DNA of 47,245 nt from a virus (Duplodnaviria; Caudoviricetes), in the IMG/VR virus record IMGVR_UViG_3300031965_000051, positions 1 to 47,245 of that record. The stretch is one strand, 5' to 3'. Positions 1 through 47,245 of the stretch are shown here, piece by piece. Every line of letters begins with the position of its first letter. Within the stretch, counting starts at the first letter, position 1. The notes beneath the pieces were generated by a model, which worked only from the letters and a program-made list of their open reading frames with translations, had not been told where the DNA came from and made no database searches. The translations under genes were made by a program, and so were the position numbers.

Positions 1-127
1 CCTGGCGGGGCAAGAGGCCGACCTGATTCGTGCGTTCCAGCGCACCGAGTCGGAGATGGACAAAATTCTCAAGCGCCTCGGCGGCCTGGAGGGTCAGAGC
101 AAGCGGAGCGGGAAAGAGGTCAAGGGA
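1..127. repeat. Terminal direct repeat, copy 1 (assembly overlap marking a circular contig)
   Basis: Bases 1-127 are identical to 47119-47245; 127 is a common assembler k-mer length and the repeat lies inside a CDS. Confidence 0.95.
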
Positions 128-1546
128 ATTTTCGATTCCGGCGTGAAGGGGGCCCTTGCCTTCGGCGCGACGCTCACCGGCGTCAACTCGATCACGAGCC
201 TGTTGCTGTCTGGTCTGCAGCAAGTCCGCAAAGAATTCGAGACCATCAAAGAGTTTCAGCGGCAAGCCGGCGACGTGAACGTGCAGCTCGCGGCGGCCAA
301 AGAGCGGGCCGCCCTGAACGCCGGCGACGTGGGCCCGGACGTGTTGGCGCGGCTCAACCGCGAGATCGCCGCGACCTCGAAACGCACCGGCGTCAACCAA
401 GCCACTCTTTTCGATGTGCTCGGCAGTGCGTTGTCGGCCAGCGGCGGCGACATCGAGGCGTCGCTCGACGCGACGAACGCCGCTAGCCAACTGGCACCGA
501 ACAACCCGGCGATGCTTGCGACCTTGGCCATGGCGGGGCTCGCCCTTCGCAAAATCAGCGAGGCGAACGCGCAGACGAACCTTGGGTTTACCTTGGGAGT
601 CGGCGAGCAGTCGTACGTCGTCGACCCCAAGCAGCTCGCGCAGAACGTGGTCCCCGCGATCATCGGCATCACAAAATTCGGCGACTCCCTACAAGAAGCC
701 GGCGCGTTAGTCGCTACGCTGACACAGGCAACTCAAGACCCCACTGGCGCGGCGACGCGAACAACCTCCGCATCACTCGCCCTTCAGTTGCGCGAGTTTC
801 TCCCGGAAGAAGAGGACACGACCACGCGGATCTTGAAGCTACAAGGTGACGAGGAACTGCGGCAGAGGTTTTTGGATAAGGCAACGTTCGAGAAGCAGGC
901 CGTACCCGCGATCGAGAGCTTGCTTACGCCCGAGGGATTCGGCGCGACGCTCAGGCAAACCGCCGCGAAGCTGCCCGGCATCGAGCAGGGCGAAGAGATT
1001 TTCAATCGCCGGGTCGCGGCGCTCGAGGCCGACCCGTCGATCCAACTCGCGCGGGCGGCGCGAGGATCGAAGGCGATCGGCGAAGAGCTCCTCGGCGGGA
1101 ACATCGGCGCCGCCTCCGGCGGGGTCGCGCGGGAGGCGCTCGGCAGCCTCTTGGGGGCGGCCGGCGAGGCCGACCTAGTAAAAAAGCTCAGCGGATTTGA
1201 ATTCGAGCGTGCGAGCCGGTTGGGTCAGACCGAACCCTTTGAAGCCGCCGCCGGCGTAATCGAGCAACGCCGCCAAAACTTGCTGAACCCAATGGAATTT
1301 CCCGGTTTCATGGCGTTCGCTGGCGGGCTGCCGGCTGTCGAGCGCGCGCCGACTCAAGAAGAGCTTCGATCAGCCCAGATCTTAGGCGAGGCGATCAAGC
1401 TTCTCAATGACGTGGCCGCGAAGCTTGACACAATCACGGCCCAAAAAGTCGAGGTCGACGTCAACGTCAAAGACGACCGGGTCGAGGCCGACGTCCGCCA
1501 GACCGCGCCGCCCGTCGAGCCGCCCGAGAAGTCGAGGAGCCGGTGA
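1..1546 (+). CDS. Tail tape measure protein (main part; starts at ATG 47096 and wraps the origin, about 522 aa)
   Basis: Ala/Leu/Gly-rich helical ORF directly after the tail chaperone; the frame is continuous from MANDVVIRLAGQEAD at 47096 through the overlap. Confidence 0.8.
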   Translation, partial: LAGQEADLIRAFQRTESEMDKILKRLGGLEGQSKRSGKEVKGIFDSGVKGALAFGATLTGVNSITSLLLSGLQQVRKEFETIKEFQRQAGDVNVQLAAAKERAALNAGDVGPDVLARLNREIAATSKRTGVNQATLFDVLGSALSASGGDIEASLDATNAASQLAPNNPAMLATLAMAGLALRKISEANAQTNLGFTLGVGEQSYVVDPKQLAQNVVPAIIGITKFGDSLQEAGALVATLTQATQDPTGAATRTTSASLALQLREFLPEEEDTTTRILKLQGDEELRQRFLDKATFEKQAVPAIESLLTPEGFGATLRQTAAKLPGIEQGEEIFNRRVAALEADPSIQLARAARGSKAIGEELLGGNIGAASGGVAREALGSLLGAAGEADLVKKLSGFEFERASRLGQTEPFEAAAGVIEQRRQNLLNPMEFPGFMAFAGGLPAVERAPTQEELRSAQILGEAIKLLNDVAAKLDTITAQKVEVDVNVKDDRVEADVRQTAPPVEPPEKSRSR

Positions 1547-1650
1547 AAAGAGTTGAAAGTTGAAAGTGTAAAGTCGAAGCGCTTTCAACCTTCAACGCGC
1601 AACTTTCAACCTTCAACTTTCAACCTTCAACTTTCAACCTTCAACTTTTC
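1547..1650. repeat. Heptamer tandem repeats (GTTGAAA)n then (TTCAACY)n, able to fold back
   Basis: gttgaaagttgaaag followed by many ttcaacc/ttcaact units in the intergenic gap. Confidence 0.85.
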
Positions 1651-1653
1651 GCC

Positions 1654-2163
1654 ATGCCTTTCCTCTTTGAATACAACACGGTCAACAAACAGGGAAACCC
1701 GACGACGGCGAACCTGTTTTTTCCCGGCACGCACGGCGTCTTGGTCCGCCGGCCGTGGGACCTCTTGACGCAGCGCACGTCGTTTATCGGGATCACGGGC
1801 GAGTCGGAGATCGGCGGGCGCGGCTCGGGCGGCGGGCGCGACCTCATCTTCGAGCACTGGCTGCACGCCGCCGACTTTCAGGTCGGCGGGTTCGTCAACC
1901 GGTTGCAGGTTGAAAACTACATCTTCGATATTGAGACCCGGATCGGCGACCACGGCCGGCTCATCTACCGATCCGTGCTACCGGCGTCGATCTTCGGCGT
2001 GCCGTTGCCCGACCCTTTTCAGCAGCCGTTCTTCGAGAAAATCTACGCGAACGTGACCCTCGACGCCTTCGAGATCAGGCCCGATACCGGCGTCTTTTTC
2101 GAGCCGTCGAAACTGGGTTGGATGACGATCGCGCTGTGCCGATTCCGGCAGCTCGCGCCGTAG
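1654..2163 (+). CDS. Putative tail (distal-tail position) protein, 169 aa
   Basis: First ORF after the tape measure; beta-rich composition; function from synteny only. Confidence 0.55.
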   Translation: MPFLFEYNTVNKQGNPTTANLFFPGTHGVLVRRPWDLLTQRTSFIGITGESEIGGRGSGGGRDLIFEHWLHAADFQVGGFVNRLQVENYIFDIETRIGDHGRLIYRSVLPASIFGVPLPDPFQQPFFEKIYANVTLDAFEIRPDTGVFFEPSKLGWMTIALCRFRQLAP

Positions 2164-2166
2164 ACC

Positions 2167-2190
2167 GTAGGGTGTGTGCTCGCACGCACC
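2167..2190 (+). repeat. GTAG-type REP-like palindrome (family also at 2906-2929, 6605-6632, 7055-7082, 21288-21311 on minus, 46099-46121, 47052-47079)
   Basis: Consensus GTAGGGTGYGTGCTNGCACGCAC: a GTAG tetranucleotide followed by a GTGCGTGC/GCACGCAC hairpin, always at gene junctions. Confidence 0.8.
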
Positions 2191-2228
2191 GTGTCACTAT
2201 CGTCCCCAAGTCGGCAAGGAGGCCGCTC

Positions 2229-2873
2229 GTGGATTGGAAAACCCTCACCATTCAAGCCCTTCGACTCTGGCAACGACCCGCGACGAAACAGGTGACGGCC
2301 GGGTTGGGGATCTTAGTCGTCTGCGTCGTCGCCGCCTGTCTGAAACCGGCCGCCCGGGAGTCCGAGCTCGACCGCCCGCCGAGCGTCGGCCAAGTCGATC
2401 CCGAGACGCACAGCGTAAGCAAGCCGGACCCCGCAGCCGAGGCCGAGGTGATCACGCTGCGGGAGGCGAATAGGGGTCGGGGGTCGGGGGTCGGGGGTCG
2501 GCAGGAAGCTCCCGATCTGCTCGGTCATTACTCGGAGTTGCCGAAGCCGACGGCGAATCGCCCCTCGTACCTGTTGCGTGGCGTCGAGCGGCCGGAGGTG
2601 CACGTCTGGTCGACGAAGAATTGCCCGGCCTGCGTGCGATTGAAGAGCGACGTCCGCATGCGCGAGGCGTTGGCGACGGGCTTCGTCTGGCGCTACTTCG
2701 ACGACCGCCCCGACGTGCCGAAAGACCTGCGCGTCTACCCCACTCTCTATTGGAAGGGTGCCGAGGGCAAGTGGTGGAAGGTCGAGGGTTGGTACGGCGA
2801 GGAGTGGTTTCTGGCGGCCTATAAACGGACACAGGCATCGGGCTACGGGAAGACGGGCTCCGGGCGCCCGTAG
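2229..2873 (+). CDS. Membrane-anchored thioredoxin-like (CxxC) protein
   Basis: AGGAGG then GTG at 2229; hydrophobic segment GLGILVVCVVAAC; C-terminal VWSTKNCPAC and YPT motifs. Confidence 0.6.
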   Translation: MDWKTLTIQALRLWQRPATKQVTAGLGILVVCVVAACLKPAARESELDRPPSVGQVDPETHSVSKPDPAAEAEVITLREANRGRGSGVGGRQEAPDLLGHYSELPKPTANRPSYLLRGVERPEVHVWSTKNCPACVRLKSDVRMREALATGFVWRYFDDRPDVPKDLRVYPTLYWKGAEGKWWKVEGWYGEEWFLAAYKRTQASGYGKTGSGRP

Positions 2874-2957
2874 CCTGTAGCCCGTAGTCTGTAGTGGCCG
2901 TAGCCGTAGGGTGTGTGCTGGCACGCACCGACTCAGACGCACCAACCGGAGCCACCC

Positions 2958-3230
2958 GTGCGAATTAAACTCCTCGGCCGCTACTGGCAGTTTCGGTTCG
3001 CGCGGATGCGGGGCCAAAATGACGGCACCTGTGACCAGCCGACGAAACCGCACAAAGAGATCCGCGTCGCCGCCGGGCTGGAGCCGAAGCGCGAGCTCTA
3101 CTGTACCGTCCATGAGGCGACCCACGCCTGCGATTGGAGCAAGGACGAGGAGTGGGTCGTCGAGTTCTCCCGCGACCTGACCGATCTGCTCTGGCGACTG
3201 GGCTACCGCCGACTGACCGCTGACCGCTGA
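2958..3230 (+). CDS. Small HExxH zincin-like protein
   Basis: GGAG then GTG at 2958; the HEATH motif follows a beta-rich N-terminus. Confidence 0.6.
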   Translation: MRIKLLGRYWQFRFARMRGQNDGTCDQPTKPHKEIRVAAGLEPKRELYCTVHEATHACDWSKDEEWVVEFSRDLTDLLWRLGYRRLTADR

Positions 3231-3249
3231 CCGTTGACCGCTATCCGCC

Positions 3250-5178
3250 ATGACCCTCTCGCGCCGCGCCAGATCCCCGAAGGTCCGCGTCAACTCGGCG
3301 ACGCCGAACCCGATCTTCCGGCCGCTGTCGATCCAGAGGTCGGCAGGCGGAGGGCAGGTTGATACGGCCACGTTCTTCTACGATCTCGGCGCCGCCGGCG
3401 AGCGGCTGATGGACGGCAAAGTCCCGACGGCGCACGACCAGTCGGTCAGCGTCATCGACCAGCAGGCGGACACCCTCGACTTTGACACCGACCGACCGCT
3501 GTTCGGCGGCAAAATCTCGGCGCAGCGTTTGCGATTGGGCCCGAAGCCGGAACAGGCGATCGTCGTCGCCCGGCTGGAGCGCTTCCATTTCGGCACTCCC
3601 CTCCTGGGGATGCCCTTCCAACCGCCGGGCAACACGGTCACGAAGCTCTACCACACGCCGTTCACGTTCAACCCCGAGGTGCGCGGCATCGTCGAGGCGA
3701 ACATGAGCGAGGCCGACGATCCGACGTTCGGCTTCCGGTTGTTCCTCGATCCCGACAGCCGGCGGACGGAAGGCGCGTCCGACACCTGGGCGCAGAGCTG
3801 GTCGAAGTGGACGCTGGCGAACGCCGTCTACACGCTTTGCTGGCTGCTGAATGGGCCCGAAGAGTACGTCTCGAACCCGGCCAGCGTCGCCGAGCTCGAA
3901 GCGATTCTCGGCACCGACCCGGAGCTCCTGAAAAACCATCGCATCGACTACGGACTCTATCTCCCCGAGGCCCTCGACGCGCTGTTGACGCCGTACGAAT
4001 TCGGTTGGTACGCGAAGCCGACGATCTTCGACGAAGACGGCCAGGTCCTCCCGGTGCTCACGTTCTACAAGAAAAACGCCGGCACCCAGGTCGACGTCAA
4101 GTTCCAGCGGCCCGGCGACCGGCTCGACTTGGCCGAGCACAACGTCTCCGGCTTCGACCTGGAGGTGGAGTTGTCGAGCACGACGAACGAGGTCGTCGCC
4201 CGCACGAGCCGGCGTCGTCGCGAGGCGACGATCGAGCTTTATAAGACCTGGGCCGAGGTCGATGACGATATTGACATCGACGAGCTCGTCGAGGGCGGCC
4301 CCGAGTATGAGGCCCGGCCGCACGTCTGGCGGAAGTGGGCGGCGAACGAGGACGGCAGCTATACGAGCCTGGGCCGGCCCGAGGTGCCGACTCCGTTCAA
4401 CGACCTCGACTTGCCCATCTTTGACGGCGTCGACGCCGTCTATCCCCGCCGTCGAAAGCTGATGCCGGCGTTGACGCTCCAAGATGGCGCCCCGAAGGGA
4501 CCCGGCGGCGTCGTCGTCGAGTGGGAGCGCGAGCCGGGCGATTGGGTCCGGCTCCCGCCCAATCCCGAAGAGGTCGAGGGCGATTGGGCCTACAACGTGT
4601 TGGAATACGAGCTGGGCATCGTGTTCATTGGCAAGCTCCCGCCCGAGCCGCTGCATGCTCAGGGCGCGGCGGCACGGATCCGGGTCACCGGCACGATCGA
4701 GGCCGACAAAGCCTACGAGACGGTCGCCGCGAAGGTCGCGACCAGCCCTTTGAACGACACGCACGTCCTCTTCCTCGATCTGGCGAGCGACTTCCACGAC
4801 ACGCTCCGCCGCGGCGACAGCGCCTTGAACGAGATCTCGACCGTCGACGAGTCCGACGACAAAGCGGCCTTGGACGCTTACGCGGCCGTCGTCAAGGACC
4901 GCCGCGACGTGGCCCGGATCGTCGGCCAGATCGTGCTCGAAGGGGCCGACCACCCGGAGTACGAGATCGGCCAGGTCGTCACCAAGGTCGCGGGCCGGGA
5001 GATCAGCCTGAACGCACGCAGCGCCGCGAGCCCGCTGGCGCCCTTGTATCCCGAGATCGTCGCGATCCGGCTCGACTATCAGCCGAAGCAACTGACGACG
5101 CTGTTCCTCGGCGCTCCGCCGGGCCGCCTGCCGCCGGTCCAAAAACGGCCGCCGGAACCAGAAACGGAGTTTGTCTGA
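3250..5178 (+). CDS. Putative tail tip/hub protein, 642 aa
   Basis: Long acidic ORF with host-like codon usage downstream of the tape measure; C-terminal YEIGQVVTKV...IVAIRLDY...TTLFLG resembles tail hub termini. Confidence 0.6.
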   Translation: MTLSRRARSPKVRVNSATPNPIFRPLSIQRSAGGGQVDTATFFYDLGAAGERLMDGKVPTAHDQSVSVIDQQADTLDFDTDRPLFGGKISAQRLRLGPKPEQAIVVARLERFHFGTPLLGMPFQPPGNTVTKLYHTPFTFNPEVRGIVEANMSEADDPTFGFRLFLDPDSRRTEGASDTWAQSWSKWTLANAVYTLCWLLNGPEEYVSNPASVAELEAILGTDPELLKNHRIDYGLYLPEALDALLTPYEFGWYAKPTIFDEDGQVLPVLTFYKKNAGTQVDVKFQRPGDRLDLAEHNVSGFDLEVELSSTTNEVVARTSRRRREATIELYKTWAEVDDDIDIDELVEGGPEYEARPHVWRKWAANEDGSYTSLGRPEVPTPFNDLDLPIFDGVDAVYPRRRKLMPALTLQDGAPKGPGGVVVEWEREPGDWVRLPPNPEEVEGDWAYNVLEYELGIVFIGKLPPEPLHAQGAAARIRVTGTIEADKAYETVAAKVATSPLNDTHVLFLDLASDFHDTLRRGDSALNEISTVDESDDKAALDAYAAVVKDRRDVARIVGQIVLEGADHPEYEIGQVVTKVAGREISLNARSAASPLAPLYPEIVAIRLDYQPKQLTTLFLGAPPGRLPPVQKRPPEPETEFV

Positions 5179-5465
5179 TGGCCCGCGGTCCCGCCACTCG
5201 CCTCGGCCTCGCGCCCAAGTCAGGCGGCGCGCCCGAGATCGAAGGCGTGCTGAAGACGGCGCTGTCGGCCGGCGGCACCGCGACGGGGACGGTTTACAAG
5301 GTCACCGCGGGTGCCTTTACCGTCACGTCGCGCGAGGAAGAATTGAAAGACCGCGCGGGGTTCGCCGGCCCGGTCGGGCGCTACTTCAAGGCGGTCCGAA
5401 TCAACGGCGAGTGGCGGGTCGACGTGATCGGCTGCCCCGGCTCGCCGTTCGGCGACGAGGAGTAA
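5178..5465 (+). CDS. Small tail-associated protein, about 95 aa
   Basis: TGATG overlap with the upstream stop; MARGPATRLG...WRVDVIGCPG. Confidence 0.6.
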   Translation: MARGPATRLGLAPKSGGAPEIEGVLKTALSAGGTATGTVYKVTAGAFTVTSREEELKDRAGFAGPVGRYFKAVRINGEWRVDVIGCPGSPFGDEE

Positions 5466-5469
5466 GCCG

Positions 5470-6309
5470 ATGGCTTGGCCCCCCGGCTGCAACCCCTGCA
5501 ACGATCCCTGCATCGCGTTGCCAAGTTCGTTCGATAACGGTTGCGTGGACATTGCGATTGCGCCGGCGGCTGGAGCGAAAAAGAACGTTCGCGTCCCGTG
5601 CTGTTTGGAAGATTTGCCGGACAAACTCAACGCCACGGTATCGTCGGCATGCGATCTCAGCAAGCAGAACGTCGTCTTGCTCACGTGGGACGAATGCAAC
5701 AGCCAGTGGCGAGGTAGCGGTCGGCTGTGCAACGGCGGCCTCGGGCTTGTTTTGACACTTCATTGCAGCTCGAACGGTTTTTGCTTAACGATCAGCGGTT
5801 GCGGCAACCCGTTCAGCCGCCTTGCTGACGGGGCCGGCACGTGCAATCCGTTCAGCCAAACATGGTCGAACGTCTGTTTGGGACGAGCTTGCTGCCCGAC
5901 CCGAATCTGCGCGGGCTGCGATGATCTCTTGCTACCTTGTATTCTTAACTTTGACGCCCAATATAACTTCAACGGCTTCATCGTCCCCGATTTCAATGTG
6001 TCTGTAAACCTGAGCGGTGAGCTCGTCTTTGATCCATCAATCGGGATCTGGAGAGGTTGTGTCCCAACCGGATTGATCGATGGATTCATAGGGCCGCTGT
6101 ATCTAGGTCTCAATTTCTCCGCATCTGGTGCAGGTTGTGGCATCACCGGTGTTCGCGCGAATAGTGATTGTTTTACGGCAGGTTGTACTACAACTACATC
6201 TGGGTTTACTCTTGTCGCCTCAAGTTGTGATCCCTTCATGCTTCAGGCGCCATTACATCTGAGTTTTGGCGGTTGCGGCGACAACGCTGTAGTAACGATT
6301 TACGAATGA
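5470..6309 (+). CDS. Cys-rich putative tail tip/receptor-binding protein with an internally duplicated domain
   Basis: About 25 Cys in 279 aa; two related halves (LPxxL...W/FD...WRG...L.L...CxPF); lower GC in the 3' half. Confidence 0.6.
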   Translation: MAWPPGCNPCNDPCIALPSSFDNGCVDIAIAPAAGAKKNVRVPCCLEDLPDKLNATVSSACDLSKQNVVLLTWDECNSQWRGSGRLCNGGLGLVLTLHCSSNGFCLTISGCGNPFSRLADGAGTCNPFSQTWSNVCLGRACCPTRICAGCDDLLLPCILNFDAQYNFNGFIVPDFNVSVNLSGELVFDPSIGIWRGCVPTGLIDGFIGPLYLGLNFSASGAGCGITGVRANSDCFTAGCTTTTSGFTLVASSCDPFMLQAPLHLSFGGCGDNAVVTIYE

Positions 6310-6620
6310 CCGATTGCACGTGTGCCCACGCGGGCTACTGCTCGCGATTCCGTCGCATGATGAACGCCCGGCAGCGAGAGATCTGTCGTGGCGAATGCTC
6401 GCTCCCGTGCCCCGGCCGTGAACGTTGGGTCGAATTGCTCGAGCGCCGCGCCAAGTCGCTTCCGGCCGCGACGGGGAAGATCCCGAGTCGCGGCGTCGGC
6501 GACACGATCGCGAAGGTCACCACTGCCATCGGCCTGTCACCCTGCGGCGGCTGTAAGAATCGGCAGGAAGCGTTGAACAAGCTGTTTCCCTATAAGGGCC
6601 AGACGTACGGTGCGTGCTAG
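6306..6620 (+). CDS. Cys-rich small phage protein
   Basis: ATGA overlap; motif RGVGDTIAKVT...PCGGCKNRQEALNKLFPY, a type I recall from ends of phage tail modules. Confidence 0.65.
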   Translation: MTDCTCAHAGYCSRFRRMMNARQREICRGECSLPCPGRERWVELLERRAKSLPAATGKIPSRGVGDTIAKVTTAIGLSPCGGCKNRQEALNKLFPYKGQTYGAC

Positions 6621-6635
6621 CACGCACGCTACAGT

Positions 6636-6740
6636 CCCGTAGCCCGTCTTCCCGTAGCCCGTCTTCCCGTAGCCCGGCTTCCCGTAGCCCGGCTTCCCGT
6701 AGCCCGGCTTCCCGTAGCCCGGCTTCCCGCAGCCCGTCTT
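6636..6740. repeat. 15-bp tandem repeat x7 (CCCGTAGCCCGKCTT)
   Basis: Seven contiguous copies read directly, with no spacers. Confidence 0.95.
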
Positions 6741-6783
6741 TCCCGCGATAATAGGAGCAACGCCGATGGTGAGGGAAGTGCGT

Positions 6784-7053
6784 ATGAGCGACGAGCACGA
6801 CGACCTCTCGCCCGCGAGGCCGCGCCACGACCTCGTGCGCGACGCCGACGCCGAGGTGGCGCCCCAGCGGCGATCGATCTTCGAGGGCACGGTGATCAAG
6901 CGGCACGTCGGCTGCGACGTCTCGATGCGCGATTGGCGGCGTCTGCGGGCCAAACTCGCCCGAGAGAAAGTCTCAATCGCCGACTATTTTCGCCGCCTCG
7001 TCCAGCAAACGATCTCCGACGAGCCGGACCCGGTGGAGGAGGGCGGCTCGTGA
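6784..7053 (+). CDS. Putative ribbon-helix-helix DNA-binding protein
   Basis: RHVGCDV strand followed by RDWRRLRAKLAREKVSIADYFRRLV, an RHH-like pattern. Confidence 0.5.
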   Translation: MSDEHDDLSPARPRHDLVRDADAEVAPQRRSIFEGTVIKRHVGCDVSMRDWRRLRAKLAREKVSIADYFRRLVQQTISDEPDPVEEGGS

Positions 7054-7078
7054 AGTAGGGTGCGTGCTAGCACGCACG

Positions 7079-7924
7079 CTACTGTTCCCCCACCTCCCCC
7101 CGGATCGCGCCGCACAAACGCCGGATGTTGTCCTCGATCAGCTCGTAAGCCATGCCGCCGGCGTCGGTCAGTTTGCCGGCGTCATAAGTCGCGCGCCAAA
7201 CCTCGCGGTCGCCGTCGGGGTAGTGGTAGCGGCCGACCCACTCGCCGTGCCGCAGCCCGAGCTCATAATGGCCCTCGATCGTCGGCAATCCGTCGCCCTT
7301 GAACCACTTCTCGCCGAAGCGGTAGCGGCCGTGGTTCACGGGATAACCCTCGGGGCCGATCGTCACCTCGCGAAGGGCCTCGGCGACCAGGTGGGGAGGG
7401 GTGACATAGCCGAGGCGGGTCTCCCCCCGCGTGATCGACGCCAACCTCTCGGCGCTAATCCCGCCGCGCTGGCCGAGATCGACGATATAGAACGTCTCCC
7501 GCGCCCGCACCTTCTCGATCTCGGCGACCCGCGCCGCCAGCCGTTCGTTCTGCTCCCGGAGATCCGCGAACCCCAGCTCGCCGTCGTCAGCCCCGACGCC
7601 CGTAGTCCGAACCCCGTAGCCTGACACCCGAAGCCAGCCTGGCCGTAACACCCAGGTGACCGAGACGATGATCGCCAATGCGGTGATCAACAGCGAGCCG
7701 ACCAGCCAGCGCCGGCCGGCGCGATCGTCGACCCGTAGGCCGACACCCGAAGCCAGCACGGCCAGGTCGATCGAAGCGTCGGCGGGCGCCACGAACGTCG
7801 GCCCGACGGCGACGGTCCCGTGGCATCTCGGGCAGCGGGCGATCTGCCCGATCCAGCCCTTGGGGGCCTTCAGTCGCGTCCCGCACCGCTCGCAATCCAT
7901 CCGCACGTGGTCGAGTGTCAACAT
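7079..7924 (-). CDS. Zn-ribbon plus transmembrane protein
   Basis: CERCG...CPRCH at the N-terminus, one TM helix (WLVGSLLITALAIIVSVTWVL), then a soluble domain. Confidence 0.7.
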   Translation of the reverse strand: MLTLDHVRMDCERCGTRLKAPKGWIGQIARCPRCHGTVAVGPTFVAPADASIDLAVLASGVGLRVDDRAGRRWLVGSLLITALAIIVSVTWVLRPGWLRVSGYGVRTTGVGADDGELGFADLREQNERLAARVAEIEKVRARETFYIVDLGQRGGISAERLASITRGETRLGYVTPPHLVAEALREVTIGPEGYPVNHGRYRFGEKWFKGDGLPTIEGHYELGLRHGEWVGRYHYPDGDREVWRATYDAGKLTDAGGMAYELIEDNIRRLCGAIRGEVGEQ

Positions 7925-7927
7925 CGC

Positions 7928-8167
7928 TCATGCTCTCCGGCGTCGTTTGGCCCGTCGCTCGAGGTCGGCGGCGAGCAGATGAAGAAGTTGCCTTGCGGTG
8001 GCCGACGGCCGCCGCCGCCCCTGCTCCCACGAGCGGACGGTGTCGAGCGAGACGCCGACCCGCCGCGCGAACTCCGGCTGCGATTCGCCGAACCGCTCGC
8101 GTAAACTACGGATTGAAACCACGGATCCATCCTCCGTCGTGTAAGGTGCCCGCCGCTTTCGCAGCAA
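7928..8167 (-). CDS. XRE-family HTH regulator (YiaG/HigA-like)
   Basis: IRSLRERFGESQPEFARRVGVSLDTVRSWEQGRRRPS is a canonical HTH_3 pattern. Confidence 0.85.
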   Translation of the reverse strand: MLRKRRAPYTTEDGSVVSIRSLRERFGESQPEFARRVGVSLDTVRSWEQGRRRPSATARQLLHLLAADLERRAKRRRRA

Positions 8168-8197
8168 GGCAGAAACCCGCGCGCCGGCGGGAGAAGG

Positions 8198-8635
8198 TTA
8201 GCGAACTTCAAGCGACCGCCACAGCGCACGTGCCGCTTTTTTCATGCGAGCCGGCCACCATGCCTGTTGGACCGGGATCAGCGGGCAAAAATCGAGACCC
8301 GTGTCATTTCGCCAAGCGACGAAGCGCTCGCGGGCTTGCGCCTTCGAGCCCGCGATAACGAAAACGGCAAACGTCGTCCACGCGCCCGAAAAGGTTTGAG
8401 CCAGGCGCACCATCGGCTCATCGGAAAGATCCATCGCATTCGCGACCCACAGGTGTGGCTTTGCGTCGCAGGTCGCGATCAGCTCGCGGCGTGCCTGCGC
8501 CCACTCGCGCAGCCGGCGAAGGTCGCTGCGCACCAGCCGTCGCACCGTCTGAAGCCTTTCGTCGCGACTTTGGCCGGCGAAGTAGGCTCGGCCGCTGGTC
8601 GGCTTGGCGGCAAAGGCTTGGAGTTCATTTGTCAT
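8198..8635 (-). CDS. Hypothetical protein (MTNELQAFAAK...)
   Basis: SD AAGGGAG within a duplicated leader precedes ATG 8635. Confidence 0.6.
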   Translation of the reverse strand: MTNELQAFAAKPTSGRAYFAGQSRDERLQTVRRLVRSDLRRLREWAQARRELIATCDAKPHLWVANAMDLSDEPMVRLAQTFSGAWTTFAVFVIAGSKAQARERFVAWRNDTGLDFCPLIPVQQAWWPARMKKAARALWRSLEVR

Positions 8636-8638
8636 CGT

Positions 8639-8682
8639 ATTTCTCCCTTCATTCACCCGGCCGAGGCGGTCGGCCGATCCGG
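8639..8682 (-). repeat. Duplicated 42-44 bp leader (hairpin plus SD); second copy at 9195-9236
   Basis: atttctcccttcattc(ac)ccggccgaggcggtcggccgatccgg occurs twice. Confidence 0.9.
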
Positions 8683-8693
8683 CGAGCTGCGTC

Positions 8694-9191
8694 TCAGCCC
8701 AGTAGCTGCACCACCGCGTGAGCACGATCTCTCGCGGCCGGAGAGCCGTCAGCCTCCTCAAGTCGCTTGGCCTTGCCGAGCAACTCCGCCTCGCTAGTAG
8801 CGACCAGCGAGTCCGGGTCCGATGCCATCTCCATCGGCCCAGCATCCTCGATCTCATGGATCGTCGGCCCGCCCGGAAAGGTCGCCGCCCACACTGGCAC
8901 TACACGATCCCCGTCAAAATCCGACGTGATCCATATCGTCGCGGCTCGCCGAGGAGTCCGGCGCAGGGTCACGTGTCGATAGTCGTCGTCAACATCGACG
9001 ATCCCGGCGGCACGCTGCTTGGCGCACTCGCCGCGGATCATACCCTCTGTGGCGCCCTCTTTGTCCTCGCGTACCGCCGCAACCAATTTTTGCCACGCGA
9101 CCGGCTGGCCAACTGATGCCAAGCGTCGCAGTGCCGCGATTAACGGGTTGGTGCGTGCTGCCAATGATTTGAGGTCAATGTCGTTTTCCAT
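8694..9191 (-). CDS. Hypothetical protein, possible winged-helix N-terminus
   Basis: SD in the duplicated leader before ATG 9191 (MENDIDLKSL...). Confidence 0.6.
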   Translation of the reverse strand: MENDIDLKSLAARTNPLIAALRRLASVGQPVAWQKLVAAVREDKEGATEGMIRGECAKQRAAGIVDVDDDYRHVTLRRTPRRAATIWITSDFDGDRVVPVWAATFPGGPTIHEIEDAGPMEMASDPDSLVATSEAELLGKAKRLEEADGSPAARDRAHAVVQLLG

Positions 9192-9262
9192 TTCATTTCT
9201 CCCTTCATTCCCGGCCGAGGCGGTCGGCCGATCCGGTCGAGCGTCGTGTCGCTCAACATCAT

Positions 9263-9349
9263 CATCGTACAATGTACGATGGCGGGATCAAGCGAATTCC
9301 GGGGAAAAATCTCGGATTGCCCTAAGTCGTACACGGTACGACACTTAGG
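9263..9349 (-). promoter_or_regulatory. Leftward sigma70-like promoter with two palindromic operators (TCGTAC-N3-GTACGA)
   Basis: Minus strand reads TTGATC-16 nt-TACGAT; palindromes CATCGTACAATGTACGATG (9263-9281) and GTCGTACACGGTACGAC (9326-9342). Confidence 0.7.
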
Positions 9350-9393
9350 CCGGGTCTTTGTTTGAGGAAAACCAACGAGGAAGGGACAAAACC

Positions 9394-9774
9394 TCAAACC
9401 CGCGGCTTCAGCCGGATCGCGATTACAACGAGTAGCACGAGCACGAGGACCGACCAGACGCCGAGCCACCCGTGGGCTTCAGCGGCGCCCGCGAGGATCG
9501 CTAACACGATTAGGGCACCGATCAGGACGCCGAGCATCTGGATCGCGACCGTCAGAACGGCGACGACCATCCACCGCACGCCCCGAAACACCCGCCGCCA
9601 GTTGATCCGCGGCGGCCGCTCGGGGTCCGGTGTCAGCCGGAACGTGAACCGGCAGCGTAAACACTGGGTCATCTTCCCGACCGACTCAGGCGGCGCCAGG
9701 TGGGTCGTGCCGCAATCCGGGCAAGTCACCCGGATCGGCTCGGTGAAGGTTTGCACGCCTTCGACCTCGCGCAT
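9394..9774 (-). CDS. Zn-ribbon (MJ0042-like) protein with two TM helices
   Basis: CPDCG...CLRC followed by two long hydrophobic segments; start codon uncertain. Confidence 0.7.
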   Translation of the reverse strand: MREVEGVQTFTEPIRVTCPDCGTTHLAPPESVGKMTQCLRCRFTFRLTPDPERPPRINWRRVFRGVRWMVVAVLTVAIQMLGVLIGALIVLAILAGAAEAHGWLGVWSVLVLVLLVVIAIRLKPRV

Positions 9775-9830
9775 AAAAAACCCGGTCCGAACGGCGCGGA
9801 GCGGTCCAAACGCAACGCCGGCGGACCGGG
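9775..9830 (-). terminator. Long-stem intrinsic terminator/attenuator (minus strand)
   Basis: CCCGGTCCG (9781-9789) pairs with CGGACCGGG (9822-9830), with an adjacent A-tract ending at 9780. Confidence 0.55.
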
Positions 9831-9991
9831 GGTTGTCGGCTCAGTTGGGGACCGCTCCTACACCGACGCTAAACCGCCCCGCCGCCCGTCGCAAGGGAAA
9901 TCCCCAAAAAACGCGGGTGATCGGGCTACGGGAAGACGGGCTACGGGCGCCTGTAGCCGGTAGCCGGTAGCCCGAAGCCTGTAGCCTGTCG

Positions 9992-10020
9992 AAAAAAACC
10001 CCGCCGGAACGCCCGGCGGG
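9992..10020 (-). terminator. Intrinsic terminator (minus strand)
   Basis: A7 tract next to a CCCGCCGG-aacgc-CCGGCGGG hairpin. Confidence 0.65.
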
Positions 10021-10147
10021 GCCCGCAGTCCCAGCAGCCACCCTGAAGCGGCACCCAGGGAGGCCTCGGTCCCAGACTAGCACACCGCCCCCTCGCCGAC
10101 CCAGCGCGATCGCGAGCGCCCGCACAACCCGAAACGACTGCCTCGTT

Positions 10148-10189
<42 letters not shown>

Positions 10190-10292
10190 TTGGGTTTAGG
10201 ACGTAAGGTTTCAATTGCCAAAGAGTTGCGGTAAAGTCACCCGTTTTGAATATAGCGGACTACTAATCCGCTATTCTCGACTTCGGCGCGCC

Positions 10293-10397
10293 AAAGGCCG
10301 CCGGGCGTTGTCCGGGAACAAGCGAGCGCGTCGCGCAAGGACCCGGAGAGGCTGCGTTCCACAGTGCCTCAACACCAGCGCCCGGCCGGCTTTTTTT
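10293..10397 (+). ncRNA. Candidate c4/CI-like antisense small RNA (three-way junction ending in a U-tract)
   Basis: Outer stem 10300-10310/10376-10386; arms TCCGGG/CCCGGA and GAGGC/GCCTC; loop TTCCACAGT complementary to 11116-11124; T7 at 10391-10397. Confidence 0.55.
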
Positions 10398-10457
10398 GAA
10401 GCGGCGGTCAGCAAATAGCTTTCAGCGGTCAGCTTTCAGCGGGAAAGGCGTGGGGAG

Positions 10458-10646
10458 ATGGCGAGACGGACGCAGATCGAAGTGCTGGAGGAAATTCGGG
10501 AATTGCTCGCCAACCTCGTCGCGGCGGTCGAGGACATCGGGGAGCGGATCGAAGCGAACGACCCGCGGGAGAAGGCTCGCACAATCGCGACGGCGGAGAA
10601 GCTGGTCGACGAAGTCAAAGAGGGATGGCGAACGCCCAACGAGTGA
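10458..10646 (+). CDS. Small helical hypothetical protein, 62 aa
   Basis: Purine-rich sequence before ATG; amphipathic coiled-coil-like sequence. Confidence 0.5.
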   Translation: MARRTQIEVLEEIRELLANLVAAVEDIGERIEANDPREKARTIATAEKLVDEVKEGWRTPNE

Positions 10647-10651
10647 ACGGA

Positions 10652-10912
10652 TCAAGCCGCGTCGTCGAAACCGGCGGCGCCGGCGATCGCTGCGGCCGAC
10701 TGCTCTTCCTCTTCCGGTCCCAGGTTGGTGACGAATTCGAGAATCGCCAGCAGCTCGTCGGCCGCCTTGTTCACGCGGCGAACGATCGTCCGACCCGAGT
10801 AGGAAGGTGCGGCGATGACCGCCCGAGTCATCTCGGCCGACAACTCCGTCAGCGTCTTCGCGCATTCTTCGATCACCGCGCGACGCGTCGGGCGTGGATC
10901 GGGTGCGTTCAT
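10652..10912 (-). CDS. Small helical hypothetical protein, 86 aa
   Basis: Natural amino-acid composition; converges on the previous ORF with a 5-bp gap. Confidence 0.5.
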   Translation of the reverse strand: MNAPDPRPTRRAVIEECAKTLTELSAEMTRAVIAAPSYSGRTIVRRVNKAADELLAILEFVTNLGPEEEEQSAAAIAGAAGFDDAA

Positions 10913-11070
10913 GCCGCGAATTCTAGCAGGCGGGTCGATCCACCGCTAGTTGACCGCCCCCCGTTTGTGTCCTACACTTCGAGCACGATGACTCGGGACG
11001 CGAGGGATCGCGACGAAACGCCCCTTTTCTCCGGCGATTTCGCACGTCCGAAAATTCGCAAGAATTATCC

Positions 11071-11098
11071 TTGACTCCCCGGCCGGGCGCGGTAGATT
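11071..11098 (+). promoter_or_regulatory. Rightward sigma70-like promoter for the integrase/early operon
   Basis: TTGACT-16 nt-TAGATT with an AT-rich stretch upstream. Confidence 0.6.
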
Positions 11099-11104
11099 CG
11101 TCCC

Positions 11105-11360
11105 CCGTGTTGAAAACTGTGGAATGCTGATCCCTTCGATCCGCCTTCCCCTTTGGCCCGAACTCCTGGGCCCTCGAAGGCCGACCCTCTGGGTACGGCT
11201 TCCACAGTTGCCGAACACCGGCTATTCGGGGACCAGGTTTTTTCCTCCGGTTCCGGTCGGGTTGCTCGCCAAGCGCATTCGCCCTTCGGGGCTCTGTCCC
11301 GCGCAACCCGAGACGCCCTGAGGCGGCAGCGCATGGCCGCCTCAGGGCCGGACCGGAGTT
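11105..11360 (+). ncRNA. Highly structured 5' leader upstream of the integrase
   Basis: AACTGTGGAA/TTCCACAGTT (11115-11124/11200-11209); CCTTCGA/TCGAAGG; C-UUCG-G tetraloop at 11281-11292; perfect 12-bp stem 11316-11327/11336-11347. Confidence 0.5.
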
Positions 11361-11517
11361 TTAATCCTCCCCATGTTTTCCCGCGCTCAGCGTGCGCGCG
11401 GGACCGGTCACGAGCGGGCTCAGTCGCCCGCACGGAGGCACTTGGCCATGACGGCAAATTGCGGGGGTGGGACGAGGAGGGCGACGGCTCGCGCAACTTC
11501 CCTTCGAGGAGTCGCGA

Positions 11518-12570
11518 ATGCAAAACGCCTCACCCCCGATTCTTTCATTCCGGGATTTTCAAGCGCCGCGCCGTCATCAGGCGATGGCGTCGATGACGCT
11601 CTCGGAGTTCTTTTGGCGGGTCTACTATCCCAATTACGAGGCCCGGCTCGGCGGCCAGGTCAAGCATCGGACCGTCGAGGACGTGCGGACGACGCTGCGC
11701 CATTGGAAGTGCCTCACCAACGACCCGCCGCTCTCGGAGATCGACGGCAACGACGAGCTGCTCTTGCGGTTTATGGTGCAGCTTCAGCGGCGGGGCCTGA
11801 AGCCGGTCAGCGTGAAAAAGCACGTCCGCTGGGTCCGGACGATCCTGGCGCTGGCCGGATCGGGGCACCGGCACTACGGGGCGAAACGGATCCTTCAGAG
11901 TCTGCCCCACGTGGTCGAGCCCAAGATCGCGCGGGAACGGCCGCGACGGATCCCCGCCGACCTTTTGGGACGGCTCTGGAAGGCGGCGGCGACGGCAACG
12001 AAGCCCTGTTACGCCGGCTGCCGGCCGAGCGACTTCTGGCGCGGCATGATCCTGCTCGGTGCGAACACGGGCCTGCGCACGGGCAACCTGCGGTTTGTGG
12101 CGCGGGCACGGATCGACCGCGAAGCCGGCACGATCCGGCTGTTGTCGGGCGAGACGAAGGGCGCCGTCGAGCAGCTCCTGAGACTCTGGCCCGAGACGTT
12201 GGCGGCACTGGCGAGGCTGGCGCATCGGCACCCGCTCCTCTTTCACTGGCCCGGCCGGTTCGATTTCGCCGCCGAGGTCTCCGCCGGCACCTTTTACACC
12301 GCCTGGCGGCAGTTACAGCATCGGGCCGGCGTCCCCGTGGGCGAGACCAAGTTCCAGGGGTTTCAGGGGATCCGGCGCCGGGTGCTCTCGGAGGTCCTGC
12401 GCTACGGCGGTCGCGAGGCGGCGCAGCTCTACGGCGGCCACGCCTCGTTCGACACCACGCTGGGCCACTACATCGACGACGCCGACGAGATCCTCGACTC
12501 GGCGTTTCAGGCGCGTCCGAAGCCCGCGTTCGTCACGCGCGATTCGCGGCAGATGTCTCTGTTCGATTGA
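11518..12570 (+). CDS. int: Tyrosine recombinase/integrase
   Basis: ANTGLRTGNL (catalytic R), ETKG (K), FQGIRR (HxxR position), GGHAS...TTLGHYID (H and Y). Start may be 11518 or 11584/11593. Confidence 0.9.
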   Translation: MQNASPPILSFRDFQAPRRHQAMASMTLSEFFWRVYYPNYEARLGGQVKHRTVEDVRTTLRHWKCLTNDPPLSEIDGNDELLLRFMVQLQRRGLKPVSVKKHVRWVRTILALAGSGHRHYGAKRILQSLPHVVEPKIARERPRRIPADLLGRLWKAAATATKPCYAGCRPSDFWRGMILLGANTGLRTGNLRFVARARIDREAGTIRLLSGETKGAVEQLLRLWPETLAALARLAHRHPLLFHWPGRFDFAAEVSAGTFYTAWRQLQHRAGVPVGETKFQGFQGIRRRVLSEVLRYGGREAAQLYGGHASFDTTLGHYIDDADEILDSAFQARPKPAFVTRDSRQMSLFD

Positions 12571-12577
12571 TTCCTTT

Positions 12578-12925
12578 CGCCCCGTCCGATCAGGTCGCGA
12601 TGCGTTGTCCCGGCCGGTCGGGCGGGGTTTTTTCTACGGGCTACGGGAAGACGGGCTACGGGCTACAGGCAGACGGGCTACGGGCAGACGGGCTACAGGT
12701 TTCGGGCGCCTGTCTTCCTGTAGCCTGTCTTCCCGTAGCCTGTTTCTCCGCGGGGCGGTTGGCGGGCGTTGTTTTCATCGATGGGACCGCACGGAAAGCC
12801 CCCGCGCACTTGTCGTGCGCGGTTGGACTCGCGCCCGCGCCGCCCCGCGTTTTTTCCCCTGATGCTATTTCTCCGGCCCGTCGTCGGTCGTTGCGGCACC
12901 CCCGGGCGATCGGCGGCGGGTTTTT
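12578..12925 (+). terminator. Three tandem terminator-like stems between int and the early genes
   Basis: GC-rich stems with T-tracts ending near 12633, 12855 (CGCGGGGCGG/CCGCCCCGCG) and 12925. Confidence 0.55.
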
Positions 12926-13033
12926 CAACGGGCTACGGGCAGGCAGGCTACGGGAAGCCGGGAAATCAGGCTACTGGCGCCCGCAGCCTGTCTTCCTGTT
13001 TTCCCGAAGTCTTTCGAATGAAAGGAGTCGGTG

Positions 13034-13384
13034 ATGGCACGGGCCGAGCTGAAGCTGGAGACGCTGAAGGACCTGAACCTCGGGGCCGTCGGGCTCGTCT
13101 GGGACCAGGAGCTGGCGGTCATCATGCACGACCTGCACGATCGGCCGGGCGTGCCGAAGGCCCGCGAGCTGCACCTCATCCTGCGCGTAGAGCCGATCAG
13201 CGAGCACGGCGGGTGCGAATACGTCCGTGGCGACGTCGCGATTTTCTCGAGGCTGCCCAAACGCAAGACCCGCGAGCTGAACTTCGCGACCGACGTGCAG
13301 GGGAGGCTCATTTTCAACTCCGAGTCGCCGGACTCGGTCGATCAGAACACGCTGTTCGGAAAGGAAACTGCAAGCGATGACTGA
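13034..13384 (+). CDS. Conserved phage early protein (YfdP-like position in a gene pair)
   Basis: AAAGGAG SD; DRPGVPKARELHLILRVEP; overlaps the next gene; family call tentative. Confidence 0.6.
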   Translation: MARAELKLETLKDLNLGAVGLVWDQELAVIMHDLHDRPGVPKARELHLILRVEPISEHGGCEYVRGDVAIFSRLPKRKTRELNFATDVQGRLIFNSESPDSVDQNTLFGKETASDD

Positions 13385-14150
13385 AATCACCTCGGCCTTG
13401 GAATTCCTTCGATCGCAGGCGGTCGCCGCCAAGTCGCCGTTCTTCGCCGCCACCGATCAGGTGCCCAACGCCGTTTGGCTGTGTCGCGACGGCATCTCCG
13501 AACGGATCGAACGCGATCCGCCGCCGCGCGGGCACCGCGTCGACACGCTGGAGAGCCTCGTCGATTCGGTCAAACATTATCACGATCCTGGTGCGACAAG
13601 CCTGTGGTGCTCGTTTGCGGAGATCGTCGCGGTCCTCGACGACGGCGAATACCGCGCGAGCCGGATTACGTTCGACCTGAAACCGAGCGAAGTGCTCGGG
13701 GAGATTGAGAAGCACGCCGGTGTCTCGATGGATCACTCGTCCTTACTGCGGCTGCTGCGTTTTTCGCTGGCCGGGTGCTACGAGGACTATCCGGACTTGC
13801 TGCCGGCCCTTCGGCAGGTGAAGGTCAGCCGGAGCCAATCGTCCGATTCGCGACTCGAGCACGGCGACGAGCAGTTGGGTCGCGAGATCGCCGCCAAGAT
13901 CACGTGCGCTCAGGCGCTGCCCGACGCCGTCATCCTCGAGGTGCCGATCTTCGCGAATGGGGCGCTGCTGGACAGCACGCAATCGATCGAGTGCGGCATC
14001 GACATCGACCCGTTCGCCGGCACGTTCCGATTGCTGCCCGCACCGGACGCGATCGAACAGGCGAAACAGGCGGCCGTGCGAGCGATCTTCGACGTGCTTT
14101 CGCGCGAGCTGGCGGACTTGAAAGTGCCGATCTTCCTCGGCAAGCCGTGA
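13377..14150 (+). CDS. Conserved phage early protein (DUF2303/YfdQ-like)
   Basis: H.VDTLESLVD...LPDAVILEVPIF pattern; coupled to the upstream small gene. Confidence 0.55.
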   Translation: MTEITSALEFLRSQAVAAKSPFFAATDQVPNAVWLCRDGISERIERDPPPRGHRVDTLESLVDSVKHYHDPGATSLWCSFAEIVAVLDDGEYRASRITFDLKPSEVLGEIEKHAGVSMDHSSLLRLLRFSLAGCYEDYPDLLPALRQVKVSRSQSSDSRLEHGDEQLGREIAAKITCAQALPDAVILEVPIFANGALLDSTQSIECGIDIDPFAGTFRLLPAPDAIEQAKQAAVRAIFDVLSRELADLKVPIFLGKP

Positions 14151-14165
14151 GAGGAGGGTTGAACG

Positions 14166-14396
14166 TTGAAAGCCGGAAACGAAGGGGCGGCGCTGCTGGC
14201 GTTTGTCACCAAGACGACGCACCTTGAGATCGTTTGCGAACGCTGTGGAAGGATCAACGTGGAGTTGCCGCGTTTCGTCTCCCGGCTGCTGTACGCCAGA
14301 AAGATGGCCCGCCTCGGTTGGCGGGTGATCGACGGAAAGCCGGTCTGCCCCGCGTGCGCTCACGCCGCCGAGCTGGCCGCCGGGAAGCGGACGTGA
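14166..14396 (+). CDS. Small Zn-finger protein
   Basis: CERCG...GWRVIDGKPVCPAC; paralogous motif in 19137-19352. Confidence 0.65.
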   Translation: MKAGNEGAALLAFVTKTTHLEIVCERCGRINVELPRFVSRLLYARKMARLGWRVIDGKPVCPACAHAAELAAGKRT

Positions 14397-14452
14397 CGAC
14401 GGGAATCGAACCGGGGTGAGCGGATTTTCAGGAGCCGAAAGGACGGATTCCA

Positions 14453-14980
14453 ATGCAAAAGCTACCGGAGGCGGTACTCCAGATCGCGGAGCGGGCGGCG
14501 CGGCGGCATAAGTCGGATCTCGAAGCGGCGGGGCGGCTCGCGACAAAGGAAGTGGTCGCGCTACCGCAGTTCGCTAAGCTCGGGCCGCTTCTGATTGCGT
14601 ACGCGATGCGTCAGTTGGTCTACGAGGCCCGTTGCAACGGCAATCGCGCGTTGAAGCGGGAGAACGGTTTTCACACCGGGCACACGAAGGTGTTCGCCGG
14701 GCGCTCGACGAGCGTCGCGGCGGCCGCTTCAAAATCGTACCTGGAATACAACATCGGTTCGACCGTGCTCGGCGATTTGCTCCCGAACGGTCTGAGGGAG
14801 GTCATGATGGGCGAACGGGCGAAGGGAAACGGCCATCTGTTCAACGCGCGGGTGTGCGAGGCGTTGATCGAGATTGTGCCGGAAGAAAAGCGGGTCCGCG
14901 AAGTGGTCAGCGAGCGTCAGCTGAAGGCGATCTGGACGCGAATCGAGAAGGAGTTTTCCGGCGAAGATCAAGCGGCGTAG
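14453..14980 (+). CDS. Hypothetical protein abutting the TIGR array (candidate Tas partner), 175 aa
   Basis: Its stop codon lies inside the stem of array unit 1. Confidence 0.75.
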   Translation: MQKLPEAVLQIAERAARRHKSDLEAAGRLATKEVVALPQFAKLGPLLIAYAMRQLVYEARCNGNRALKRENGFHTGHTKVFAGRSTSVAAAASKSYLEYNIGSTVLGDLLPNGLREVMMGERAKGNGHLFNARVCEALIEIVPEEKRVREVVSERQLKAIWTRIEKEFSGEDQAA

Positions 14981-15286
14981 GCGAACAATGCACTGAACTC
15001 GAACAAAGACGTGCCGAGGCCGCTTTGCACGCGAAGAAGTGTCTGAAACCGAGAGGCGGTGTGCGTGCGAACTTTGACGCGGCGACAGCACGCCTGAAAC
15101 CGAATCAGCCGGTGCCGCGTTTTTGAATTTCTCCCGGCGAAGGCCGCCCTGAAACCGATGAAGGACGTGCCGGGATTGTGATGTGGCGTCGCACGCGAAA
15201 CCGCAACTGAACTCGATTGTTGTCGTGCGTGCGACGGTTGTTTCGGGGCGAGGGCTTGAATGAAACCGATTGATCGATTGCCCCGA
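14971..15286 (+). ncRNA. TIGR-like stem-loop guide RNA array, 6 dual-spacer units
   Basis: Cores at 14981, 15031, 15082, 15137, 15195 and 15248, each GCGA-N9-TGAA(AC/CT)CGA-N9-TGC closed by its own stem; all 12 spacers are exactly 9 nt and unique. Confidence 0.9.
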
Positions 15287-15307
15287 CTTTTCTGACAGGA
15301 GGTCACG

Positions 15308-16147
15308 ATGGACCGAGCCGAGATTTGCGTGGAGCTTCAGGCGCTCGCCAGGGAGCGGGCCGACTACCTGGGCTTTCGGATCAAGAACGAGAACGGGCTG
15401 CGAGCCAAGGTCGCCAGCACATTAGGCTACGAGACGGACCTCGACGAGACCGCGCGGCGCCGCTTGTTTGATGAGGCCGACAAGTTGATCGCGCAGATCA
15501 GCAAGGGGTCGGTCGATGGCCCGGTTGCGCCGCTGGTCCGCGTGGTGCTGCCGTGTATTGAAAGTTTTGATCGCATGGCGAAGAACCTCGAAAAAGAGAC
15601 GCGCCGCCTGGCGGAGCGCCTGCCCGTGGCCGATTGGGTCGAAGACGAGGAGCAACGCGGGTTTGGCCCTTTGTTGCTGGGGCAGCTCATCGGCGAGACC
15701 GGAGATTTGGCGAACTATCCGTCACCGGGGAAGGTGTGGAAGCGGATGGGATGCGCCCCGTTCGAGAAGGACGGGAAAAACCTGATGCCATCGACGTGGC
15801 GGTCCGGGCGCGAAGGGAAGCTCGACAGCGCCGACTGGCAGGCGATCGGCTACTCGCCGCGACGGCGGAGCATCGCGTATCTGATCGGAGATTGCCTTCA
15901 AAAAGGGAACAAGGGCGGTCCGTATCGGCGGCGCTTCGACGAGGCGAAGGCGGCAATCGCCGTCGAACATCCGGATTACAAGCCGATGCGTTGCCACCTG
16001 CACGGGATGCTGCTGGCGAGCAAGCTGCTGATGAGAAACCTTTGGGACGAATGGACCCGACCGAGCCGCGAGGGGACCCCTGAATCCGATATGGTGCGTG
16101 CGGCCGTCGGTTCCATCTCGTCAGAAACGCTTACTGCTACGCTTTAA
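15308..16147 (+). CDS. Nop/IS110 C-terminal-domain RNA-binding protein lacking RuvC/HNH (TasA-like)
   Basis: AGGAGG SD; coiled coil, then RGFGPLLLGQLIGETGDLANYPSPGKVWKRMGCAP (IS110 Transposase_20/Nop-like), YRRRFDEAK, and SKLLMRNLWDEW; no DEDD N-terminus; adjacent to the guide array. Confidence 0.85.
   Translation: MDRAEICVELQALARERADYLGFRIKNENGLRAKVASTLGYETDLDETARRRLFDEADKLIAQISKGSVDGPVAPLVRVVLPCIESFDRMAKNLEKETRRLAERLPVADWVEDEEQRGFGPLLLGQLIGETGDLANYPSPGKVWKRMGCAPFEKDGKNLMPSTWRSGREGKLDSADWQAIGYSPRRRSIAYLIGDCLQKGNKGGPYRRRFDEAKAAIAVEHPDYKPMRCHLHGMLLASKLLMRNLWDEWTRPSREGTPESDMVRAAVGSISSETLTATL
16051..16116 (+). ncRNA. Seventh TIGR-like unit embedded in the 3' end of the tas CDS
   Basis: GCGA-ggggacccc-TGAATCCGA-tatggtgcg-TGC (16068-16101), closed by ATGGACCCGAC/GTCGGTTCCAT. 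Confidence 0.85.
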
Positions 16148-16420
16148 CCCCCGACCCCCGACCCCCGACCCCCAGGTGAATCATGCTCCTCATCGCCCTG
16201 TTCCTAGCGTTCGTGAGCTACTTCGCCGGCGCTCTCGTCGGCTTTCACCTCGGCGTCCGCTGGGGCCGGCGGCCGGTCGTCCGCGAGTCGTCGCTGGTCG
16301 GACCGAGGGAAGGCGGGCTACAGGAAGACAGGCGCCTGAAGCCCGTAGCCCGTAGCCTGTAGCCCGAAGCCAGTAGCCTGAAGCCGGAATCATTGCGAAA
16401 ACCACGCGGAGGGAAAACCG

Positions 16421-17359
16421 GTGGGCGACGGATTGCCGCTGTTTGAACTGCGGCTGACGGACCGGCTGAGGTTGATCTACGACGCCGGCTTGCCCGCGAG
16501 GGAGCGTGCCGTGCTCTTGGCGCTGAATGAGTTCTACTCGGTCGAGGCGGGCGTCTGCTGGCCGAGCCACGCTCAGCTCGCGGCGAAGGCGGGCGTCAGC
16601 GTGCCGACCGTGAAACGCGCCCTCAAAGTTTTGAGGGGATCCGACACGGAACCTAAGATCGTCACGACTGAACCGACTAAGACCGCGATGGGGTTCCAAT
16701 CGGTGCTCCGCTACCGGATCGACTTCGAGTGTCTGCATCAAAAAGTGTTCGATCTTGCAGCAAGGTCACACAGAGCTACCGGTGAGGTCACCGTGACCCC
16801 ACCGCTAGGTCATGGTGAGCTAGCCGCTAGGTCACAGAGAGCTAGCACTAAGGAACCTCCCACTAGGACCTCCCAAGGTAACCAAGGTTCTAACCAGGAA
16901 TCTTTAGGGGGGGTGCGGGGGGGAATTGGGGGTCGGGGATCGGGGATCGGGGATCGGGAAGGCAGGTCCCCAGTCCGCGAGGCCGATGTCGCGGCGGTGT
17001 TGGGGCCCGTGTACCGGAAGCTCAGGCTCGCGCCGGGCGACGACGACTGCGTGCTGCGGCAGCTCGGGGCGATGGCGGTCGCCGGCCGCGCGCCGCCCGC
17101 GTGGATCCATGGCGCGGCACAGGCGACCCTCGACAAGTTGGGGCCGGCGCACCCACGGCGAATGGGTTACCTACTGCGCCTGGTCCGCTCGAGCGTCGAG
17201 GCGGCCGGGCTCGATTGGGAGGCGTTGTTGCGGCAGACGAAACCGCCGCCGCCCTGCTGCCTCGCCCGCGATCCGCCGGCGGCGGAGGTGGCGCGCGTGG
17301 CCGAGGCGACGGCAAGACGCGCTGCGGGCGCCCGTAGCCCGGTAGCCCGTAGCCTGTAG
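16421..17359 (+). CDS. Replication initiator with N-terminal HTH
   Basis: CWPSHAQLAAKAGVSVPTVKRALKVL...YRIDF (HTH_36-like); iterons follow in the linker region. Confidence 0.8.
   Translation: MGDGLPLFELRLTDRLRLIYDAGLPARERAVLLALNEFYSVEAGVCWPSHAQLAAKAGVSVPTVKRALKVLRGSDTEPKIVTTEPTKTAMGFQSVLRYRIDFECLHQKVFDLAARSHRATGEVTVTPPLGHGELAARSQRASTKEPPTRTSQGNQGSNQESLGGVRGGIGGRGSGIGDREGRSPVREADVAAVLGPVYRKLRLAPGDDDCVLRQLGAMAVAGRAPPAWIHGAAQATLDKLGPAHPRRMGYLLRLVRSSVEAAGLDWEALLRQTKPPPPCCLARDPPAAEVARVAEATARRAAGARSPVARSL
16763..16846. repeat. Putative origin: four 22-bp-periodic iterons (AGGTCA...GAGCTA)
   Basis: AGGTCA at 16763, 16785, 16807 and 16829, inside the initiator gene as in lambda O. Confidence 0.75.
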
Positions 17360-17386
17360 CCCGTTTTGGAAGCGGGGAAGTTTAGC

Positions 17387-19132
17387 GTGAATTTGAAAAT
17401 CGCAACGAACCTGACGCTGCCGGAGTCGTCGGTGACCGACACGTTCGCCATCCTCGGCAAGCGGGGCGTCGGCAAAACGTACACCGCCGCCGTGATGGCC
17501 GAGGAAATGCTCGGGGGCGGCTTGCAGGTGGTCGTCTTCGACCCGTTGGACGTGTGGTGGGGCTTGCGGTCGTCGGCAAGCGGGAAGGACGCGGGGCTGC
17601 CGATCATCGTCGCCGGCGGCGAGCGCGGCGACCTACCGTTGGCGGTCGAGTCGGCGGCGATCCTGGCCGACTTCGCCGTCGAGGAGCGGCAATCGATCGT
17701 GCTCTCGACCCGGCACCTCTCGAAGACCGGTCAGCGGCAGTTCATCGGCGCCTTCGCCGAGCGGCTCTACGAGCGGAAGGGGAAGGCGCAGCACCGGACG
17801 CCCTTGCACCTGATGATCGACGAGGCCGACGAGTTCTGCCCCCAGCGGCTCTACAAAGGGGTCGAGCGCTGCTTCGGCGCGGTCGATCAGATCGTCCGCC
17901 GGGGCCGGGCCTCGGGCCTGGGCGCCACGTTGATCACGCAGCGCTCGGCCGCGATCAACAAGGACGTGCTCTCGCAGGTCGAAGTGCTCGTTGCGCACCG
18001 GACGATCTCGCCCCACGACCGCAAGGCGATCGACGCCTGGATCGAGACGCACGATGCGCACGACCAGCGCCGCGAGTTCCTCGACTCGCTGCCGATGTTG
18101 GCCGTCGGCGAGGCGTGGTTCTGGTCGCCGGGCTGGCTGGATCTGTTCCGGCGGGTCAAGGTCCGCAAGCGGCACACGTTCGACAGCTCGTACACCCCGT
18201 CGGCCGGCGTGAAGGCGCGGGCGCCGAAGCGGCTGGCGGCCGTCGACCTGGAGCGGCTGCGCGAGCGGCTGGCCGACACGATCGAGCGACAGAAGGCCGA
18301 CGACCCGCGCGAGCTCAAGAAGCGGATCAGCGAATTGGAGCGCCAGGTCCGCGATCTGGAAAAGCGGCCGACGGAAACGAAGATCGAGCGCGTCGAGGTG
18401 CCGGTGTTTAAGAACGGTGTTGCGGATAGGCTGTATGACGTGGTTGGCAAGTTGCGGGTGTCGATCGACGTGCTCACCACGTTGCACGATGGCATCGACA
18501 GCGACGTGCGCCACGCCGACCAGATCGTGAAGCGGAGGGCGGGGGCAGAGAAAGGACCCGTGCAGGCCACGGCCCCACGGCTACCGGCGATGCCTACCAG
18601 CAGGCCGGCTCGCGCCCCCGCCGCTTCGACACGGATCAGTGAGTCGGAGTTCCCCGCCGAGCTGAACGACTATCAGCAATCGCTTTTGCAGGTCTTGATC
18701 GATCGACACCCGATCCCGACTCCCCGCGCGCAGCTCGGCGGGTTGGCGGGCAAGTCGATCAAGTCAAGCATGTTCAGCCCCAACCTCCGTGGTTTGGTCG
18801 AGCGGGGCCTTGCGGTCGATACGCGGCAGGGGTACGCCGCGACCGACGCCGGGTTGGCGGCGCTGCCGGGCTACACGCGGGCGCCGGCGCAGGGCGGGGC
18901 GGCGCTAGCGCACTGGCTCGGCCGGCTGCCGACCTACCACGCCACGATCCTCAAAGTGCTGGCGGCTCACTTTCCCCACCCTCTCTCTCGCGATGACATC
19001 GCCGATCGGACGGGCTACAGCCAGCAATCGAGCATGTTCCGGCCGGCGATCCGCGACTTGTTGGAGCAGCAGTTCGCCGTCGAGGTCCGTGACGGCGGTT
19101 ACACGGCGGCAGCGTTCTTTTTCGAGGACTGA
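17387..19132 (+). CDS. HerA/DUF87-like P-loop ATPase with C-terminal winged-helix repeats
   Basis: Walker A GKRGVGKT, Walker B LMIDEAD, RRGRASG and ITQR motifs; start 17366 or 17387. Confidence 0.85.
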   Translation: MNLKIATNLTLPESSVTDTFAILGKRGVGKTYTAAVMAEEMLGGGLQVVVFDPLDVWWGLRSSASGKDAGLPIIVAGGERGDLPLAVESAAILADFAVEERQSIVLSTRHLSKTGQRQFIGAFAERLYERKGKAQHRTPLHLMIDEADEFCPQRLYKGVERCFGAVDQIVRRGRASGLGATLITQRSAAINKDVLSQVEVLVAHRTISPHDRKAIDAWIETHDAHDQRREFLDSLPMLAVGEAWFWSPGWLDLFRRVKVRKRHTFDSSYTPSAGVKARAPKRLAAVDLERLRERLADTIERQKADDPRELKKRISELERQVRDLEKRPTETKIERVEVPVFKNGVADRLYDVVGKLRVSIDVLTTLHDGIDSDVRHADQIVKRRAGAEKGPVQATAPRLPAMPTSRPARAPAASTRISESEFPAELNDYQQSLLQVLIDRHPIPTPRAQLGGLAGKSIKSSMFSPNLRGLVERGLAVDTRQGYAATDAGLAALPGYTRAPAQGGAALAHWLGRLPTYHATILKVLAAHFPHPLSRDDIADRTGYSQQSSMFRPAIRDLLEQQFAVEVRDGGYTAAAFFFED

Positions 19133-19136
19133 GGCG

Positions 19137-19352
19137 ATGGCTGACACTGACCAAAAACAAGACACGGCGCGTGAACTTGAAGATCACGCAGTTGAAACGC
19201 CGCACTACACGATTGAGTGTGCCGTTTGCGACACCGAGGTTGACGACGACTCGGAGTATTATGTCGCCCATCACGCGGCCCTCTCAGGCTGGCGGGTGAT
19301 CGCCGGCGAGCCGCTCTGTCCCGAGTGCGTCTCCAAGCGAAAAGGCGGGTGA
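19137..19352 (+). CDS. Small Zn-finger protein
   Basis: CAVC...GWRVIAGEPLCPEC. Confidence 0.7.
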   Translation: MADTDQKQDTARELEDHAVETPHYTIECAVCDTEVDDDSEYYVAHHAALSGWRVIAGEPLCPECVSKRKGG

Positions 19353-19356
19353 GGCG

Positions 19357-19548
19357 ATGGAAGGTAGCCAGCTCGACCTGTTTGGCTTTGACGAAATCGA
19401 TGCGGACGAATGCCCGGCGGACCACGAGTCGCCGGTAGTTGACCGGATCGTGTGTCCGGCATGCGGCGCGCACCTGCTCTCGCTGCTGCCGGATTACAAC
19501 GACCCATTCGAGTGCGACCAGTGCGGCGCGAAGACCGGGGAGGGGTGA
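19357..19548 (+). CDS. Small Zn-ribbon protein with N-terminal QLDLF motif
   Basis: CPACG...CDQCG; begins MEGSQLDLFGF. Confidence 0.7.
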   Translation: MEGSQLDLFGFDEIDADECPADHESPVVDRIVCPACGAHLLSLLPDYNDPFECDQCGAKTGEG

Positions 19549-19790
19549 TGGCAAAACAACCGTGTAAGTGTGGGCGCCGGTGGTTTCCGCGCTACAAGAG
19601 CCAATTCGGCTACGCGCCGATTTGTCCCGGCTGCAACCGAAGCGTCGCGAAGTGCGACTGTGAGCCGGTCGCACGGGGAACCGAGCTTTGCCGTTGTGGG
19701 CGGGAGCCAGTGGGTGACTATTGCCCAACGTGTAGTCAGCGGCGCCGGTTCTGTTGTTGTCCGCACGTCCGCGCGGCCGGGGAGGGGTGA
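19548..19790 (+). CDS. Small Cys-rich protein with a duplicated CxCG...CPxC...CxC module
   Basis: TGATG coupling; CKCG...CPGC...CDC then CRCG...CPTC...CCC. Confidence 0.65.
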   Translation: MAKQPCKCGRRWFPRYKSQFGYAPICPGCNRSVAKCDCEPVARGTELCRCGREPVGDYCPTCSQRRRFCCCPHVRAAGEG

Positions 19791-19794
19791 TGCC

Positions 19795-20232
19795 ATGATC
19801 TGCGAAATTATCAACCCAAGCGACCCGTACACGCTGGAGACGGACGATTTTCTTTGCGCGGCGGTTGCCATTGGGATTCTGGGAGGCGGAAAGCTCGGAT
19901 TAGAGTGCGGCGAACAGGCGACGCCGGTGATGTTTGGCTGGGACGAGTGGCTCGCCAGTTACATCCAAGACTTTTCTGAATACTGCAACGCGAATTCAGG
20001 GCGGATGGCGGACATTCTGGATTCCGTCATGATCGGTGGCGTCAAAGAACGCGCCGAGGTTGACGACGCACGCAGGAAGATGTCGCCTGGCGACTTCGAG
20101 TCCTGGTTTTCGAATCGGCACGACGCGCGTCGGAGTTCTTTGAACGATATCGGCAAGGCTGCAAAGGAATTGGCGGCGCGTTTACGTCGTCGGGCCGATG
20201 AAAAGGCCGTCCGCAAGGCCGGGGAGGGGTGA
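19795..20232 (+). CDS. Conserved phage hypothetical protein (EIINPSDPYT...RRSSLNDIG)
   Basis: GGAGG SD in the junction motif; natural composition. Confidence 0.7.
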   Translation: MICEIINPSDPYTLETDDFLCAAVAIGILGGGKLGLECGEQATPVMFGWDEWLASYIQDFSEYCNANSGRMADILDSVMIGGVKERAEVDDARRKMSPGDFESWFSNRHDARRSSLNDIGKAAKELAARLRRRADEKAVRKAGEG

Positions 20233-20444
20233 TGGCTGACGATATGCAAAACATCAGATGGATTTACGCGGGGAACAGCAGCGGATGCATCAACGAAACG
20301 CTCGCCCCGACTCGCAAGAAATGCCTGGAAAAGCTGTCGGCGCTCGACTTGCGGTGGAAGGACAGTCCAGAACTCAAGGTCGAGCCGGAAGCGATCAAGT
20401 TGGTGGGCAAGCCGATCCGCGTCCGACTGGTGCCGGTGCACTGA
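20232..20444 (+). CDS. Small hypothetical protein
   Basis: TGATG coupling through the shared junction motif. Confidence 0.6.
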   Translation: MADDMQNIRWIYAGNSSGCINETLAPTRKKCLEKLSALDLRWKDSPELKVEPEAIKLVGKPIRVRLVPVH

Positions 20445-20454
20445 GGAAAAAGTG

Positions 20455-21015
20455 ATGAGCGGGATCAATTGCGAACGGTGCGACGCGCGGTGTCGGATCG
20501 CCCCGAAACCGGGATCGAAGGCGCGAATGCTCAAGCGAGGGAAGGGCGCCGGGCTCTGCGTCAACTGCGCCACGCACGACTTCCTGCGGCACACCTATCC
20601 CGCGAATCTACAGCTCGCCGCCTCGGGCCCGAAGGTATTGCTCAATCCCGATATTCGCGAGCTGTTCGCCGACATCATGCGGACGGCTGGCGCCGACGCT
20701 GAGCCGGACGAGATCAACTGGAACCTGATCGTCGAGAACTGGGAGCTGCCGTGGCGGCACAGTATGAAGTCGAGTGGTACGAATCAGGTGACCGAAGCGG
20801 AAGTGGAGCGAGCGAGACGGGAAGGGTTTCGACCCTATCGGCATCAGGGAACGATTACCAAGCCGCTGAAGACTGTGTACTACGGACTTGATGAATTGAA
20901 GGCGGACCATCCCGACCTTGCCAGATTGATTGAGGGCATTCAGCGGCGCGGAGATCAGCCAAGCCTTCCGGATCGCGACGATCCGCCGCCGACGCAGGGG
21001 ATGCTGTTTCGCTGA
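20455..21015 (+). CDS. Zn-finger hypothetical protein with C-terminal QGMLF
   Basis: CERC...CVNC; GAGGA SD. Confidence 0.65.
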   Translation: MSGINCERCDARCRIAPKPGSKARMLKRGKGAGLCVNCATHDFLRHTYPANLQLAASGPKVLLNPDIRELFADIMRTAGADAEPDEINWNLIVENWELPWRHSMKSSGTNQVTEAEVERARREGFRPYRHQGTITKPLKTVYYGLDELKADHPDLARLIEGIQRRGDQPSLPDRDDPPPTQGMLFR

Positions 21016-21051
21016 TTGCTGACCGCTTTTCCAAACCGAAAGGAGTCGCGC

Positions 21052-21261
21052 ATGTTGGTATTGACCCGCCGCCACGGTGAGGCGGTGTGCTTGAGCGACG
21101 GCGTGCGGATCGTCGTCCTCCAGATCAGGGGCTCGCAAGTGCGGATCGGCATCGAGGCGCCCTCCGACATCGACATCCGCCGCGAGGAGGTGATCGGGCG
21201 GGACGCACGGTTCGCCGAAGACGGGCTGCGGGCTACGGGAAGACAGACGCCTGTAGCCTGA
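21052..21261 (+). CDS. csrA: Carbon storage regulator CsrA/RsmA homologue
   Basis: MLVLTRRHGE...VRIGIEAPSDIDIRREEV signature; AAAGGAG SD. Confidence 0.92.
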   Translation: MLVLTRRHGEAVCLSDGVRIVVLQIRGSQVRIGIEAPSDIDIRREEVIGRDARFAEDGLRATGRQTPVA

Positions 21262-21360
21262 AGCCCGTAGTCCGGAGCCCGTATTACGGTGCGTGCAAGC
21301 ACACACCCTACGTCTTCCCGACCCCCGACCCCCGACCCCCGATCCCTAACCCCCAGTCCC

Positions 21361-21579
21361 ATGAACGACGACGAATTCTTTTTCGGTTTCCGACAGGGCG
21401 GGCACTCGTTCGTGTTCGTCGGCGATGAGGGTTCGCTCGACCAGCTCGTCATGCGCAGCCTGGCGTGGGCGTGGGACCCGGAATTGACGTTCGAGATGCG
21501 CGACGCCTTTCAGCTCGCTCATAATGTCAAAGAGGTTCGCCGGATCCAGAAACTCCGGCGGGCGGGGAAGAAGGACTGA
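21361..21579 (+). CDS. Small hypothetical protein
   Basis: MNDDEFFFGFRQGG...WAWDPELTF; natural composition. Confidence 0.6.
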   Translation: MNDDEFFFGFRQGGHSFVFVGDEGSLDQLVMRSLAWAWDPELTFEMRDAFQLAHNVKEVRRIQKLRRAGKKD

Positions 21580-21908
21580 TGAAACCCGGCGATGGCGCGG
21601 AGCGGGGAGCGGGGAGTGGGGAGCGGCGCGATCGGGCTACGGGAAGACAGGCGCCCGGAGTCAGCAGCCCGTAGCCCGTCTTCCCGTCTTCCCGTCTCCC
21701 CGATCCCTAACCCCCAGTTCCTGTCACCACTTCTGCGAATTGTAACTATTTCCGTTGCGGCCGGCCGTTACATTTGTTTCAGTCTCTCTCGGCCCTTCCG
21801 CGGGGCCGCGATCGGCAGGTGTTTTTGCGCCGCGCCTCCAGGGAACGGAACAGACGCGCCAGGAACACGCGGAACTGCCGATCAATTTCACATCAGCAGC
21901 GAGTCGCC

Positions 21909-22790
21909 ATGCGCATCTACCTGGCGGGCTCGGCGGCGGCGCGCTACCGGGTCGCGATCTACGCCGCCGATCTGGAAAACCTGGGGCACCGGGTGACGAG
22001 CCGCTGGCACCGGCGCAGCGACCCGCACACCGATTCGGTCCTCTACACGAGCCAGCCGAATCGGGTGGCGGAGCTGGCGCGGGAAGACTTTCGGGGGATG
22101 CTCGAGGCCCACGTCCTGCTCGCCTTCACCGAGACGCACATCAACCCTTTACGCTCGGGAGGCGGCGGCGTGGAGCTGGGCATCGCCCTGGCGCTGGACA
22201 AGCCGGTCGTCGTCTACGGCGATCTTTCGCTGCGCTGGCACTATCTCGGCGGGGCGGGCTTCGACGTGCACACGGCTGCGAATTGGTCGGCGTGTCTCGA
22301 CCGCCTCGCCGAGATCGAAAAACAGTATGACCGACGCCGAACACTTCGAGCTGATTCGCGATCTCGGCAAGCGAATCGACGCAAGCCACACCGACCTCTC
22401 GCGCCAGATGGGCGGTCTGGCGATCGACCACGCGAGCTTGAGGCAAGCCTTGCGGCCCTTGGTCCGGGCGACGGCGGACCACCGGCACCGGCTGAGGAGC
22501 CTCGAGCGCTGGCGGTGGAAGCTCGCCGGGATGATGGTCTGCCTGACGGGTCTGGCGGCGGGGGCGCTGAAGCTGCTGGCGGCATGGTGAAACAGGCTGC
22601 GGACTCCGGGCTCCGGGCTACGGGAAATCAGATACACTCGACCGGCGCCGGTAGCCCGAAGCCTGTAGCCTGTAGCCGGAAATCGCTCTGGTGCCGGTTC
22701 GGGCTCCATCAGTGGACGAAAGTGACTCAAATCCGCGGCACGATGTATTTGCGCTGCCAAGTCTGTGGCCGCGATCGCTACCAATTGTGA
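21909..22790 (+). CDS. Nucleoside 2-deoxyribosyltransferase-like protein; the frame runs on into a C-terminal Zn-finger peptide
   Basis: MRIYLAG...D...G...VELGIALALDKPVVVYG; the domain ends near 22330 but there is no stop until 22790. Confidence 0.7.
   Translation: MRIYLAGSAAARYRVAIYAADLENLGHRVTSRWHRRSDPHTDSVLYTSQPNRVAELAREDFRGMLEAHVLLAFTETHINPLRSGGGGVELGIALALDKPVVVYGDLSLRWHYLGGAGFDVHTAANWSACLDRLAEIEKQYDRRRTLRADSRSRQANRRKPHRPLAPDGRSGDRPRELEASLAALGPGDGGPPAPAEEPRALAVEARRDDGLPDGSGGGGAEAAGGMVKQAADSGLRATGNQIHSTGAGSPKPVACSRKSLWCRFGLHQWTKVTQIRGTMYLRCQVCGRDRYQL
22327..22590 (+). CDS. Coiled-coil protein with C-terminal TM (XhlA/holin-associated type)
   Basis: RLRSLERWRWKLAGMMVCLTGLAAGALKLL. Confidence 0.65.
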   Translation: MTDAEHFELIRDLGKRIDASHTDLSRQMGGLAIDHASLRQALRPLVRATADHRHRLRSLERWRWKLAGMMVCLTGLAAGALKLLAAW

Positions 22791-22880
22791 TTTTGTGAAC
22801 CACCCCTCCTTGGGACGGGGCCGGTCGGCGGGTTGTCCCGCAGCCCGTCGCCGGCCCGTTTTTCTTTTTCGGAGCACACG

Positions 22881-23114
22881 ATGGCAACAGCCCCAACGTC
22901 CCCAAAATTCTCGCTCAGCGGCGCCGACTTGAAGAAGGTGTTGTCCGGCCTCTGGCTGGCGGCGGCCGCCGGCGCCGTCGCGTACCTGACGCAAAACGTC
23001 GAGGCCTTGGGCGACCTGGTCGGCCGCGACTCGATGCTGTACGGCGTCGTGATCGCCGTCGTGCCGTTGGCCTTGAATACGCTCAACAAGTTTTTGCGCG
23101 GGACCGCGAAATGA
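22881..23114 (+). CDS. Holin-like protein with two TM helices
   Basis: GGAG SD; two hydrophobic helices and a basic C-terminus. Confidence 0.6.
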   Translation: MATAPTSPKFSLSGADLKKVLSGLWLAAAAGAVAYLTQNVEALGDLVGRDSMLYGVVIAVVPLALNTLNKFLRGTAK

Positions 23115-23416
23115 GTTGGCTTCGGGCCGTTGGCGCGTGGGCGCTGTCGCTGTTTCTCGGGGTCGCTGGTGTCGGCACCGTTTTGAAGTCGATTCGATGG
23201 GGCGCCGAGGGCGCGGCCAGGTGGCTGCGCCTCAAGGAGCGAAAGGAGCGGCTGGGCGATGAACGCGACGCGCGCAAACGAGTCGAGGGGTTGGTCGTCG
23301 ACGTTGACGAGGGCGGTCGCGACGCCGAAGCGCGGCTTAATCGCTGGCTGGCTGCTGGTCGCGCTGGCCGGCTGCGCGACCTGCTTCCCGGCGACGACGA
23401 GGACGCCAGAGATTGA
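23111..23416 (+). CDS. Inner-membrane spanin-like (Rz-like) protein
   Basis: N-terminal TM followed by a charged helix; overlapped by a lipoprotein gene. Confidence 0.5.
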   Translation: MSWLRAVGAWALSLFLGVAGVGTVLKSIRWGAEGAARWLRLKERKERLGDERDARKRVEGLVVDVDEGGRDAEARLNRWLAAGRAGRLRDLLPGDDEDARD

Positions 23417-23609
23417 AACCGTCGACGTGGCGAAGTCGTTTCAATACGTCTCGCAAGGAGACGTGGTGCAAACCGACGGATGGCTGGTGCCCAAGCCGCT
23501 GATGAAGGAGCTCGTGCCGTATCTCGACGGCTTCTTTCGACGGCGTGGGATCGACGTGCCGCAGGAGAAGCCGGCCGTCGACCTCGAAGGGGAGCTTGGG
23601 GAGAAGTGA
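23259..23609 (+). CDS. Lipoprotein, outer-membrane spanin-like (Rz1-like)
   Basis: KRGLIAGWLLVALAG-C lipobox encoded out of frame within the 3' end of the previous gene. Confidence 0.55.
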   Translation: MNATRANESRGWSSTLTRAVATPKRGLIAGWLLVALAGCATCFPATTRTPEIETVDVAKSFQYVSQGDVVQTDGWLVPKPLMKELVPYLDGFFRRRGIDVPQEKPAVDLEGELGEK

Positions 23610-23646
23610 CGTTCGAGTGACGCAAGGACGCAAGGGAGGTGAGGAG

Positions 23647-24060
23647 GTGAAGACGGCGGAAAAGAGAAGGGTGTTGCCGCTCACGCCGTATCAGGCACTC
23701 GCGCTCGGGAAAGCAAAGAAGGCGATTGCCGATCGGCGACGCGATGAGGCCGAGGCGTGCGTGGACAAGGCGATCGACTTCGCGGTGCACGTGCACGGGC
23801 ACTTGAGCGTCGGCGAGGACACGACGCTGAGTACGGCGAAGGCCCTCGACCCGTGGGTGTTGATCGAAAGCCTGATGCGGCTGGGTGGATTCAACCTGCG
23901 CAACGCGGTTCGGCAGGCCTTCGCGGGCAAGACGCCTGGCTACGACGAAATGAAAAAGACGGTCGAAGCCGACTACGCCGAGCTTGGGCTGCGCGTGACG
24001 ACGCCGAAACGCGGCAGCGTGACGGGGAAGATCGCGTTCGACAAGGTGTCAATAGTGTAG
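23647..24060 (+). CDS. Hypothetical protein
   Basis: GGAGG-rich SD and GTG start; natural composition. Confidence 0.65.
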   Translation: MKTAEKRRVLPLTPYQALALGKAKKAIADRRRDEAEACVDKAIDFAVHVHGHLSVGEDTTLSTAKALDPWVLIESLMRLGGFNLRNAVRQAFAGKTPGYDEMKKTVEADYAELGLRVTTPKRGSVTGKIAFDKVSIV

Positions 24061-24240
24061 TGTTCTCGCTTTCTGGGAAACCCGGGGAAACGGCTCCGGG
24101 GTCCCCCCCCGAGCCCCCCCGAGGCGCGCGTTTGGGGTTTTGCGTTTTTTTTGTCGATACGGGGGAAAAAATTTCGTTGTTGTTGTTGCGGTAGATGTGC
24201 GGAAAGCCTTGATCTAACGTCACTTAGGGAGATCAGGCCC

Positions 24241-24426
24241 ATGCGTGAGACGGTGCACGTCGGTTTGCGGGTTCCCGCCAATCTGCGGGACCAGATGAAG
24301 GCGGCGGCGGCCTCGGCCGGCCTCTCGGCGAACGATCTCTGGCGGCGGTCCGCCGAGCGGGAGTTGTTGCGCCGCCGGACTTTAAGTCGCCTCGTCGCCT
24401 GGCTGCGTGGTCGCCTTGGTTGGTAG
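24241..24426 (+). CDS. Arc/CopG-like ribbon-helix-helix protein
   Basis: VHVGLRVPANLRDQMKAAAASAGLSANDLWRR. Confidence 0.7.
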   Translation: MRETVHVGLRVPANLRDQMKAAAASAGLSANDLWRRSAERELLRRRTLSRLVAWLRGRLGW

Positions 24427-24429
24427 CGC

Positions 24430-24921
24430 ATGGCCCGCACGGTTCGCACGTTCGCCGAAGTGGCCCAGGCCCTCGGCGTCTCGGAGTCGCGGGTCGGCTG
24501 GTGGAAGAAGCAAGGGGCGCCGATCAAGGTCGGAGGACCGAACGACCTCGATCGCATCAGCGAGTGGCGGCGCGACTACGAGGCGAGCCACGGCAAGTCG
24601 GACCACTCCGGCCTCGACGACGCCGACGCCAAGGAGCTTCGGCGCCAGATCCTCCGCGAAGACGCCGAGGGCAAGCGTCTCGCGAACCAATCCCGCAAGC
24701 TAAAGCTCGCCCGCGAGGCGGAGCGGCTGGTCAACCGCGACGAGTTCCTCGGCCTGTACCTGGCGGAAGTGAAGCGGTGGCGCGACCAGATCCGTGGCCG
24801 ATTGGTCGAGCTCTTGCTGGCCCGGCTGCCTGACGAGTGGCAGACGCGACTGCGCCCCGAGGTCCGCTCAGACGTCGACCGGTTTTTAAACGAGATGCCC
24901 GAAGGCGGAAAGGAACCCTAG
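24430..24921 (+). CDS. Terminase small subunit (Nu1-like)
   Basis: N-terminal HTH (EVAQALGVSESRVGWWKKQGAP), coiled coil, LVNRDE; upstream of TerL. Confidence 0.8.
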   Translation: MARTVRTFAEVAQALGVSESRVGWWKKQGAPIKVGGPNDLDRISEWRRDYEASHGKSDHSGLDDADAKELRRQILREDAEGKRLANQSRKLKLAREAERLVNRDEFLGLYLAEVKRWRDQIRGRLVELLLARLPDEWQTRLRPEVRSDVDRFLNEMPEGGKEP

Positions 24922-24923
24922 CG

Positions 24924-26276
24924 TTGGCGCGCAAAAAGACCCCACCGAAACCACCCGCGTGCGAGTCGCCGACCCGCACCGTCCCCCTCTCGGCGCTCAC
25001 GCCCGACCCCGACAACCCGCGCACCCACGACGCCCGCAACCTTCAGATCATCACCGAGAGCCTCAGGCGATTCGGCCAGGTCGAGGCGCTTGTGGTGCAA
25101 GGGGACACGCTTCGCGTGATCGGCGGCAACGGCCGGCTGGAGGCGATGCGCAGCCTGGGCTGGACCGAGTGCGAGGTCCGCGAGGTGGCGGTCGACGACC
25201 ACGAGGCGAAGGCCCTGGGCGCCGTCCTGAACCGCTCGGCCGAGACGGCCGGGTGGGACGCCGAGCGGCTCGCGGGCGTGCTCGACGAGCTGCGGTCCAT
25301 CGACTTCGACCTCGACCTGTTCGGGTTTTCCTACGACGAGATCGACGCGCTGATTGCTGGCGTGGACGAGGGGTCGGGGGTCGGGAACCTGGGTAGAGAA
25401 GAGACACCAAATGGTGCCGAGTCTGACACCGATCAGGGCCAGGCCGAGGATCCCGGCGCCCGAATCGACAAGGCGGCGGAGCTGCAGGCGAAGTGGAAGA
25501 CCGAGGTCGGCCAGCTTTGGCTGATCCGCTCGGGCAACTGCGACGGCGAACACCGGCTTTTGTGCGGCGATTCCAGCAACGCCAACGCGATTGAGCGCCT
25601 GATGGATGGCAAAAAGGCGAGCCTCTTCGCGACCGATCCGCCCTACGGGGTCGATTACTCGGCAACGAAAGACGGCATCCCACGGCCGGGCTTTTCTCAT
25701 CATCAGGAAGAACACGGCGACATGGCCGGCGACGACTTGCAGGACGAAAAACTCCAAGCCTTCCTCGAATCGGTCTTCCGCGCCTGCCTGTCGCATCTCG
25801 ATCACGCGGCTTGGTATCTCTGGCACGCCCACCTGACGCAGGGGTTCTTCGCCGCCGCCGCCGCCGCCGCAAATGTCGTGCTACATCGGCAGATTATTTG
25901 GGTGAAACCGGGATTCGTCCTGACCCGATCCGGCATGTACCACTGGCAGCACGAGCCCTGTTTCTATGGCTGGGTCCGTGGGCAGCAACCCAAGTGGCTG
26001 GGGTCGAAGTCGCAAACCAGCGTCTGGCAATTCCCGCGCGAGAAGGGCGCCGGGCACCCGACGCAGAAGCCGGTCGCCCTGTTCGCGACCCCCATCACCA
26101 ATCACCTCGACTTTGGCCAGATCGGCCTAGAACCGTTTAGCGGCAGCGGCACGCAGCTCGTCGCCGCCGAGCAGCTCGGCCGGCTGTGCTACGCCTGTGA
26201 GATCGAGCCGAAGTACGTCGCCGTCGCCCTGGAGCGCCTGGCCGGCATGGGCGTGGAGCCGCGCCTGGCCTCGTGA
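24924..26276 (+). CDS. ParB-like N-domain fused to an N6/N4 DNA methyltransferase
   Basis: PDNPRTH...IGGNGRL; TDPPY; HPTQKP; EPFSGSGT. Confidence 0.9.
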   Translation: MARKKTPPKPPACESPTRTVPLSALTPDPDNPRTHDARNLQIITESLRRFGQVEALVVQGDTLRVIGGNGRLEAMRSLGWTECEVREVAVDDHEAKALGAVLNRSAETAGWDAERLAGVLDELRSIDFDLDLFGFSYDEIDALIAGVDEGSGVGNLGREETPNGAESDTDQGQAEDPGARIDKAAELQAKWKTEVGQLWLIRSGNCDGEHRLLCGDSSNANAIERLMDGKKASLFATDPPYGVDYSATKDGIPRPGFSHHQEEHGDMAGDDLQDEKLQAFLESVFRACLSHLDHAAWYLWHAHLTQGFFAAAAAAANVVLHRQIIWVKPGFVLTRSGMYHWQHEPCFYGWVRGQQPKWLGSKSQTSVWQFPREKGAGHPTQKPVALFATPITNHLDFGQIGLEPFSGSGTQLVAAEQLGRLCYACEIEPKYVAVALERLAGMGVEPRLAS

Positions 26277-26306
26277 CCTTTCTCTGCGCCGACGCGACCT
26301 CTGCGG

Positions 26307-28277
26307 TTGGTAACCATTTCTATGGGATCGAGCCCCGCCCAGGAGCTGATGCGCGAGGTGGCCTGCGGGTGGGCGGTGCCCGAGCTCGTGCCGTCGGCCG
26401 TATGGATCCCGAAGCACGTCGTCTTCCCAAAGGCCGTCTCGGCGATGGACGGGCTGTGGGCCTCGGAGGTCTACCCCTACCTGACCGGTCCCCTGGAGGC
26501 GTTCGACGACGCAACGGTCGAGCGGATCACCCTCTGCTGCGCCACACGCACGGGCAAGACGTCGATCATGCAGGCGGAGGTCTGTTACATCGCCGCCAAC
26601 GACCCGGCCCCGGTGATGATCGTGGCGCCCGACGAACGCAAGGCGAAGGGCCTGTCGCGGCGGTTGCAGCTCGTCTTGGAGGCGACGCCGGCCACGTCCG
26701 ACCTGTTGCCGCCGCCCCGCTTCCGCAACTGGAGCGAGCTGAAGCTGGCCAACGGCATGATGATCTACTTCGCGTGGTCCGGCAGCGCGACCACCCTGGG
26801 GGACCGGGCGATCAAGTACGCCTTCGCGGTCGAGATCGACAAATACACCCGGAACGCCAGCCTGGAGGCCGACCCCTTGGAGTTGGCCGAGGAGCGGGTC
26901 AAAGGCTACCCCGGCAGCAAATTCTGCGAAGATTCGACGCCGACGATCCTGGGCAGGTCACGGATCTGGGGCTCGTACCTCGACAGCGACCAGCGCAGAT
27001 ACTTCGTGCCGTGCCCGCACTGCGGCGAGATGCAGGTCCTCGAAATGGGCCGCGAGACTCCCGGGGGCCGCTTCGGCCTGGTGTTCCAGGGCGACAACCC
27101 CAACGCGGTGCGTCACAGCACCCGCTACGTGTGCCGGTTCTGCTTCCGGACCATCGAACCGTTCGACCGGCCGGCGATGCTGAAAAACGGCGTCTGGACT
27201 CCCCTCACCCCACACCCCTCACCCCACACCCCGCACGTCGGCTTCCAGTTGTCGTCGCACTACGCGACGCTCACGACCTGGGGGCAGGTCGCGGCCAAGT
27301 TCGTGCGGGCGAAGGGTCAGCCCGCTCGTCTCCAAAACTTCATCAACGCTTGGCTGTCGGAGCCGTGGAGCCTGTCGAAGAAACAGACGACGGCCCAGGA
27401 GGTCGCGGAGCGATTGGGCGTGCCGATCCCGGCCGGCGTGGTGCCCGACGACGCGGTGTTTCTGACCGCCGGCGTCGACCTTCAGCCGATCCAGGGCCTG
27501 TTCGTGTGGCTGGTGATGGCGTGGGGCGCTACGGGCCGGTGTTGGATCATCGACTATGGGATCAGCGACAGCTTCGAGGCCCTCGAAGAGGACGTTGTCA
27601 ACATCCGCTACGAGACCGCCGACCGAAAGAAATCGTTCCCGATCGCACTGGCGCTGGTCGACTCGGGTTTCATGCCCGACCCGGTGATCCGCTGGTGCGC
27701 CAAGCCGGGCATTCTGGGTCGCGTCGTCCCGCTGAAGGGGACCGGCGACTTGACCACCGGCAGGCCCTATGAGCTCAGGCCCTATCACCAGACGAAAGGC
27801 GCCAACCGGTTGCAGCGGGCGATCCGCGAGGCCCGCGGGCTCAACCTGGCCCTGGTGAGCCGTGACTTTTTCGAGAGTTGGCTCCAGGACCGCCTCGAAA
27901 ACAAGAAGGCCGGCGATCCTGGGGCGCTGCACCTCTGCCGCGAGGCGGCGGTCGATGGCGACTTCCTCGACCAGCTCTTAAACGGCGCGCTCGTTTTGGA
28001 GCAAGACACGAAACGGGGCCGCGACAAATACGTCTGGCAACGGGTCCGGCTGCACGACCCCGACGACTATCGGGCTGCCTGCCGCTACGGCGCTGCCGCC
28101 GCCGAGGTGCGCGTCCGCGGCCGATGGCACCGCGTCGGCCGGAAGCGGTCAGAGACGCCGACGAGGCCCGCGCCGGCGTCAACCGGCGATCGGCGTGCTG
28201 ATGGGGGTCGGGGGTCGGTCGATGGGGGTCGGGGATCGGGGGTCGGGCTACCGGCTTCAGGCTCCGGGCGCCTGTAG
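26307..28277 (+). CDS. terL: Terminase large subunit (lambda GpA family)
   Basis: TRTGKTS Walker A, STPT, SDQRRYFVPCPHCG, LTAGVDLQ, VDSG. Confidence 0.93.
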   Translation: MVTISMGSSPAQELMREVACGWAVPELVPSAVWIPKHVVFPKAVSAMDGLWASEVYPYLTGPLEAFDDATVERITLCCATRTGKTSIMQAEVCYIAANDPAPVMIVAPDERKAKGLSRRLQLVLEATPATSDLLPPPRFRNWSELKLANGMMIYFAWSGSATTLGDRAIKYAFAVEIDKYTRNASLEADPLELAEERVKGYPGSKFCEDSTPTILGRSRIWGSYLDSDQRRYFVPCPHCGEMQVLEMGRETPGGRFGLVFQGDNPNAVRHSTRYVCRFCFRTIEPFDRPAMLKNGVWTPLTPHPSPHTPHVGFQLSSHYATLTTWGQVAAKFVRAKGQPARLQNFINAWLSEPWSLSKKQTTAQEVAERLGVPIPAGVVPDDAVFLTAGVDLQPIQGLFVWLVMAWGATGRCWIIDYGISDSFEALEEDVVNIRYETADRKKSFPIALALVDSGFMPDPVIRWCAKPGILGRVVPLKGTGDLTTGRPYELRPYHQTKGANRLQRAIREARGLNLALVSRDFFESWLQDRLENKKAGDPGALHLCREAAVDGDFLDQLLNGALVLEQDTKRGRDKYVWQRVRLHDPDDYRAACRYGAAAAEVRVRGRWHRVGRKRSETPTRPAPASTGDRRADGGRGSVDGGRGSGVGLPASGSGRL

Positions 28278-28310
28278 CCCGTTTTCCCGTAGCCCGCTTT
28301 CACGGCAAGG

Positions 28311-28523
28311 ATGCCATTTAGCATGACGCACGGTTCGCGCTGCCCGAATTGCGGCTCCATCATCGGCGTCTACTCGACGCGCGTCGAGGGCGACGTGCGG
28401 ATCCGTTACTTGGGGTGCTCGTGCGGGTTCAAACCGCGCCAAAACAAGGTCGTCGTCCCCATTCGATTCGCCCCGGAACGCGCCGGCCGACCGCTGGAAG
28501 CCCTCGACGGCGGGCGACGATAG
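28311..28523 (+). CDS. Ogr/Delta-like Zn-finger (candidate late activator)
   Basis: CPNCGS...YSTR...RIRYLGCSCGF. Confidence 0.6.
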   Translation: MPFSMTHGSRCPNCGSIIGVYSTRVEGDVRIRYLGCSCGFKPRQNKVVVPIRFAPERAGRPLEALDGGRR

Positions 28524-28535
28524 GAGTTTGATGCG

Positions 28536-28781
28536 ATGCACTGGTCTGACGGCGACCTCTTGGGATACCTGAAGGAGTTCCGGGACGCCTACAGTTGGGT
28601 CAGCCGCGAGTTTCAAGACGGTCGCCGGGCGAGCAATTCAGAAATCCGACGATGGATCGTCAGCGGCGCCGTCGTCTTGAACGGCCGAGTGGTCCGCGAT
28701 CCGTGCCATCCGATGCGAGACGAGGCGCCCATCGAGTCATTAGTCCTGTTCCCGAAGGGCAGAATGACCACGATTTTGTAG
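28536..28781 (+). CDS. Stand-alone S4-like RNA-binding domain protein
   Basis: SNSEIRRWIVSGAVVLNGRVVRDP resembles the S4 motif. Confidence 0.6.
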   Translation: MHWSDGDLLGYLKEFRDAYSWVSREFQDGRRASNSEIRRWIVSGAVVLNGRVVRDPCHPMRDEAPIESLVLFPKGRMTTIL

Positions 28782-28995
28782 TACTAGCGATGAAACGCAA
28801 AGATGGGCAAACTAACCACGATCGGGAGGCTTCACGGATGGGCCTATTTCGATCAAAAAGGTGGGCTTCCGAAAAACAGACTACGGGCTACCGGCTCCAG
28901 GCGCCCGCAGCCCGTCTGCCCGCAGCCTGATCGCCGCTTTTTGCTACCCATAGCAAACCGCCGCTGACCTCTCCGCGTCACTTCCCTACCCTCGG

Positions 28996-29256
28996 ATGAT
29001 GGCCGTCTGGTTGTACTCGAGCTGGATCACCGAGACGGACGCTTCGACCCGGCTTGAGCAGCTCCGGTTGCACATCGCCGAGGTCAGCCAGCACGTCTTC
29101 GACAACGAGAGTCGCTCTCGCAAGGTCGGCGCCGTCAGCGAGCGCTATCTCGGCGACCTGATGAAGAAGGAAGCCGAGCTCGAGGTGAAGGTCAACCAAG
29201 CCGTGAACCGCCGCGTCGGAATCAACAAGGTCAAGTTTGCTGACCCGACCCCCTAA
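28996..29256 (+). CDS. Head completion protein (gpW position)
   Basis: Small helical ORF abutting the portal gene. Confidence 0.55.
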   Translation: MMAVWLYSSWITETDASTRLEQLRLHIAEVSQHVFDNESRSRKVGAVSERYLGDLMKKEAELEVKVNQAVNRRVGINKVKFADPTP

Positions 29257-30726
29257 ATGGCAACCCTCGCCAGCAACACGATCGAGTTCGGCCTCGGCGT
29301 CCCGCCCGAGCCTCGCCGCCGGCATCGGTATCTGGGCCAGACCTCGATCGAATCGGTCCGGAATCACCGCCTCGCCAAGCGCCGCGTGCTGTACGGCGGA
29401 ACGGAAGATGAACATTACGACCCGCAGACCTACTTCCAGTTGCGCGAGATCGGGCTGTCGCTCTACCGGAACAACGGCCTCGTGCGCGGGATGATCGATC
29501 GCGGCGTCGAAAACGTGGTCGGGCCGGACGGCTATACCTACGTCCCGATGAGCGGCGACGAGGGGCTCAACCGCGCGATGGCCGACTATTGGGAGGAGTG
29601 GTCGGATTCCGACGCCGACCGCACGGGACGAGTGCACCTGACCGACCTGCTGGCCGCCGCCGAGCGGGGCGAATGGACCGCCGGCGACAACTTCTTTTTC
29701 CTCGACGAGGTGGGGATCCACGGCCGTGGCTCGCTGATCCTGATCGACGGCGGCCGCTGCGTCACCCCGACGAACGACGAGAAACGCGTCGTCAACGGGA
29801 TCCGCCTCTCAGAGCACGGCGAGCCGACCGCCTATTTCTTCGCCAACGACGTGCCGCAGAGCGCCTACGTATCGGCGAGCGAGGGACGGTTCTATCCCGC
29901 GAGCCAGGTGATTCACAACTGCCACTTGGCGGTTTTCGCCGGCCAAACGCGTGGCATTCCTGTATTTTGTGCGAGCGTTCGCGATTTGGACGACCTCGAC
30001 GCCTTGATCGTCGCCACCCGCGTGGCCGCCCGGATCGCCGCCGACAACGGATTCTTCATCACGAAGGAATTAGATCCCGAAGCCTACGCGATGGCGGTCG
30101 CCGAGACCTATCCCGACGATCAAGACCGGGCGAACTCCGAGCCCCCCGTCGAGCGGCTCGAAAACGGCCTCGTCCGCTACCTGAAGGTCGGCGAAAAGAT
30201 GGAGTCCGTCGGCAGCGCCCACCCGGCCCCTCAGCTCGAATCGTTTATCAAACTGCTCGTGCGGATGATCGGCGTCGCCGTCGGCGAGCCCATCGAGATC
30301 TCGCTGATGGACGCCACCGAGACGAACCTGTCGTCGATGCGGCTTGTTTTGGAACAGGCTTATCGATCCTTTCGCTGTCATCAGCACAGAAATGTGCGGA
30401 ACCTCCGGAAGTTCAATCGGTTCGCCTTCGGCATCGCGATCCGCGAGAAGCTGCTGCCTGACAAGCCGGAGGTCTACTCGCACGCTTGGACGCCGAACGC
30501 CTGGCCCTTCTTTGACATCCTGAAGGAGAGCCGGGCACGGCTCGATCTGCTGGCCGCCGGACTCACGAGCGTGTCGCAAATCCTCGGCGAAGAGGGACGC
30601 ACCCTCGACAAGGTGCTGGCGGAGCAGAAGAGCGATCGTGAGAAGTTCGCGGCCGCCGGCCTGCCGTACCCGACATTCGAACCGACGACCCCGAAGAGCA
30701 CGGCCACCTCGAACGTGACGCAATGA
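29257..30726 (+). CDS. Portal protein, lambda family
   Basis: LYRNNGLVRG...NVVG.G, VNGIRL...GEPTAY, GQTRGIP, NLSSMR. Confidence 0.92.
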   Translation: MATLASNTIEFGLGVPPEPRRRHRYLGQTSIESVRNHRLAKRRVLYGGTEDEHYDPQTYFQLREIGLSLYRNNGLVRGMIDRGVENVVGPDGYTYVPMSGDEGLNRAMADYWEEWSDSDADRTGRVHLTDLLAAAERGEWTAGDNFFFLDEVGIHGRGSLILIDGGRCVTPTNDEKRVVNGIRLSEHGEPTAYFFANDVPQSAYVSASEGRFYPASQVIHNCHLAVFAGQTRGIPVFCASVRDLDDLDALIVATRVAARIAADNGFFITKELDPEAYAMAVAETYPDDQDRANSEPPVERLENGLVRYLKVGEKMESVGSAHPAPQLESFIKLLVRMIGVAVGEPIEISLMDATETNLSSMRLVLEQAYRSFRCHQHRNVRNLRKFNRFAFGIAIREKLLPDKPEVYSHAWTPNAWPFFDILKESRARLDLLAAGLTSVSQILGEEGRTLDKVLAEQKSDREKFAAAGLPYPTFEPTTPKSTATSNVTQ

Positions 30727-31913
30727 CGACGACCGCCATCAAGATCGAGCTGCGCCCGCCCGAGTTCCGGGTCGTCGCCCAGGGCGTCGAGATTCTGCTG
30801 TTTGACGACGTCGGCTTCACGGGCACAACCGCGAAGGCGTTCGTCGAGTCGATGCAGGGCCTCGACCCCGACAGCGAGATCACGCTGCGGATCAACTCGC
30901 CCGGCGGCAACGTCTTCCACGCGCTGGCGATCTACAACGCCCTGAAGCGCCACCCTGGCCGGGTGGTCGCCCGCGTCGAGGGGTTGGCCGCCTCCAGCGC
31001 GTCGCTGATCGCGATGGCCGGCGAGCGGATCGAGATGGCCGAGGCGGCGATGCTGATGATCCACGAGCCGGTCTTCGGCGTCCTCGGCGACGCCGACGAC
31101 ATGAAGCGAACGCACAAGCTCTTGGACCAGATCGCCTCAACACTGGCGGATATCTACGCCGCGCGGAGCGGCCAGAGCGTCGCCAAGGTCCGGCGATGGA
31201 TGAAAGACGAAACCTGGTTCTCGGCGTCCGAGGCGGTCGAAGCCGGCCTGGCGTCGGGCACCGTCGAAGGCCTTGCGGTCGCGGCACGGCTCGACCCGGC
31301 GCGTTACGAACATACACCTCCCCATTTGAAGGAGATTCTTGCGATGGCTGACGCCTCGAAAGTGGAACCGAAAGACCACGCGACCGTCGACGTGAATCTG
31401 AACGTCTCGGCCGACCAGAAACCCTCGCCGGCCGCTTTCGCGACCGTCCTCGAACCGATCAAGATGTCGGCCGCGGAGTTCGCGACGCGCCAACCCGAAG
31501 AGGCTCAAAAACTGACCGACGCGGCCACGAAGACCGAGCGCGATCGGGTCGCCGCGATCACGGCCGCGTTCAAAGACGACGGCGAGTTCCTGACGACGGC
31601 CGTCAGCGAGGGCTGGTCGGTGGACAAGGCCAAGGCCGAGCACCACGACGTGCTGGCCGCCAAGCTTGCGGAGTCGGAGAAGGAGAAGGCCAACCTCGTC
31701 GCCGCCGGCAACGTCCCCGGGTTTGCACCGAGCGACGGCGGGTCGGCGTCGCCCGAAGCCGACAAGTATCGGCACGAGTACCGCGCCAACGCGGCGATCT
31801 ACGCCCGCATGGGGGTCACCGAGGAGCAGTTCATCCGCAGCCGCAAGATCACCGATGGCTCGGAGGTCCTCGCGGTGGGCAATCCGCTGGCCCCGACAGC
31901 CAACGGCAAGTAG
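30723..31913 (+). CDS. ClpP-type head maturation protease with scaffold C-terminus
   Basis: LRINSPGG, GLAASSAS, LMIHEP, ETWFSASEAVEAG. Confidence 0.93.
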   Translation: MTTTAIKIELRPPEFRVVAQGVEILLFDDVGFTGTTAKAFVESMQGLDPDSEITLRINSPGGNVFHALAIYNALKRHPGRVVARVEGLAASSASLIAMAGERIEMAEAAMLMIHEPVFGVLGDADDMKRTHKLLDQIASTLADIYAARSGQSVAKVRRWMKDETWFSASEAVEAGLASGTVEGLAVAARLDPARYEHTPPHLKEILAMADASKVEPKDHATVDVNLNVSADQKPSPAAFATVLEPIKMSAAEFATRQPEEAQKLTDAATKTERDRVAAITAAFKDDGEFLTTAVSEGWSVDKAKAEHHDVLAAKLAESEKEKANLVAAGNVPGFAPSDGGSASPEADKYRHEYRANAAIYARMGVTEEQFIRSRKITDGSEVLAVGNPLAPTANGK

Positions 31914-31969
31914 CGAGTTGAGCCGCCCTCAACTCTCCAATTCAACTCTCAACCTTCACGGAGTCAAAC

Positions 31970-32527
31970 ATGGCTGTCACCGCCAATCAACTGATCAAGC
32001 GGCAAGAGGGGATGAAGCAGTCGGTCCCCGTGCTCACCGCCATCCACATCTTCCAGGGCACGATGGTTTTCGTGACCGCGGCCGGCTTCGCGACCGACGT
32101 CGACGCCCTCGGGGCGAACAAGTTCGTGGGCATTGCCATCGGCGAGGCCGACAACACCGGCGGCGCCTCCGGGGACATCGAGGTCGAGGTTTGGGAGCAG
32201 GGCGAGTTCGAGCTCGTCGGCAGCGGCTTCGTTCAAGACGACGTTGGCAGCGTCATCTACGCCAGCGACAACTTCACGATCACGCTGACGGCCGACGGCA
32301 ACACGGTCATCGGCGTCGCCACGCGGTTCGTTTCTTCGACGGTCCTCGTCGTGCGAATCAACCCGCTCGCGCTGGCAAAACCGCTGACGTACGCGGTGAC
32401 GAACTGGACGACCGATCGCGCCATGGACTGCAACGCGGCCGCCGACGCCGAGATCTGCGACGTGCTCGGCACGCTGATCGGCGACCTGATCGCCGCAGGC
32501 ATCCTGAACGGAACCGTCGCCGCGTAA
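31970..32527 (+). CDS. Head decoration/capsid cement protein
   Basis: FVGIA...DNTGGASGD...V...G.F pattern; lies between protease and capsid. Confidence 0.7.
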   Translation: MAVTANQLIKRQEGMKQSVPVLTAIHIFQGTMVFVTAAGFATDVDALGANKFVGIAIGEADNTGGASGDIEVEVWEQGEFELVGSGFVQDDVGSVIYASDNFTITLTADGNTVIGVATRFVSSTVLVVRINPLALAKPLTYAVTNWTTDRAMDCNAAADAEICDVLGTLIGDLIAAGILNGTVAA

Positions 32528-32618
32528 CTTGCTGCAAACGACGAGTTGAGGGTCGGCATCGACCGGCCCTCAACTCTCAACTTCCAACTCTCAACTATTC
32601 CCGCGACAGGAGGTCGCA

Positions 32619-33542
32619 ATGCCCCTCAACACCGCCAAGGCCCTCGTGACCCTCAATGGTCTGACGGCCAAGTTCGACAACCGCGTGGCCGCGGCGACCC
32701 CGTTCTACCCACGGATCTCGACGGTGTTCCCGTCGAACCGGCTGACCGAGGATTACGCCTTCCTCGGCAACATGCCGGGGGTGCGCGAGTGGGACGGGGA
32801 CCGTCAGTTCAAAGAGCTGCGTGGCGCCCGCTTCGCGATCGAGAACAAGCACTGGGAGTCGTCGCTGGCGATCAAGAAGACCGACATCGACGATGACAAC
32901 CTCGGCCTCTACGGCCCGCTGATGGAGGCCCTGGCCGACGAAGCCAGCTACCATCCCGACGAGCTTCTCTTCGAGACCCTCGTCGCCGGTGACGGCGCCG
33001 CCTGTTTCGACGGGCAGTTTTTCTACGACACCGATCACGTCTGGGGCGACTCCGGCAGTCAGTCGAATGATCTCACCTCGACGGTCGTCCTGAACACCGC
33101 GGTCACCGCAGCCGAGTTCCGCGCCAGCTACCACCAGGCCCGCGAAGCGATGCTGAACTTCAGCCGCGACAACGGCAAGCTCTTTCACCGCCCCACGATC
33201 GGCAACATGTCGGACCTGATGATCCTGGTGCCGACCGAGTTGGAGCTCGCGGCCCACGAGGCGATCCGCTCGATTGTGTTGGCGAACAACACGAACATCG
33301 TGTTGGATTCGCCCAGCATCGTCACCAGCGCCCATCTGACGACCGCCACGGAGTGGTATCTGTTCCACCTCGGCGGCGTCTTAAAACCGTTCGTCTTCCA
33401 GAATCGCGAGCCGATCATGCGCCAGATGAAAGGCGAGGACGATCTGGAGTTCAAGGACGTGAAGTTCATGACCGAGGCCCGCTACAACGTCGGCTATCTG
33501 GCGTGGTGGTCCGCCGTCCTGACGACCTTCGCGACCGCGTAA
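32619..33542 (+). CDS. Major capsid protein, Mu gpT-like
   Basis: YAFLGNMPGVREW.GDR, DIDDDNLGLY, HPDEL, CFDGQFFYDTDH, KPFVFQ.R, RYNVGY. Confidence 0.92.
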   Translation: MPLNTAKALVTLNGLTAKFDNRVAAATPFYPRISTVFPSNRLTEDYAFLGNMPGVREWDGDRQFKELRGARFAIENKHWESSLAIKKTDIDDDNLGLYGPLMEALADEASYHPDELLFETLVAGDGAACFDGQFFYDTDHVWGDSGSQSNDLTSTVVLNTAVTAAEFRASYHQAREAMLNFSRDNGKLFHRPTIGNMSDLMILVPTELELAAHEAIRSIVLANNTNIVLDSPSIVTSAHLTTATEWYLFHLGGVLKPFVFQNREPIMRQMKGEDDLEFKDVKFMTEARYNVGYLAWWSAVLTTFATA

Positions 33543-33631
33543 GCCGAGTCGAGTGAATGATCGAACGCACACGCCGGGTCGGTAGCAGCGGCCCGGCGTG
33601 TCGCGAGGGAATTTTTGCGAGAGGACCCAAC

Positions 33632-34060
33632 ATGCCCCGAGTCATGCTCAAGGCCAATTGGCCGGGCGTCTTTCACCGCACGGTCAATCGCCACGCGAGC
33701 GGCGCGCCGGCGAAGATCATCGCCTTCGCGCCCGGCAAACCGCAGCACGTGGCCGACGACGAGATGGCGGCGTTGAAAGACGCCCTCGGCGTCAACCTGA
33801 TGGTGTTGGACGAGGAAATCCGAGTGCCCAGCCCGCGCCAACAAGACGCTCTCCTCGAGCGCCAGCGAGCCGACCCGCCTCCGACGATCGAGCCGGTCGA
33901 GGTCCAAACCGACGAGCCACCGCCTCCCGCGAGCGCGCCGCCGGCCGAGGCGACGCCGAAACCCGAACCGCCGCCGGTCGAACCGGCGCCGAAGCCGGTC
34001 GGGTCCGGTGGCCGGCAGAAGGCCAGCGACCGGGCGAAGGAAGCAGAACCCGAAAGCTGA
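33632..34060 (+). CDS. Hypothetical protein with Pro/Glu-rich tail
   Basis: GAGGA SD; post-capsid position. Confidence 0.6.
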   Translation: MPRVMLKANWPGVFHRTVNRHASGAPAKIIAFAPGKPQHVADDEMAALKDALGVNLMVLDEEIRVPSPRQQDALLERQRADPPPTIEPVEVQTDEPPPPASAPPAEATPKPEPPPVEPAPKPVGSGGRQKASDRAKEAEPES

Positions 34061-34162
34061 TCGCCAAAGACTCTTTCCGCCGCGGGGCGGGGCGGAAAAC
34101 CACAGGTCCCTAGTGGCCACGGGAAGCCGCCTCCGCCCCGTTTTATCCGGAGCGACGCGACC

Positions 34163-34519
34163 TTGGCCTTCGCCGACGAAATCGACCTGCAACTGCGTGA
34201 TCTGCTGTCGGCCGACAGCGGACTGGCCGTCAGCGCCACCCGCTACGTGGCCGGCGACGTGAACGAGGCCGAGACGCACCAGGTCCTCTGGCACCCCGAC
34301 GAGGCCCCCGGCCGGGAATTCGATGCCGGCGACCGCGTGGTGCACCACAGCGTCTTGGAGGTGTCGAGCGCCGCGAGCCTGTCGATCGACGACACCTGGC
34401 TCATCGCCGGCCGGACCTGGCAAACCGAATCGGTCGAGGACGTCACCGGCGGCCTGATCGCCGTCCACGTGAAGCGGACCGAAAAGCGAACGACGAAACG
34501 CACGCGGGTGAAAGCGTAA
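34163..34519 (+). CDS. Head-tail connector-like protein
   Basis: 118 aa, beta-rich (DTWLIAGRTWQTESV); synteny. Confidence 0.6.
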   Translation: MAFADEIDLQLRDLLSADSGLAVSATRYVAGDVNEAETHQVLWHPDEAPGREFDAGDRVVHHSVLEVSSAASLSIDDTWLIAGRTWQTESVEDVTGGLIAVHVKRTEKRTTKRTRVKA

Positions 34520-34523
34520 AAAC

Positions 34524-34691
34524 TCACCGCAGAGGGCGCAGAGAACGCGGAGAAAGAGGGGGGTGAACAAGAAATGGCTCATGGGGTGAACAAGCCTATG
34601 TTTCCAGGGGTTTCAGGGGGGTAACAAGTCCGGCGGAAAACCCCACTGATTTTCTTCTTTTTCTCTGCGTCCTCCGCGATCTCTGCGGTGA
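34524..34691. repeat. Imperfect inverted-repeat element (CACCGCAGAG...CTCTGCGGTG) with an AT-richer core
   Basis: Roughly 30-bp arms built from 9-mer CGCAGAG units; intergenic. Confidence 0.7.
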
Positions 34692-34715
34692 AAACCTTGT
34701 CGGCGAGAACCTTCG

Positions 34716-35219
34716 ATGTCCGGCCCCCTGCAAGGTCCGAAAGACGCCTCGGCCGAGATCCTCGCGGCGGTGGCGGCGGTGCGGACCTTCCTGGGCGTGC
34801 CAAACGCGACCGAGGCCGACGAGCGGATCCATCGGCCGGTGGCCGACGACCGGGTCGACGCCGGCGGCAACCTGATCCACCCGCGGCCGCGAATCATCAT
34901 TGCCCAGGGCCCGACCCTCACGCGGACGAAGATCGGCACCACGACGTTCGCCTCGGAGGGGGGCACGCTCTTTTGGTCGTTTGAGAAGGACGTTTCGGAC
35001 CCTGACGACCTGCGGGCGAGCCTGGCGGCGTTCGAGGCCGAGCTCGACGCGATCTGGGCGGGCGTCGAGGCCATCGCCGGCATCGGCACGGCGCCCTCGG
35101 GCAACAGCTACATGAACGTCGAGGGCTTCGACCTGGCCGCCGGACCGGGGACCACCGACCCCGAAGAGGAAGACGGCGAGCTGTTCCACGGCGCGATGTT
35201 CCTCGTCGAGTGGCGGTGA
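34716..35219 (+). CDS. Tail terminator/neck-like protein
   Basis: Acidic 167 aa in the neck region; synteny only. Confidence 0.55.
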   Translation: MSGPLQGPKDASAEILAAVAAVRTFLGVPNATEADERIHRPVADDRVDAGGNLIHPRPRIIIAQGPTLTRTKIGTTTFASEGGTLFWSFEKDVSDPDDLRASLAAFEAELDAIWAGVEAIAGIGTAPSGNSYMNVEGFDLAAGPGTTDPEEEDGELFHGAMFLVEWR

Positions 35220-35341
35220 TGACGGGGGTTCGGGCTACGGGAAGACAGGCTACAGGAAGATAAGCGCCCGAAACCCGAAACCCGTAGCCCATCTACCTGT
35301 AGCCGGTAGCCTGGCGCCCGTAGCCTGACTTGGAGCGCCGC

Positions 35342-35902
35342 ATGTTCTTGTGGTCGACCGACGTCTTGAGCGACGTGCTGGGCCCCGACGGGCTGCTGGC
35401 GTCGAAACGCAACCACGCGAAGCTGATGCGCGAGGGCTTTCGGCACGTGCTCCTCTGGCACTGGAAGCAGCACATGGCCTTCCACTTCCAGTCGGCGGCC
35501 TTCGCCCGCTACGGGGCGGTCTTCAAGCCCCGCGACCCGGACTACGTGGCCCATCGCACGAAGAGCGGCAAGTACCGGCGCGGGCCGAAGCCGAAGCCGC
35601 CCAACGTCAAGTCGGGCGACCTGAAGCGGAAGATCCTCGGCACCGAGCCGAAGATCACGGCGACCCAGTCTCGGGCGCAGATGACCATGCGTCCCGACTT
35701 CGCCAAGAGCGGCCGGTTCCGTTTCGGGGCCCCGACCACGTTCAAGCAGGCGGCAGCCCGTCGGCGGGCGATCGAGCGGATCGCCGAGCTGGAGGTGATC
35801 AGCCCCGAGGAAGACCGGGCGATGCGCGCCGAGTTCAAGGCCGAATACCTTCGGCGCCTCGCCGCCGACGGCGGCAAGCTCCGCCGAGTGAGGAAGCGGT
35901 AA
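35342..35902 (+). CDS. Basic neck/virion morphogenesis-like protein
   Basis: Arg/Lys-rich; Y...R.K...PNVKSGDL.R pattern. Confidence 0.55.
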   Translation: MFLWSTDVLSDVLGPDGLLASKRNHAKLMREGFRHVLLWHWKQHMAFHFQSAAFARYGAVFKPRDPDYVAHRTKSGKYRRGPKPKPPNVKSGDLKRKILGTEPKITATQSRAQMTMRPDFAKSGRFRFGAPTTFKQAAARRRAIERIAELEVISPEEDRAMRAEFKAEYLRRLAADGGKLRRVRKR

Positions 35903-36044
35903 TCGCGATGCAGATTGACCTCGACAAAGCCTTTGACCTTCAGGCGGTCCGCGACGCGGCGAAACCTGGCGAGGTGATTCTGAAAGAGTTGTCCATCGAA
36001 TCGGACAAGCTGACAGAACTTTCCTTCCCATGGGAGATTGGAAA

Positions 36045-36320
36045 ATGTCAGTACGAGCGAAGTTCAAGGTACGGCTTATCGAGCGGTCAACTTATAGCCG
36101 TTCCAAAAAAGACGGCGACGGAGTTGATCGGCTTGTTGATTACGAGATGCAGACCATCGTGTTGTCGCCGGTCTACAGCAACGATCCAAGTTCTGAGAAT
36201 CGGGCATTCTGGAACGCGACACCGAGTGGGGAGATTAAACTGGGCACCATCAACATGGAAGCGGCGAAGCATTTTGAGCTTGGCCGCGAATACTACATTG
36301 ACTTCACGCCCGCTCTTTGA
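36045..36320 (+). CDS. Conserved small phage protein (VRAKF...NRAFWNATPSGEI...YYIDFTPA)
   Basis: Recognisable widespread small-protein motif; GGGAG SD; lower GC. Confidence 0.75.
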   Translation: MSVRAKFKVRLIERSTYSRSKKDGDGVDRLVDYEMQTIVLSPVYSNDPSSENRAFWNATPSGEIKLGTINMEAAKHFELGREYYIDFTPAL

Positions 36321-36350
36321 GTCGGACGGACTGACGGAACTGAGTTTCCC

Positions 36351-36545
36351 ATGATCGTTGATCTGGATAAGCAATTCGACCTCCAAGCGATCCGCGACGC
36401 GGCGGACCAGGTGAGTGCATTGATCGACGCGATGCTGCCTGTGTGGTCGAAGCTCGACGGCAATTCACGTGGCACGTTGAAGCGGGAGTCGCCGACGTTC
36501 CGCGACCACTTGTTGCCGTTGCGGGATCGGCTAAGAGAACTCTGA
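36351..36545 (+). CDS. Small helical hypothetical protein
   Basis: N-terminus paralogous to the ORF starting at 35908. Confidence 0.5.
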   Translation: MIVDLDKQFDLQAIRDAADQVSALIDAMLPVWSKLDGNSRGTLKRESPTFRDHLLPLRDRLREL

Positions 36546-36559
36546 CGGAAAGGGTGAAC

Positions 36560-37024
36560 ATGACTGATCGACGTGGATTCCTGGCGGCGGTGGCCTCGAT
36601 TGCCGCTGGCCTCGCGACCTATTTGTTTCCAAGCAAGCGCGCCGAGGCGAAGGGCGACGATCTCCCAGACAGGTCCATATTTTCTCACGTGATTCAAGAC
36701 ACGGTGTACGCAAACGAAACCGTTGTCTTTGAGCCAAACACGCTGGTTATCGGCTGTACGTTTCTGCGATGCGGGGTCGTAACTGGCAAGGGCTGCGGTG
36801 CCGTGAACTGCCTGTTTGTGGATTGCGAGGAGTGGTGCGGCGGCGAAGGCTTTGCCCTCGCCATTGGCAATCATATTCACGTGGGCGTGCCCTCGGTGTT
36901 CGGCCGAAAAAGAGAAGACGCTGTTGTTCCCGACCACGTGGAGTGGAGATCGGTTCCGATTTGGGAGGAAGCGAATGCGAATCTACCGCCGTTGACCATT
37001 CGAGGCTACACGATGGATTCGTAA
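36560..37024 (+). CDS. Twin-arginine (Tat) signal protein, Cys-containing
   Basis: MTDRRGFLAAVASIAAGLA...AEA. Confidence 0.65.
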   Translation: MTDRRGFLAAVASIAAGLATYLFPSKRAEAKGDDLPDRSIFSHVIQDTVYANETVVFEPNTLVIGCTFLRCGVVTGKGCGAVNCLFVDCEEWCGGEGFALAIGNHIHVGVPSVFGRKREDAVVPDHVEWRSVPIWEEANANLPPLTIRGYTMDS

Positions 37025-37112
37025 CTAGAGGGGCCGGCGGGTATCCGCCGGCAAACTGACGGCACAGGCGACTAGCTATCGCCGAGGTGCCTACCACCAC
37101 CGCAGCCGTGTA

Positions 37113-37145
37113 GGGGCTGGCGAGTTCGCTCGTCGGCCCCTTTTT
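37113..37145 (+). terminator. Intrinsic terminator
   Basis: GGGGCTGGCGAG-TTCG-CTCGTCGGCCCC followed by TTTTT. Confidence 0.75.
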
Positions 37146-37162
37146 GTTTGCGCGAGCTAGAC

Positions 37163-37408
37163 ATGGCAAAGACCGTCGAAAAAATCCTGTTCGACACGTT
37201 CACCCTGACGGTGGACGGCAGCACCGTATCGAACGATGCCGAGGTTGGTCGCGTGATTCGTGCCACGCCCAAGACGGGCGGTGCGGAGTACGTCCGGCTC
37301 CAGTTCGAGTCGGGTGAGTCTTACAAGTGGGACGGTGTCTCTGAAACCTACAGCAAAGACGTGGTTGCCGATGATCCAAACGCGGAAGTCCGCTGGGTGA
37401 AGGAATGA
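37163..37408 (+). CDS. Small beta-rich hypothetical protein
   Basis: ATGA-coupled to the next gene. Confidence 0.6.
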   Translation: MAKTVEKILFDTFTLTVDGSTVSNDAEVGRVIRATPKTGGAEYVRLQFESGESYKWDGVSETYSKDVVADDPNAEVRWVKE

Positions 37409-38469
37409 CTTCCTGGTACGTGAGAGCTACGAACGGCAGCGACGCGGGCGCGGGTACTTCGCACGCTGATGCTTTCCAAACGATCCAAAAAGCGATAGAT
37501 GACTCGGCGGGCGGCGACCAGATCAACCTGAACGATGAAGCGGCGTTTGTGCTTGCCGCTGAGCTGAATTGGACTGGATTCGGCGTGGGGACCAGCCAAG
37601 ACGCTCCGCTGATCATTCGCGGCTACACGGCGGTTGAAAACGACGGCGGCATCGGAGACATCGACGGTAACGACGCAATCGCGACGATCTTCGCGGCTAC
37701 TTCTAAACCAGGATTCGTCACCCTTGGCGACCTGAAGCTGCACAGCACAACAGGGGTTACTGTTGTGGGGCTACTGACTTGGCACATGCTCAATTGCGAA
37801 GTTCTGGATGGAAGCGGCGCCAGACTGGTTCAGACTTTTAAGAACGTGATCGGGTGCCACGTTCACGACGACGGCGGCACGAGTGTGGACGGTGTATATA
37901 CCGGTGGTGGCAACATAATCGGAAACACGATTCACGGCATGAGCGGAAAGACGATTGAAGGAATTGCATCCAGTGTTATTGGCAACCTTTGTTACGACAT
38001 CGACGAAAGCGGCTACGATCTCCCCGGCGATTACGGTTTAGTTCTCTGGAATACGTTCGACGGCAAAAGTATTTCAGGTGTCCACGGCATTGACCTCTCG
38101 TTCAGCAACTCCGAGAGCATCACTATCCTCGGCAACCTCATCACGAACTGGGGCACGGGTGGCAGTGGCGGCGCGATTCGTTGGGTCGCTGGTACAAACA
38201 CTCTGCTGATAGGTCACAACCACTTTTTCAACAACTCCGAGGGCAACAAGATCGGCGAAGTGACGCTCGGTCTCGATCTCGGCAACGATGCGACGGCTGA
38301 CCCGGAATACGTAAACGCCGCCGCAGGTGACTACACGCCTGGCGCGCCCGCACAGGGTTGGCCCTTCGTGATGCCAGGCGGCTTGGTGACAAACTACGGC
38401 GCCATCGGGGCGATTCAACCTGCCAACGCGGGCGGCGGCGCCAAGACTCTTTTGCGGGGGGTCGCTTAG
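37405..38469 (+). CDS. Right-handed beta-helix (pectin-lyase-like) virion protein
   Basis: YVRAT.GSD...GTS...AFQTIQKA.D N-terminus, Asn-ladder repeats, DPEYVNAAAGDY, IGAIQ. Confidence 0.75.
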   Translation: MTSWYVRATNGSDAGAGTSHADAFQTIQKAIDDSAGGDQINLNDEAAFVLAAELNWTGFGVGTSQDAPLIIRGYTAVENDGGIGDIDGNDAIATIFAATSKPGFVTLGDLKLHSTTGVTVVGLLTWHMLNCEVLDGSGARLVQTFKNVIGCHVHDDGGTSVDGVYTGGGNIIGNTIHGMSGKTIEGIASSVIGNLCYDIDESGYDLPGDYGLVLWNTFDGKSISGVHGIDLSFSNSESITILGNLITNWGTGGSGGAIRWVAGTNTLLIGHNHFFNNSEGNKIGEVTLGLDLGNDATADPEYVNAAAGDYTPGAPAQGWPFVMPGGLVTNYGAIGAIQPANAGGGAKTLLRGVA

Positions 38470-39063
38470 ATGGCGGCCTTCCTCCGCAAATACGGCGTCG
38501 CCACCACGATCACGATCCCGATGGTCGTCGTCGGCTCGAACAGGTTTGCCGCCTCGGCCGATTGGACGCCGGCCACCGGCGACGTGAAGCTCACGAAGGA
38601 CGAGGCCGACGTCGCCAATATCACGACCTTGCCGACGGCGATCGGCGGCACGGGATCGGTGTTGTGGACGTTCGCGCTTTCCGCCGCCGAGTTGCAGGCC
38701 GGCCGGATCACGGGGCAAGTGGTCGACGCGGCCGCCAAGGCGGTCGAGGACCAGGCGTTCATCGTCGAAACCTACGGCAACCCGAGCGCCCAGCACAACC
38801 TCGAAGACATGGCCGTCACGGTTTTCCGAGGGACCGTCGACGACGCCAACCACACGCCGACGACGACCGAGTTCGAGGCCGACGACGTCACCGAGGCAAA
38901 CGCCGATCAGTTCGTCGGCCGCGTGGTCCTCTGGCGGACGGGCGTTTTGACGGGCCAGCAGGCGGAGATTACCGATTACAGCCTCGTCACCGGCCGGGGC
39001 CATTTTACGGTCGCCGCGATGACCGACGCGCCGGCCGACGGCGACACGTTCCACATCGTCTGA
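38470..39063 (+). CDS. Virion structural protein
   Basis: Thr/Ala/Asp-rich; ends TDAPADGDTFHIV. Confidence 0.65.
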   Translation: MAAFLRKYGVATTITIPMVVVGSNRFAASADWTPATGDVKLTKDEADVANITTLPTAIGGTGSVLWTFALSAAELQAGRITGQVVDAAAKAVEDQAFIVETYGNPSAQHNLEDMAVTVFRGTVDDANHTPTTTEFEADDVTEANADQFVGRVVLWRTGVLTGQQAEITDYSLVTGRGHFTVAAMTDAPADGDTFHIV

Positions 39064-39070
39064 GGTAGCC

Positions 39071-39619
39071 GTGGCCAACGTCACCGCCCTGACCGCGCTG
39101 GGGATCCCGGGCAAGACCCGCCTGGCGGCCGCGGCGGGTGGAATCACGATCGAGCCCTCGCCGCTCGTCGCCGAGGCGACGCCGGTCACGGCTCAGATCA
39201 ACCTCGGGACGGCGATCGCGCCCGAGGCGCTCGCGAGCGAGGCGACGCTGATCGCACCGATCGCCAGCGCGGGTCAGGCCGCCGTGGTCGCGCCCCTGAC
39301 GAGCGCCGCCACGCTGGTCGCGCCCCTGGCGAGCGTCGGCGAATCGCTGCTGGTCGGTCCGCTCGTGAGCGTGGTGACCGTGATCGCGCCGGCCGTCACG
39401 GGCAGTGTGGAGATCGGGCTTTCTCCCCTCTTGGTGGAAGCGACATTGGTCGCGGTCGGCGTGAGCGTCGGCCTCGCGATCGCGCCGGCGCCCCTGGGGG
39501 TCGAAGCCGCGTTTGCGGTGATCGTCGTCGATCTGGGATCGGTCGCGGGCGACGTGCTCGGCATGGTGCGTGCCCTGCCGGCGGTCGCCGGCCGTGTGCA
39601 AGTGAACCCTATCACGTGA
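39071..39619 (+). CDS. Ala/Val/Pro repeat fibre-like protein
   Basis: About 21-aa repeats P(L)xxEATL(I/V)AP. Confidence 0.6.
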   Translation: MANVTALTALGIPGKTRLAAAAGGITIEPSPLVAEATPVTAQINLGTAIAPEALASEATLIAPIASAGQAAVVAPLTSAATLVAPLASVGESLLVGPLVSVVTVIAPAVTGSVEIGLSPLLVEATLVAVGVSVGLAIAPAPLGVEAAFAVIVVDLGSVAGDVLGMVRALPAVAGRVQVNPIT

Positions 39620-41613
39620 TGATCGACATGGCTTTCGATTTCCAACGCGGCGGACCGGTGACCTACGACACCGAAGGTGGGCGCGGCCAAGCCGGCTACC
39701 CGGTCGCGCTCGACCTGAGCGGTGCCAATTGGCCCGTCGGCGTCAAGGCGGGCGGCGCCGACTTTCGGCTGTTCACCGACTCGAGCCTGGCGACGCCGCT
39801 GCCCTACGCGATCCTCCGCGGCGAATGGGACGACGACGACGAGCTCGCCCGCGTGTGGGTGTTGCGCGACGTGCCCGACGCCGACCTGGACACCCTGTTC
39901 GCCGCCTGGGGCAACCCGGCCCTCGAGGACGCCAGCGACCCGGCGGCGGTCTTCACGTTTTGGGAGGGATTCGCCAACACGGCGACGGCGGTTGCGGCCG
40001 CGGGCACCGACAGCGGACATACGAGCGGGTTCGATCCCGTCTCGCGACGGGTTTACACGTTCGGGTTCGACGACGGCAACGGCGTTTGGCTCAACATCGT
40101 TCAATGGCGCAACATCGACACGGGCGAAGTCGGGTTCGTGTTCCCCGGCATGAACACACTGGTCAACACGCCGGGTCTCGTCTACAACCCGGCGACGAAA
40201 CTGTTCTATTTTTACGGTGGACGGATCACCGTCAGCAGTTTCAGTACGGCGATTCAGACGTTCAATCCGGCAACGGGTGCTTTCACAACGTTGGCTGCAA
40301 CGATCCCCACGGCGATGCACGCCGTTGCCGTCGCCTACGATCCTGTCTCGGGGGACCACTTCGGCTTCGGCGGACGGACCAGCTCGGCGCCGACGTTCAC
40401 CGACATGATCTGGCGGCACAACGTTTCCGCAGGGACCATCGCCGACACCGGCGCCAACCTGCCTGTGGCGATGATGGAGATCGCGGCCATCTACGTGACC
40501 GAGAACCAACGCATCTACCTGGCGGGCGGCGGCAATCAGACGATCAGCCAGACGCGGATCGACGTGTACGACCCGGCGACGCCCGCGAGCGACCCGGTCC
40601 CGAGCGCCGTCGTGCTTTCGGAGCCGAAGGACTCGATGGCCGCCGCCCACGTCGAGCGGAACGGGGCCAGCTCGATCCGCTTCTTCGGCGGTTACAACTG
40701 GGCGACGTCAGGCTATACGGCCGCGATTGAGAAGCTCACGGTCGCCGGCGGAAGCGAGACGATCGCGACGCTCGCCGCGACCTTGGTCAAGGCCGACGAC
40801 GACGCGATCGCGTTCGACGATCCGCTCACGCAGGTCGTGCAGACCGGCCCCTGGCTGCACGACGACGCCGAACAAAACGAGGCCCAGCGAAAGATCGTTT
40901 GGCACACCTTCGATCCGGCGACGGATCTCTTGAGCGCCGAGCCGGACCTGCCCGGCGTGCCAACGGGTTGGTCGAGCGTCGGCAACGACACGCTGCCCGT
41001 GAATCCCTATGCGGCGGACCCGCGCGCGATCGCCGGCGACACGATGGTTTTGGCCGACATCAGCGGCACGTTTTTCGTCCGCGCGCAGAAGTCGCTCGCC
41101 GCTCAGACCGGCGTTTTCGTGATCGAGTTTCAGTGCTCGATCCCCTTCACGGCGGCGAGCGCGAACAACTACCAGTTCCATTTGCGGGACTCGGGGCAGC
41201 CCGACAGCGACGTGGTGATCCATCTTCGCACGAACCAGACGGCCGGTTGGCGGATCTGGAACGGCAGCACGTATACGGCGATTGCGGCCATCCCGAACGG
41301 ATCCTGGCATTGGGTCGGCGCCTTGATCGACCGGACCGCCGAGCAGGCTTGGGGCTATGTCGACCGCGCGAACAAGACGGGTCCGGTTTGGGGAGCGACG
41401 GGACGGACGCTGAATGAGATTTGGCTCAATAGTTCGGGGGCGGGTCGCGAGCACTTCCTGGTTCGCAATCTCTTGATACGCCGATCAACTACCGGCACCG
41501 AGCCGGTCGCGAGCCTGGGCCAGCAGGTAGAGCTTGCCGGCCGGGTATTGGGCGATTTTCGCACGAAGCCGGCGGTGTCTGGACGAGTGCACGTGCGGCC
41601 CTTCGCCGCGTAA
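39616..41613 (+). CDS. Adhesin-like virion protein: DUF2341-like, Kelch-like propeller and lectin-like domains
   Basis: GADFRLF...LPY...ARVWV...AWGNP; repeated GG/YDP Kelch-like units; WHWV beta-sandwich. Confidence 0.7.
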   Translation: MMIDMAFDFQRGGPVTYDTEGGRGQAGYPVALDLSGANWPVGVKAGGADFRLFTDSSLATPLPYAILRGEWDDDDELARVWVLRDVPDADLDTLFAAWGNPALEDASDPAAVFTFWEGFANTATAVAAAGTDSGHTSGFDPVSRRVYTFGFDDGNGVWLNIVQWRNIDTGEVGFVFPGMNTLVNTPGLVYNPATKLFYFYGGRITVSSFSTAIQTFNPATGAFTTLAATIPTAMHAVAVAYDPVSGDHFGFGGRTSSAPTFTDMIWRHNVSAGTIADTGANLPVAMMEIAAIYVTENQRIYLAGGGNQTISQTRIDVYDPATPASDPVPSAVVLSEPKDSMAAAHVERNGASSIRFFGGYNWATSGYTAAIEKLTVAGGSETIATLAATLVKADDDAIAFDDPLTQVVQTGPWLHDDAEQNEAQRKIVWHTFDPATDLLSAEPDLPGVPTGWSSVGNDTLPVNPYAADPRAIAGDTMVLADISGTFFVRAQKSLAAQTGVFVIEFQCSIPFTAASANNYQFHLRDSGQPDSDVVIHLRTNQTAGWRIWNGSTYTAIAAIPNGSWHWVGALIDRTAEQAWGYVDRANKTGPVWGATGRTLNEIWLNSSGAGREHFLVRNLLIRRSTTGTEPVASLGQQVELAGRVLGDFRTKPAVSGRVHVRPFAA

Positions 41614-41628
41614 CACGAGGGCTTCGAC

Positions 41629-41949
41629 TTGGCCAGGCAGCTCTTATACGTCGATTGCGACAACCTGTTGCGCTACGACCGCGCCCGCAACTCCAGCGAC
41701 GGCGAGTATCTGAACGCCGCCACGGTGATGGCGGCGCTGTTGGACGCCGACGGCGATCCGGTCGCCGGCGCCGAGTCGATCACGCTCTCGAAGGTCGCCG
41801 GCGTCGATGGCCGCTACGAGGGGGTGATCCTCTCGACGGTGGCGCTCGTCGCGGGCGCCCTGTACACGATTGAGATCACCCTCGTCGAGGGTGTGCTCGA
41901 CGACTTTCGCTCGATCCCGGCGATCGCGCTGGAGCGCGGCACCGGCTGA
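41629..41949 (+). CDS. Small Ig-like virion protein
   Basis: YLNAATV...G.YEG...G..YTIEIT; TTG start. Confidence 0.6.
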   Translation: MARQLLYVDCDNLLRYDRARNSSDGEYLNAATVMAALLDADGDPVAGAESITLSKVAGVDGRYEGVILSTVALVAGALYTIEITLVEGVLDDFRSIPAIALERGTG

Positions 41950-41986
41950 AGAACAACTCTGGCCCCGGACAAGGAGGTCCCACGCG

Positions 41987-42448
41987 ATGGCCAACGTCAT
42001 TTACACGACCTTTCTCCAGAAACTGGCCAACGGCGGCATCGACTTCGACGACGGAGCCGTCGTCGTTCGCGCCGCGCTGGAGCGCTCGACGAGCACGTAT
42101 TCGGCCAACAAAGACCACGAGTTCATGGACGACCTCACTTCCTTCGTCGAGTGCACGGTCGCCAGCTATGCGCGGCAGACCGTCGCCAACAAGGCGGTGA
42201 ATCTCGACACCTCGAACGACCGCATCGAGCTCATCTTCGACGACGTGGCGTTCGGCACCCTGGAGTCGGGCCAGACCGTGAAGGGGATCGTGCTGTACGT
42301 ACAGACGGGCGGAAACGACGCCTCGCCGGAAGATGACTCTTTGATCTGTTACATCGACACGGCGACCAATCTTCCTGCGGTATTGGCAGACGGCCCGTTC
42401 ACGGTGGTGATCAATGCCGAGGGCCTGATTCAGATCGCCCAGGCGTAG
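41987..42448 (+). CDS. Virion structural protein (MANVIY...IDFD...F.V.IN..G.IQI type)
   Basis: AAGGAGG SD; motif pattern common in phage minor tail proteins. Confidence 0.7.
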   Translation: MANVIYTTFLQKLANGGIDFDDGAVVVRAALERSTSTYSANKDHEFMDDLTSFVECTVASYARQTVANKAVNLDTSNDRIELIFDDVAFGTLESGQTVKGIVLYVQTGGNDASPEDDSLICYIDTATNLPAVLADGPFTVVINAEGLIQIAQA

Positions 42449-42557
42449 TCGCGTGGGGTGACGGGCGCCGGGCTACAGGCGCCCGCAGTCTGATCTCCTG
42501 AAGCCCGTAGCCCGATCGCCCGTAGCCTTTTCCCCCGACCCCCGACCACCGACCCCC

Positions 42558-44312
42558 ATGACCATCGCCATGCTCGTCCTCGTCCAACTCGCCGCCGGTG
42601 CCGACTGGCAACCGGTCGATGCTGCGCGCTTCGGCGAGTTGGCGGGCGAGCCGATCGCCGTCTGCGTCCAGGGTGTGACGCTCGAGGGATTCGCGAGCTA
42701 TGCCGTCGAACCGATCGACGACGGCTTGCGCGTCACCGGCTTCGATGCGTCGCACGCCGACGTCTGGGAGTTCCTTTCCCTGGCCCCGGACCCGCGGTTC
42801 GGCGGCGCGCTGAACACCCGGCAAAGCCGGGTCGTCTACGCGGCCGGCGAAGCCTACGACCGGATCGTGAGTTTGGGCGAGATCGAGAATTGCGTCGTCA
42901 AACAACGCGACGAGCTCGCGGTGCCCGCCGCCGAGATCACCCGTCCCGGCGTCGTATTCGAAGACCCGGCGACGGCGAGGCAGAATCGACGCGTCGCCGG
43001 CTGGCGGGAGTGGGCCGACGGACTCGATCCCTCGGAGCTCGACCGCAGTGGCCGCGTGAAGCCCCAGCGGGCCCAGGGCCGTTACGACGTGCCCGACGGG
43101 ACCCGCACCTATTACGGTCGCTCGTCGGCACGGGTGAACAACACTTATACCGCCGACCAGGAGTTGGCGCTCGAGACTGCGACCGGCTCGGCGTCGAGCG
43201 TCTCGGCCACGGTCGTCGGTCAAAACCAGGAGGTGGCCTTCGTTTTCAGCTCGCCCACGGGCGAGCCGAGCTCCGCCGCCTGGCCGACGGGGACCTATCG
43301 CGCGCAGCTCGACGTCACCGCGGCGGCCGCCGACATGACCTACGGGCTGCGCACCATCGGCTCGGCCGCCGGCTGCTTCGCCCGCGCGTCGAGCGACCTG
43401 ACCGCGAATCACGAAACCGAACCCCAGGCCGAGGCCGTCTTCTCGGGCACCGGGCTCAAACTGGCCACGACGGGCAGCGTGAGCTGGTCGGCGGGATCCG
43501 CGAGCGATCGCTTCGTCGTGGCGGTGGCCGTCGGCAACGCCTTCCAACAGCAGATCGGCCAAACTCTCACGCTGGAGGTCAACGAGTCCGACGACTTCGC
43601 CGACGGGCCCTGGCCGCTCGGGATCGAGGTCGCGCCGACGCCGATCGCGGTCGAGGCGACCGTGTTCATGCCGGAGGTGTCGATCGCGGGCATGGCGTTC
43701 CCGCCGCCGATCGCGGTCGAGGCAACATTGGTGGCACCCGCGACCACCGGCGCGCACCTGCCGCCGATCCTCGTCGAGGCGTCGCCGCTAGAAGCCGAGG
43801 CGACGCTGATCGCGCCGTCGACGTTTGGCGCCCACGTCCCTACGGTCGAGGTCGAGCTCTCACCGCTCGTCGCCGAGGCGACGCTGATCGCGCCAGCGGT
43901 CTCGGGCGCCCAGCTCGTCTACGTCGACCCGACGACCTTGCGGGCGGTCGTCGCCTTCACATTTCCGCCGCTGGTGATTCGTGGCGCCGAGGTCCCGCCG
44001 CGGCCGATCGAGGTGACGGCGACTCTGGTCGCGCCGTCGGTTTCCGTCTCGCACTTGATCTACGTCCAGCCGATCACCTTGCTCGGCCGTGCGACCCTGG
44101 TTACGCCGATCGTCTCGAACCAGGTGACCGTCTGGCTCGACCCGATCACGGTCGAGGCGGTCCTGACCGCGACCGGCGTGAACGTGCCGGCCTACGCGAC
44201 GATGTGCCTCGACATGGCGAGCCTCGACGTGGGCCAGTGGCGGTTCACCGATATTCAAACGGCGACGACCCGTCTGGAAAACTTCACGGTCGATTGCGCG
44301 GGGGAGGCGTAG
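42558..44312 (+). CDS. Composite virion protein with C-terminal P..VEATL.AP repeats
   Basis: 584 aa; repeats shared with 39071-39619. Confidence 0.65.
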   Translation: MTIAMLVLVQLAAGADWQPVDAARFGELAGEPIAVCVQGVTLEGFASYAVEPIDDGLRVTGFDASHADVWEFLSLAPDPRFGGALNTRQSRVVYAAGEAYDRIVSLGEIENCVVKQRDELAVPAAEITRPGVVFEDPATARQNRRVAGWREWADGLDPSELDRSGRVKPQRAQGRYDVPDGTRTYYGRSSARVNNTYTADQELALETATGSASSVSATVVGQNQEVAFVFSSPTGEPSSAAWPTGTYRAQLDVTAAAADMTYGLRTIGSAAGCFARASSDLTANHETEPQAEAVFSGTGLKLATTGSVSWSAGSASDRFVVAVAVGNAFQQQIGQTLTLEVNESDDFADGPWPLGIEVAPTPIAVEATVFMPEVSIAGMAFPPPIAVEATLVAPATTGAHLPPILVEASPLEAEATLIAPSTFGAHVPTVEVELSPLVAEATLIAPAVSGAQLVYVDPTTLRAVVAFTFPPLVIRGAEVPPRPIEVTATLVAPSVSVSHLIYVQPITLLGRATLVTPIVSNQVTVWLDPITVEAVLTATGVNVPAYATMCLDMASLDVGQWRFTDIQTATTRLENFTVDCAGEA

Positions 44313-44702
44313 ATGGGCGTCAGCCTGTTTTCGAGCGCGAACCTGACGTTTCTGGAGCGGACCAGCCCGCGAATCCAGGCGACGCTCTTGGACGACGACG
44401 ATCTGCCGGTCCCCGGCAGCTCGGTCACCACGCTGACGATGACCCTTTATGACGTGGTCGAGGACTCGATCATCAACGCCCGCGACGGCCAGAACATCCT
44501 GAACGCCAACGGGTGCACGCTCGACGAGGACGGCCTGTTTACCTGGCTGGTCGAACACCTCGATACGGTGATCGTCGGCGCGACCGAGCTCAACGCCCTC
44601 GAAGAGCACGTGGCGCTGATCGAAGGGACGCACACGGCGGGCTCGCGCCACTTCAAGCAAGAGATCCGCCACTTCGTCAAAAACTTGGGCAAAGTCCCGT
44701 AA
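44313..44702 (+). CDS. Small Ig-like virion protein
   Basis: Abuts the previous stop; beta-rich. Confidence 0.6.
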   Translation: MGVSLFSSANLTFLERTSPRIQATLLDDDDLPVPGSSVTTLTMTLYDVVEDSIINARDGQNILNANGCTLDEDGLFTWLVEHLDTVIVGATELNALEEHVALIEGTHTAGSRHFKQEIRHFVKNLGKVP

Positions 44703-44760
44703 ACAGGCTACGGGCGCCCGTAGCCCGTCGTCCCGGAGCCCGAAGCCTAGAGGAGCGATC

Positions 44761-45666
44761 ATGGCCCGCTATTCGATTTATCCGAGCATCTTCAACACCG
44801 GCGGCACGCCGCTGACCTTGAACAACGTCAGCTCGGTCCGGCCCTCGACCGGCGTCAGCCAGTTGATCGCCCGCGCCGGCGGCGCCGTCACCCGCGCGGC
44901 GGTGGGCACCGCGTTCGCCGACCCGCGAGTCAGCTTCACGACGCGGGACCTGGCGACGATCCTGGGCGCGGTCTCGCTCACGAGCGGCCTGGCGATCACG
45001 TCGGCGAGCCTGCTCCAATACCAGCTCCGCGCCGACGGCGGCACGTTTGCCGGCGGCTCCAACCACGTCGCGCTACGGAGCCACAAGGGATTTCTCTATC
45101 CGACCTCGATCCGCGCGACGCAGGACCAGACCGACGGCGTGCCCGTCGACCTCGACTATATGGTTCTCGACGACGGCACGAACGCCGTGCTCGAGATCCT
45201 CAGCGCCCAGGCCCTTTCGGGATCTCCGGCGGTGACGGACATTTTCTACCTCGGCCCCGTCGTCGTGGAGGGAGTGCAGTTGACGGGCGTGCGCGAGACC
45301 TCGGTGACCCCGGGCATCGGCTACGAGACGATTCGGACCGACGGCTCGCCCTATCCGACGGAAGGATCGATCACGTCGGTCAATCAGGAGATGCGGGTCA
45401 CAAGCGTCAACCTCGCCGGCCTCGCCGCGCGGGGACTCTTTGGTGAAGCGATCTCGACCGGTGTGACGTTCTATTTCCAGCGCGGCCTGCACGGCGGCGA
45501 TCGCCGCGCCTTCGGCGACGCCGTGCACCTGTCGATCACCGCCGCCACCGGCTACTACGATTTTCAAGAAATCCCCGTTGAACAAGGTGGCGACGCGCTG
45601 CCGACCTTGAACATCCTGCCCACGGGCAGCCTGGCAATCAACACGGCGACCACGATTCCGCTGTAA
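44761..45666 (+). CDS. Putative major tail (tube) protein
   Basis: 301 aa, Thr/Gly/Ser-rich, two related halves; AGGAG SD; upstream of chaperone and tape measure. Confidence 0.6.
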   Translation: MARYSIYPSIFNTGGTPLTLNNVSSVRPSTGVSQLIARAGGAVTRAAVGTAFADPRVSFTTRDLATILGAVSLTSGLAITSASLLQYQLRADGGTFAGGSNHVALRSHKGFLYPTSIRATQDQTDGVPVDLDYMVLDDGTNAVLEILSAQALSGSPAVTDIFYLGPVVVEGVQLTGVRETSVTPGIGYETIRTDGSPYPTEGSITSVNQEMRVTSVNLAGLAARGLFGEAISTGVTFYFQRGLHGGDRRAFGDAVHLSITAATGYYDFQEIPVEQGGDALPTLNILPTGSLAINTATTIPL

Positions 45667-45697
45667 GAAGCGGTCGGCTTTCCGCCAAGGAGCGATC

Positions 45698-46096
45698 ATG
45701 GCCTTCACGCATACGCACGTTCAAAACTTCCAGCGCGGCAGCGAGGGCGGGCTGATTTCGAAGTCGGTCACCGTCACCGCCGACGCCGAGTCGAACCTCG
45801 ACGTGGCCGTCCCCGATTCGAGCACCGACCTTGAGGTCGCCTACGAGCTCGACGTGAGCGTGCTCAAGAGCTTCTACCTCGTCAGCGACCAGGACGTCAC
45901 GATCGAGACGAACGACGGCACGACCCCCAGCGACGTTTTCACCCTCGTCGCCGGCGAGCCGCTGGTCTGGTGGACGGGCAGCCCGCTGCCGAACCCGTTC
46001 GCCAGCGAGGCCGACGTCGCGGCGTTGTTCGTCACCAACGCCAGCGGTGCGACGGCAAACCTTCAGCTTCGCAGCCTGCAAGATCCAACGCCGTAA
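45698..46096 (+). CDS. Small tail-associated protein
   Basis: AAGGAG SD; acidic, beta-rich. Confidence 0.6.
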   Translation: MAFTHTHVQNFQRGSEGGLISKSVTVTADAESNLDVAVPDSSTDLEVAYELDVSVLKSFYLVSDQDVTIETNDGTTPSDVFTLVAGEPLVWWTGSPLPNPFASEADVAALFVTNASGATANLQLRSLQDPTP

Positions 46097-46161
46097 CCGT
46101 AGAGTGCGTGCTCGCACGCACAGAAGCAGTCAGCGATCAGCTTTCCGCGAAGGAGCGACTC

Positions 46162-46914
46162 ATGGCCGGCTACCTGATCTACGTCCCGGAAGTGAAGATC
46201 ATCGACGCTGGCGTGCTTCGGCGCATCGGCCTCGACGACCTGGCCCACGACTGCATGCCCAGCAGTTGCGAGACGCGGACCGAAGGGCCCGACGGCGGCC
46301 GTGGCGCCATTGCCTTCTGGCACCACGAGCACGACGCCCGCGCGAATCCGCTGCCGGTCTACGATCCGCCGTCCCAGCACTGGCGGGCCGCGAAACCCGA
46401 CGCCGAGCGGATGCTGCCGGACAAGCGTTTCTGGCTCGGGATGGAGGCCAAGCGGCCGCCCTATCCGACCGACCTGGCCCGCTCGCGCATGATGCGGGGG
46501 CGCGAGGTGATCCTGGGGGACGGCAACCCGTGGCTGGTGCCGATCTACCGCGCGCTGCCGTCGCGAGTGTTGATCAGCGACGATGGCTTTTTGGAAAACC
46601 CCATCGACCCGCGTTTCGCGAGCTACGAGCAGGACGCCGAGCAGATCTACCGCTGGCTGGTGCCGAAGGAAGGCGAGCCCGGCTTCCCGCGCATCGCCGG
46701 CTGGGAGATCGCGGTCCGTTTCCTGGCGATGAACTATCGAGTGAACCAGGCGGTCGTCGATTGGCTCGGCCTGTTCGACGACAGCAGCCTGAAGGACACT
46801 CTGGGCGCGGTGATCGAGTTCGACGCGATCCTGGACATGATCCGCGAGCAGCTCGAATCGACGGCGGAAAAAAAAACGGCGGAACCGGAGCCACAAGAAA
46901 CCCTCGCCTCCTGA
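46162..46914 (+). CDS. Tail assembly chaperone (G); -1 frameshift product extends to 47030
   Basis: A9 run at 46868-46876 (GAA AAA AAA ACG) near the 3' end; the -1 frame is open to 47030; precedes the tape measure. Confidence 0.75.
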   Translation: MAGYLIYVPEVKIIDAGVLRRIGLDDLAHDCMPSSCETRTEGPDGGRGAIAFWHHEHDARANPLPVYDPPSQHWRAAKPDAERMLPDKRFWLGMEAKRPPYPTDLARSRMMRGREVILGDGNPWLVPIYRALPSRVLISDDGFLENPIDPRFASYEQDAEQIYRWLVPKEGEPGFPRIAGWEIAVRFLAMNYRVNQAVVDWLGLFDDSSLKDTLGAVIEFDAILDMIREQLESTAEKKTAEPEPQETLAS

Positions 46915-47095
46915 AGCACCTGGCGTGGCGGGCCGGCTTGGATCGCGACTTCCGGCCGGGCTGGCTCGATTACTTCCTGCTGGAGCCGTTCTCGTTCGAC
47001 GATCTGGTGCGCCTGTCAAAACCGTTTTGAAAAAGGCGGTCAGCCTTAACCGTAGGGTGCGTGCTAGCACGCACGCTACACGCTGAGAGCTACGC

Positions 47096-47245
47096 ATGGC
47101 CAACGATGTCGTCATTCGCCTGGCGGGGCAAGAGGCCGACCTGATTCGTGCGTTCCAGCGCACCGAGTCGGAGATGGACAAAATTCTCAAGCGCCTCGGC
47201 GGCCTGGAGGGTCAGAGCAAGCGGAGCGGGAAAGAGGTCAAGGGA
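47096..47245 (+). CDS. 5' start of the tape measure gene (continues at position 128)
   Basis: ATG 47096 is in frame with the 56..1546 ORF via the terminal overlap. Confidence 0.8.
   Translation, partial: MANDVVIRLAGQEADLIRAFQRTESEMDKILKRLGGLEGQSKRSGKEVKG
47119..47245. repeat. Terminal direct repeat, copy 2
   Basis: Identical to 1-127. Confidence 0.95.

Follow-up and report, generated by a model that had tools for sequence, protein, structure and literature searches.

A small structured RNA predicted at positions 10293-10397 of the phage DNA analysed here (47,245 nt, referred to in full as the window) probably acts in trans to end the early transcript, keeping the prophage silent and immune. 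Transcription of the RNA, termination and immunity are the parts of this reading that we infer, and the pairing of the RNA with the leader of the early operon, taken alone, is very probably real. RNA-controlled lysogeny had been proposed in an earlier note made from the letters of this DNA, and the proposal is supported by covariation, by competition between trans and cis pairing, by the predicted termination and by the lack of a match to the S24 peptidase domain. The system appears to belong to an undescribed family of RNA-based phage immunity switches outside Rfam. The record carries a 127-nt terminal repeat and is therefore circular, and genes for a gpA terminase, portal, ClpP and capsid are present; the window is a circular temperate tailed phage. 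The small RNA and the first part of the leader comprise the following features:

10293..10397, plus strand: candidate small RNA, a three-way junction with a long closing stem and T7 (fold statistics)
10354..10365, plus strand: block a', the specificity loop of stem P3, GCGTTCCACAGT, complementary to 11116-11127
10369..10375, plus strand: block b', TCAACAC, formed by the 3' strand of stem P3 and the junction, complementary to 11107-11113
10950..10978, plus strand: promoter-like site P1, TTGACC-17-TACACT (promoter scan)
11071..11098, plus strand: promoter-like site P2, TTGACT-16-TAGATT, directly before the target (promoter scan)
11107..11113 and 11116..11127, plus strand: target blocks b and a, at the predicted 5' end of the leader (complementarity)
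11200..11218, plus strand: cis copy of a' and b', TTCCACAGTT...AACAC, the predicted anti-terminator partner

The 10293-10397 element folds at -57 kcal/mol (z -4.21) and none of 200 shuffles was as good, confirming the three-way junction ending in T7 that had been read from the sequence. An 18-bp closing stem (stem P1; 10293-10310/10376-10394) encloses stems P2 (10311-10316/10342-10347) and P3 (10348-10352/10366-10370), with T7 at 10391-10397. The two-block complementarity to the leader was likewise recovered with every motif in place, the target reading GTGTTGA-AA-ACTGTGGAA-TGC (11107-11127), and two refinements can be made: the first two letters of TCAACAC are paired within stem P3, so that AACAC alone is free, and the 11125/10356 pair of target and loop is a U-G in the window. 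On the plus strand ACTGTGGAA has a single site, at 11116, and TTCCACAGT occurs at 10357 and 11200 and nowhere else. The region of the cis copy is same-sense and 78% identical over 23 nt to 10357-10379. The TTGACT/TAGATT promoter described earlier was located at 11071-11098, where it adjoins the target with its hexamers spaced by 16 nt, and it is the site chosen by the rule that was applied to relatives. A short imperfect dyad is found just upstream of it, at about 11053-11067.

One 9-nt block is weak evidence, as a single block of at least 9 nt arose by chance in 325 of 20,000 shuffles (1.6%). The two-block match arose in none of 20,000, and in a plus-strand scan (105-nt windows, step 20) it was unique to the 10293-10397 element. 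The three 9-mers could otherwise be sites at which a protein binds the DNA, such as an operator or DnaA-box-like sequences (TTCCACA), or chance repeats, and the frequency of single blocks among shuffles, together with the likeness of the 9-mer to a DnaA box at about 7/9 positions of the consensus, speaks for such a reading. However, the copies lie in unpaired parts of a stable fold, the shuffles never reproduced the two-block match, and the changes seen in a close relative, described below, render DNA sites or chance repeats very improbable.

Contig 1 of run X2 (605 nt) covers 10154-10396 and then 10963-11284, spanning all three recognition sites. According to the difference tables, which were read by hand, the target core changes from ACTGTGGA to ACGTGAGA, the cores of the small-RNA loop and of the cis copy both become TCTCACGT, and the 8-nt core still pairs. 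Compared with the window core, each of the three sites thus loses one letter and gains one with pairing kept. The U-G at 11125/10356 becomes a G-C, the flanking pairs at 11124 and 11127 are lost, and blocks b' and b are unchanged. Four of the six changes in the small RNA of X2 fall in the recognition loop and the other two at unpaired positions, and over the two RNAs 11 of 62 positions are changed in the recognition segments versus 10 of 222 elsewhere (p 0.0014). Assembly errors are an unlikely source of the X2 changes, since run X3 shares those of target and cis copy and run X4 those of the cis copy, both in other studies; the changes of X2-X4 represent one lineage, with the loop covered by X2 alone (depth 5.5). 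Run X5 covers the recognition sites only in part. The compensatory changes between loop and target that had been suggested as a check are therefore present, as a concerted change at three sites in X2 and as cognate-specific complementarity across elements. DnaA boxes were rejected on the same data, as X2 loses the CCACA core at all three sites and keeps complementarity, and each related element has its own letters matched to its own leader.

Further along the leader, 11143-11151 is unchanged in X2 and X3, and within 11155-11269 changes are confined to the cis copy in the contigs covering that stretch. Promoter P1 retains both hexamers and the 17-nt spacing in X2, with the first 7 letters of the spacer differing, and the -10 hexamer of promoter P2 reads TAGAAC in X2 and X3, its last T being lost, which calls for caution on promoter P2. 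X2 and X3 both lack the ATG at 11124; there is therefore no conserved leader peptide, and the 65-aa ORF at 11124 was rejected as an icd/kil equivalent. Two further elements of the leader are relevant to termination:

11143..11151, plus strand: 5' strand of the predicted terminator-closing helix (folding)
11228..11243, plus strand: 3' side of the closing helix, with the T6 run (11238-11243), the predicted conditional terminator (folding)

In the free leader, folded as a transcript from 11105, block a is predicted to pair with the cis copy at probability 1.0 (11116-11127 with 11200-11209), which agrees with the alternative cis pairing earlier put forward for this segment, and 11228-11237 is paired at 0.38 at most. 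If block a is kept unpaired, 11143-11151 and 11228-11238 instead form a helix at 0.9-1.0, except for a 2-nt bulge, directly before T6; holding block b alone unpaired produces no flip to this helix. As the stem closes right before T6 once the target is blocked, the folding suggests that attenuation of the early transcript on RNA binding is likely. The closing helix is not a canonical terminator and was missed by the consensus scan, because it caps a multibranch loop and contains the 2-nt bulge; the end of the small RNA itself likewise caps a multibranch loop. For a transcript from promoter P1, the stem before T6 is closed in both states. Folding that disregards loop-loop contacts, and in which the chosen T run is probably too early in three leaders, showed 5 of 18 leaders (the window, G075c, G075a, G008 and G349) switching at equilibrium to the closed form, and in most of the others the closed form already dominates, with the cis copy in a hairpin loop.

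We suggest that little of the RNA would be present on infection, so that the leader reads through and the integrase and early proteins are made; in this free leader, block a and the cis copy would be paired and 11228-11237 mostly open. The small RNA would pair with the first ~25 bases of the leader of the integrase and early genes, and its binding would free the cis copy, upon which the stem would close before T6 and the early transcript would stop. Accumulated RNA would bind nascent leaders and silence both the prophage and incoming phages that carry the same letters. Most tentatively, the prophage may be the main source of the RNA, which would arise from transcription running on from the host tRNA promoter that integration would bring to 104 nt upstream.

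The same pairing could work by another route, namely a Rho-dependent stop, processing or an effect on integrase translation, or the 3' domain of the leader may itself be excised as a CI-like RNA for which the upstream copy serves as a back-up. Such routes would suit the non-canonical terminator, the 13 of 18 leaders without an equilibrium switch, in which the cis copy is often in a hairpin loop, and the resemblance of the cis domain to the small RNA. The P4 CI RNA, moreover, is described as processed from the transcript that it controls (PMC4825925). We nevertheless consider them unlikely. The leader holds no conserved ORF, the integrase starts about 400 nt from the target, and target-sense 6-mers are absent from the window beyond the 5' site, leaving no downstream target of the seqC or a2b2 type; a search for a second target in relatives returned single stray 6-mers only, in 3 of 16. 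Loop-loop pairing, furthermore, is outside the folding used, which bears on the leaders that lack a switch. Termination through the closing helix remains the preferred reading.

The genes and candidate repressors around the leader are:

7928..8167, minus strand: XRE helix-turn-helix protein, 79 aa, outside the switch (HTH_31, E 5.2e-09; HTH_3, E 3.5e-07)
10458..10646, plus strand: 62-aa ORF of no known family, a dispensable insert (no Pfam match above cut-off)
10652..10912, minus strand: 86-aa ORF at the lambda-type repressor position (0 Pfam families at E<=1)
11518..12570, plus strand: tyrosine integrase, 350 aa, the first gene after the leader (PF00589, PHROG 1, alignment)

The PF00589 domain of the integrase spans residues 175-323 (E 7.9e-07), preceded by a weak SAM_5 match at 37-113, and no N-terminal arm-binding domain was seen by Pfam or alignment. 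It is followed on the same strand by early genes, among them those for replication-initiator-like and HerA-like proteins. Protein searches identified one close integrase, 71% identical, on a 1.2-kb contig that offers no gene context, and no relative of 13377-14150. Searches with the integrase and the HerA-like protein in viral contigs, a metagenome scan and a phage collection yielded no usable relative, the sole return of the metagenome scan being a record identical to the window, while an exact-motif scan of viral contigs gave 70 loci, none with the same architecture and 3 with a stray complement.

The X2 contig joins 10396 to 10963, with both the 62-aa and the 86-aa ORF absent. The 86-aa ORF was ruled out as a repressor, as it has no helix-turn-helix match and is missing from X2. 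Peptidase_S24 (PF00717) was matched in none of the six frames of the window at E<=1, with a control that was positive in 12 of 14 genomes, and in 10 host genomes the S24 matches lie outside the related elements or on other contigs. The arrangement typical of lambda CI, a helix-turn-helix plus S24 protein at the early promoters, was hence not found. The statement of the earlier note that no CI-type repressor with a peptidase domain is present stands as far as the domain is concerned, but a helix-turn-helix protein, the 79-aa XRE product, is encoded elsewhere in the window. A protein such as this one may be the main repressor, the pairing being real but secondary and the RNA adjusting the output of the integrase or early genes alone, in the way that c4 governs the antirepressor of phage P1 alongside C1. 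In favor of this, the helix-turn-helix matches of the XRE protein are above cut-off, a short imperfect dyad is present just upstream of promoter P2, and in phage P1 the major repressor is given as C1, with c4 repressing the synthesis of Ant (PMC8546580). The XRE gene, however, lies about 2 kb to the left of attP, on the other side from the switch, and would be found at the far end of the prophage. TCGTAC-N3-GTACGA (9265 and 9327), the sole strong repeated dyad near it, is absent near promoters P1 and P2 at up to 3 mismatches, the ORF at the lambda repressor position is missing in X2, and tblastn with the XRE protein found no counterpart in 5 related elements. A protein as main repressor is thus improbable, and an RNA repressor is favored.

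The attachment region lies immediately before the small RNA:

10148..10189, plus strand: attP core, tRNA-Asp(GTC) 3' half beginning at the anticodon loop (exact 42-nt match)
10252..10274, no strand assigned: dyad GCGGA-N7-TCCGC with 8-bp arms and a 7-nt spacer, like an anticodon-arm att core

The 42-nt core has exact matches at no fewer than 120 bacterial-genome loci (at least that number among the matches listed), most of them titled Planctomycetota, and the tRNA 5' half precedes it at most bacterial loci but not in the window. On account of these matches, mostly at planctomycetal tRNA loci, 10148-10189 is taken as attP and the host of the phage is likely a planctomycete. The same core was also seen by eye on three viral contigs. 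The 10252-10274 dyad is likely a second core-type site of the integrase: all three changes in it in run X2 sit in the spacer, and of 25 related loci, 14 have GGA-N7-TCC within 350 nt after the tRNA, against a background of 0.08 per 350 nt, and it may play the same part there.

No promoter was called before the small RNA in the circular form, the best promoter-like score there being 8.3 (90th percentile of background) versus 11.15 for promoter P2. The attP lies 104 nt upstream of the RNA in non-coding sequence, and no terminator was called between host tRNA and RNA after integration. Among relatives, 11 of the 20 scored have the start of the RNA 11-50 nt past the tRNA, and in 19 of 19 the leader promoter outscores the best promoter-like site before the RNA, though only narrowly in G228 and G320. 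A terminator-like hairpin separates tRNA and RNA in G349 and G576, and in five loci the RNA match is 330-1400 nt from the tRNA, a poor fit to read-through. Judged from these arrangements, read-through from the tRNA as the source of the RNA is a matter of even chances in this phage and less probable as a rule. Possible, though we would sooner doubt it than accept it, is the more far-reaching model of an RNA-only, integration-gated lysis-lysogeny switch, widespread in Planctomycetota prophages and with arrays blocking rivals. The incoming circle would lack a promoter for the repressor RNA, and the early operon would make integrase first; integration into the tRNA gene would place the RNA under the host tRNA promoter, the RNA would terminate the early transcript, and excision would take the promoter away again. 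If this model is true, the immunity type would be written in about 8-20 bases, and some prophages would stack RNA copies with different loops to block rival phages.

Such switches apparently form a family in related integrated elements, as judged by their sequences. In a search with a profile of eight related integrases, 75 genomes matched out of 401 from the class to which G008 belongs, and 53 out of 401 from the order that includes G001. Intact same-strand tRNAs (ARAGORN or Rfam) were present in 33 of the 64 upstream regions retrieved. Five of these 33 were set aside, as the called promoter did not lie downstream of the tRNA, which gave a test set of 28 loci plus the window; G484, with a cut tRNA, was read separately. 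The layout recurs as a tRNA, a folded T-ended element, optional ORFs, a TTGAC promoter, a long leader and the integrase. All 5 elements checked have a second copy of the tRNA 3' half 34-47 kb downstream, and the intact tRNA is therefore attL. Of 5 genomes searched for a gpA terminase, 4 have one at a distance of 13-23 kb past the integrase; the virion proteins of the window have no clear match in G075a, G512 and G524, and prophage status is hence established for part of the elements only. The letters of the leader 5' end, of the upstream RNA and of the cis copy co-vary in three homologous sets (G349/G600/G100/G075b; G075a/c/d; G320/G512/G544/G576/G228/G484).

With the first promoter rule, the target matched its own region (tRNA+300) first in 8 of 15 loci (p 1e-5), and local alignment of the target with the cis region alone was not significant (1/15 first, p 0.19). 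This rule mis-picked 2 of 14 promoters, and rule and score were then revised; as the revision followed matches seen by eye, the first locus set is not a blind test of the revised result (tRNA+300; 9/15 first, p 1e-5). In these 15 loci the word common to the target complement, the small RNA and the cis copy has a mean length of 7.2 nt, compared with 5.2-5.6 nt in permutations. For the next 9 loci the revised rule gave a weak signal over tRNA+300 (1/9 first, p 0.025), with a three-way word of 6.2 versus 5.1-5.4 nt (p 2e-4 to 0.011), and the last 5 loci gave no signal over that distance (0/5 first, p 0.52). Matches 330-1400 nt from the tRNA are present in four of these last five (G934a, G1169, G919 and G881) and in G443. 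Over the whole tRNA-to-promoter interval, which was adopted only after the distant matches had been seen, and with the rule-picked promoter, 14 of the 29 loci place their own interval strictly first (permutation p 1e-5) and 15 do not, and the later-fetched loci give 5/14 (p 2e-5). The antisense score is 11.5 versus 8.7 for the same-sense control (p 7e-5), and 15 of 29 loci reach p<=0.05 against shuffled targets. Independence is overstated in these p values, as the loci share ancestry and a single genome, G075, contributes four of them. The first rank of G228 over the whole interval depends on a mis-picked promoter, and no convincing fit was found in G644, which has a non-matching loop, or in G362b, G538, G123, G409 and G960.

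The small RNAs of one subgroup show double-sided changes in 13 of 18 consensus pairs (14 related sequences). The model built on this subgroup, R1, has no match at the window RNA or in the 20 regions of the last set, recovers only its own members in 141 genomes and has one weak link, to G600 (28 bits). As R1 misses the window RNA, the evidence is for shared architecture and not for shared descent of the RNAs.

Four loci (G720, G524, G484 and G100) harbor two tandem RNA copies with different loops. Nearly the same array is present in G720 and G524 before different leaders, and copy 2 fits the leader of G720 and copy 1 that of G524 (7-nt cores plus second block), fits made by eye that fail the automatic antisense score. 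A non-self loop makes most sense if it acts in trans on another phage, and the arrays are as such the best hint that the function of the RNA is immunity.

To our knowledge, the known cases of RNA-based phage immunity come from a few enterobacterial phages, and a literature search conducted mostly outside subscription journals returned no report of RNA-based prophage control in Planctomycetota. The specificity code of the proposed switch would be readable from sequence, predicting which prophage blocks which phage, and the family would offer natural orthogonal RNA-leader pairs. With it one could also ask directly whether an RNA repressor can be switched on by integration as such, via a host tRNA promoter.

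The description of the RNA as c4/CI-like is borne out in part. RNase P releases the c4 RNA from a precursor, and c4 controls Ant by masking a ribosome-binding site. By comparison, about 400 nt separate the target in the window from the first gene, the ATG at 11124 is not conserved, no leader gene thus offers a ribosome-binding site as target, and no antirepressor follows directly. The c4 RNA of P1/P7 is described as a three-helix RNA with blocks a' and b', in which a few changed a' bases switch specificity (PMC5320573). Three helices and two short complementary blocks are also found here, a' is variable and changes with the target in X2 while b' does not, and the loops in relatives track their own leaders. 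Membership in the Rfam family is where the description fails: C4 antisense RNA (RF01695) has no match in the window at E<=10, and neither 10293-10397 nor the leader core matches any Rfam family at that threshold. At gathering thresholds nothing was found in the window and only tRNA matches in 16 related regions, and 8 more regions at E<=0.05 gave only matches overlapping tRNAs. The c4 RNA is listed for Proteobacteria and phages in PMC2864571, the table of which gives the c4-a1b1 motif without an Rfam accession.

In its mode of action the proposed switch is likely most similar to P4 CI, by analogy, yet it is not a member of that system. In P4 an RNA serves as immunity factor without a CI protein, and the CI RNA has two targets, one upstream and one downstream (seqA/seqC); in the window the 5' site is the only place with target-sense 6-mers. 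The P4 CI RNA is described as pairing with the 5' leader of the early operon, leading to premature termination in the lysogen (PMC4825925), and the likeness lies in this pairing and in termination, which is predicted here. The P4 RNA derives from the transcript it controls, whereas the RNA described here is a free-standing unit with its own T7, upstream of the target promoter and 553 nt upstream of promoter P1, and the leader of the window contains only a short same-sense copy of it. This copy acts as a predicted competitor in cis, and the window further differs from P4 in having no conserved kil-like ORF, the integrase as first gene and no Rfam match.

The antisense RNAs of pT181 and pIP501 flip a leader anti-terminator into a terminator and are encoded in cis on the opposite strand, with full complementarity. 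RNA binding is predicted to have the same effect on the leader here, but the RNA is encoded on the same strand, 700 nt away, and pairs through two short blocks. The mycobacteriophage-type layout of BPs, Brujita and Charlie is a further parallel in organization, being described as a compact switch at attP with no xis, cII or cIII and an integrase that alone recombines (PMC3694055), that of Brujita of the simple arm-less type (PMC8138268); a compact candidate switch around attP and an integrase with no visible arm-binding domain are likewise present in the window. In these phages attP lies inside the gene of a protein repressor and integration removes a degradation tag. The attP of the window, by contrast, is non-coding and spanned by no repressor ORF; its putative repressor, an RNA, would gain a promoter through integration.

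Four elements related to that of the window, each at a different tRNA (L234, L241, L243 and L245), are present in a single bacterial genome (G075), and the loop of the small RNA differs in each of the four while fitting its own leader. Inserts are also found in the slot between the RNA and the promoter. The G008 element (L197, reverse strand, about 613-966) carries an ORF for a small hydrophobic membrane protein at this position. Since other loci hold other inserts there, the slot is a putative cargo hotspot. In two further genomes, G401 (L263, 647-763) and G244 (L260), an RNA-like element lies directly 3′ of the tRNA, and no matching long leader was found ahead of their integrase genes. At L200, L201 and L209 (G008 C113 and G616), integrase-like genes that are related to each other and extended by long C-termini stand in tandem pairs, with no tRNA upstream of these pairs.

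The leader structure of the window continues 3′ of the T6 tract, across 11244-11360, and changes within this region in sequencing runs X2-X5 fall in loops or retain pairing as G-U (11306). The leftward operon (9191 to 7079) contains the XRE gene, the rival candidate repressor, and upstream of it lie two exact dyads that are likely operators, no copy of which was found near the early promoters of the window. These and the remaining features are as follows:

Features of the window
9265-9279 and 9327-9341, dyad TCGTAC-N3-GTACGA, two exact copies
11315-11348, 13-bp hairpin in the leader behind T6
9921-9990, 12636-12751, 12928-12999, about 6630-6740 and about 16270-16400, short GGCTACGGG-type repeats, clustered, both orientations
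15308-16147, IS110-like transposase homologue (PHROG 4285; E-value: 1.9e-07) inside the early operon
14166-14396, 76-aa ORF, zinc-ribbon-like motifs, weakly similar to PHROG 6417, a family of translational regulators

Read depth over the GGCTACGGG-type repeats is high in X2-X5, which suggests that they belong to a dispersed family, either one of the host or one shared by many elements.

The tRNAs upstream of the related integrases (L232-L275; n = 25; Asp, Phe, Glu, Met, Arg and others) were examined for the dyad GGA-N7-TCC. As 20 of them contain it in the anticodon arm, this integrase group seems to choose its tRNAs by this dyad. The window integrase itself ends in QMSLF (12553-12567), a C-terminus that is absent from the aligned 71% relative P0003 and which resembles a beta-clamp binding motif.

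Follow-up and report, generated by a model that had tools for sequence, protein, structure and literature searches.

In the published work on TIGR systems, as given in its available texts, a hairpin unit is cut out as one tigRNA and bound by a Tas dimer, and its two spacers, A and B, pair with opposite strands. The layout is converging, spacer A being followed by the reverse complement of spacer B, as set out in the TIGR rule and the oligonucleotide table of Faure 2025 (PMC12045711). The main text of the same paper gives an 18-bp target and reports no obvious covariation between A and B, and the published TasR and TasA complexes have nine pairs per spacer with DNA, on 18-bp synthetic targets. 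TaTasR accepts gaps of 1 to 2 bp and mismatches at the edges (Faure 2025, PMC12045711), and Table S3 of that paper lists a “1 bp spacer A/B overlap” substrate for lane 8 of fig. S7D, whose outcome is absent from the main text. Nuclease-less TasA represses transcription, intragenic TIGR units are known, and no acquisition machinery is known for TIGR, according to the text of Xu 2026 (10.64898/2026.09.09.750476). Both Faure 2025 and Xu 2026 list as open questions what TIGR-Tas naturally targets and what its biological role is.

The stretch of DNA analyzed here (the window, 47,245 nucleotides) is a virus record carrying integrase, replication initiator, portal, head protease, and major head genes. 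Its positions 1 to 127 and 47119 to 47245 are identical and lie 47118 bases apart, which suggests a terminal direct repeat of ∼127 bases and a record of a circular phage that is probably complete. The intergenic DNA between positions 1584 and 28247 contains many short 7-nt tandem repeats built from a few related units.

The region at 14,982 to 16,147 is a phage stem-loop TIGR-TasA locus in which box C is CGA and box D is UG, as its architecture agrees with the stem-loop TIGR arrays described by Faure 2025 and Xu 2026, including the presence of a unit within the tas gene. A search of both strands of the whole window for the pattern CGA-[9 nt A]-TGAANNCGA-[9 nt B]-TG gave seven units. Each lies on the + strand, six at 14982 to 15280 and the seventh at 16069 to 16100 (Table 1). 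Each unit reads CGA-9-UG / CGA-9-UG and thus has two spacers, framed by the same boxes at the edge and in the loop. A closing stem of variable sequence is predicted in all seven units, with fold z scores from −3.2 to +0.5 that are weakest for units 1 and 7. The array region had no match in Rfam at the gathering threshold, and a scan of positions 14100 to 16450 found no sigma-70-like promoter and no + strand terminator.

Table 1. Coordinates of the array units and flanking genes in the window
Feature	Position	Strand	Spacer A	Spacer B	A9:B9	Description
Partner gene	14453..14980	+				175 aa, all-helical; directly upstream of array; model pLDDT 88
Unit 1	14978..15017	+	14985-14993	15003-15011	C:G	Box C 14982-14984, loop 14994-15002, box D 15012-15013
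Unit 2	15024..15072	+	15035-15043	15053-15061	C:G	Hairpin, fold z −3.0
Unit 3	15076..15121	+	15086-15094	15104-15112	C:G
Unit 4	15132..15175	+	15141-15149	15159-15167	C:G	T:A in related contig
Unit 5	15187..15236	+	15199-15207	15217-15225	C:G	Fold z −3.2; C:C in related contig
Unit 6	15243..15286	+	15252-15260	15270-15278	A:T
tasA	15308..16147	+				279-aa coiled-coil and Nop-domain protein, no nuclease domain
Unit 7	16063..16105	+	16072-16080	16090-16098	C:G	Within low-confidence 3' tail of tasA

The six-unit array sits between the partner gene and tasA. The AlphaFold model of TasA (pLDDT 93.5) begins its coiled-coil helix at residue 3 and comprises only the coiled-coil plus Nop part, with neither an N-terminal RuvC nor an HNH domain. 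All ten Foldseek matches with E values of <0.001 were TIGR TasR or TasH chains (best match, 9mty; E = 1.7e-5; TM = 0.52), and IS110 recombinases came next (E = 0.03 to 0.05). The sequence matched PHROG 4285, “transposase” (E = 1.9e-7), and weakly TaTasR (E = 0.11), and a Pfam search gave no family. A profile search returned 2944 clusters at an E value of <0.001, and the best 150 of the 2944 were all from the protein's own clade.

A homologue of the partner gene is located near tas in 50 of the 61 loci having >1.5 kb of upstream sequence. The partner protein matched none of the Pfam and PHROG families and no PDB sequence below an E value of 0.1; its best Atlas score (0.88) was to unnamed viral clusters, and its best VIA-align Z score (5.7) fell on generic helices. 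It is a candidate effector, processing, or acquisition partner.

The initial annotation of this DNA claimed that the last bases of the two spacers (A9 and B9) covary, being C:G in six units and A:T in unit 6, and predicted seven 17-bp targets in which the two guides share one central base pair. The pattern search confirmed Watson-Crick complementarity in all seven units, and the seven predicted 17-mers are correctly derived from them. The window by itself is weak evidence for covariation: it contains one compensatory event, and shuffling of B9 among the seven units retains all pairs with a P of 1/7. Its 6/7 C:G units are also untypical of the family, in which A9 is C in 10%, and make it an extreme case.

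Covariation was also read across the family. Alignment of 120 homologues gave 107 loci, of which 106 related loci remained after the window's own locus was dropped. To be counted, a unit had to follow a fixed 9-9-9 pattern, its boxes had to match, and its stem needed three or more pairs; units of other lengths fell outside the count. There were 773 matches in 96 of the 106 loci on the tas strand versus 1 on the opposite strand. After units differing by no more than 4 mismatches had been merged, 595 distinct units from 80 loci were left. A9:B9 was Watson-Crick in 264 of these (44%), against 138 expected from the margins; within-locus permutation gave a mean of 27.6% and a maximum of 32.8% in 1000 permutations (z = 11). 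A9:B9 was the sole covarying pair among the 81 A-B position pairs, all others having z values of ≤2.8. Its mutual information, 0.29 bit, was seven times that of the next best pair (0.043 bit; median, 0.012 bit), so that the covariation noticed in the window holds in homologous arrays. G·U combinations were also in excess (G/T, 107 versus 86 expected; T/G, 70 versus 47 expected), and like-with-like combinations were depleted. Together, Watson-Crick and G·U combinations account for 441 of the 595 units (74%), and 154 (26%) have neither. Further units from full virus records, mostly from one record (G020), were Watson-Crick in 25 of 40 cases versus 11.3 expected.

The bases at 9:9 are not fixed repeat bases, because most loci hold several Watson-Crick pair types (at least two in 42 of the 52 loci with at least five units). 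Position 9 is partly array specific, with a within-locus identity at A9 of 0.33 versus 0.28 (z = 5.8), and one pair type dominates at locus L071, where 11 of 16 units are G/T. Across the family, positions 3, 5, and 6 of both spacers are G rich and T poor, and C is rare at positions 1, 2, and 9.

Record G020 also contains 36-nt dual-repeat-like TIGR units in short runs between small genes over ∼28 kb (L319, 4500 to 17200, and L320, 3100 to 12120). Only one tas homologue was found in this record; a particular spacer B recurs four times, and an entire unit recurs twice. The 59 distinct units of these 36-nt arrays have 31 Watson-Crick (mostly C:G), 9 G·U, and 19 other combinations at 9:9.

The target span was estimated independently of position 9. 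If guides match coding DNA, both halves of a guide share a reading frame at the correct spacing. A three-periodic Markov model was trained on the open reading frames (ORFs) of these loci with arrays masked, and A1-8 plus the reverse complement of B1-8 was scored at every gap, with other same-locus pairings as the comparison. Of 602 units, 79 in ORFs were dropped and 9 had no partner, leaving 514 intergenic units. The fit was best at a gap of 1, i.e., 17 bp (z = 3.9; 3.5 by locus bootstrap), with z values of 0.0 at gap 0 (16 bp), 2.0 at gap 2 (18 bp), and −0.3 at gap 3. Gap 1 was always best with Markov orders 2 to 4 (z = 3.1 to 3.9, versus 1.3 to 2.4 for gap 2). Units pairing at 9:9 had z values of 3.8 at gap 1 and 1.3 at gap 2, and nonpairing units had values of 1.2 and 1.7. 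The gap 1 signal was strongest in G·U units (z = 2.8 to 3.7); in the Watson-Crick subset, the class of all seven window units, it was 1.6 to 2.0 versus 0.7 to 1.9 for gap 2. Simulated true sites gave a z value of 9.3. The test is blind modulo 3, and two other options also scored, namely, gap 4 (z = 3.4) and the phase-equivalent swapped arrangement at gap 1 (z = 2.95); gap 1 was chosen among these phase-equivalent options because of the 9:9 covariation. Same-strand arrangements gave z values of −2.4 to 0.0.

As a positive control, 310 distinct units from 35 of 44 TasH-clade loci were analyzed in the same way and gave z values of 3.1 to 4.3 at gap 0, 1.2 to 2.0 at gap 1, and about −1 at gap 2. 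This is the published 8+8 arrangement, and the frame test therefore recovers a known geometry. Position 9 in the TasH clade is A in 80% and shows no 9:9 covariation. A universal 17-bp footprint for all TIGR systems is ruled out by the 16 bp of this clade.

The most probable explanation, which we consider likely, is that the guides of this stem-loop array, located next to a gene for a TasA that lacks a nuclease, recognize a 17-bp target in DNA whose central base pair is shared, the ninth base of each spacer pairing with a different strand of it. If the array is expressed, each hairpin would be released as one tigRNA and loaded on a TasA dimer. The dimer would open a 17-bp site at which spacer A pairs with nine bottom-strand bases and spacer B with nine top-strand bases, both including the central pair. 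With no nuclease, RNA-guided binding by this TasA would presumably block transcription, as with other TasA proteins. In G·U combinations, one of the two ninth bases would form a normal pair with the site and the other a wobble. The geometry may be elastic: 17 bp would be the chief natural form, accompanied by minorities of 18-bp and 16-bp sites, and the 154 nonpairing units contain 21 with a 2-bp overlap pattern versus 11.9 ± 2.8 expected, an excess that hints at the 16-bp minority. The guides are likely directed at coding DNA in the host or in other mobile elements rather than in the phage itself. The 17-bp target of the initial annotation thus gains support from the covariation and from the position-9-free frame test, but the pairing rule is not strict and no natural target was found for the seven guides in the sequences searched.

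Several lines of evidence bear on whether the central base is read from DNA or whether A9 forms an intramolecular RNA base pair with B9, the alternative offered by the initial annotation. Such a pair would lie within the tigRNA and span the two-fold axis of the Tas dimer, and only 8 bases per spacer would be read, the site being 8+1+8 with an unread central DNA pair. Enrichment of Watson-Crick and G·U combinations is also the signature expected of such an RNA pair, the frame test on positions 1 to 8 would give a 17-bp span under this model too, and the array specificity of position 9, like its near-fixed A in the TasH clade, is in keeping with it. First, taken as the central base of the target, A9 agrees with the flanking context in Watson-Crick units (within-locus permutation P = 0.002 to 0.004), which argues against an RNA pair. 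With codon phase alone, however, the centre effect is absent in Watson-Crick units (z = −0.1) and weak in G·U units read as G:C centres (z = 1.7), and an array-intrinsic neighbor bias may therefore underlie the context fit of A9. Second, position 9 continues its own half also in nonpairing units (z = 2.6 and 3.5; global permutation). Third, G·U makes up 177 of the 441 pairs at 9:9 (40%) versus 82 of 1663 adjacent-stem pairs (5%), a share more easily explained by a single wobble with DNA than by a structural pair in the RNA. Fourth, the solved TasR and TasA complexes, as described in the published texts, pair all nine bases with DNA, and none of the seven predicted folds of the window units joins A9 to B9. 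Among 51 loci, the C:G share rises with GC content (rho = 0.37; P = 0.007) and the A:T share falls (rho = −0.36; P = 0.011). A pair within the RNA is less favored than a shared DNA base, and we regard it as unlikely.

The complementarity might alternatively be a footprint of acquisition, both halves deriving from a single 17-bp donor with a shared base, and target binding would then accept 16 to 20 bp with no need of position 9. This is compatible with the shared-base reading above, and as a separate explanation it seems quite improbable. The tolerance of TaTasR for gaps and edge mismatches is consistent with it, as is the conserved partner gene that accompanies the array. Also in its favor, in a related contig from another study (run X2; single contigs, depth of 2.7 to 4.6) stems and loops are kept, the spacers of units 4 to 6 are replaced in place within unchanged stems, and unit 7 is identical. 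Unit 4 undergoes a double change from C:G to T:A, which speaks for a shared central base, unit 6 stays A:T, and unit 5 becomes C:C, which speaks against it. Units 1 and 6 retain the 3' ends of both spacers, and unit 1 differs only in outer bases. A footprint should decay to random mismatches, yet among non-Watson-Crick units G·U is overrepresented and A·A, T·T, and G·G are underrepresented, a skew that points to selection on pairing; the absence of known acquisition machinery in the text of Xu 2026 (10.64898/2026.09.09.750476) also stands against it. Spacer B of unit 6 in the X2 contig is the reverse complement of spacer B of window unit 3; template switching within the array, or a guide directed against a rival array, might account for this.

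Ordinary 18-bp abutting targets, with the 9:9 pattern being scaffold-adjacent bases inherited in unit duplication, are very unlikely, since the covariation survives within-locus permutation, pair types are mixed in most arrays, and units that pair score higher at gap 1 than at gap 2, despite the C:G common to six of the seven window units, arrays such as L071 that are dominated by one pair type, the small positive gap 2 signal (z of about 2), the 18-bp matches of unit 3 in phage head-protease genes described below, and the statement in the main text of Faure 2025 (PMC12045711) that covariation is not obvious.

A search for targets in phage sequences, as proposed along with the 17-bp prediction, gave no enrichment at 17 bp. 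No perfect gap 1 site for any of the 602 guides was found in the window, in the related loci, or in most of 23 of the 25 virus records, and one-mismatch gap 1 matches (31 units) were within the range of the controls (19 to 31). Near matches in a guide's own record (16 versus 10.8, of 251) were not beyond control. Self-targeting was rejected, the window having no site with <2 mismatches in 16 in any arrangement tried; unit 3 (∼13140 to 13156) and unit 5 (∼24177 to 24193) each have a 15/17 near match in the window, which is not beyond the family-wide control. Scans of IMG/VR, with units 2 and 3 only, returned 40 and 109 stretches, respectively, the noise level for 16 specified bases, and the predicted central C showed no excess among their gap 1 matches (0/6 for unit 2 and 15/54 for unit 3).

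Two individual cases are anecdotes, the first for 18 bp and the second for 17 bp, and neither of them is significant. Unit 3 has six gap 2 matches in one head-protease gene family homologous to the window's own gene, two of them with the exact 18-bp centre. A guide at L061 (1078 to 1110), in a 17-bp reading with a G centre, encodes LWIEWN, a motif conserved at the C terminus of tas homologues, and has matches with 1 or 2 mismatches in 10 tas loci. Guides directed against tas genes of rival phages were rejected as a general rule: peptide-level enrichment was absent (2 versus 0.8 at the top threshold), and none of 120 collection matches lay in a tas homologue.

The same pattern can be read by eye in published arrays. 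Among the visible units of Table S1 of Faure 2025, 9:9 pairing occurs in 8 of 8 in ParTIGR, with four pair types, in 3 of 6 in TaTIGR, and in 2 of the 4 that parse cleanly in PlTIGR, plus one G·U. The Escherichia coli wcaD site cut by TaTasR (Table S3) has 6 of 9 Watson-Crick spacer A pairs in the overlap register versus 4 of 9 (7 with wobbles) in the 18-bp register, and the text of Faure 2025 (PMC12045711) gives “6 of 9” spacer A pairs for it. We tentatively propose, as a conjecture of somewhat less than even standing, that TIGR systems with 9-nt spacers generally, including the dual-repeat TasR editors, have a 17-bp site with a shared centre as their main natural geometry; that this is a relic of the overlapping core of IS110 bridge RNAs; and that the 18-bp rule is a tolerated synthetic case. 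On this reading, guides would have to be designed, and natural targets sought, anew at 17 bp. The extension to TasR draws on two published arrays read by eye and the 36-nt arrays of G020.

If natural sites span 17 bp, 18-bp searches would miss them, and a rerun over the ∼83,000 catalogued tigRNAs would be a direct test. The geometry, if true, would matter for the design of guides and the prediction of off-targets with TasR and TasA tools, would constrain models of paired-spacer acquisition, and would tie TIGR guides to the overlapping core of the IS110 bridge RNA. With the coding-frame test, the geometry of any TIGR clade can be read without known targets.

The closest known systems are the stem-loop TIGR-TasA systems PlTasA, BlTasA, and MbTasA (Faure 2025, PMC12045711; Xu 2026, 10.64898/2026.09.09.750476; Guan 2026, 10.64898/2026.08.11.744272). 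Compared to these, as described in the available texts, the locus has CGA as box C, covarying A9:B9, and a natural site that we infer to be 17 bp rather than 9+9 = 18 bp. The published lack of covariation does not hold here, given the permutation z of 11 and mutual information of 0.29 bit, and the frame test favors 17 bp over the 18 bp of the abutting 9+9 rule reported for TaTasR, CsTasR, and PlTasA (z = 3.9 versus 2.0). The locus also has a conserved upstream partner gene, in contrast to the generally single-protein TIGR systems of the Faure 2025 main text (PMC12045711).

Dual-repeat TIGR-TasR (TaTasR, 9MTY; ParTasR) shares with the locus the Nop fold (TM = 0.52), a UG box D, a nearly identical loop, and converging opposite-strand spacers, but has a RuvC domain and a constant edge repeat that are absent here. 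The pairing seen by eye at 9:9 in ParTIGR and TaTIGR indicates that covariation may be no true difference from TasR. TIGR-TasH (Salicola phage CGphi29) shares the fold family (9vzx, 9w03, and 9w04) and the two-strand guide logic and differs in its 8-nt spacers, its mostly A ninth base, its lack of covariation, its 16-bp abutting site, and its HNH nuclease.

The initial annotation likened the converging guides to those of IS110. The converging layout stands, as it is the published TIGR rule, but the closest system is TIGR-TasA and not IS110. In the IS110 bridge recombinase IS621, according to the text of Durrant 2024 (PMC11208160), the guides likewise pair with opposite strands and overlap at the centre, in a 2-bp core, and its fold has a distant likeness to that of TasA (E = 0.04; TM = 0.39). 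IS110 differs in having a RuvC-like recombinase domain, which is absent here, and one bridge RNA with target and donor loops, the donor matching the ends of the element; the locus has many short guides, in seven separate hairpin units, with a proposed 1-bp overlap and a variable centre, and no guide-window match with <2 mismatches in 16. The 17-bp overlap geometry is absent from the searched texts of the TIGR-Tas literature (including PMC12045711, PMC13421893, 10.64898/2026.09.09.750476, 10.64898/2026.08.11.744272, 10.64898/2026.07.30.739390, 10.64898/2026.10.21.760802, and 10.64898/2026.07.15.738680). The TIGR system itself is known, and what this locus likely adds is a 17-bp targeting geometry that has gone unrecognized so far.
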